Shown here piece after piece: positions 1-37,457 of a stretch of 37,457 nt of DNA; position 1 is the stretch's first letter, and each line of letters starts with the position of its first letter. The notes below the pieces were generated by a model that saw only the letters and a program-made list of their open reading frames with translations, searched no databases and had not been told where the DNA came from. The DNA is taken from the sequence record DRR723986_5784, one strand, 5' to 3'. A program made the translations under genes and the position numbers.

Positions 1-54
1 AAGCCACCGGTTCTCAAGCCACCGGTTCTCGAGCCCCTGTTTCTCGAGCCCCTG
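1..54. repeat. 15-bp imperfect tandem repeat, truncated by the window edge
   Basis: AAGCCACCGGTTCTC x2 (1-30), GAGCCCCTGTTTCTC (31-45), partial GAGCCCCTG (46-54). Confidence 0.85.
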
Positions 55-275
55 GAGAATAAAGGCCGGAGGCCGACACATCACTGGTGACAGAGAAGTT
101 GTTGATGCGCGCGTCGATTATGTGTAGTGTTATAGTCCACACCCTTCCATTACGATGAAGGGGCGCAAATCCCCTGAGTCAACTCCGCTGGCTGGCCAAC
201 ACTGTGTGAAATCTAATGTGCAGCCGTATTGCGTAGCGAGCCCGCCCCCAACGAACAATTCTTGAGGAATCTCCG

Positions 276-2336
276 ATGATGCTTCGCCGAACACTGTGTG
301 CACTCTCGGTCGCATTACTCGTCGCTTCAGTTTCTTCCCCTTGTTGCTGGGCGATCGATGTTGGTGCAAAAGTCGAATTTGTCCGGGCTGGTCAGAAGTT
401 TACTGGCACTGTCGTCGGCATACGATCATCGGGCAAGTTTGCTGAAGTTGAAACGGTTCACGCCGGGCAAACACATAAAATCATCGTACTGGCCGAACAA
501 CTAACAGAAGTTTCTGCACCGTCGTCAGGAGGATCGCGAACATGGCGTGACGCAACTGGCAAATTCGAGATTGTTGCGTCACTTCATAGCCAATCTGCGT
601 TCGAAGTCACGCTGAAGAAGCAAGATGGATCCCTGATCAAAGTACCTCTCGGCAAACTGTCCGCCGAAGACCAAGAGTATGTCGCATCGATCGAAACCAC
701 AGCGGAAAACCCTTTCGCCGGTGGAAGTAGCGGTTCTCCGGCTATGGGCAGCAGTGGCTCAAGCTCTTCGTCCGGCGGTCCGCTAGCCCTGCCACCAGCA
801 GTGACTTTCCGGCCCTCGGCAGGTCTCCTTACTGAAAAGCAATCGCCGCCAACGGACGTCAAGCCGGATCCATCCGCAATTGATCTCAGCGGACTCGACA
901 CTGCGGCAATGCCAATCCCCGAAACGCCTAAAGGTTCGAAAATCGCCAGGCCTCTGTTCATCAGTCCCGACGGAACAACGCTTTGCTTCCAGGCGCGCAA
1001 GGATGAACGCCGTGGAAGTGGAGAACGCTTTACGCAGATTTATATGATCGACGGCAAGAAGCGTTCAAGTGCAATGGTGGGCGAGATCAAGGGCGAATCC
1101 ATTTGGCTTTGCTCGGGAGATCCGGTGACAGGCGATGTTCTTGGTGCTGTCATGAAACATGGCGACGAAAAATCAAATGGCCTATGCGTCATCAAGGGTA
1201 TCGCTGAAGGCAGGCCACGGGTGGTGGCTCATTGGAAGTTGTTCAAAGACGACGGCAAAGCAGATTATGTCGTCTACCGGAAAATCCTGCCCGATTCCAT
1301 GGCCGTCGTATGCTGCGGCAGCAAGATCCGAGCGTACGACTACGAAGCCAAGTCTGAAGTGTGGACGCGCGACATGTCGTCGTTCAACGAACCCGCAGTT
1401 TCACCGGGAGGAAAATACACGGCGGTGTACGCGGACCGCGGCGTCTCGATCATTGAAACCAAGACCGGTAACGTGCTTGGCGCTATTCCGGTCGGTTTCC
1501 TGGGAGCGGTAAGCATGGGCTTCAACTCCGATGCAACACAACTGGCCGTTGCCGCCGGACAGGAGGTGCGAATCTTCGATGTTGCATCAGCCGAGCAGAT
1601 CTACTCGCACGAAGCCAACACCTCTCTGGCGACTCTCGGAAAACAAGTCTTCTGGACGAGTGACTCGCAGTTGTTGCTGCCGACCGGCATCTTCTTGGAT
1701 ATCGAGGAAGATTTGATTCTATGGAAATACAATCTGCTCTCCGACGGAATCGACTATACCGACGCCGAACACCACGGCTTGCTAGCATTTGAAGGCAGCG
1801 GTCGCTTCACCATCGCCCGCCTCCCTCATGCGGCGGTCAAAAAAGTTTCCCCAGGAAAGGATTCAGACCTTGTCGCACTTGGCCCTGGCGATCCGATCAA
1901 TATCGGTCGGCCCACCGGTAGCTTTACGAATGAGGGACGACAGATTGCCGATTCCATGCGAACAGCCGTACAAAACGCTGGGTACCGCGTCGCGTCGAGT
2001 GCTCCGACGCAGTTGACCATGTCGATCACTCGCGGCAAGCCGAAGACGGAGCGTTATCGAATTTTCGGGCAGGGCACTGAAGAGGTTACTTACACGCCCA
2101 TTACGTCAAAAGTAGAACTGAAGCAAAACGGAAAGACGATCTGGCAGAGGTCAACTACTTCTGGTCTACCTTACTTCTTACGCGACGAATCTCTCGATGC
2201 GGCAGCTCGCAAGGCTGAAAAACCAAACGTGAAGTACTTCGAATCGCTGAAACTGCCAAAGCAATTACTTAAGCCCGAATACCAGCAAGGGTTCGGTAGC
2301 AGCATGGTTTCCGCCAGAGGAATCGTGGACCAATAA
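276..2336 (+). CDS. Exported SHD1-domain protein with C-terminal WD40/YVTN-like beta-propeller
   Basis: Signal peptide; small SH3-like beta domain; SHD1 signature RTWRDATGKFEIVA...VPLGKLSAEDQEYV; G/S linker; propeller blades (SPDGTTL, SPGGKY, FNSDATQLAV...IFDV). Confidence 0.75.
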   Translation: MMLRRTLCALSVALLVASVSSPCCWAIDVGAKVEFVRAGQKFTGTVVGIRSSGKFAEVETVHAGQTHKIIVLAEQLTEVSAPSSGGSRTWRDATGKFEIVASLHSQSAFEVTLKKQDGSLIKVPLGKLSAEDQEYVASIETTAENPFAGGSSGSPAMGSSGSSSSSGGPLALPPAVTFRPSAGLLTEKQSPPTDVKPDPSAIDLSGLDTAAMPIPETPKGSKIARPLFISPDGTTLCFQARKDERRGSGERFTQIYMIDGKKRSSAMVGEIKGESIWLCSGDPVTGDVLGAVMKHGDEKSNGLCVIKGIAEGRPRVVAHWKLFKDDGKADYVVYRKILPDSMAVVCCGSKIRAYDYEAKSEVWTRDMSSFNEPAVSPGGKYTAVYADRGVSIIETKTGNVLGAIPVGFLGAVSMGFNSDATQLAVAAGQEVRIFDVASAEQIYSHEANTSLATLGKQVFWTSDSQLLLPTGIFLDIEEDLILWKYNLLSDGIDYTDAEHHGLLAFEGSGRFTIARLPHAAVKKVSPGKDSDLVALGPGDPINIGRPTGSFTNEGRQIADSMRTAVQNAGYRVASSAPTQLTMSITRGKPKTERYRIFGQGTEEVTYTPITSKVELKQNGKTIWQRSTTSGLPYFLRDESLDAAARKAEKPNVKYFESLKLPKQLLKPEYQQGFGSSMVSARGIVDQ

Positions 2337-2423
2337 GCTTCCTTTGGATCTATTTTGGATTCTCTTTTCGGCCTGCCTTACCCAATCGGTCCGGCATTTG
2401 TAGAATTTGAGTGGTTAATTGAG

Positions 2424-2446
2424 GGGGTAATTTTCGATATTACCCC
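2424..2446. promoter_or_regulatory. Inverted repeat upstream of korA (operator or hairpin)
   Basis: GGGGTAAT-N7-ATTACCCC, perfect 8-bp arms; function unknown. Confidence 0.4.
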
Positions 2447-2530
2447 TATATTCTGCCAGAATGCAGCCATAACTGGGCACTCATTCTGCCCAGACGCTCA
2501 AGTTTAGCTTTCTTAACAGGCTCGATCTGA

Positions 2531-4417
2531 ATGTCCTCCGACGCCTCCTCGGCATCCGCCAAAGAAGTAGAAGTAGTCAGTGGTATTACCGTCCGTCTCG
2601 CGGGAGACTCCGGTGACGGTATGCAGCTACTGGGTACCCAGCTTACCAATACATCCGCACTTAGCGGCAACGACGTAGCCACGTTCCCGGACTTCCCGGC
2701 TGAGATTCGTGCCCCTCGCGGCACGCGCGCCGGCGTCAGTGGCTTCCAGGTTCAATTCGCTTCCCACGAAGTGCACACACCTGGCGACACTCTCGATGCG
2801 CTGGTTGCAATGAATCCTGCTGCGTTGGTCACCAACTTGGATGACCTGCGGAAGGGTGGTTTGTTGATCGTCAACGAAGACAGCTTTGAGGCAAAAGACC
2901 TGAAGCTTGCCGCGCTGACAACCAATCCGCTTGAAGAACCGTGGACTGAGAACTACCGCCTCGTCAAAGTACCGATGACGAAGCTTACCCGCGAAGCCGT
3001 CAAGGAGCACGGACTCAGCGTCAAGGAGTCCGACCGCTGCCGTAACTTCTTCGCAATGGGCTTGGTCTATTGGTTGTATGGCCGCAGCATGGAAGCCACC
3101 CTGCGGTTTATCGACAACAAGTTCGGCAAGCTGCCGGCGGTCCAAAAAGCAAACGAAAGTGCGCTGCGAGCAGGCTGGGCATTTGGCGAAACCACAGAGC
3201 TACTTGGTGCATCCTATCAAGTCGAAAAAGCCGAGCTTCCCGCTGGCAAGTACCGTAACATCATGGGTAATCAGGCATTGGCCTGGGGACTCATGACGGC
3301 GTCGAAGCTCAGCGGCAAGGAGCTGTTCTATGGCTCTTACCCAATCACGCCGGCCAGCGATATCTTGCATGAACTTTGCAAGTACAAGAACTATGGCGTT
3401 TGCACCGTCCAAGCGGAAGACGAGATTGCCGCCGTCTGTGCCGCAATCGGCGCTGCTTACGGTGGATCGATGGCTGTCACAACCAGTAGCGGTCCGGGTA
3501 TCGCGTTGAAGGCCGAAGCCATGGGGCTGGCCGTGATGATTGAGCTACCACTGCTTGTCATCGACGTCCAGCGCGGCGGACCGAGCACCGGCTTGCCAAC
3601 CAAGACCGAACAAGCCGACCTGTTGCAATTGCTATTCGGACGAAACGGCGAAGCTCCCGTTCCCGTTCTGGCGGCCAAGAGTCCTGGCGACTGCTTTGCA
3701 ACGGCCATCGAGGCCTGGCGAATCGCGACCCAGTTTATGGTGCCTGTTGTGATTCTATCCGACGGATACATTGCAAATGGCTCAGAACCTTGGGCGATCC
3801 CAGACGTGGACCAAATCCCGCCGATCAAGGTCGAACACCCGACTGCGTCAAGCGACGGTTCTGAATTCCTGCCTTACAGCCGCAACGAAGATCTTGCTCG
3901 TCCGTGGGCAATTCCTGGTACGCCAGAATTGATGCACCGTGTCGGCGGCCTGGAGAAACAAGACGGGACGGGCAACGTCAGCTACGATCCGGAAAACCAC
4001 GAGAAGATGGTTCACCTGCGTGCCGAAAAAGTCGCTCGGGTTGCCACTGCCATCCCACCACAAGAGGTCTTCGGTCCAGAATCCGGCGATCTACTTGTCC
4101 TCTCTTGGGGCGGCACATACGGAACCTGCCACACGGCTGTTTCGCGAGCCATCGAAGGCGGGGCGCAGGTCGCTCACTGTCACCTCCGGCACATGAATCC
4201 GTTCCCATCAAACCTGGGCCAGATTTTGAGCAACTACAAGAATGTTCTGATTCCGGAATTGAACATGGGTCAGTTGCGAATGCTGATCCGCGACAAGTTC
4301 TTGGTCGATGCCATTGGGTTCAACAAAGTGCAAGGGAAACCATTCTCGGTTTCTGAGTTGGTCGAAAAGATCTCCGAGCACGCTTCAACCCGCCCAGAAC
4401 TAAAGTCTGCCGTCTAG
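2531..4417 (+). CDS. korA: 2-oxoacid:ferredoxin oxidoreductase alpha subunit (gamma-alpha fusion)
   Basis: AGDSGDG N-terminal motif, YPITP, EDEIAA, TSSGPG, QRGGPSTGLPT; substrate specificity inferred. Confidence 0.92.
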   Translation: MSSDASSASAKEVEVVSGITVRLAGDSGDGMQLLGTQLTNTSALSGNDVATFPDFPAEIRAPRGTRAGVSGFQVQFASHEVHTPGDTLDALVAMNPAALVTNLDDLRKGGLLIVNEDSFEAKDLKLAALTTNPLEEPWTENYRLVKVPMTKLTREAVKEHGLSVKESDRCRNFFAMGLVYWLYGRSMEATLRFIDNKFGKLPAVQKANESALRAGWAFGETTELLGASYQVEKAELPAGKYRNIMGNQALAWGLMTASKLSGKELFYGSYPITPASDILHELCKYKNYGVCTVQAEDEIAAVCAAIGAAYGGSMAVTTSSGPGIALKAEAMGLAVMIELPLLVIDVQRGGPSTGLPTKTEQADLLQLLFGRNGEAPVPVLAAKSPGDCFATAIEAWRIATQFMVPVVILSDGYIANGSEPWAIPDVDQIPPIKVEHPTASSDGSEFLPYSRNEDLARPWAIPGTPELMHRVGGLEKQDGTGNVSYDPENHEKMVHLRAEKVARVATAIPPQEVFGPESGDLLVLSWGGTYGTCHTAVSRAIEGGAQVAHCHLRHMNPFPSNLGQILSNYKNVLIPELNMGQLRMLIRDKFLVDAIGFNKVQGKPFSVSELVEKISEHASTRPELKSAV

Positions 4418-4434
4418 GCAAATGTGACTTCACA

Positions 4435-4462
4435 AGCTCGGATCAGTTTGACAATCCGAGCT
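4435..4462 (+). other. Intercistronic stem-loop between korA and korB
   Basis: AGCTCGGAT-N10-ATCCGAGCT with no U-tract. Confidence 0.55.
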
Positions 4463-4509
4463 GCTCCCAAACATGCTGAACAACCAACTGCTCCTATGCA
4501 GGTATTCCT

Positions 4510-5526
4510 ATGAGCACTTCACTTCCAGTCCTAAAAGCAACTGACTTCGCCAGCGATCAAGATATCCGGTGGTGCCCAGGCTGTGGCGATTACTCGATCC
4601 TCGCCCAGATGAAGAAAATGCTTCCGAGCCTTGGGCTCCCTTTGGAAGAAATCGTCTTCATTTCGGGTATCGGATGCTCCAGTCGATTTCCGTACTATAT
4701 GAACACATACGGAATCCACAGCATCCACGGTCGCGCGCCTGCTTTCGCAACCGGACTTCGTGTTGCTCGGCCCGACCTGAAGGTCTTCGTCATCACCGGT
4801 GACGGAGACTCCCTGAGTATCGGTGGTAACCACTTCGTGCACCTGTTGCGGCGAAACGTCGATGTAACGCTCGTGCTATTCAACAACCGAATCTACGGTC
4901 TGACGAAGGGCCAGTACTCACCAACAAGCCCCGAGGGCCAAGTCACCAAGAGTACGCCGATGGGATCGGTCGATCACCCATTGAATCCAATCTCAATTGC
5001 ACTTGGTGCCGAAGCTGGATTCATCGCTCGCAGCGTTGATTCAAACATCAAGCACCTCGGTGAGACGCTTTACCGGGCCGCTCAACACCGCGGAACATCG
5101 GTTGTCGAAGTTTATCAGAATTGCAATGTCTTCAATGATGGCGCATTCAGTTACGCTCAAGACAAGGCTACACGATCGGACACGACCGTTGAGCTTCAGC
5201 ATGGCAAGCCTATGATTTTTGGCAAGAACAGCGACAAGGGAATTCGCCTCAATGGATTCTCTCCAGAGGTCGTTGACCTGAACAACGGTGGCGTCAGCCA
5301 GGACGATTTACTCTTCCACGACGAACAAGCTGATTCAACGCTCGTTCACATCCTTGCCAAGATGCGACACCCCGACTTCCCTGAGCCGATCGGGGTATTC
5401 CGTGCCGTCGAAGGTGAAATCTTCGAAGATGGAGTGCGCGGCCAAGTTGACGCGGCCATTGAGAAGAAGGGGGCAGGGGACCTCAACAAGTTGTTCTCCA
5501 GCGGCGACACCTGGAACGTTGCGTAA
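4510..5526 (+). CDS. korB: 2-oxoacid:ferredoxin oxidoreductase beta subunit
   Basis: WCPGCGD, SGIGCSSR, HGRA, TPP-binding GDGD...NN, YGLTKGQYSPT; follows the alpha subunit. Confidence 0.93.
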   Translation: MSTSLPVLKATDFASDQDIRWCPGCGDYSILAQMKKMLPSLGLPLEEIVFISGIGCSSRFPYYMNTYGIHSIHGRAPAFATGLRVARPDLKVFVITGDGDSLSIGGNHFVHLLRRNVDVTLVLFNNRIYGLTKGQYSPTSPEGQVTKSTPMGSVDHPLNPISIALGAEAGFIARSVDSNIKHLGETLYRAAQHRGTSVVEVYQNCNVFNDGAFSYAQDKATRSDTTVELQHGKPMIFGKNSDKGIRLNGFSPEVVDLNNGGVSQDDLLFHDEQADSTLVHILAKMRHPDFPEPIGVFRAVEGEIFEDGVRGQVDAAIEKKGAGDLNKLFSSGDTWNVA

Positions 5527-5711
5527 GCAGGCGAACTCCCTGAAGTGAGCCTCAAACGGCCTCGTTTCTCGCGCAGTTCTTGCCAAAGAGCCCTTTGCAA
5601 ACAGCCTTCTGCTGTGGCCCTGGCCCAGTGCCCTGTGCCCTGAGACGGCTGCCTTGAGAAAACTCCAGCCCGCCGAACGAAAGCCCTCCCGGCTGGGCCC
5701 TGCGTCAGGGA

Positions 5712-7823
5712 CTATTCTGCTTCCGGGACTTGCATGATCACATGCATGGAGCTGGAATTCTCGGGAAAGCTGATCTTCGACGCGATAAATTCGCGATTAT
5801 CATCTTCGAATTCGCCGTCAGCATCGCGGATTTCAGGCCACCGCGAGAAGACTTCTCCGACCTTGCGCAGTTCGCTCGATCTCTTCGGTCTCTTGGAATC
5901 GAAAATCACATTCTCGTGATCATCGACCAGGACCAAACGGCTCTTCGTCCCGATCATTTGCAGTTCGGGGCCGATCAAATTGCTGATCTCGGATTCGGCC
6001 AAGACGACTCCAAATGGCTCTTCGGTCTCGGAATCGAACACCGGGACTCCGAACACAAACCGAACCTGGCCAGCGGTGGCGCGATCCAATTCGATTCTGC
6101 ATTCCCCAGGAAACTGCTCCAAGACCATCTTGTGAAACACGGTCGCCGAACCACGACGCAATCGACTCTGCGGGAGCGAACGCACATTGGAAATGTCCGT
6201 CAAGCTGCGTTCGACCCGAACAATCTCGTGAATCTTTTCATTCTCGATTCGAGCGTAACTCAGTCCTGTGAGATTTGTTCGAGTCTTCACGAGCGCCATC
6301 AGGATGGTCGACATACGCTCCCGCCAGGTGACAAAGTCCGCTTCGCTGTTGCCAGTTTCCGAAACCAGACCTTGAATCGGTGGAAGCTCGACCATGAACT
6401 GGGCCGTTGCTGCCAATTGCCGAAACTGGACGCACAACCGCGATCGCAAATCCAGGCTGGCCATCTTCATGCTGTCATATTCATTCTGGCGCTTGTGCTT
6501 GCCCGCTATCCAAGCCTCTACGTCGGCAGCCAGTTCGCCGGCGGAGGCGTGCCTTGCATAGCGATTCTTCGCCATTGCACGCATACAAATGTCTTCCAAT
6601 TCCTTTGGAACCGCCGAATTCAACTCTCTCGGCCGAGGAGCATCCGCGCTTGCAATCTTCTCCAGAAAATCCGTTACTTTGACGGAACCACCAAGCGATT
6701 TGTTGCTCTTTTCGTGAGGAGCGTAGCCGGTCAGTATCGCAAACAGAATCGCGCCCAATCCATAAACGTCCGTTTTGTCGTCCAAGACGTCCATGTCGCC
6801 TGCAGCCTGTTCGGGTGACATGTACAGCGGCGTGCCTACAACATCACCATCAATTGTCTGGTCAGCCGCGATGCTGTCATCGATACTGCCCGAAAGCGCC
6901 ATCCGCGTCGCCAGCTCGCCTTCGGAATCAAGTTTGGCAAGGCCCCAGTCCAGCACAAGAACTTGTCCAAAGTTATCGAGCGCAATATTCTCCGGCTTTA
7001 AGTCGCGGTGAATCACACCGCGTGAATGTGCAAACGCTATCGCCTGACAGACGTCCAGAAATACGGTCAGTAGCCGGTGAAGCTGTATCGGGTCACGCCG
7101 AACTTCCTCGCGTGCATGGTACTCCTCAATCGCATCGCGCAGTGTCTGCTTGCCGAGAAATCGCATCGCGTAAAAGGGCATGCCCGTTTCGGGGTTAACG
7201 CCACTCATGTAAAGCGGCACAACATTTGGATGCTCCAGGTGGCCTGTGATTTCGGCCTCACGCTGGAACCGTCTCCAGACCTTGGCTGAATCGGCTACAC
7301 CGGGCCGCATTTCCTTGAGCGCTACGTTTCGCTTTAGTTTTTCGTCGCGAGCGAGCCAGACTGTCCCCAAACCACCTTCGCCAATTTTCTTGATCAGGGT
7401 AAAGCGGCTGACAGCGGTTCGATTTTCTTCCGGGGCTAAATCATCTTCACCAACACTGCCACCGGACGCAGAAGGCGAATAATACATCGTGCCGGCCTCA
7501 GCAGCACTGCGCGCGGTCGACGAGCCTGAGCCGCCGGTTGCTGCTGTGTTGCTGATCGCGACAGAGTTACTTTGCGCGACTGCAATCGAGTCCTTCATTC
7601 GCTCACGCGCTGCCTTGCTTAGACTCAGCGATGACTCCGAGAGCCGGGCATCGTCTTGAGTGACGCTAAGAACAGATTTTTGAATCATCGCTGAGAGACT
7701 GGCAAACGACTGAGCTTCCGGAGCACTTCTGCCAAGTTTGTCGTCGAGATCAATTCTCTCGTCCGCTGAAAGGTCGCCGCTGAGGGATTTGGAAATCAGC
7801 TCGCTAAGCTTTAGGTCATTCAC
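5712..7823 (-). CDS. Ser/Thr protein kinase with N-terminal anti-sigma-like domain and C-terminal Cache-like domain
   Basis: GEGGLG, VALK, HRDLKPEN, DWGLAK, GTPLYMSPEQ, DVYGLG all intact; GTG start overlaps the ECF stop by 8 nt; accessory domain calls are by eye. Confidence 0.9.
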   Translation of the reverse strand: MNDLKLSELISKSLSGDLSADERIDLDDKLGRSAPEAQSFASLSAMIQKSVLSVTQDDARLSESSLSLSKAARERMKDSIAVAQSNSVAISNTAATGGSGSSTARSAAEAGTMYYSPSASGGSVGEDDLAPEENRTAVSRFTLIKKIGEGGLGTVWLARDEKLKRNVALKEMRPGVADSAKVWRRFQREAEITGHLEHPNVVPLYMSGVNPETGMPFYAMRFLGKQTLRDAIEEYHAREEVRRDPIQLHRLLTVFLDVCQAIAFAHSRGVIHRDLKPENIALDNFGQVLVLDWGLAKLDSEGELATRMALSGSIDDSIAADQTIDGDVVGTPLYMSPEQAAGDMDVLDDKTDVYGLGAILFAILTGYAPHEKSNKSLGGSVKVTDFLEKIASADAPRPRELNSAVPKELEDICMRAMAKNRYARHASAGELAADVEAWIAGKHKRQNEYDSMKMASLDLRSRLCVQFRQLAATAQFMVELPPIQGLVSETGNSEADFVTWRERMSTILMALVKTRTNLTGLSYARIENEKIHEIVRVERSLTDISNVRSLPQSRLRRGSATVFHKMVLEQFPGECRIELDRATAGQVRFVFGVPVFDSETEEPFGVVLAESEISNLIGPELQMIGTKSRLVLVDDHENVIFDSKRPKRSSELRKVGEVFSRWPEIRDADGEFEDDNREFIASKISFPENSSSMHVIMQVPEAE

Positions 7824-8436
7824 TTGCTGGAGCCCCCTGCTCGTTCAGAAACCATTTTGATCCAACACATTTTGCAAGCCCTAGCCGAGCGCGATGAAGC
7901 CTAACCCACATGTTGGACGGCGTAATGCCAAGTGCCTTACAGATTTCATCGCTTTCCATCTCTTCCATGACACTTAGCGTGAAAACGTCCGCCTGCCCCT
8001 GCGGCAAGCGGGTCAAGCACTCCTGAACGACTCCCCACAATTCCTGGGCCTCGAACTGCGTGTCAGGTCCGATTTGCGGCAAGCTGCCAGATTTCCAACG
8101 ACCGTTTTCATCGAACAACAGGGCCGTCGGATCGTATTCATCTTCACCAAGATTTTGAGTCTTTCGTCGCGTTCGGGCGCGAACAAAATCGATAATCTTG
8201 CGTTTGAGAATTCCCATTAGCCAACCACGCTGCGACCCCTTGCCAGCGAATTGACCGAAGTGCTTTAGGGCGGACAGAAACGTCTCTTGGACTACTTCTT
8301 CAGCCGCATTCGAATCGCGAAGACGACTCACGGCGTAGCGGTAGAGGTAATCGCCGTACGCATCGACCCACTCAGATGGATCGAGCGCCTCATCACGCAG
8401 CTTCTGCGTCGTGGTTGGCTCGTGTGAAATCGACAC
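7816..8436 (-). CDS. ECF sigma factor (TIGR02943 / Neisseria sigmaE-like)
   Basis: Region 2 YLYRYA...AEEVVQETF...WLMGILKRKIID, FDENGRW linker, region 4 LP...VFTL...EIC..LGITPSNMWVRLHRAR..L..C...KWF; the ORF track starts at 8478, but GTG 8436 is preferred because a candidate promoter overlaps 8470-8495. Confidence 0.9.
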   Translation of the reverse strand: MSISHEPTTTQKLRDEALDPSEWVDAYGDYLYRYAVSRLRDSNAAEEVVQETFLSALKHFGQFAGKGSQRGWLMGILKRKIIDFVRARTRRKTQNLGEDEYDPTALLFDENGRWKSGSLPQIGPDTQFEAQELWGVVQECLTRLPQGQADVFTLSVMEEMESDEICKALGITPSNMWVRLHRARLGLAKCVGSKWFLNEQGAPASE

Positions 8437-8469
8437 TAATAGGACGTCCAAAGAGTGCGGAGTTTGGAG

Positions 8470-8495
8470 TAAGACCACTCCAATTATAACCTTAT
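8470..8495 (-). promoter_or_regulatory. Candidate autoregulatory ECF promoter
   Basis: Minus strand ATAAGGTT-ataattggagtg-GTCTTA; resembles the GTAAGGTT...CGTCT motif recalled for Neisseria sigmaE. Confidence 0.4.
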
Positions 8496-8540
8496 GCGGG
8501 ACGTCCCTGAATGCGGGGCAGGGGCCCGCGTGGGCTAAGA

Positions 8541-9386
8541 CTACTTTTGCGAGTTAAGATTCCAGTCGTAGTCGAGGAACGTCACTCTCGCTTTCCCACT
8601 TTTCAGGAGTGCACGGGCCCCCTCGGGAGCGAACCGACTGCAGAAGGCAAGCCGTTCCGCCTGAGTCTTACCAAAGTCCTCTTCGAACCAGTCCAAGATC
8701 GGTGAAAGCTGGACTGACTTGCGGTTGTTGTCCCAGCGAAACTTTCTGTTATCCGCGAAGAAGTCTACCGCGTTTTCATTCAACTGCTTATCCAATTTCT
8801 CTGCAGTGTATGCCTCAGCAAGCAATCGCGGGCAGCCAATCGAGGCACAAACGATAGCGAAGTGGATTCTCGGTTCGCCGGCTTTTCGCAGTATTTTGTG
8901 CTCGATGTCTTCCAGTGAGAGTTGGCTTCCGGCGACCCGCAGCTTCAGATTCTTCCAAATGTTATAACCCCAGAGCTTTGCCGTATGGTTGCGAATACTG
9001 CTGGTTGGGTACTCGCGTAGAATTCCCCAAACGGTCACTGCGTTGTAAGCGTTGATCCAGTAGGCAAGCTGCACTTCCCGCGGAGCCCCCTTGGTGGTGA
9101 CCGTGGATAGCCTATTCAGGTAGGCTTCTAGACTTTGGCGATCCGCTGACGACGCTTTCCAGGCTTTGTAGTTCACAAGCCCCTTCGAGTCGACGTACTT
9201 CTTTAGCAGCCGGTCCCAAGAATCATGCGAGATGCTCTTCATCGGCACGCGATTCTTAGCACTGACTTCTTTGCCGACGAGTACATCTGCGGCAAATGCC
9301 CGTCCAGTCGGCACAGTCGAGAACGCAACCGCCGCCAAAATCCAAGTTGCAAAAATACCGATTGGAGTCGCTCGCATCGTATGCAT
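8541..9386 (-). CDS. Secreted DUF547 domain protein
   Basis: WDRLLKKYV..G.VNY, LAYWINAYNA, IEHKILR, EPRIHFAIVCASIGCP, DYDWNLN; signal peptide follows Met at 9386/9377, so the ORF-track start 9500 looks too long. Confidence 0.88.
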   Translation of the reverse strand: MHTMRATPIGIFATWILAAVAFSTVPTGRAFAADVLVGKEVSAKNRVPMKSISHDSWDRLLKKYVDSKGLVNYKAWKASSADRQSLEAYLNRLSTVTTKGAPREVQLAYWINAYNAVTVWGILREYPTSSIRNHTAKLWGYNIWKNLKLRVAGSQLSLEDIEHKILRKAGEPRIHFAIVCASIGCPRLLAEAYTAEKLDKQLNENAVDFFADNRKFRWDNNRKSVQLSPILDWFEEDFGKTQAERLAFCSRFAPEGARALLKSGKARVTFLDYDWNLNSQK

Positions 9387-9683
9387 TCCGTAGCTCTGGA
9401 TAAACAGACTGTAAAACCGACCTTTATGGATCACGTCACGAGCACTCTTGACGCAGCCATACCCAGTATCCTTACCGGCGATAACGATTTCTTCGCACAA
9501 TGAGCCGAAATTCGAAAGCGCAGTCGGCAGTCCCCCACCGGCCCCGAAACGCCAGGGACGCGCCGCGAATAACAGCCTAGGGAGTAACGCTGAAGACTGG
9601 CTTCTGAAACACCAGTCATCAAGGGGCGGTCCGGCCTGTTAGGTGTTATGGTAATGGCTTAAAATACGGTAGTAAAATCAGGC

Positions 9684-10559
9684 ATGATGGCGACTGCCAA
9701 TCATCGCGGACCCAATCAATCAGCCCTATCGAGGCCTCGCCCAATGAAACGCTTGGGGGCAGTATCATACCTGAACACAAAACCGCTGATCCAAGGCTTA
9801 CAGCAGCGTCTGGATCAGGCGGGGGGCTGGAAGATCAGCTTCGACCTTCCAAGCCGTCTTTCGCAGAGCCTTCAAGCGGGAGATTTGGACATCGCGCTCA
9901 TCCCAAGCTTTGAATTCCTGAGGCTCGGCAACGCGCAAATCATCTCCGACGCTTGTATCGGTTGCTGTGGACCAGTTCGCAGTGTCAAAGTCCTGTTCAA
10001 CAAGCCACCTCAGGAAGTCCGAACACTGGCCCTAGACGAGGGGTCTCGCACCAGCGTGGCTCTCGCTCAAATTCTGCTCCGAAAGCGATACGGCCTAGAA
10101 CCAGTTACGCTTCAGTTACCGATCGACGCTGACTTTCGAACATCGTCGGCCGACGCGGTGCTGGTAATTGGCGACCGCGCGATGAACGTGCCCGATCAAG
10201 ACTATCGCCGAGTCTGGGACTTAGGGGAGATGTGGGTTCAAACGACCGGCCTGCCGTTCGTTTTCGCGATGTGGGTCTGCAAAACCGACAGCTCGATCGC
10301 GGGCAACCTTGAATTTGCCTTGACCGAAGCCCTTCAGGCCTCACGAGACGAGGGCCTTTCCGCGGCGGAGCAACTCGCCGAACAGAACCACGCTGCTTAC
10401 GACATCTCGCGTGACGACTGCCTCCGCTACTTTACCGAACAATTGCATTTCACGCTCGGGGACAAGCAGCGGCAAGGGCTAGAACTCTTCCGAGAACTGG
10501 CTGTCCAGTACAACTTGCTGCCCCTCCCATCCGACACGCTCTCACTGCAAATATCATGA
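9684..10559 (+). CDS. mqnA: Chorismate dehydratase, futalosine pathway
   Basis: LGAVSYLNTKPL, SRTSVAL, LVIGDRAM, DLGEMW...TGLPFVFAMW; ATGA overlap with mqnC; true start may be 9744. Confidence 0.92.
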   Translation: MMATANHRGPNQSALSRPRPMKRLGAVSYLNTKPLIQGLQQRLDQAGGWKISFDLPSRLSQSLQAGDLDIALIPSFEFLRLGNAQIISDACIGCCGPVRSVKVLFNKPPQEVRTLALDEGSRTSVALAQILLRKRYGLEPVTLQLPIDADFRTSSADAVLVIGDRAMNVPDQDYRRVWDLGEMWVQTTGLPFVFAMWVCKTDSSIAGNLEFALTEALQASRDEGLSAAEQLAEQNHAAYDISRDDCLRYFTEQLHFTLGDKQRQGLELFRELAVQYNLLPLPSDTLSLQIS

Positions 10560-11686
10560 TCAGCGACATCCTCAACAAAGCGCGACAAGGCGAGAGACTG
10601 ACAACCGGCGATGCCCTAGAGCTTCTCAAGAGCCACGATTTGCCATCCATCGGTTCTGCAGCAGATGACGTATGCAGACGTCTGCACCCGGAGAACTACC
10701 GAACCTACAACATTGATCGCAACATCAACTACACGAATATCTGCACCGCCGTTTGCGACTTCTGTGCTTTTTATCGTTCCCCCAAGAGCGATGAGGGCTA
10801 TGTGTTGCCGCGAGAGGAGCTCCTGAAAAAAGTCGAAGAAACCGTCGCACTGGGCGGCAATCAGATTCTGATGCAAGGAGGTCTGCATCCCAAGTTCAAG
10901 ATCGACTGGTACGAACAACTGCTACAGGACATCACGACTGCGTTCCCCACGGTCAATGTCCATGGATTCAGCCCGCCGGAAATCCACCATTTCACCAAAG
11001 TGAACAACATGTCGCTGAAGGAAGTGCTTTCGCGGCTGAAGGACGCGGGCCTCGGCAGTCTACCCGGCGGTGGCGCAGAAATCCTTGTCGATCGCGTTCG
11101 CTCGGAAATCACGCGGGGCAAGGTGATGACCGATGATTGGTTGAACGTGATGCGTGTATGGCACGAGCTTGGCGGTATCAGCTCAGCGACCATGATGTTC
11201 GGTCATGTTGAAACACTGGAAGAACGAGTTGAACACTTGGAGCGGATTCGCCAATTGCAGGACGAAACCAATGGCTTTTCGGCATTCATTTGCTGGACGT
11301 TCCAACCAGAGAACACCGATATGCAACACATCTCGCCCAAGGGAGCGTATGACTACCTGCACACGCAAGCTGTTGCCAGATTGTTCTTGGATAACGTGCC
11401 CAACATTCAAAGTAGTTGGGTCACGCAGGGTTTGAAAGTCGGGCAACTCGCTCTGCTTTACGGCGCAAACGACATGGGTAGCCTCATGATTGAGGAGAAC
11501 GTTGTTGCTGAGGCTGGCACGGTACACTTCTTGACTCTCGACCAGATCCGAGAAGCCATCGAAGAGCACGGATACGAAGCACGACAGCGCGACGTCTTCT
11601 ACAACCTGGTCTCCGAAGATCTGGAGCAGCAAGCAATCGAGGCCAACCGTCGACAGGTAAACTCCACCCTACCAGTCATCGGCTGA
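10556..11686 (+). CDS. mqnC: Cyclic dehypoxanthinyl futalosine synthase (radical SAM)
   Basis: RNINYTNICTAVCDFC, ILMQGG, SLPGGGAEIL, NIQSSWVTQG, GANDMGSLMIEENVV. Confidence 0.9.
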   Translation: MISDILNKARQGERLTTGDALELLKSHDLPSIGSAADDVCRRLHPENYRTYNIDRNINYTNICTAVCDFCAFYRSPKSDEGYVLPREELLKKVEETVALGGNQILMQGGLHPKFKIDWYEQLLQDITTAFPTVNVHGFSPPEIHHFTKVNNMSLKEVLSRLKDAGLGSLPGGGAEILVDRVRSEITRGKVMTDDWLNVMRVWHELGGISSATMMFGHVETLEERVEHLERIRQLQDETNGFSAFICWTFQPENTDMQHISPKGAYDYLHTQAVARLFLDNVPNIQSSWVTQGLKVGQLALLYGANDMGSLMIEENVVAEAGTVHFLTLDQIREAIEEHGYEARQRDVFYNLVSEDLEQQAIEANRRQVNSTLPVIG

Positions 11687-11819
11687 GCAGAAAGGCTCGA
11701 CTAAACGGGCCGGAACATCAAATAGGTCGGAACAAGTAAGGAAGCGACGCAAATCCGGCAGCATCTTGTATCACTGCAGCCTGATTGCCGAAACTTCGCT
11801 GCGTCAGCCCCGGTACAGC

Positions 11820-12161
11820 CTAACGCCCACGCCAGGCTACGGCCCACACAACTCCATCGGAATTGACTTTGCCGACCAGGAACTTCGAATTGTTCCCCCA
11901 GGCGACCGATTCATCAGCTTCGGCGTTCGCCTTTGTTTTCTCAGGCATTTTGCTGAGCAGCCCGGCTAGTGCGTCCCGTTGAACCGACGTCGGTGGATGA
12001 TGCGGCCCAAACTGTTGGTCGATTTCAGCGATTGCCGTGCCGGATTTAACTTCCTTCGCGGCAGCAGCATCGATGGGTGGATACTCTTTCTCGGAGCAAC
12101 CAAGGAAAAGAACAACGACAAACAACAAGGGAACAGCAAGAAGTCTCATTCGACCGACCAT
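11820..12161 (-). CDS. Small hypothetical lipoprotein
   Basis: Hydrophobic leader ending FLGC (lipobox-like); fills the gap downstream of queD. Confidence 0.65.
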   Translation of the reverse strand: MVGRMRLLAVPLLFVVVLFLGCSEKEYPPIDAAAAKEVKSGTAIAEIDQQFGPHHPPTSVQRDALAGLLSKMPEKTKANAEADESVAWGNNSKFLVGKVNSDGVVWAVAWRGR

Positions 12162-12222
12162 GAAGTGTTAACACCAGGACCACTTTAGACAATCCAAGAA
12201 CACTTCAGCAGCAAGCCGGACG

Positions 12223-12651
12223 CTAGTCCAGCGATGCTTCCGCGTAGGATTCGGCGGTCTCCCAAATGCGAACTCGCACCGCGCGGGCACCGCTACCCTC
12301 TAGTACAGTTGGACACATCTCTTCCAACAGATACTTCGCCATGTTCTCGGCAGTTGGATTATACGGCATTTTGAACAACCGCGATGGCTGTACCTGCTCC
12401 AACGCTTGGATAGCGTTCTCATCCTTCTCGAATACCAGGAAACTGTGGTCCCAATTGGCATCAATCCAGCCTTTAGTCCGCGCCTTGAGATCAGCGAAGT
12501 CGAGCACGCGTCCAACCTCATCCACCTCGTCGCCTTCAACGAAGAAGTCGGCAATGTAGTTGTGCCCGTGGAAATTTTCACACTTGCCGCCGTGTTTATA
12601 TAAGCGGTGCCCGGCGCAAAAGGTTATGCGCCGCATGATTGTTAGACTCAT
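12223..12651 (-). CDS. queD: 6-carboxytetrahydropterin synthase (QueD/PTPS family)
   Basis: F.AGHRL, CENFHGHNY, LDFADLK, WDH, NPTAEN, WET; ATG at 12651. Confidence 0.85.
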   Translation of the reverse strand: MSLTIMRRITFCAGHRLYKHGGKCENFHGHNYIADFFVEGDEVDEVGRVLDFADLKARTKGWIDANWDHSFLVFEKDENAIQALEQVQPSRLFKMPYNPTAENMAKYLLEEMCPTVLEGSGARAVRVRIWETAESYAEASLD

Positions 12652-12797
12652 CAAATTGCTCTCAGGTGCTTTTATTTAGTAACAACTGCACAGCGGATCA
12701 AATCATCGCCTGCTGGCAGTCGGTTGTCGTTAGTATGCTGGTAGCGGCACCACAGGGGTCGCCCGTAACTATCAATTCCACCAAGGAACTGCACGAG

Positions 12798-13166
12798 TCA
12801 GTCGTCCGGGTCGGTAGATAGCTTGGGATTGTCACGGTGCCGCGTCGCATCACGTTTTGTTTTTTTCTCTATGTTCTTCTGCCAGGCTTTTGTCAGATCC
12901 GTGCCAGTCTGATTGGCGATACAAGTTGTGACGAACAAGATATCTGCCAACTCGTCCGCCAGATCTCCAGGCGAATCACCGGGCTTCGAAGATTGCTCAC
13001 CGTAGCGCCTGGCCATGATCCGAGCAAGCTCACCGACCTCCTCAACCAACTGCGCCAAGTTTGTCAGTTCTGAAAAATATCGGACGCCGATGGAGTTGAT
13101 CCACTGGTCGACATCACCTTGCAACTGAGCCAGATCGGCACTTGGCGTAACTTCAGAGTCGGTCAT
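12798..13166 (-). CDS. MazG-like nucleotide pyrophosphohydrolase (YpjD type)
   Basis: YFSELTNLAQLVEEVGELAR...YGEQS.K...ELADILFV. Confidence 0.85.
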   Translation of the reverse strand: MTDSEVTPSADLAQLQGDVDQWINSIGVRYFSELTNLAQLVEEVGELARIMARRYGEQSSKPGDSPGDLADELADILFVTTCIANQTGTDLTKAWQKNIEKKTKRDATRHRDNPKLSTDPDD

Positions 13167-13184
13167 CAATCACCCTATCGTTGA

Positions 13185-14432
13185 CTATTCCCAGCGGTAG
13201 CAATCCAAGCCCTTTAGCCGCCGTACATAGACGTGATTATCCAGAATTGCCAAGTGAGCCCAAGTGGGTTCATCAGCGATATCTTTCTCACCGATCAGTT
13301 CAAACTTTTCGGGAGTGGGGTTGATCAGCATTAGTTTTCCATCGTCTGCCAAGGCGACGATCTTATCGCCGTTGGTAACCATGCTCCAGTATTTACCCAT
13401 TGGCGTCGTCCGCCACGCTTCCTTGCCGTCGGCAAGATTGATGCAAGAGACACGATTGTTCTTCAGGTGCATGTAAACGTGATCGCCGACGACGACCGGT
13501 GATGACATGTAGGCTTCCGAGCGTCCTTCCCAGACCAACTCTGCTTCCCAGCTATCGCTGCCCGGCACAGGTTTAATCATCTGACTCTTGCCGCCGTAGC
13601 AGCTTGTGAAAACCATATCATTCCAGACCGTCGGAGTCAGGATGTTCATGCCACGAAACGTTGCGACAGGACGCTGCCAAAGCACTTTTCCGTCTGCGGT
13701 ATCAATACCGCACAGAGTTGTTCGCGTCTGAGCAACCAATTGCTCCTTGCCCGCGATGGTCCGAATCGTGGGCGAGGAGAACGCTCCGCCGTACATTCCA
13801 CCGCCATCTCGCATCGCTTCCCAGACAGTACTACCGTCGGCGAGCAGCATCTTGCGAACTGAACCACCGGCTTGAATGTAGACATGCTCCCCATCGATCA
13901 ATGGTGAACACACCAAACCGAATGAGGGCAGTTGTTCTCCGCCCTCAGCAAAATCAACTCGCCATAGTTCATCGCCGGTTTCACAATTGAAGCAAGCCAC
14001 GACATCTCGCATCCCGCCGACGACGATGTGCTTTCCGTCAGTGGCTGGCGTTGAACGAATCCATGAACCGTTTGACGCTGCGAAGAAGGGCACGGTCATC
14101 GCTCCCTTCCATTGCCGCTTCCATATTTCGTCACCGGATTTAGCGTCCAAGGCGATCAGGGTTTCGCTTTCCTTACCGACAGTTTCGGTCGTGTAGACAC
14201 GTCCGTCGGCGATAATCGGCCCGGAGTAGCTTTCCGCCAGATCGAGCGACCAAACTTGCTCGAGCGAGTCGAGCGATGCAGGCCACTTGGCTCCTTCAGC
14301 GGTGCCATCTCGCATTGGCCCTCGCCAAGTTGGCCAGCTTCTATCGCCAGCAAGGCTTGTGCCTGCCTGCAACGAAACGATTGAGGAGGCAAGCAACATG
14401 CTTCGTCGCGACAACTGGTTCTTGGCGGGCAT
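13185..14432 (-). CDS. PQQ-like (BamB-type) beta-propeller protein with probable Tat signal
   Basis: SRRSML twin-Arg leader, WPTWRGPMRDG, repeated ALD..G...W blades and SSP motifs. Confidence 0.85.
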   Translation of the reverse strand: MPAKNQLSRRSMLLASSIVSLQAGTSLAGDRSWPTWRGPMRDGTAEGAKWPASLDSLEQVWSLDLAESYSGPIIADGRVYTTETVGKESETLIALDAKSGDEIWKRQWKGAMTVPFFAASNGSWIRSTPATDGKHIVVGGMRDVVACFNCETGDELWRVDFAEGGEQLPSFGLVCSPLIDGEHVYIQAGGSVRKMLLADGSTVWEAMRDGGGMYGGAFSSPTIRTIAGKEQLVAQTRTTLCGIDTADGKVLWQRPVATFRGMNILTPTVWNDMVFTSCYGGKSQMIKPVPGSDSWEAELVWEGRSEAYMSSPVVVGDHVYMHLKNNRVSCINLADGKEAWRTTPMGKYWSMVTNGDKIVALADDGKLMLINPTPEKFELIGEKDIADEPTWAHLAILDNHVYVRRLKGLDCYRWE

Positions 14433-14517
14433 TTGAGGGACTTTCAGCTAGGTGTTAATGGAGTTGGGCCACCGCTTTAGCGCTGACCAACCAAAGTGTG
14501 CAAAAGTAGTAAAGCAA

Positions 14518-15420
14518 CTAATTCGACGATGAACGAAACGATGGACGCGTGCCGTGAAGCGCGGTAGCAAACTCGGTGAGCTGCTGCATGCTGTCGCAAA
14601 ATCCGGTGTACTTCATCTTCGGACGCAAGATATCGTTCAAGGCGCGACCTCCGACAACAACCATCGTGTCAGGAGGCAGGTCGCGGTGAAATCTCGAGTA
14701 CTCGGCCAGAAATTCATCGGGACATTCCAAGTGTGAAACACTCAACCAGACCATCTTCGGGTTATGTTCCACTGCGGCGGCGAGGACCGTGCTAAGCGGT
14801 AAGTTGCATCCGAGATTCATCGATCGCCAGCGACACTCGCGTAGGACGAGATCGATCAACTGGCTTGGCAGGCTATAGTTGTCACCGGTTGGTGAACCGC
14901 CAATAGCCAGCGGCGCGTTCAGCGGTGCCTCTGGGATCAACCGGCGAAATTCATAGAGGACCCTCGAGCAAATTTCGCAGCCCCGACGTTCTTGATAGAC
15001 CTCGATCTCCCCGCAAGTCCACTTTTCACCGAGCAAGTGGAACGTCTCTGCGATGAACTCATCAGCCAGTAATGCAAAACTCTCCGTCGCAGCGTAAGCT
15101 TCTGTTAACGCTTTACGGCAGACGCCCTCGTCGCCAACTTCAAGGGCATCTGCGAATGTACGCTTCAGCTTGTCTAATGAGTGCTCCGAGGCATGAGTTT
15201 GCCTTTCCGTATTGGCCGGCAGTGGAACGCTCGGTAGAGGATTTACGACTTGGCGATTCGACTCTCGTAGGAACTCGAGAAAACCATTTAGCGGAATGCG
15301 GCGGTGTCCACCGAGCGTCCGCACCATCGGTATAGCGCCTCGGTCGCACCATCGCTTAACGGATGACTCGGAAATACCGAGAGCTTCCGCCGCTTGCTTT
15401 GTTGTTAGGTGATCTTCCAT
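14518..15420 (-). CDS. MerR/excisionase (BldC-like) HTH fused to a degenerate cobalamin-binding domain (CarH/LitR-like regulator)
   Basis: LTTKQAAEALGISESSVKRWCDRG...RTLGGHRR; helical cap W-x9-E; Rossmann part NLG.NLP...LSVS...VVGG; ATG 15420 preferred over ORF-track 15537. Confidence 0.82.
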   Translation of the reverse strand: MEDHLTTKQAAEALGISESSVKRWCDRGAIPMVRTLGGHRRIPLNGFLEFLRESNRQVVNPLPSVPLPANTERQTHASEHSLDKLKRTFADALEVGDEGVCRKALTEAYAATESFALLADEFIAETFHLLGEKWTCGEIEVYQERRGCEICSRVLYEFRRLIPEAPLNAPLAIGGSPTGDNYSLPSQLIDLVLRECRWRSMNLGCNLPLSTVLAAAVEHNPKMVWLSVSHLECPDEFLAEYSRFHRDLPPDTMVVVGGRALNDILRPKMKYTGFCDSMQQLTEFATALHGTRPSFRSSSN

Positions 15421-15664
15421 ATCTCTGGCAACGCTCTTTGTGAAATTGACGTCAGCCATCTGACTAAATGAACGCTTTGAGCGTACAAACCGCCGCAAAA
15501 CCGTTCCTGATACGTGCATTCCGTTCACTCTCGACACGGAAAACGTTCAACGCTCATCTTATTCTTACTCTATGTCTAGCGTCCAGTGCTAAACACATCT
15601 TTGGTTATTTATGTTTTTTTAGCAAAAACACGACCTTTGGGTTGTGCGGGTTGCCGATGTGCGG

Positions 15665-15725
15665 TAGAACGAAGTGAACGATTTGGCCGGTTTGGCTGGC
15701 CATGAACGGTTTCGAAGATGTTCAT
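15665..15725. promoter_or_regulatory. GAAC-type direct repeats and ATGAAC-N12-GTTCAT palindrome upstream of the sigma gene
   Basis: GAAC 15667, GAAC 15676, GGCC 15685, GGCT 15694, GAAC 15704, GAAG 15714 (9-10 bp spacing); inverted repeat 15702-15725. Confidence 0.4.
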
Positions 15726-15745
15726 AGTTGATATTGGGACGAAAC

Positions 15746-16801
15746 ATGACTGCTACCTGTGTCAGCACCGCAACCTCCCGTCGAACCCTCGATGGCTCGC
15801 CTTTATCAAAACCGCTCACTCGAACGTTTCGCCGAAAGGCACTCGAATCCGAGTTCCTGAAGTTCTGCCAGTTTCAGCCCGACGCCGAGGATCGTCCTCT
15901 TACGCCAGCGGAGTTCCGAGAGCTGCAAGCTGAAGCGAACGACTTTATCATCAGCGATGATTTTTCATCAACGACCGCTGAACGCGAAATCCTCGGCGAC
16001 GCTTTCTTGAGCGACTGCTTAGAGGATTCGGAAACCAAGCCAAGGGCCGCTCGAAAGTTGAACCTGCCACCCCACTTGGTTGGCATGTGCGAAGACCAAC
16101 TACTGACGCCAAGCCAGGAGCGATGCCTGTTCCAGCGGATGAACTTCCTGAAATACCTCGCGGCGAAAATCATGGATCGCCGTACCCCTGACACCGCAAC
16201 TCAGTGGGACGTTGAGAGAGTGCGAGGGTTGATTCGCGCCTCGCAGTGGTATCGTGATCGCATCGTCCGCGCGAACACCCGCCTGGTTATTTCAATCGTG
16301 AAAAAGTTCGTCAACCAGCAGTGCAGCTTCGATGACTTGCTAAGCGACGGCATCATGGCACTCATTCGCTCGGTCGACAAGTTCGACTACAAGCTAGGTT
16401 ACCGTTTCAGCACCTATGCGACTCAAGTAGTCAGACGGAACAGCTATCGCTTTGTCATGGATCGGCAGGATGAAAGAATGCGAGTCGCCAACAGCATCAA
16501 TGACTCTGGCGTCGATGTTGCCGAGGATCAAGATCCTTCGACGATGAGTGAATATCGGTGGAACACACTTCGAAACCACTTGTCGCAACTGCTCAACCAA
16601 CTCGACAAACGGGAAAAGCTGATCGTTCGGGCGCGATTCTCGCTCGGCGGGCACCGACGTGTTCAAACCTTGCAAGCTCTCGCAGACCGACTTGGCATAT
16701 CCAAAGAACGCGTCCGTCAGCTAGAAAAGCGGGCGATGGAGAAGCTTCAACAGATGGCGCGGATCGATCCACCTGATCTCGTTGAAGTAGAACCCGCCTA
16801 G
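15746..16801 (+). CDS. Alternative sigma70-family factor (regions 1.2, 2 and 4; region 3 reduced)
   Basis: LLTPSQE, ANTRLVISIVKKF, DLLSDG..AL...VDKFDYKLGYRFSTYA, TLQALADRLGISKERVRQLEKRAMEKL. Confidence 0.88.
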   Translation: MTATCVSTATSRRTLDGSPLSKPLTRTFRRKALESEFLKFCQFQPDAEDRPLTPAEFRELQAEANDFIISDDFSSTTAEREILGDAFLSDCLEDSETKPRAARKLNLPPHLVGMCEDQLLTPSQERCLFQRMNFLKYLAAKIMDRRTPDTATQWDVERVRGLIRASQWYRDRIVRANTRLVISIVKKFVNQQCSFDDLLSDGIMALIRSVDKFDYKLGYRFSTYATQVVRRNSYRFVMDRQDERMRVANSINDSGVDVAEDQDPSTMSEYRWNTLRNHLSQLLNQLDKREKLIVRARFSLGGHRRVQTLQALADRLGISKERVRQLEKRAMEKLQQMARIDPPDLVEVEPA

Positions 16802-17125
16802 TCTGAAGGACTTCGGCTCTATGCCACGACTCCTGTTGGGGTTCGAGGCAGGGTAAACGCCAGATATTCCAAATGAAACCGACCGCGGGGAGCCATTGAG
16901 TTTTCCGCGGTTCGACGTTGCGGCTTCCCGCCAGTCTATACAGCCCAGCCCCAGATCGCTCACGCCGACATCGCACTCGCTTGTTTTCTTCGCGATTTAG
17001 TGCCATTTGCAGTAAGGCTGGCGAGGCCGCTGCGTCATACAACTGAAAGCACAGCAGTTTCTGATCCGGTGCGCCGAATCCCGGCGATCGGAACGGCAGA
17101 TGCGTGCAAATATGCCCGACTCAGA

Positions 17126-17153
17126 TTGACAACCCCTTGAGCAAGCATACCAT
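17126..17153 (+). promoter_or_regulatory. Candidate sigma70 promoter of trxA
   Basis: TTGACA-N16-TACCAT, about 140 nt upstream of the ATG. Confidence 0.55.
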
Positions 17154-17291
17154 TCAACACTTGATCGAGTGTCTGATTCGCAATGGCCACGAGGCTTTTG
17201 GTGATGCGAATTGCACACAATGCCGAATTAATGAATCGCGACAGAGTTCGAAAAAGTCATTCGAAAGCCTTCAACAACGGAGCTGATTTAA

Positions 17292-17621
17292 ATGGGACAG
17301 CACACAGTCGAATTTACCGACGACAATTTTCAACAGGAAGTCCTCGACGCTGAAGGCGGTGTCCTTGTGGATTTTTGGGCTCCATGGTGCGGACCTTGCC
17401 GTCAAATCGCTCCACTCATCGACCAGTTCGCCACGCAGTTTGCTGGTTCGGTGAAGATCGGTAAGCTCAATATCGACGACAACCAAGCAATTACCGAGAA
17501 GTACGGTATTCAGAGCATTCCAACATTGCTTCTGTTCAAGAACGGCGAAGTCGCAGAGACTTTCCGAGGCATGCCGCCGCAAGCCAAGCTGGAAGAAGCG
17601 ATCGTTTCGCTACAGTCGTAG
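17292..17621 (+). CDS. trxA: Thioredoxin
   Basis: VDFWAPWCGPC, SIPTL, 109 aa. Confidence 0.96.
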   Translation: MGQHTVEFTDDNFQQEVLDAEGGVLVDFWAPWCGPCRQIAPLIDQFATQFAGSVKIGKLNIDDNQAITEKYGIQSIPTLLLFKNGEVAETFRGMPPQAKLEEAIVSLQS

Positions 17622-17677
17622 AGCGTCCGGGACCGTTCATACGCCTGTGAATTGCGGCGCAGAACTCAATCCAATAC

Positions 17678-17710
17678 AGCGAAGGAGCCCACCAGCTTCT
17701 TCGCTTTTTT
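17678..17710 (+). terminator. Intrinsic terminator after trxA
   Basis: AGCGAAGGAGC-CCACCA-GCTTCTTCGCT followed by a T-run. Confidence 0.8.
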
Positions 17711-17927
17711 ATTGCGCCGTCGGCAAGGTCACGACCGATGCGGGCCGATCGCGGCTCAAAATTTGACGAGCAATCGTTAAATCCGCTAGACTCATGGCTG
17801 CAATTGCTGGCGACACTGAAGGGCAAGAGGCAGGAATGCGTTTGTATTCCGCCCTTTTGCGTTGCGAAACATGGCGTTGCAACTCTTCTTTTCGGAACAG
17901 AACAATTTGATTTTAGGAGCAGTCGTG

Positions 17928-19451
17928 ATGCGCAAAATAGTTACGGTGTGCGCGCTCGGTGTAGTAGCAATTCTGGCTACCACCTCTGATCAGCGGGCGA
18001 GGATTTCCGCACAGGACGTCGGGAGCAGTCTTTCCGGCCCCCAGAATGGCAACTCGGGCGGAGGTTTAGGCGGCCAGCTTGGTGACGGCCGGAACAATCC
18101 GGCAGCCGGCGGAGCTGCGATGGCTGACTTTGACACCCTCATGAACCTGATTCAGCAAACCGTCGACCCCGACAATTGGCTGGCCGCAGGCGGGGAAAGC
18201 ACCATGTTGCCCTATCCGGCCGGTGTATTCGTCGCACCAAGCGGGAAAATGCAAGTGGTGCAGGACAACCTCGAAGCCCCCGAGCTGAACCTTACAGACG
18301 AAGACAAGAAACTGCACCCGTGGTTATCCAAGTCTGACTCACGCGTAGTTTCACTACGGGAACTCGATCAAGCAATCCTTGACGCAGCGACTGGTAAATC
18401 TCCTCCCACACCCGCCCTCACTCGACTCGCCGGATTGGCGCGAATCAGTTATGTGAAGGTCGATGTTGAGAATGAAGACATCCTGCTGTGCGGTCCCAGC
18501 GGTGACCCCGCTATGGGATTCCATCTGGAGGACCTAGCAGTAATTGCTGCTTTGATCAGCCCGAACACAGCTCCACTGGGTTGTTCGATCGACCCAACAG
18601 ATGATGGCCTGCGGGCTGTCCAAGCACTTTTCCGCAAACCGGGTGCAACCAAGCGACTCTCGCGTAGCCCTGCAACGGTCGCAAAGGAAATGAAGCGTGC
18701 TTTGGGCCCTCAGAAGATTTCGATTTTCGGCATCAATCCACGATCGAGCACGGCTATTGTTCTGGTCGACGCTGACGCCCACATGAAGAAAGTTGGCTTT
18801 GGCGTTGGCAAAGTCCGCGAGAATATTCCGACTTACTTTGACCATGTCAATAAACAACGCAGTGTTCCAAAGCAAAGCATGGTTCGATGGTGGTTTGCGT
18901 ACAACGACACACCTGTTTCGGTTAGCCAGTCTGGAGACCTCTTCAAACTTCCCGAAGATGTCGTTCGCGTAATGAGTGAACAGCAATGGCTGACCGCGGG
19001 CGGACGAGCACCGACGGGCGGAAAAGACAAAGCTGCCGACGAATTTGCGAAGGGCTTTTCTTCGCGCATCGCTGGCCTTCGGCGCGTTCATCCGTCGTAT
19101 TCCCGATTGTGCGCTGTCTTCGAATCGGCTCTCGCCCTACAACTTGCACTCGACAAGTCTGGACAACCGGACCTTCGAGCCTGGTTTCCGCATCTGTGCC
19201 GACTTGGCATGGCGGAACGCCCAAAGTCCCACGCACCAAAGTCGCTTGATGGCATCGCCACCGCAAAACGACTTTCTAACGGTACTGTTGTTGCCGTTGT
19301 AAGTGGTGGAGTACAAGCCGATGTTGCTTCGATGGCGGAAAAGAACCTGCAAGTCTCGAAGTTCTTGTCAGCTACAGTGATTCCCGACCGCCCTAGCGAA
19401 ACCAAGACCGATAAGTCGAGCGTTCACGCTTGGTGGTGGACCGGCAACTGA
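17928..19451 (+). CDS. Exported DUF1598-family planctomycete protein
   Basis: R.VSL..L, LAGL.RI.YV, GCSIDPT, LVDAD.HMK, RWWF; signal peptide from Met 17928 (ORF track starts 17862). Confidence 0.72.
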   Translation: MRKIVTVCALGVVAILATTSDQRARISAQDVGSSLSGPQNGNSGGGLGGQLGDGRNNPAAGGAAMADFDTLMNLIQQTVDPDNWLAAGGESTMLPYPAGVFVAPSGKMQVVQDNLEAPELNLTDEDKKLHPWLSKSDSRVVSLRELDQAILDAATGKSPPTPALTRLAGLARISYVKVDVENEDILLCGPSGDPAMGFHLEDLAVIAALISPNTAPLGCSIDPTDDGLRAVQALFRKPGATKRLSRSPATVAKEMKRALGPQKISIFGINPRSSTAIVLVDADAHMKKVGFGVGKVRENIPTYFDHVNKQRSVPKQSMVRWWFAYNDTPVSVSQSGDLFKLPEDVVRVMSEQQWLTAGGRAPTGGKDKAADEFAKGFSSRIAGLRRVHPSYSRLCAVFESALALQLALDKSGQPDLRAWFPHLCRLGMAERPKSHAPKSLDGIATAKRLSNGTVVAVVSGGVQADVASMAEKNLQVSKFLSATVIPDRPSETKTDKSSVHAWWWTGN

Positions 19452-19509
19452 CCAAGACTAGCCCAGGATGCAACAAATCGTTTGCTTCCAAACTAACGAA
19501 ACTGATTCC

Positions 19510-19540
19510 AATAGCCTTCGGTACGCCGAAGGCTATTTTT
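19510..19540 (+). terminator. Intrinsic terminator after the DUF1598 gene
   Basis: AATAGCCTTCGG-TACG-CCGAAGGCTATT then TTT; perfect 12-bp stem. Confidence 0.8.
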
Positions 19541-19715
19541 CTGCGCTGACCAACGAATCACGCAATCGACTGCGGATCAACGTCTGCCCACACAGTACGC
19601 CCAGAGGGCAAAACGACTTCCCCCGCGAACCTACTTTTGATCACGTGTCGGCGCCTGTATCATGTGACGGCAGCATTATAGAAACCGTTGAAACGTTCTT
19701 AACTTTGAGTTCGTC

Positions 19716-20651
19716 ATGGAAAAGATAGCCATTGAGGCAGTAGCGCCAGGAAAAACGAAACTTGGATGGATCGGCACTGGCGTCATGGGCAGCAGCATGT
19801 GCTCTCACCTGATGGACGCTGGTTTCGACATGACAATTTTCTCTCGCACCAAGTCGAAAGCAGAGGAACTGATCAACCGTGGTGCACAGTGGGTCGATTC
19901 TCCAGCGGATGTTGCCAAGGCGTCCGACGTTATCTTCACCATTGTTGGATTTCCTCACGACGTACATCAAGTCATCCTGGGACCTTCCGGCGTTTTGTCT
20001 GGATGCAAGCCTGGCAACGTGATCGTCGACATGACGACCAGTGAACCTTCGCTCGCATCGGAGATCAACCGTATCGCCTCCGAACACAATGTTTACTCAT
20101 TAGATGCTCCAGTCTCGGGAGGCGACAAAGGCGCTCGTGAGGGTATCCTCTCCATCATGATTGGTGGCGATCCAGACGTCGTTGAAGCGCTTGCGCCTTG
20201 TTGGCAGGCGATGGGCAAAACAATTGTGCATCAGGGCCCAGCGGGTTGCGGGCAGCACACCAAGATGGTCAACCAAACGCTCATCGCTAGTGGCATGGTG
20301 GCCGTCTGCGAAGCTTTGGTTTACGGGCACAAGGCTGGTCTGAACCTGGAAACAGTCATGTTGAGTGTATCTTCGGGTGCGGCGGGCAGTTGGTCTCTGA
20401 ACAACTTGGGGCCTCGCGTCTTGGCCAACGATTTTGATCCCGGTTTTTTCGTTGAACACTTCGTCAAAGATATGGGAATCGCCCTGGACGAGAGCCGTCG
20501 TATGGGCCTCTGCCTACCGGGCCTTGCGCTTGCAGAACAACTTTATCAGTCGGTGATGGCCAAGGGCGGCGGCAAGCTTGGAACACAGGCCCTGACGCTA
20601 GCCATTGCTGAATTGGCTGGCTTCGACTGGCAGACCCGGCAGGAACAATAA
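19716..20651 (+). CDS. Beta-hydroxyacid dehydrogenase (3-hydroxyisobutyrate dehydrogenase / tartronate semialdehyde reductase family)
   Basis: [26 protein letters not shown]...HFVKDMGIA. Confidence 0.9.
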
Positions 20652-20696
20652 ATCAACCGTAGACAAACGTCACTAAGCACCCCGAAAGCACTATCG

Positions 20697-21821
20697 ATGC
20701 CAGATGCCACCTTCTCACAGCTAAATCCACGCGAACGCATTTTGATGGGCCCCGGTCCGAGCACCGTACCAAGTCGGATTCGTCAAGCGATGGCGGCTCC
20801 AACACTTGGGCACCTTGACCCACAATATATTGGCTACATGGACGAAACCTGCCAGATGCTTCGTGATGTTTTCCAAACGGAAAATCCTCTCACGTTCCCA
20901 GTTTCTGGAACAGGCATGGCAGGTATGGAAACCGTGGTCGTCAACCTGGTCGAACCTGGTGACGAAGTCATCGTATGCATAAATGGTGTCTTTGGCGGTC
21001 GCATGAAAGACAATATGGAGCGAGCTGGTGCGACGGTCCACACCGTTGAGACAGATTGGGGCAAGACCTTCACTCAAGAACAACTTGCCGAAGCGATCAA
21101 GGCACACCCAAATGCAAAACTGCTGGGCATCGTTCATGCTGAAACTTCAACCGGTGCTCATCAGGACCTGACGGGCCTGGGAGACATGTTGCACGATGCC
21201 GGAATGCTGCTGGCCGTTGATGCCGTGACTTCTCTAGGTGGGCACGAATTGAAAGTCGACGAGTGGGGCATCGATGCTATCTACTCGGGTACGCAGAAGT
21301 GCCTTTCCTGCCCGCCCGGACTTTCGCCAGTGTCTTTTTCGGCACGAGCCACGGAGGTCATGGACGCTCGCAAGACGAAGGTGCAAAGTTGGTACCTAGA
21401 TGTTTCAATGCTACGCAATTATTACAGTGGCGGAGGCGGTCGCGCCTACCATCACACTGCACCAATCAACATGGTGTACGCTCTTCGTGAGTCTTTGGCG
21501 ATCGTACTCGAAGAGGGCCTGGAGAACAGGATCGCTCGGCACAAAGAAATGCACCTGATGCTACGTGAGGGGCTAGAGAAACTCGGCCTTTGCTATGTGC
21601 CTGAACATTCGCTATGCACGCTGAACTGCGTTGCATTTCCTGAGGGCGTAGACGACGCTGCCGTCCGTAGCCGCCTGCTAAGCGAATTCGATATCGAAAT
21701 TGGCGGCGGACTGGGCGCATTTGCCGGTAAAGCCTGGCGAATTGGCTTGATGGGCCACGGTGCGACGCATCGCAACGTGACCACCCTACTAGGTGCTCTC
21801 GCCGAGTGCATGAGCAGCTAG
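20697..21821 (+). CDS. Alanine-glyoxylate / serine-pyruvate aminotransferase (class V PLP)
   Basis: [47 protein letters not shown]. Confidence 0.9.
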
Positions 21822-21846
21822 CTACCAGGCAATCGGGCCAAGCCGA

Positions 21847-24105
<2,259 letters not shown>

Positions 24106-24403
24106 TCATTGTTGGCCGCAAATTCAAATGTTGCTTACGTTTGCGGAAATCTTGGTGGGCAGTGGCTTGATCGGCAGAAGCACTGAACGCTTCCACGCAC
24201 GGCTGCACTGAAATTCACCCCACCGAAATCAAGTTCTCAAGATTATCAGCGTGACCGCGAATCGACAACGATCGATGGGGCTCTTTGGCACGTTTCGCTC
24301 AGCAAAATACGACCTTAACGTCAATTAATGGCGCGATCCGGCAAACTCTGGGGGCCCATTGCCAGAGATTCTACTGAACAGGTAAATTTCAGCGCCGGTT
24401 CTT

Positions 24404-24433
24404 GGCAAGATTCGACCAGGCAAGTTTCGCCCA
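24404..24433. repeat. 15-bp imperfect tandem duplication
   Basis: GGCAAGATTCGACCA GGCAAGTTTCGCCCA. Confidence 0.6.
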
Positions 24434-24503
24434 AGCCCTGTGAGATTCCGCCCGCGACGGTGCGATATGATATCTCTATCAACTTGCAAGCCCAGCAAAT
24501 CAG

Positions 24504-25604
24504 CTACCTGCAAGCCTCAATGGCGTCGGCCACCAACTGCGGATCGACGTCGCTGACAAGATCCACACTGCCGATCTTGGTCGGTAGCACAAACCGCAAC
24601 TTGCCGTGTTGAACTTTCTTGTCCCTGGCCATGCATTCGATCATCGCCGTTGTCTCCGCCTGGTCGTAGCAAATCGGCAATTGGAGACTCTCAAGCAATT
24701 CCGCTTGGCGAGAAACAAAATCGGAGTTTACCCGCTTCATTGAAGCAGCTAGGTGAGCCGCCATGTTCATTCCGATCGAAACCGCTTCACCATGCAAGAA
24801 GGTGCCGTAGCCCGCGGTCGCCTCAATTGCATGTGCAAAGGTATGGCCATAATTCAAAATGGCGCGTCGGCCCGACGTCTCGCGTTCGTCCGCAGCAACA
24901 ACCTCGGCCTTGCACTGGCACGAACGGGCAACTAGGTGAGAAATTGCCGCATCGTCCTTCGACAGCACCGATGCGGCGTTGTCCAACAAGTAATCAAAGA
25001 TGTCCGGTGCCATGATGACTCCGTACTTGGCAACTTCCGCCAACCCGGAAACATACTCCCGCTGAGGCAAAGTCCCGAGTGTATCGATATCGATAAGGAC
25101 AGCCGTGGGTTGCCAAAACGCGCCGACGATATTCTTAGCAGAAGGGAGATTGATGCCTGTCTTTCCACCTACACTGGAGTCCACCTGACTGAGGAGCGTC
25201 GTGGGCAATTGGACCAACGGAATACCTCTGGCAAAACTCGCGGCGGCAAAACCTGCTAGGTCGCCAGTTACACCGCCGCCGACCGCGACGACAACACTCC
25301 CACGATCCGTTTTCTCCTCCAGCATTGTCTGCCAAATCCGCGACAGGTGATCGACTGATTTACTGCCCTCGCCACTTGGAACGCTCACGTTGCTAACGCG
25401 AAGTCCTGCTGCGGCCAGCGCGTCAGAGGCTGCAACACGAATCGAATCCACTGCCGCATCGGCAATCAAGACAGCATGCACGCAGCCGGGCAATTCTTGC
25501 GTGATGACTTCGCCAAGTTTCGACACAACGCCCCGAGAAATGTGGATTTGGTAGCTACGTTCGCTGAGAAGGACGTCAACGATGGTCTGCCGAGTGTTAT
25601 CCAT
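24504..25604 (-). CDS. aroB: 3-dehydroquinate synthase
   Basis: GEGSK, GGGVTGDLAGF, PTTLLSQVDSSVGGKTGIN, LNYGHTFAHAIE, HGEAV. Confidence 0.96.
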   Translation of the reverse strand: MDNTRQTIVDVLLSERSYQIHISRGVVSKLGEVITQELPGCVHAVLIADAAVDSIRVAASDALAAAGLRVSNVSVPSGEGSKSVDHLSRIWQTMLEEKTDRGSVVVAVGGGVTGDLAGFAAASFARGIPLVQLPTTLLSQVDSSVGGKTGINLPSAKNIVGAFWQPTAVLIDIDTLGTLPQREYVSGLAEVAKYGVIMAPDIFDYLLDNAASVLSKDDAAISHLVARSCQCKAEVVAADERETSGRRAILNYGHTFAHAIEATAGYGTFLHGEAVSIGMNMAAHLAASMKRVNSDFVSRQAELLESLQLPICYDQAETTAMIECMARDKKVQHGKLRFVLPTKIGSVDLVSDVDPQLVADAIEACR

Positions 25605-25834
25605 GGGATGATTCGATCAAGAAAGACAATTTGGGGCTGCGGACAATCTGAAGCCTGGTTCAGATCGGGCCGATTTACAGTTTCTTGAAGAGGCGTACAA
25701 TCCGCGATCGCGCGAACCCGACGGCCATTGGCGTTCTCCAATCCAAGTCGCCTCATTGTTCAGCGCAAGCCGGTCTCTGACAACCGAACGAATCACCCTA
25801 ACCAGCTAAACCTGCCTCGATAGGTTTTCCACCA

Positions 25835-27058
25835 ATGTCCCAGACTCCCCCTCGCGATCGGGCCACACACGCCTTTCTGATCAAAGTCGGAATGGTGTTG
25901 CATCAGTTCGGGACGCCCTCGCACCGCCTGGAACGCGTGATGACGGAATTGGCTGAACACCTGGGTATTCAAGGCACGTTTCTGTACACGCCAACCGCAC
26001 TGATCATGTCCATTTCAGCGGGCGAGGATGAGGAGGCCACCTATCTCAGACGCGCCGATTCTGGTGCCCTGGATGTCGACAAGTTGATCAAGTTCGATGA
26101 GACGCTGGAACGCTTTGTCGCATCTGAACTCAGTATCGAACAAGCTTCAGAGGAGATCGATCGGATTTCCCAAGCGGCCGCGCCGTATCCAAGTTACGTT
26201 GCCATCATGGCTTGCGCGATCAGCTCGGCCGCTGTTGCAATCCTGTTTCGAGGCACATGGCCAGAAGTTGCTTGTGCTTCCTTCGTAGGATTAATCGTCT
26301 GCATCATCGAGTGGCTTCATGGACGATGGCGACTTGAGCGGGGATTCTTGGAACCCATCACCGGTTTCGTCGCGAGCATTCTTGCGTTGTTGTTTGCTCG
26401 TTACATCTTCCCAATCGACGACCGACTGGTCACCCTCGCTGGCTTAATCATTCTCATACCAGGCTTGGGAATCACCGTGGCTCTCACCGAACTTGCCGTA
26501 GGACACTTGTCGGCGGGAGTTGCTAGACTGGCAGGAGCGTGTGTTTCATTGCTCACGATTACGATTGGTGTAGCCCTCGGTTGGAGGGTAGCTGCTGAGA
26601 GCCTGCGGAACATTCCCGCCGAACGACTCTGGCTGATTGATCCGATTTGGACTTGGGTGGCGATGGTTGTAGCCCCAGTTACGTTTGCAATCGTCTTCCG
26701 CGCTCGGCCACCTCAATGGCCAGTGATCATTGCTGTTACGATGCTAGGCTTCTTATCAAGCCGTTTTGCCGGAGACCAATGGGGCACGGAAGTTGGAGCA
26801 TTTTGTGGTGCATTCGCTGTTGGCCTAGCCAGCAACATGTACGCCAGAGTTCGCAATCGTCCGGCCCTGGTACCCTTTACACCCGGTCTCATCATCTTGG
26901 TGCCTGGCTCAGTCGGCTTCAGATCCCTGACAGCGATGCTCGATCACGAGACGATCGCAGGCGTAGACTTTGCATTCACCATGGTCATTCTCGCCGCGGC
27001 ACTTGTTGGCGGGATTCTCTCGGCGAATGCTGTCCTGCCACCCAAGAGAATTCTCTAG
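25835..27058 (+). CDS. ThrE-family threonine/serine exporter (two-domain fusion)
   Basis: G.PSHRLE, about 10 hydrophobic segments, LIPG and LVPG motifs. Confidence 0.82.
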   Translation: MSQTPPRDRATHAFLIKVGMVLHQFGTPSHRLERVMTELAEHLGIQGTFLYTPTALIMSISAGEDEEATYLRRADSGALDVDKLIKFDETLERFVASELSIEQASEEIDRISQAAAPYPSYVAIMACAISSAAVAILFRGTWPEVACASFVGLIVCIIEWLHGRWRLERGFLEPITGFVASILALLFARYIFPIDDRLVTLAGLIILIPGLGITVALTELAVGHLSAGVARLAGACVSLLTITIGVALGWRVAAESLRNIPAERLWLIDPIWTWVAMVVAPVTFAIVFRARPPQWPVIIAVTMLGFLSSRFAGDQWGTEVGAFCGAFAVGLASNMYARVRNRPALVPFTPGLIILVPGSVGFRSLTAMLDHETIAGVDFAFTMVILAAALVGGILSANAVLPPKRIL

Positions 27059-27082
27059 TGGGCGCGTTCCAAGATCATCTCT

Positions 27083-29182
27083 TTACTGCGGTAGAACATT
27101 ACGCCGCTTGAGCTCTGCATCGCATTCAGACAAGTCAAAGTGTTTGAGCACTCCCGGCGGCAGGTAGGCCAACGGCATAGAGTAATCTTCCTGTGTCGCC
27201 AAACTCTCGAACGATTCAATACGCTCGTGAATTGTCAGTCTTGAAACTTGCGGTGCAAGCACGGCGGCCAAAGTAGCAATCAACGCTCCCCAGCGCTGGC
27301 CGGCCAAATGCACCGACGGCGCCCCCAGACTGCGCATCCAGTCGATCACAACTAGCACGTCGTGAACTTTTTGCCCAAGATAGGGCTGCGATAACATGAT
27401 CGAATGGGCAGCGTAGAAGTAATCGCATCCATAGGGATCGTCGAAAGAATCAATCCCACACGTATTCGGCTTCGACTCACCAATCCCACGCACGTCAACG
27501 GTGAACGTGTCACCTTGATGATGCGTTGCATCGTCGACCGCCTGCCCACTCGCCTGCTCGCTCCCACTCGCCTGCGGACCATCGATCAACGTTCGAAGCC
27601 AATTCAATTCACGCAATTCTTCATCGCTCGAACGATCGGCGACGTAAACCAAGGCTGGACGGTTCATCTTCGGCGGACGAGAAAGATGCCGCTGCGAGTC
27701 CAAGCGATAACATATCGCCTCGGCTCCAGGCTGCGTGGCGACAGCGTAAGCGGTGGCTCTTCCGCGTGGGTATCCCCGCGAACCGAAATCTCGCAAGATT
27801 CGGAAATCAGGCGCCTGCTGCTCACGCTCCTGAATGGCCAACACTTTCGAGACTGCGTCAACAAGCCCTTTTCCTTGCTTGGGCTTTCGCTCCTCGGATA
27901 GTTCGAGAGCACGATCTCGCGTAAACGTAAATACGCTACGTGCACCGTGGTTAGCCACTTGCCCCGACTCTGTGCACCAGAGGTCTTGTTCGTCCTCCAG
28001 TTCAATGGTTGGCTCCTCAGCAATCTCCGCTCGGCCAGTTGCTCTGAGAAAGCAGTTGTACATGGCAGTTCGATTTTCCTGGGAAAAGCCATGTTCAGTG
28101 GGGCCAACAAACAGTCGAATGTTCTCTTCTGCTCCCAACAAACGATAGACGCGGCGGATCCGCTCGAAAGCCTCTTCGCTCCCGCGGACGTCGAAGAAAT
28201 CTCGCTCCTTGGCCAAGATAGTGATTGGCTTGGGAGCCATCGCAACAAGAAAGTCCTCGTGGTCCAGGCCTGCTGCCAAAACCCCTGGCGGACATTGCTC
28301 TGTATCGGCAGGCAGCTCATTCTCCGCATTGCGAACAAACGAGGTGACGAAACAAGAGGGTGCGGCCATTGTCCATCGCTTTTCCAAGCCGCACAGCCAA
28401 GTCGTCATCGTGCCGCCTCCAGAATTCCCCGTCACTCCAATGTGATCACCGTCAATCTCAGGACGTGTGAGAAGATAGTCCAACGCCCGAATGCCATCCC
28501 ATGCCCGCCACATGGGCAAGTTCTCGCCAACCAGATACTGCTGGTTGCCACATTGAATATGCTCTCGGACACCAACGCCAACGCTTGATCGCCCCTCAGG
28601 TGTCAAATACTGCAAACGCTCACCTTGCCCGATTGGATCGAAGATCAGGCATGCAAATCCCAGCTTGGCCAACCCAGATGCAAACGACTGATAAGCCTCG
28701 GCTGCTTTGCCGTTTGACGAATGTCCGCAAGTTCCAACGACACCTGGGACCGGCTGCTTAGAGTTTGGCAGGTACAAATTCGCCGTGACTGGGAAGTCTG
28801 GACGACTGTAAAAAATCAGCTTCTCAACTCGATACTGGTCGCGCTCGATGACGCCCGTGATTTGGGCGTTTAGATCCGTCTTCTTCGGCCTTGAACCAAA
28901 ACACTTTGCGATCTTTCGCTGCGTCGCAAGTACATACCGCTGCGCCTCGCTGCGTGACGTAAGTTCCCATTTTGCCTGAGCGCTTCGCCGTCCAGCCTCG
29001 CGAACGCGGGCAACGATATGCCGCTGGACCATCCGCGGATAACGATTCAGCGGCGTGTATTTTGATTCCGCCGCAGAAAGGATGTCACCGCGTGTGACTA
29101 TCGCGGACCCGGCCGCAATCGCGAAAGCTCCGGACAGCGCCTTTCGGCGGGATACGACGACTTGGTTTTGTGCGTGGTTCAT
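27083..29182 (-). CDS. Tat-exported acetyl-xylan-esterase-like alpha/beta hydrolase with two tandem domains
   Basis: SRRKAL leader, CGHS.NGK, DPIGQGER, WDGIRALDYL, GNSGGG nucleophile elbow, DFF, HGF; start 29182 or 29218. Confidence 0.8.
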   Translation of the reverse strand: MNHAQNQVVVSRRKALSGAFAIAAGSAIVTRGDILSAAESKYTPLNRYPRMVQRHIVARVREAGRRSAQAKWELTSRSEAQRYVLATQRKIAKCFGSRPKKTDLNAQITGVIERDQYRVEKLIFYSRPDFPVTANLYLPNSKQPVPGVVGTCGHSSNGKAAEAYQSFASGLAKLGFACLIFDPIGQGERLQYLTPEGRSSVGVGVREHIQCGNQQYLVGENLPMWRAWDGIRALDYLLTRPEIDGDHIGVTGNSGGGTMTTWLCGLEKRWTMAAPSCFVTSFVRNAENELPADTEQCPPGVLAAGLDHEDFLVAMAPKPITILAKERDFFDVRGSEEAFERIRRVYRLLGAEENIRLFVGPTEHGFSQENRTAMYNCFLRATGRAEIAEEPTIELEDEQDLWCTESGQVANHGARSVFTFTRDRALELSEERKPKQGKGLVDAVSKVLAIQEREQQAPDFRILRDFGSRGYPRGRATAYAVATQPGAEAICYRLDSQRHLSRPPKMNRPALVYVADRSSDEELRELNWLRTLIDGPQASGSEQASGQAVDDATHHQGDTFTVDVRGIGESKPNTCGIDSFDDPYGCDYFYAAHSIMLSQPYLGQKVHDVLVVIDWMRSLGAPSVHLAGQRWGALIATLAAVLAPQVSRLTIHERIESFESLATQEDYSMPLAYLPPGVLKHFDLSECDAELKRRNVLPQ

Positions 29183-29283
29183 TTTTCCGCCAGTGTTTCG
29201 TGCATGATTCTTCGGCAAAGCAATATGCTGCCTTGCGACGAACCACCAGTCTAACGGAAAGAAGCAGCACCAATTTAACTGAG

Positions 29284-30591
29284 CTATTCAGCCAGCAGCT
29301 TTTCGATGGTCTTTCGGAAACGTTCGACCAATCGCGCGTGTTCATCACCAGTCGCTGGGCCAGAAAACCCGCTGTAGACTGCCCGCACCTTGCCAGTTTG
29401 ATCAACAAACAGTGTTGTCGGAAAACTGCGAACGCGATCAATGATAGGAAAAACTTTTGAAGCGGCAGCCTTGTCACTTGTTCCTGCAAGCAGCAGTGGG
29501 TAGTCAACCCCGTATCGCGCTTGATAGCGGTCCAACTGCTGCCAACTACGCTCAGGGTCAGCCGTCAATTCGAAAGCCAAGCCTACAACCTTCAGGCCCT
29601 TCTCGCGGTACTGCTGATGCAACGCCTTGAGTAGAATCGCTTCGTCGTGACAGTTCGGGCACCAGGAACCAAACAACTCAATAACAGTTACTTTGCCAAG
29701 CAATTCTGGATCGGCCAAACTCTTCAGTGAACCTTGGGCATCGGGGAACTCCAGGTCGCCCAAGGCAACAGATTCATTCAGCGTGGCGGCGGTAAAACCA
29801 TCTGGCAGAACCGCACCGTCATCTTGGACGGCCGTCATCGACGTTTGATACCAATCGCCCGAGTAGAAAGTCCCCTGCAACCCAAGACCAATCGGTGCAC
29901 TGCCGCGCTTTACAACACGCTGCACTTCGCTGGATGGTTTAGTGGATTTTTCTAGGTGGAAAAGGAAGGCATGAGCGCCATCAAAACACGAGAGCGTTAG
30001 TCGTCCGTCAATGACGCCGCCTGACAGAAATCGATAGTCGCCGGTGGTCGTCAGAATCGTCCCTCGCACTTCGCTTGGGTGATCGCCCAGTGTAAAGATG
30101 CCAATCGCTGGTTCATCGGAGTCTGCGAATTTGATTTGCCAACGTCCGGCAAACGACTCTCCATCGCCGGTGAACACAAGCGGCTTGCGGGTCGCGTTGG
30201 CTTGCACAACAGCCTTGTTCCCCTCACCACGAGTCTTGGTCCATGCCCCCTGAAGTTGATCTGTTGCACCTGCTACGGGCTTCAATTCAAGCCGCGAATC
30301 GTAGTGGGGAAAATCCACAATGAGCGAATCGGCGGTGGTCTGCGTATCAACCTTCAATCTTTCGGTGCCGTTTGACAGCGTGCCCAGAATCGACCCGTCC
30401 GTCAATTCTTCAACGTCGAGAGTAAATGGCAGTTCACCACCTGGGACTTCCAAGCGTACAGTCCACTCTCCGTGCATGTCCTTTTCTCCAGCGAAACAAA
30501 TCGTCGCTTCGAAAATGGTCGCTTGGAGGAACGCGGCGAAAAGCAGCCAAACAATGCGTCTACCTCCGAACGAAATGCTGCACTCACACAT
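29284..30591 (-). CDS. Exported TlpA-like thiol-disulfide oxidoreductase with N-terminal beta domains
   Basis: GSWCPNCHDE, SFPT, TGDYRFL...FDGAHAFLF; ATG 30591 has an AAAGGTG RBS and avoids overlap with tsaD. Confidence 0.82.
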   Translation of the reverse strand: MCECSISFGGRRIVWLLFAAFLQATIFEATICFAGEKDMHGEWTVRLEVPGGELPFTLDVEELTDGSILGTLSNGTERLKVDTQTTADSLIVDFPHYDSRLELKPVAGATDQLQGAWTKTRGEGNKAVVQANATRKPLVFTGDGESFAGRWQIKFADSDEPAIGIFTLGDHPSEVRGTILTTTGDYRFLSGGVIDGRLTLSCFDGAHAFLFHLEKSTKPSSEVQRVVKRGSAPIGLGLQGTFYSGDWYQTSMTAVQDDGAVLPDGFTAATLNESVALGDLEFPDAQGSLKSLADPELLGKVTVIELFGSWCPNCHDEAILLKALHQQYREKGLKVVGLAFELTADPERSWQQLDRYQARYGVDYPLLLAGTSDKAAASKVFPIIDRVRSFPTTLFVDQTGKVRAVYSGFSGPATGDEHARLVERFRKTIEKLLAE

Positions 30592-30614
30592 TGTCAAAAC
30601 ACCTTTGCGTAAAA

Positions 30615-31682
30615 CTATTTTGCCGGGGCCGGTCCGCGCACCAATCCCGGGACGATGTCGATGTCCAAAGGTGCCATTTCGCCGGCGTGAAATTTCTCCC
30701 AAGCGATGGCGCCCATGACGGCATTGTCAGTGCACAACTCCGGAGGAGCGACAACCAGCTCGAGACCTTCGTCACGTGCCATGTCGGCAAGCTCTTGACG
30801 AAACACGCTGTTAGCCGCCACGCCGCCGCCCACACAGAGTCGCTTCAATCCGGTTTTCTGACAAGCGAGTTTTGCTTTGCCAACGATACACGCCACAGCC
30901 GCTTGTTCGAAACTAGCGGCAATATCAGCCTTGCGTTGCTGAGGGATTTCGACCTGTGAAAAATCTTGCTTGCCAACGCCGACCAGCTTGTAACGGACTG
31001 CGGTCTTCAATCCTGAAAAACTCATATTCAACGTCGACTTGTCGGCCAACATCGGACGCGGAAGCTCGACAGCTCTGGCATCACCGCTCCTCGCAAGGCG
31101 ACTGACGTGGGGACCGCCAGGGTAGGGCAGCCCCAGCATCACGGCAACTTTATCAAAGGCCTCTCCAACGGCGTCATCGATGGTTCCACCTAAGTACCCC
31201 CACTGCGTAGCGGACTCGCAACGATAAAGGTTGGTGTGTCCGCCGCTAACAACAAATCCAACACACGGAAATATGCTCTCCTGGCGGTCGAGTTGGCACG
31301 CGTAAATGTGAGCTTGAACGTGGTTGATTTCGACCAGCGGCTTATCCCAAGCCAGGCAAAGGGCCTTTGCGGCCGACAAACCAACCAACAGCGAACCGGG
31401 CAAGCCAGGTTGAGTAGCGACAGCAATCGCGGCAAGATCGTCGGCAGGCGAAATTTCAGAATCCACAATCACTTTGTCAACGATTGGGACGATGCGTTCA
31501 AGGTGCGCTCGCGCGGCCAATTCCGGAACGACGCCATGAAAACGCTCGTGAACTTCTTCCTGACTTGCAACAGCCGACGCAATCACATTCCGCTCGCCGT
31601 CAATCACCGCGGCGGCTGTCTCGTCACAGGTCGATTCTATGGTCAGCAAATACACGTCAACACTGGACTCGGTTAGACTCAT
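30615..31682 (-). CDS. tsaD: tRNA N6-threonylcarbamoyltransferase subunit TsaD
   Basis: IESTCDET, VVPELAARAH, NHVQAH, VSGGHT, DDAVGEAFDK, GGVAAN, CTDNA. Confidence 0.95.
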   Translation of the reverse strand: MSLTESSVDVYLLTIESTCDETAAAVIDGERNVIASAVASQEEVHERFHGVVPELAARAHLERIVPIVDKVIVDSEISPADDLAAIAVATQPGLPGSLLVGLSAAKALCLAWDKPLVEINHVQAHIYACQLDRQESIFPCVGFVVSGGHTNLYRCESATQWGYLGGTIDDAVGEAFDKVAVMLGLPYPGGPHVSRLARSGDARAVELPRPMLADKSTLNMSFSGLKTAVRYKLVGVGKQDFSQVEIPQQRKADIAASFEQAAVACIVGKAKLACQKTGLKRLCVGGGVAANSVFRQELADMARDEGLELVVAPPELCTDNAVMGAIAWEKFHAGEMAPLDIDIVPGLVRGPAPAK

Positions 31683-31837
31683 TGGGACAAAGACGTCGAA
31701 GTTTACGCCCCGCATCTGCAGGGAAGCGTCGATTGTACGCTCCTCAAGTAGAAATTAGTATGAGCGACCAAGATTGTTTGATCGATCAACACGAAGCCTC
31801 TCCGCCCAACGCCCTCGCACCCTGAAACAGGTGACGC

Positions 31838-32404
31838 ATGAATCCTTCCGATGAAGTCCCACCTCCGGTCGCAGCGGACCAAGGTCAGGCAGAACAAGAA
31901 CTCTCCAGCTTTGATCCGGCGACCATCGAGCGGCCTGATCCGCTGTTGATGCGATACTACATATTTACGTCGCTGTTGACCGGACCGCTGTTTCCGATCG
32001 TCATCCTGCCGCTTTGGTTTCGCTACATGACACTGCATTACAAGCTCGATGGCGAAGGCGTGGCGATGCGGTGGGGAATTCTATTCCGCAAAGAAGTTTA
32101 CCTAACATACCGTCGCATCCAGGATATCCACGTGACGAAGAATTTCATTCAACGTTGGATGGGCTTGGCAAAAATCAGTGTGCAAACTGCGTCGGGAAGC
32201 TCGGCGGCCGAAATGACCATCGAAGGAATCTTGCAGCCTGAACTACTGCGAGATTACCTGTACAGTCGCATGCGTGGCGCGGTCGACGAGAACCAATCCG
32301 ACCAGCAGTCGGATTCAACCAGTGGATCTTCAGCAACAGATCACCTGGTGAGCATCCGTGATTCGATGCAGCAGCTTGTCAACCTTACCAAGGGAGACAA
32401 CTGA
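31838..32404 (+). CDS. Membrane-anchored bacterial PH (bPH_2, YdbS-like) protein
   Basis: TM hairpin then GILFRKE...YRRIQDI...QRWMGLAKI.VQTASG. Confidence 0.82.
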   Translation: MNPSDEVPPPVAADQGQAEQELSSFDPATIERPDPLLMRYYIFTSLLTGPLFPIVILPLWFRYMTLHYKLDGEGVAMRWGILFRKEVYLTYRRIQDIHVTKNFIQRWMGLAKISVQTASGSSAAEMTIEGILQPELLRDYLYSRMRGAVDENQSDQQSDSTSGSSATDHLVSIRDSMQQLVNLTKGDN

Positions 32405-33147
32405 TGCTCGTTCCAGAAAAAGCCGTCCTACGTGTTAGCAAGTGGTGCTATCGCGGAGTCTTCTCAATCGTCACTCGATGGTTAAAGGTTCCCGAACAGC
32501 CACCGCAAATCCGTGGCGCGGACGACGAGAACATTGAAGCCTTTCGGCCTTCGGAAGGCTTCCTTCGCTACATGAAATTTTTCTTCTGGATTGGGCTCGT
32601 CATCTTCGATGGCATCCTCTTCGTTATTTGGCTTGCCATACTCATTGCCCAGCCAATCATCGGTATCGTTATTGCGCCGATTGCATTCGCCGTGATGGTC
32701 ATCCCTGACATTGTCGCATACATCGCAATCCACCTGCGCTACGACACAACCTGGTATGTTCTCAGCGATCGCAGCATGCGTCTACGCCGGGGCATATGGT
32801 TCATCCACGAAACCACGATCACCTACGACAACATTCAAAATGTTTCCATTAAGCAAGGCCCCTTGCAGCGGCACTTCGGGATTGCCGATGTACTGGTGGA
32901 GACCGCCGGAGGTGGATCCAAAGGTAGCGGCGAAGAATCCGGAGGGCTCAGCCATGCCGGACTTGTGGAAGGTGTAAGCAACCACGAGGAAATCAGAAAG
33001 CAGATTCTGGCTAAGTGGAAAGAATCGCGAAGCGCTGGACTCGGAGATGAAGAACAAGAGACCACATCGAAGAGCTCCGAGCGTGATCGACAACTCTTGG
33101 CCGAAATCGACTCGCTCGCAAAACAACTAGTCGCACTCGAGAGTTGA
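32404..33147 (+). CDS. Membrane-anchored bacterial PH (bPH_2) protein
   Basis: Two TM helices then RRGIW...ETTITYDNIQNV...QGPLQRHFGIADV.VETAGG; TGATG coupling to the upstream gene. Confidence 0.85.
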   Translation: MLVPEKAVLRVSKWCYRGVFSIVTRWLKVPEQPPQIRGADDENIEAFRPSEGFLRYMKFFFWIGLVIFDGILFVIWLAILIAQPIIGIVIAPIAFAVMVIPDIVAYIAIHLRYDTTWYVLSDRSMRLRRGIWFIHETTITYDNIQNVSIKQGPLQRHFGIADVLVETAGGGSKGSGEESGGLSHAGLVEGVSNHEEIRKQILAKWKESRSAGLGDEEQETTSKSSERDRQLLAEIDSLAKQLVALES

Positions 33148-33208
33148 ACGAGCGCACGTTAGTTTCAGCTCTGGCTTGGTGCAAAACTATCGAAAATTGC
33201 GGATGCAG

Positions 33209-33574
33209 TTAAGCAACCTCTACACCTAGATCGGTTAGAAAATCGAAGGTGAAGATCCCTGAATCGTGACCGTCGGAAAAGGCGATGTTGTAGGCATAGT
33301 TTCCAACTGGTCGCATCGATGAAATCGCTAGTGGTCGGGCCTCTTCAATGCTCAGGACCGGCAGCATGGCGGGTGAACCGGTACTGCCGGACTTTTTCTC
33401 TCGGCACGTCGCACAGGGACAGGCCTTTCGTAGCTCGCCCGGTGAATACTCCCGCTTCGAGCCGTCGTCAAATTCGATGACCAAATTGCCATCATCGGTG
33501 CGATTGAGTGCGGTCGGAATCACGTTCTTGGTTTCTTCGCTGTGGTGATCGATCGTTCTAGGTCGTCGCCTCAT
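33209..33574 (-). CDS. DUF971 (GBBH N-terminal-like) protein
   Basis: LRKACPCATC, VGNYAYNIAFSDGHDSGIF; start may be GTG 33523. Confidence 0.88.
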   Translation of the reverse strand: MRRRPRTIDHHSEETKNVIPTALNRTDDGNLVIEFDDGSKREYSPGELRKACPCATCREKKSGSTGSPAMLPVLSIEEARPLAISSMRPVGNYAYNIAFSDGHDSGIFTFDFLTDLGVEVA

Positions 33575-33684
33575 TATTGCTGTCGAGCAATCTCAAAGGC
33601 TTAGCAACAGCTTAGAGCGGCCCGCGAGCGTGGCAAGCCAAGGTTTCGACTGTGTGCCGCGACTCCGATTAAAGCAGATGGAAC

Positions 33685-33740
33685 ACTAATGCCGATAAAC
33701 CTACCGCAACGGCATACTTGACTAAATTGGTCGCATTAGT
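33685..33740. promoter_or_regulatory. Candidate Rrf2 operator overlapping the cysH -35 element
   Basis: ATACTTGACTAAATTGGTCGCATTA (33714-33738) resembles the IscR type-1 consensus; enclosed by inverted repeat ACTAATGC/GCATTAGT. Confidence 0.55.
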
Positions 33741-33877
33741 AACAGTTGACGTAAGCATTGCCGATCTGTGAACGTCTGCCAGTTAGTTCGTGCGTCGAAA
33801 CTCATCGAAGTGACCGTTTGCTGAGTTGCCCGAACTGAACTTCAGCCCTAATAACTGGACATTACGAGGCAGGATTC

Positions 33878-34702
33878 ATGGAAACGGCACGAGCAACACA
33901 CACAATCTTGAAGTCCCCCAACCCTGTCGCGGAACTTCGGGTATTACGGCCAGAAGAAGTTGAAAGCACATCAAGTATGCAGGATGAGAAGCCGCAAATA
34001 GAGACTCCCAGCGAAGCGTTCCTGAAGGAATTAGCCGCCGAGAGCGTTCAACTTGAGAAGGCAACACCACGCGAAATCTTGCGATGGGCCGTTGATCGAT
34101 ACGCGCCCAAGTTTGCCATGGCCACCGCGTTTGGCCCCGAAGGCATGACGATTATCCATATGCTGGCAGAGGTCGCTCCGGAAACGCCGGTGTTCAACTT
34201 GGACACTGGTTATCAGTTCGCCGAAACGCTCGAACTACGCGAGGAAGTCAAACGCCGGTATGGAATCGAAGTAGAACTGAAGAAACCTGAACTGACGGTA
34301 GAGCAATACGAAGCAGCCAACGGCGGGCCTGTCTACAAACATGATCCGGCCCGCTGCTGCGGCGACCGGAAGCTGAAAGTGCTCCACAAAGCAGCCAGAG
34401 ACTACGATGCCTGGGCCAGTGCGATTCGCCGTGATCAAAGCCCCGATCGTGCTAAGGCTCCAATTGCTGGCTGGGACAAAAAGTTTGGTCTGGTGAAAGT
34501 CAGCCCTCTGGCCAACTCGACGAAACAAGATGTTTGGAAGATGATTACCGACGAAAATGTTCCATACAATCCCTTGCACGACAAAGGCTACACCAGCATT
34601 GGCTGCTGGCCGTGCACGCGCAGCGTTCTACCGGGAGAAGATGAACGGGCAGGGCGGTGGAGCGGGTTTGCCAAGACCGAGTGTGGCCTCCATTCTTCCT
34701 AG
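33878..34702 (+). CDS. cysH: APS/PAPS reductase, [4Fe-4S] type
   Basis: LDTGYQF.ET, RCC, SIGCWPCT, RAGRW, KTECGLH; the CC plus CxxC cluster ligands favour APS reductase. Confidence 0.93.
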   Translation: METARATHTILKSPNPVAELRVLRPEEVESTSSMQDEKPQIETPSEAFLKELAAESVQLEKATPREILRWAVDRYAPKFAMATAFGPEGMTIIHMLAEVAPETPVFNLDTGYQFAETLELREEVKRRYGIEVELKKPELTVEQYEAANGGPVYKHDPARCCGDRKLKVLHKAARDYDAWASAIRRDQSPDRAKAPIAGWDKKFGLVKVSPLANSTKQDVWKMITDENVPYNPLHDKGYTSIGCWPCTRSVLPGEDERAGRWSGFAKTECGLHSS

Positions 34703-34709
34703 TGCCACT

Positions 34710-34763
34710 GCACTCGTGTCGCACCCGTGTCACCATCCCATGCAGCACTCCTTGGCACCTGTG
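34710..34763. repeat. 10-11 bp GCAC-initiated direct repeats between cysH and rrf2
   Basis: GCACTCGTGTC GCACCCGTGTC ... GCACTCCTTG GCACCTGTG. Confidence 0.6.
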
Positions 34764-34773
34764 GCTGGACTAG

Positions 34774-35202
34774 ATGATGCAATTACCTGTTAAATCACAT
34801 TATGCCGTCGTCGCCATGCTCGCGCTTGCGGAGAAGTTCCACAGCGGGCAACTGCTGTCCGCTAAGCAAATCGCAAGCGACCAGGGCATTCCGAATCAGT
34901 TCCTGACTCAAATCATGCAACAGTTGCGTGCTGCCGGGTTAGTGACAAGCGTTCGAGGTGCCAGCGGAGGGTTTCAACTGTGCAGCCCACCAGAAAACAC
35001 CTCGATTGGTGACGTGGTCCAAGCCGTCTGCCCACCGTCGGCTCGCGAGAGCGTGTGTACGAAAAGTTCTTTCAGCTCCACGGTCGATCGGATTTTTGCT
35101 GATCTCCAGGCAACCCAAATGGATGTGATCGATTCGATCACACTGGCCGAGGTATTGCAACAATCACAGGCGAAGTCGACCGAAGTCATGTTCTACATCT
35201 AG
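34774..35202 (+). CDS. Rrf2-family regulator, CymR-like
   Basis: YAV.AM..LA, IA..Q.IP..FL.QI...LR.AGLV.SVRGASGGF; C-terminal MFYI. Confidence 0.9.
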   Translation: MMQLPVKSHYAVVAMLALAEKFHSGQLLSAKQIASDQGIPNQFLTQIMQQLRAAGLVTSVRGASGGFQLCSPPENTSIGDVVQAVCPPSARESVCTKSSFSSTVDRIFADLQATQMDVIDSITLAEVLQQSQAKSTEVMFYI

Positions 35203-35355
35203 CCTTCAGTCGTAGCTTCCGCCACGTCTTGACTCTACAATGACCTGCCTGACATTCGGCGGTTCTATCTTTCCGCCCCCAGCTTGTCCAAACATCCCTT
35301 TACGTCGGACAAAATCGCGTTGTTTCAGAATCGCGTCGTTACAGAGTAGCCCAGT

Positions 35356-36324
35356 ATGAACAAGCCGACCGTCTATGTGGCTCGCAAGATTCCGGAATGC
35401 GGCCTTGAGTTGTTACGAAAACACTGTTCAGTTCGTGTTCACCAGGGCGACCTTCCTCCTACGCGTGACGAATTGATCGACGCAGTTCAAGGCGCTGAGG
35501 GAATTGTTAGCCTGCTGAGTGATCGAATCGATGCCGACTTTTTTGAGGCTGCCGGCGATCAACTTCGCGTCGTTGCGAACTACGCGGTGGGCTTCAACAA
35601 TATCGACGTCGATGAAGCTTCCCGCCGCAACATCCAAATTGGTAACACGCCCGATGTGCTCACCGATGCTACCGCGGATATGGCAGTGGCACTGACGCTG
35701 GCGGCCGCGCGACAACTTCGTTCGGGAAGTGACGCGGTCCGCAGTGGAGCGTGGAAGACGTGGGAACCGCTCGGCTGGTTAGGCCCCGAGCTGGCTGGCA
35801 AGACGCTCGGCATCGTTGGCATGGGGCGGATCGGCGCCGCAGTTGCTCGGCGGCTCCGCGGCGGCTGGCGCATGAATGTGGTCTACACTTCCCGAAGCTC
35901 GAAACCGGACATTGAAAATGAGCTAGGCGCAAAACACGTTGAACTCGACGAGCTTCTGCGAGTTAGTGATGTTGTCAGCGTTCATGCTCCGCTGAGCGAC
36001 GCAACAAAGCACATGATTGGCAAGTCAGAATTCTCTGCGATGAAATCAACCGCCGTCTTCGTCAACACCGCGCGAGGCGAAGTCGTCGACCAAGCTGCTA
36101 TGATCGAAGCCCTAGAATCTGATGAGATCTTCGCGGCCGGATTGGACGTCTGCACCCCCGAACCTCTTCCAACAGACTCTGCGTTGTTGAAGTTACCCAA
36201 CTGTATCCTTGTTCCACACATCGGCAGTGCGACCGTGGAAGCGAGAGATGCAATGAGTATGCGTGCGGCGGAAAACATCATCGCCGGAATTGGCGGCCAG
36301 CCCTTACCTTATGCCGTCAACTAG
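35356..36324 (+). CDS. D-2-hydroxyacid dehydrogenase (glyoxylate/hydroxypyruvate reductase)
   Basis: AVGFNNID, NTPDVLTDATAD, GMGRIG, NTARG, GLDV..PEP, PHIGSAT. Confidence 0.92.
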   Translation: MNKPTVYVARKIPECGLELLRKHCSVRVHQGDLPPTRDELIDAVQGAEGIVSLLSDRIDADFFEAAGDQLRVVANYAVGFNNIDVDEASRRNIQIGNTPDVLTDATADMAVALTLAAARQLRSGSDAVRSGAWKTWEPLGWLGPELAGKTLGIVGMGRIGAAVARRLRGGWRMNVVYTSRSSKPDIENELGAKHVELDELLRVSDVVSVHAPLSDATKHMIGKSEFSAMKSTAVFVNTARGEVVDQAAMIEALESDEIFAAGLDVCTPEPLPTDSALLKLPNCILVPHIGSATVEARDAMSMRAAENIIAGIGGQPLPYAVN

Positions 36325-36363
36325 TCTCGTATTCTGCATACCAAGCCAACCAACTAACCGCTC

Positions 36364-36846
36364 ATGACATCAGCTCAGCCCATCAAGCCTCACCGCAAGC
36401 CCAGCCACGGCGCGGTTGCCATCGTTATTGAGAATGGAAAGTTCTTAGTCATCCGCAGAAGTGCGACGGTGCGTGCGCCTAACATGCTGTGCTTCGCCGG
36501 TGGCACGATTGAACAAGACGAGACGCCGGAGCAGACAATCGTCCGTGAAATGCAAGAAGAACTGGGTCTGCAAGTAACCTGCGAACGACATGTGTGGCAA
36601 AGTAAGACGTCTTGGGGCACACAGCTTGAGTGGATGTTGGTGCACCGGACTGATGGTCAGACTCCTGTTCCTAACCCAGACGAGGTATCGGAGTACTTCT
36701 GGTTGACCGGAGACGAACTCTTGGCGCACCAAGACACACTACCAAGCGTGCCGGCGTTCTATGTTGCCTGGGCAAATGGCGAATTTGAGTTGCCGAGCTC
36801 TGCAGGCGAACCATCAACCAAGTGGACAAAACTCCCGACACATTGA
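36364..36846 (+). CDS. NUDIX hydrolase
   Basis: Nudix box G-TIEQD-E-TPEQTIV-REMQEELGL. Confidence 0.9.
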   Translation: MTSAQPIKPHRKPSHGAVAIVIENGKFLVIRRSATVRAPNMLCFAGGTIEQDETPEQTIVREMQEELGLQVTCERHVWQSKTSWGTQLEWMLVHRTDGQTPVPNPDEVSEYFWLTGDELLAHQDTLPSVPAFYVAWANGEFELPSSAGEPSTKWTKLPTH

Positions 36847-36940
36847 ACAACGGAACTAGTTGCATCACTCGCAGGCCGAGTCGACAAAGCATCCAACTTG
36901 CGTGAAACAGATTGTGCTTCAATTCGGAAAGTGACTTTCT

Positions 36941-37435
36941 ATGGCCACCCCTGAGGACGATGGGATCATTGACTCCCTCCTGAGCTTTATGCCTGGCTAC
37001 ACTGCTTACAAAGACGCAAGTCGTTGGCTGGAAGATGATCGGGAAACGCGTGCGTTTATCGCGAAACGCATTGATGACTGCACGGGCCAGCTCGACAGCA
37101 TCCTTCGCTCGGCGGCAAACGCCGTCAAATTGGCACTGGTCGCAGAGGCCGAGAGTTGTCGCAAGTCCCTGCAACTGAGCAAGTCACGGGTTCAATCATC
37201 CGTGGAGGGAAAAGCGACTTGGCTATCTACAGGCAGGACGTCTGAATCAACCATTGCCGCCATTCGCGAGCACGATTTGGGGCTAGTCTCGATTGTCGAT
37301 CGAATCGACGCGACGCTTCAGCAAACGGCCAAAGACCTGGACCACTGGAAGAGCGACGGCGCACAGACGCTAGTCGCAGAACTCGACGCCAAGCTGGATC
37401 GTCGCGACGAATTACTCAAGCACCCGATTGACTAG
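36941..37435 (+). CDS. Hypothetical alpha-helical protein
   Basis: 164-aa ORF co-directional with upstream genes; amphipathic helical pattern; no family recognised with confidence. Confidence 0.7.
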   Translation: MATPEDDGIIDSLLSFMPGYTAYKDASRWLEDDRETRAFIAKRIDDCTGQLDSILRSAANAVKLALVAEAESCRKSLQLSKSRVQSSVEGKATWLSTGRTSESTIAAIREHDLGLVSIVDRIDATLQQTAKDLDHWKSDGAQTLVAELDAKLDRRDELLKHPID

Positions 37436-37457
37436 AGCGTTTCCAGTTCGGATGTAG

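Follow-up and report, generated by a model that had tools for sequence, protein, structure and literature searches.

How does a Hanks-type kinase control an extracytoplasmic function (ECF) sigma factor encoded next to it: through an inhibitor, through the sigma factor itself, or through both? Both ECF sigma factors and Hanks kinases rank among the main signalling systems of bacteria, and to our knowledge very few cases of wiring between them are known from experiment (EcfP with PknT, EcfK with PknS, and PknB with RshA and RseA). We analyzed a stretch of 37,457 nucleotides from sequence record DRR723986_5784 (the window), in which the gene of an ECF sigma factor runs into that of a kinase with an unusual N-terminus.

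The sigma factor gene overlaps the kinase gene

The genes at the junction are as follows.

7816–8478, minus strand: ECF sigma factor gene, TIGR02943 type; longest ORF 220 aa
8451 (TTG) and 8436 (GTG), minus strand: alternative starts of the ECF sigma factor gene
7816–7823, minus strand: 8-nt overlap GTGAATGA, with the GTG start of the kinase gene and the TGA stop of the sigma gene
5712–7823, minus strand: gene of an anti-sigma-domain/Hanks kinase/dCache fusion protein; 703 aa, GTG start, soluble
8541–9500, minus strand: DUF547 protein gene (Pfam PF04784, E 2.1e-26), directly upstream of the sigma gene

The sigma factor scored 165.6 bits against NCBIfam TIGR02943 (curated cut-off 162.2) and carries Sigma70_r2 at aa 38–105 and Sigma70_r4_2 at aa 151–198 (Pfam). 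Position 8436, which an earlier sequence-only reading of the window had taken as its start, is a GTG inside the longer frame 7816–8478. The sigma gene ends in AGT GAA TGA and the GTG of the kinase gene occupies 7823–7821, confirming the 8-nt overlap described in that reading at 7816–7823. The overlap points to translational coupling.

Of the orthologous loci, 36 include DNA upstream of the kinase gene; in all of these the sigma gene is the immediate upstream neighbor, and in 29 it overlaps the start of the kinase gene by 4–17 nt. No such sigma gene was found beside any of 17 paralogous kinases without this N-terminus. The earlier proposal had been staked on conservation in relatives, which was found both for the adjacency (36/36 loci) and for the N-terminal domain (38 orthologues).

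The DUF547 gene is possibly a member of one operon or regulon with the sigma gene. In genomes G100 and G075, the small zinc anti-sigma (ZAS) partner of the related sigma factor likewise has a DUF547 homologue (53% identity) in front of it; among the 38 kinase-fusion loci, DUF547 was seen only at L001, L002, L003 and L037.

The fusion protein carries a kinase and a cytoplasmic dCache domain

The fusion protein divides into the following parts.

7566–7823, minus strand: zinc-less class I anti-sigma domain, aa 1–86; four helices at 3–15, 20–32, 35–63 and 70–85
7419–7565, minus strand: Ser/Ala/Gly/Thr-rich linker, aa 87–135, variable
6549–7400, minus strand: Hanks-type Ser/Thr kinase domain, aa 142–425 (Pfam PF00069 Pkinase, E 8.8e-36)
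5715–6488, minus strand: cytoplasmic dCache (double Cache) ligand-binding domain, aa 446–703, from AF2 and Foldseek

All kinase motifs were found: GxGxxG at 148–153, VALK with K170, HRD at 272–274 and, as variants of DFG and APE, DWG at 292–294 and SPE at 336–338. The key residues are K170, D274, N279, D292 and T331. Residues G148, G150, G153, K170, E189, H272, R273, D274, K276, N279, D292, W293, G294, P337, E338, D352 and R424 are invariant in all 35 full-length orthologues, and residue 331 is Thr in 34 and Ser in one of these. The intact kinase that had been placed at about aa 141–440 is thus borne out as a Pkinase domain at aa 142–425 with catalytic residues invariant in 35/35, and we predict that it is active. 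In alignments of the orthologues, the linker at aa 87–135 differs in length and sequence.

The region at aa 446–703 had no Pfam match by sequence. Its AF2 model (pLDDT 92.2, pTM 0.88) is a double PAS-like fold carried by a long N-terminal helix, which is the dCache arrangement, and gave 150 Foldseek matches at E <= 0.001, with dCache ligand-binding domains at the top. The best was 2p7j (E 4.2e-10, TM 0.73), followed by 3lid and then by the ligand-binding domains of PctD, TlpA, TlpQ and McpU. The sensor domain claimed to follow the kinase therefore takes shape as a C-terminal dCache fold. No transmembrane segment was found in the 703-aa protein, in which the highest 19-residue Kyte-Doolittle mean was 1.34, within the kinase domain; in 34 orthologues the highest value was at most 1.68, with no hydrophobic segment. 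Because the protein has no membrane segment, the dCache domain must presumably sense a cytoplasmic ligand.

The N-terminal domain is homologous to MseR-type anti-sigma factors

Residues 1–80 of the kinase protein contain 17 Ser, one Thr, no Cys and no His, in agreement with the earlier count of 17 Ser and neither Cys nor His. A profile made from the 38 orthologous N-termini and searched against 1.84 billion sequences retrieved 139 proteins at E <= 1e-3. We fetched 41 short matches, dropped P0084 and P0117, which lack the pattern C4...H30-x3-C34-x2-C37, and kept 39 MseR-type ZAS proteins, retrieved at E 1e-6 to 1e-3. Pfam zf-HC2 matched 33 of these 39. When the domain was aligned by hhalign with the 39 proteins, a set picked by the same profile, the score was 99.1% (E 1.5e-18, 86 columns), and the homology spanned the whole of aa 1–86, including helix 4 (LSxxAReRI). 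Eleven of the 38 orthologous N-termini themselves touched zf-HC2 (best E 1e-4); the window's own N-terminus had no Pfam match at E <= 10. The domain is conserved in 38 species-level genomes of Pirellulaceae and Planctomycetaceae (Fuerstiella), with 34–70% identity to the window's domain. All four helices, helix 4 included, are conserved over the 38 orthologues, and the alignment has invariant and near-invariant positions.

The AF2 model of the domain shows four helices at moderate confidence (pLDDT 71.6). Foldseek gave no match to this model at E <= 0.001; its ranks 1 to 12 were all ECF anti-sigma domains (RsiW, RskA, RslA, MucA and ChrR; best E 0.36). A profile search of PDB sequences yielded no anti-sigma factor and four unrelated matches (E >= 0.45). 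What had been an alignment by eye with the zinc anti-sigma scaffold is now homology established by profile search, hhalign and zf-HC2 matches; on these comparisons, residues 1–86 are a true homologue of, and descended from, small MseR-type zinc anti-sigma factors.

In the profile-profile alignment, C4/H30/C34/C37 of the zinc family correspond to D3/K29/S33/A37 of the window protein. The sequence-only reading had named K29, S33 and E36/A37 as replaced ligands; K29, S33 and A37 stand, and a fourth replacement, C4 by D3, is added. Cys or His occurs at the four columns with frequencies of 0, 0.21, 0.11 and 0.03 among the 38 orthologues, none of which keeps the full set. According to PMC2893595, MseR is an experimentally shown anti-sigmaE with the ligands C4/H30/C34/C37, and its activity depends essentially on Cys34, with Cys4 and Cys37 important. 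Because MseR needs its Cys residues, a domain without all four ligands may bind sigma differently or not at all.

The kinase fusion arose among sigma factors with small zinc partners

Sampling 301 Planctomycetota genomes, we found 25 sigma factors of this family in 23 of them. The partner was a small ZAS gene directly downstream in 14 cases, a divergent ZAS gene in three and the fusion in one; none was seen in seven. Most Planctomycetota relatives thus carry the small zinc anti-sigma factor that had been named as the usual partner of a TIGR02943-type ECF. In a tree, a single clade of 40 sigmas (support 99/95) contained all 37 kinase-linked ones and branched from within the ZAS-linked sigmas. 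Since most relatives of the sigma factor in Planctomycetota have a small zinc anti-sigma factor, the kinase fusion is, on this distribution, the derived state.

The domain also covaries with the sigma factor. Sigma residue 169 is Arg or Lys in 12 of 14 pairs in which anti-sigma position 15 is Asp or Glu, and in 3 of 40 pairs in which position 15 is not acidic. From the homology, the strict adjacency with translational coupling and this covariation, we infer that the N-terminal domain binds the sigma factor.

Zinc-less stand-alone domains (L122 and L123) adjoin the same sigma family, and in the kinase-less proteins P0047, P0053 and P0056 the same zinc-less domain is joined directly to the same dCache domain. 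The latter suggest that a kinase is not needed in a sensor/anti-sigma protein of such kind. As both forms lack a kinase, zinc loss and kinase fusion are separable events, and the earlier idea that the kinase replaced a zinc switch is weakened.

Residues that track the kinase

The best candidate phospho-acceptors are the following.

8125–8127, minus strand: codon of sigma Thr118, in the sigma2-sigma4 linker (DP-T-ALLFD)
7674–7676, minus strand: codon of domain Ser50, at the end of helix 3
7587–7589, minus strand: codon of domain Ser79
7779–7781, minus strand: codon of domain Ser15

Sigma residue 118 is Ser or Thr in 31 of the 37 kinase-linked sigmas (the other six have Glu in three, Ala in two and Asp in one) and in 0 of 16 ZAS-linked sigmas (Glu in six, Asp in three). 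The nearest kinase-less relatives, at L087, L088, L090, L091, L092, L122 and L123, have Glu. Because Thr/Ser at residue 118 tracks the kinase and Glu stands there in these relatives, the sigma factor itself is likely a substrate of the kinase. The contrast that the sequence-only reading had drawn with direct sigma phosphorylation of the EcfP/PknT type thereby loses force. The EcfP-type loss of charge in sigma2.2 was not found in the window sigma or in the ZAS-linked relatives, which share the motif AAEEVVQE (Glu60 and Glu61 kept, no Ser/Thr).

In the N-terminal domain, position 50 is Ser/Thr in 34 of 38 kinase-fused domains, 7 of 39 ZAS and 0 of 5 kinase-less zinc-less domains. The corresponding counts are 33/38, 8/39 and 1/5 for position 79, and 26/38, 0/39 (Asp/Glu in 36/39) and 1/5 for position 15. 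Ser7, 11, 13, 19 and 69 also occur in zinc relatives without a kinase, and Ser44 goes with the loss of zinc. Ser makes up 14.9% of residues in the 38 kinase-fused domains versus 8.7% in the 39 ZAS relatives. The argument that the domain is rich in Ser and hence a phospho-acceptor is weakened, as most of its Ser residues are ancestral and only Ser50, Ser79 and Ser15 track the kinase. These signatures occur in maybe a single clade and so may be shared by descent, from few independent events.

Proposed phosphorylation within a tethered complex

We favor, with about even confidence, a reading in which the two genes make up a sigma/anti-sigma module and phosphorylation in the tethered complex switches the sigma factor on, the kinase protein being anti-sigma factor and sigma kinase in one. 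The zinc-free N-terminal domain would hold the ECF sigma factor in a 1:1 complex. The cytoplasmic dCache domain would bind an intracellular small molecule and set the activity of the Hanks kinase, a coupling that we infer. The kinase would then phosphorylate residues in the complex tethered to it, of which linker Thr118 of the sigma factor and Ser50, Ser79 and Ser15 of the domain are the foremost candidates. A phosphate on Thr118 would bring back the negative charge that Glu supplies in kinase-less relatives. Phosphorylation would thereby free the sigma factor and allow it to work with RNA polymerase.

More tentatively, the module may be a two-key switch that combines sequestration, ligand sensing and phosphorylation of both the kinase's own domain (Ser50, Ser79, Ser15) and sigma Thr118. 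The released sigma factor would gain the charge needed for RNA polymerase only upon phosphorylation, with Thr118 an evolved replacement of Glu. If so, Planctomycetota kinase-linked ECF groups that are called anti-sigma-less would carry their anti-sigmas inside the kinases.

It is unlikely, by comparison, that phosphorylation is confined to the kinase's own anti-sigma domain (or linker), lowering the affinity of the domain and freeing unmodified sigma. The Ser enrichment, the conservation of Ser50, Ser79 and Ser15 only with the kinase, and the place of Ser15 where relatives have an Asp/Glu pairing with a basic sigma residue all fit this explanation, as does the trans precedent of PknB on the zinc anti-sigmas RshA and RseA (PMC8999054, PMC13147305). 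However, it leaves the kinase-linked swap of Glu to Thr/Ser at sigma 118 unexplained, and Ser7, 11, 13, 19 and 69 are equally conserved in kinase-less ZAS.

We rank behind it, as improbable, an allosteric anti-sigma factor in which the dCache ligand frees sigma by conformational change and the kinase is a branching output on other substrates. Such a design would account for P0047, P0053 and P0056, known as proteins alone, and for the stand-alone domains beside the same sigma family; paralogous kinase-dCache proteins with another N-terminus and no sigma gene suggest that the kinase-dCache module works alone. Under this view, there is no reason for Ser50, Ser79 and sigma 118 to change jointly with the presence of the kinase.

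Ranked lower again, and doubtful, is the explanation that the domain no longer inhibits but merely recruits sigma, which direct phosphorylation would activate as in ECF43 pairs. All zinc ligands that MseR requires for inhibition (PMC2893595) are gone, the acidic-to-Ser/Thr swap at sigma 118 lies in the same linker region as EcfK Thr106 (PMC13147305), and PMC7826278 regards kinase-linked ECF groups as being without anti-sigma factors. Against this, all four helices, helix 4 too, are conserved over 38 orthologues, position 15 covaries with sigma 169 as in inhibitory ZAS pairs, and the sigma2.2 motif has kept the acidic residues that EcfP has lost; zinc-free inhibitory class I domains are also known, among the fold matches of the domain (RskA 4nqw, MucA 6in7, RseA 1or7).

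It is very improbable that only a non-functional remnant is left at the N-terminus, with the gene order due to operon inheritance and no action of the kinase on sigma: the loss of every zinc ligand, the missing Pfam match of the window's own N-terminus and the moderate confidence of the structural model would fit, but the domain has been kept across 38 species-level genomes of two families, adjoins the sigma gene in 36/36 loci, mostly with overlapping codons, and covaries with sigma.

Taken together, these comparisons suggest that phosphorylation switches the planctomycete sigma factor on, as in the tethered-complex reading that we prefer. The locus encodes a compact soluble three-domain protein that physically joins a sensor, a kinase and a putative sigma-binding domain. 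It has natural comparators in the zinc form, the zinc-less stand-alone form and the kinase-less domain-plus-dCache form, and offers residue-level predictions (sigma Thr118; domain Ser15, Ser50 and Ser79), making directly testable whether a kinase controls a sigma factor via the inhibitor, the sigma factor or both. Kinase-linked ECF groups regarded as anti-sigma-less merit re-examination for anti-sigma domains hidden at kinase N-termini.

Comparison with known systems

The closest counterpart is MseR (NMB2145) with sigmaE of Neisseria meningitidis. The sigma family is the same (TIGR02943, above cut-off), the N-terminal 86 aa are homologous and lie in the same place directly after the sigma gene, and the MseR ligand numbering C4/H30/C34/C37, as given in PMC2893595, is that of the 39 retrieved relatives. 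An MseR-type ZAS is a free protein of 82–105 aa, whereas the window domain, its ligands replaced, heads a 703-aa protein that continues with the kinase and dCache domains.

In the ECF43 pairs EcfP/PknT of Vibrio parahaemolyticus and EcfK/PknS of Xanthomonas citri, a Hanks kinase is encoded beside the ECF, as here. According to PMC13147305, PknS phosphorylates Thr106 of EcfK, a residue of the sigma linker at which kinase-free sigmas have Asp/Glu. The same logic may hold in the family of the window sigma, where Ser/Thr in the linker stands for Glu/Asp. The ECF family is a different one. ECF43 is defined, in PMC13147305 and PMC8999054, by replacement of the sigma2.2 DxxD charge with an uncharged Thr-containing motif, QTTA or STTA, compared with AAEEVVQE in the window sigma. 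PknS is a transmembrane kinase (PMC13147305), while the window kinase is soluble and has an anti-sigma domain. Kinase-linked ECF groups typically have no co-encoded anti-sigma factor, according to PMC7826278, whereas the window kinase carries an anti-sigma-domain homologue.

Phosphorylation by PknB of Mycobacterium tuberculosis frees SigH from RshA and SigE from RseA, as described in PMC8999054 and PMC13147305. The principle is the one proposed here, in which a class I anti-sigma factor is phosphorylated and its sigma released. PknB is, however, a separate, pleiotropic membrane kinase that acts in trans on anti-sigmas that keep their zinc, while the window has one dedicated polypeptide with its own sensor. 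That sensor has, with high confidence, the fold of known dCache sensors of chemoreceptors and histidine kinases (2p7j, 3lid, PctD, TlpQ, McpU); those domains sit outside the cytoplasm, flanked by a membrane helix on either side, and the window dCache domain belongs to a protein that has no membrane segment.

Planctomycetota also have zinc-containing anti-sigma/kinase fusions, which we found in four of six long zf-HC2 frames examined in two genomes (L112, L113, L115 and L117); a Pfam-confirmed sigma-70 gene adjoins three of the four. They share with the window protein an N-terminal anti-sigma domain followed by Pkinase, but keep H-x3-C-x2-C and end in TPR or thioredoxin modules, whereas the window protein has neither these ligands nor these modules. 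They also pair with a different type of sigma factor, in which only region 2 matches Pfam. Because the window fusion descends from an MseR-type partner of its own sigma family, it and the zinc-containing fusions appear to be separate fusion events.

Genes of the sigma/kinase pair

The ECF sigma gene and the kinase fusion gene lie next to each other on the minus strand of the window, and the genes that flank them belong to ordinary metabolism:

7816-8478 (-), ECF sigma ORF with Sigma70_r2 and Sigma70_r4_2; TIGR02943 165.6 bits against a cut-off of 162.2
5712-7823 (-), anti-sigma/kinase/dCache fusion ORF, 703 aa, GTG start; Pfam recognizes the protein kinase domain only (aa 142-425)
9684-10559 (+), VitK2_biosynth (menaquinone biosynthesis) gene; Pfam E 2.3e-53
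2531-4417 and 4510-5526 (+), two ORFs that by eye resemble 2-oxoacid:ferredoxin oxidoreductase subunits

The GTG start of the fusion gene sits within GTGAATGA, and the TGA of the same string is the stop codon of the sigma gene, giving an overlap of 8 nt. Residues 1-80 of the fusion contain 17 Ser and no Cys or His, and the kinase domain has the full set of catalytic motifs. ORF, Pfam and motif checks thus showed that the sequence-only reading had described the overlap, the N-terminus and the intact kinase accurately in all details. A DUF547 gene is found directly upstream of the sigma gene; DUF547 as a constant operon partner was ruled out, being near only 4 of 38 kinase-fusion loci. We searched for a shared ECF promoter in the 310 nt upstream of each of 36 sigma genes by counting gapped 5-mer/4-mer pairs; we claim none, because the best pair occurred in only 6 of the 36 regions.

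The C-terminal 258 aa of the fusion were modeled as a dCache fold (pLDDT 92.2), and Foldseek with this model returned 2p7j (E 4.2e-10, TM 0.73), followed by 3lid, PctD, TlpA, TlpQ and McpU. A scan of the whole protein revealed no hydrophobic segment, so it is soluble, which rules out a membrane-anchored receptor kinase; without membrane helices the dCache domain must be cytoplasmic.

The N-terminal domain and the sigma gene travel together

Because searching by words for homologues of aa 1-140 produced just 2 matches, the 80 loci from a scan of one genome per species were used in its place. Of these, 38 (L001-L037 and L053) align to the window protein from residue 1-2 to the end, and they come from MAGs labelled Pirellulaceae, Aureliella, Mariniblastus, Planctomycetaceae and Fuerstiella. 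All 35 full-length orthologues share the same kinase catalytic residues. The kinase frame is broken early in two loci, leaving an open frame of 430 aa in L035 and one of 536 aa in L037; this may reflect frameshifts, pseudogenes or assembly errors.

A sigma orthologue stands immediately before the kinase fusion in all 36 of the 38 loci that have upstream DNA, and 29 of these pairs overlap by 4-17 nt. Paralogous kinases at 17 other loci (L038-L052, L054 and L055), several with the same C-terminal domain, have no sigma gene (0 of 17), and their N-terminus is unlike that of the fusion in all 16 that are readable, L055 being partly masked. The sigma gene is therefore present with the N-terminal domain and absent where this domain is absent, indicating that the two travel together. 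Conservation of the ECF-kinase pair in relatives, on which the sequence-only reading depended, was borne out by the adjacency and by an N-terminal domain kept in the 38 loci. The paralogous kinases (L038-L054) have a conserved N-terminal module of their own, DLAFA...W[ST]xxG...L.DHLV; some have a dCache-like C-terminus, and none has a sigma gene nearby.

The N-terminal domain resembles zinc anti-sigma proteins but has lost the zinc ligands

The 38 N-termini align as four helices: SELISKSLSGxL; xxEQxxLxxxL; RxFAxLSxxIQDS; and, after a variable loop, LSxxAKERMRxSxR. When each was compared singly with Pfam, zf-HC2 was touched by 11 (best E 1e-4), RskA_N by 1 and any further family by at most 2; the N-terminus of the window protein itself had no relevant match. 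A profile of the domain, run against 1.84 billion representative proteins, gave 139 matches at E <= 1e-3, with orthologues and their fragments at the top of the list and free-standing proteins of 82-105 aa at the bottom. We took 41 free-standing matches, and 39 of them have an N-terminal Cys and H-x3-C-x2-C. These 39 form our comparison set of small zinc anti-sigma (ZAS) proteins; P0084 and P0117, which lack these residues, were excluded. Pfam zf-HC2 is matched by 33 of the 39, and one is a named zf-HC2 protein of a Methylophilaceae MAG.

Alignment of the 38 N-termini with the 39 ZAS proteins by hhalign gave 99.1% and E 1.5e-18 over 86 columns, a comparison that is not independent because the ZAS set was chosen by the same domain profile. 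It places the zinc ligands C4, H30, C34 and C37 on D3, K29, S33 and A37 of the window protein, upholding the earlier proposal of a ZAS-like scaffold with replaced ligands. The ligand positions are identical to those of Neisseria MseR, whose anti-sigmaE activity cannot do without Cys34, with Cys4 and Cys37 also important for it (PMC2893595).

Structural support is weaker than the sequence evidence. The AF2 model of the domain has four helices at pLDDT 71.6. The fold similarity anticipated by the sequence-only reading is suggested by the Foldseek ranking, where ECF anti-sigma domains (RsiW, RskA, RslA, MucA, ChrR) take every one of ranks 1-12, but not by the scores, none reaching E <= 0.001. A profile search of PDB sequences with the domain did not find an anti-sigma protein.

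Origin of the fusion and natural intermediates

Among 301 genomes sampled from Planctomycetota, 3 gave a match to the domain profile (E <= 1e-5), and 23 contained the 25 loci that matched the sigma profile (E <= 1e-30). Of these 25 sigmas, 14 have a small ZAS gene immediately after them, 3 a divergent ZAS gene (L087, L088, L090) and 1 a kinase fusion; for the other 7 no partner was recognized within 1.5 kb. Of 301 genomes sampled within the family of genome G001, 35 matched the domain at E <= 1e-5, and in 20 of these the matches were strong and fell within open frames 673-859 aa long.

A maximum-likelihood tree was built from 61 sigmas; L018 and L036 were omitted because they lack upstream DNA, L035 because its sigma is fragmentary, and L089 because it is the gene already present as L013. 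The tree groups all 37 kinase-linked sigmas in a single clade with 40 members (support 99/95). The remaining three members are those with divergent ZAS partners, and the clade is nested among ZAS-linked sigmas. As judged from sequence, the kinase fusion is derived from a sigma and ZAS arrangement, and the kinase-linked sigmas may have had a single origin.

Zinc-less stand-alone domains, beginning MND, occur right after sigmas of the same family at L122:1743-2156 (+), 137 aa, and L123:1952-2281 (-), 109 aa. A truncated kinase fusion was ruled out at L122, since the 285 nt left downstream of the domain before the contig end contain no kinase-like frame. Three cluster representatives (P0047, P0053 and P0056; 412-445 aa) have the zinc-less domain joined directly to the same dCache, without a kinase. 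These forms show that the loss of zinc, the fusion to a sensor and the presence of a kinase need not go together.

Other arrangements were also seen. The L122 locus is divergent from a menaquinone-biosynthesis (VitK2_biosynth-like) gene, as is the pair in the window. In P0081 (714 aa), a zinc-less anti-sigma-like helix pair is repeated in tandem to make three copies, after which come a hydrophobic stretch and a long region rich in Pro and Thr. In genome G100, at L084:5401-8169, and likewise in G075 (L085), a sigma with 57% identity to that of the window is divergent from an operon of DUF547, a small MseR-type ZAS protein (85 aa) and a secreted Cytochrome_P460-family protein.

Residue signatures of the kinase-linked pairs

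Ser7, 11, 13, 19 and 69 of the domain show equal conservation in ZAS proteins and in fusions, and Ser44 tracks zinc loss. Position 50 is Ser or Thr in 34 of 38 fusions, 7 of 39 ZAS proteins and 0 of 5 kinase-less zinc-less proteins; the figures for position 79 are 33 of 38, 8 of 39 and 1 of 5. Position 15 is Ser or Thr in 26 of 38 fusions and 0 of 39 ZAS proteins, 36 of which have Asp or Glu there. Ser15, Ser50 and Ser79 thus track kinase presence.

Ser or Thr occupies seven sigma positions in 70% or more of the kinase-linked sigmas; of these positions, 118 and 169 are clearly kinase-specific and 51 only weakly so (0.78 vs 0.31). Within the sigma2-sigma4 linker, position 118 (DP-T-ALLFD) is occupied by Thr in 16 and by Ser in 15 of the 37 kinase-linked sigmas. 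None of 16 ZAS-linked sigmas has Ser or Thr there (Glu in 6, Asp in 3), and Glu is found at L087, L088, L090, L091, L092, L122 and L123. Arg or Lys occupies sigma 169 in 12 of the 14 pairs whose domain position 15 is acidic and in 3 of the 40 in which it is not, a covariation that fits a helix-1/sigma4 contact kept in the fusions. We regard these signatures as leads and not proof, because all may rest on one ancestral event.

The window sigma has Cys154, Cys180 and Cys204 in sigma4. Of the 37 kinase-linked sigmas, 37, 36 and 37 keep the respective cysteine, and conservation extends to 14 of the 16 ZAS-linked ones. The Cys154-Cys204 spacing of 50 residues is, we presume, that of SigK. Sigmas of ECF18/ECF19, SigK among them, have a redox-sensing disulphide pair, according to PMC7826278.

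Possible mechanisms

The window pair is most likely a phosphorylation-controlled sigma/anti-sigma complex built on one dedicated protein, whose anti-sigma domain and tethered sigma are both candidate substrates. The sequence-only reading had the kinase phosphorylate only its own anti-sigma domain; the kinase-tracking serines of that domain are to be set beside the kinase-specific sigma positions. The domain might instead serve docking only. Sigma release might be purely allosteric with the kinase as a side output; the kinase-less domain-dCache proteins bear on this. Last, the domain could be a dead remnant, to be judged by its lost ligands and its conservation beside the sigma gene.

Comparison with known systems

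The sigma2.2 motif is unchanged in kinase-linked sigmas, its acidic residues being kept; EcfP-type activation through sigma2.2 is therefore not applicable and was ruled out. Sigma 118 shows the same pattern as Thr106 of EcfK, with Asp or Glu in kinase-free sigmas, as reported in PMC13147305. Phosphorylation of zinc anti-sigmas by PknB releases SigH and SigE, according to PMC8999054. We found no description of an anti-sigma-domain/Hanks-kinase fusion in the literature searched, including the portions covered of PMC7826278, PMC8999054 and PMC13147305; the supplementary group descriptions of PMC7826278, outside this scope, may mention one.

Of the 6 long frames with zf-HC2 that were inspected in genomes G001 and G002, 4 are zinc anti-sigma/kinase fusions, and a sigma-70 region 2 protein, confirmed by Pfam, adjoins 3 of the 4; the ECF genes there are of another type. 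These fusions (L112, L113, L115 and L117, with L118-L121) carry the zinc motif H-x3-C-x2-C and a Pkinase domain in 712-1163 aa, some with TPR or thioredoxin tails. The anti-sigma/kinase architecture thus seems common in Planctomycetota. What the present analysis adds is not the architecture, which is not rare in the phylum, but the evolutionary series of forms and the residue-level predictions.
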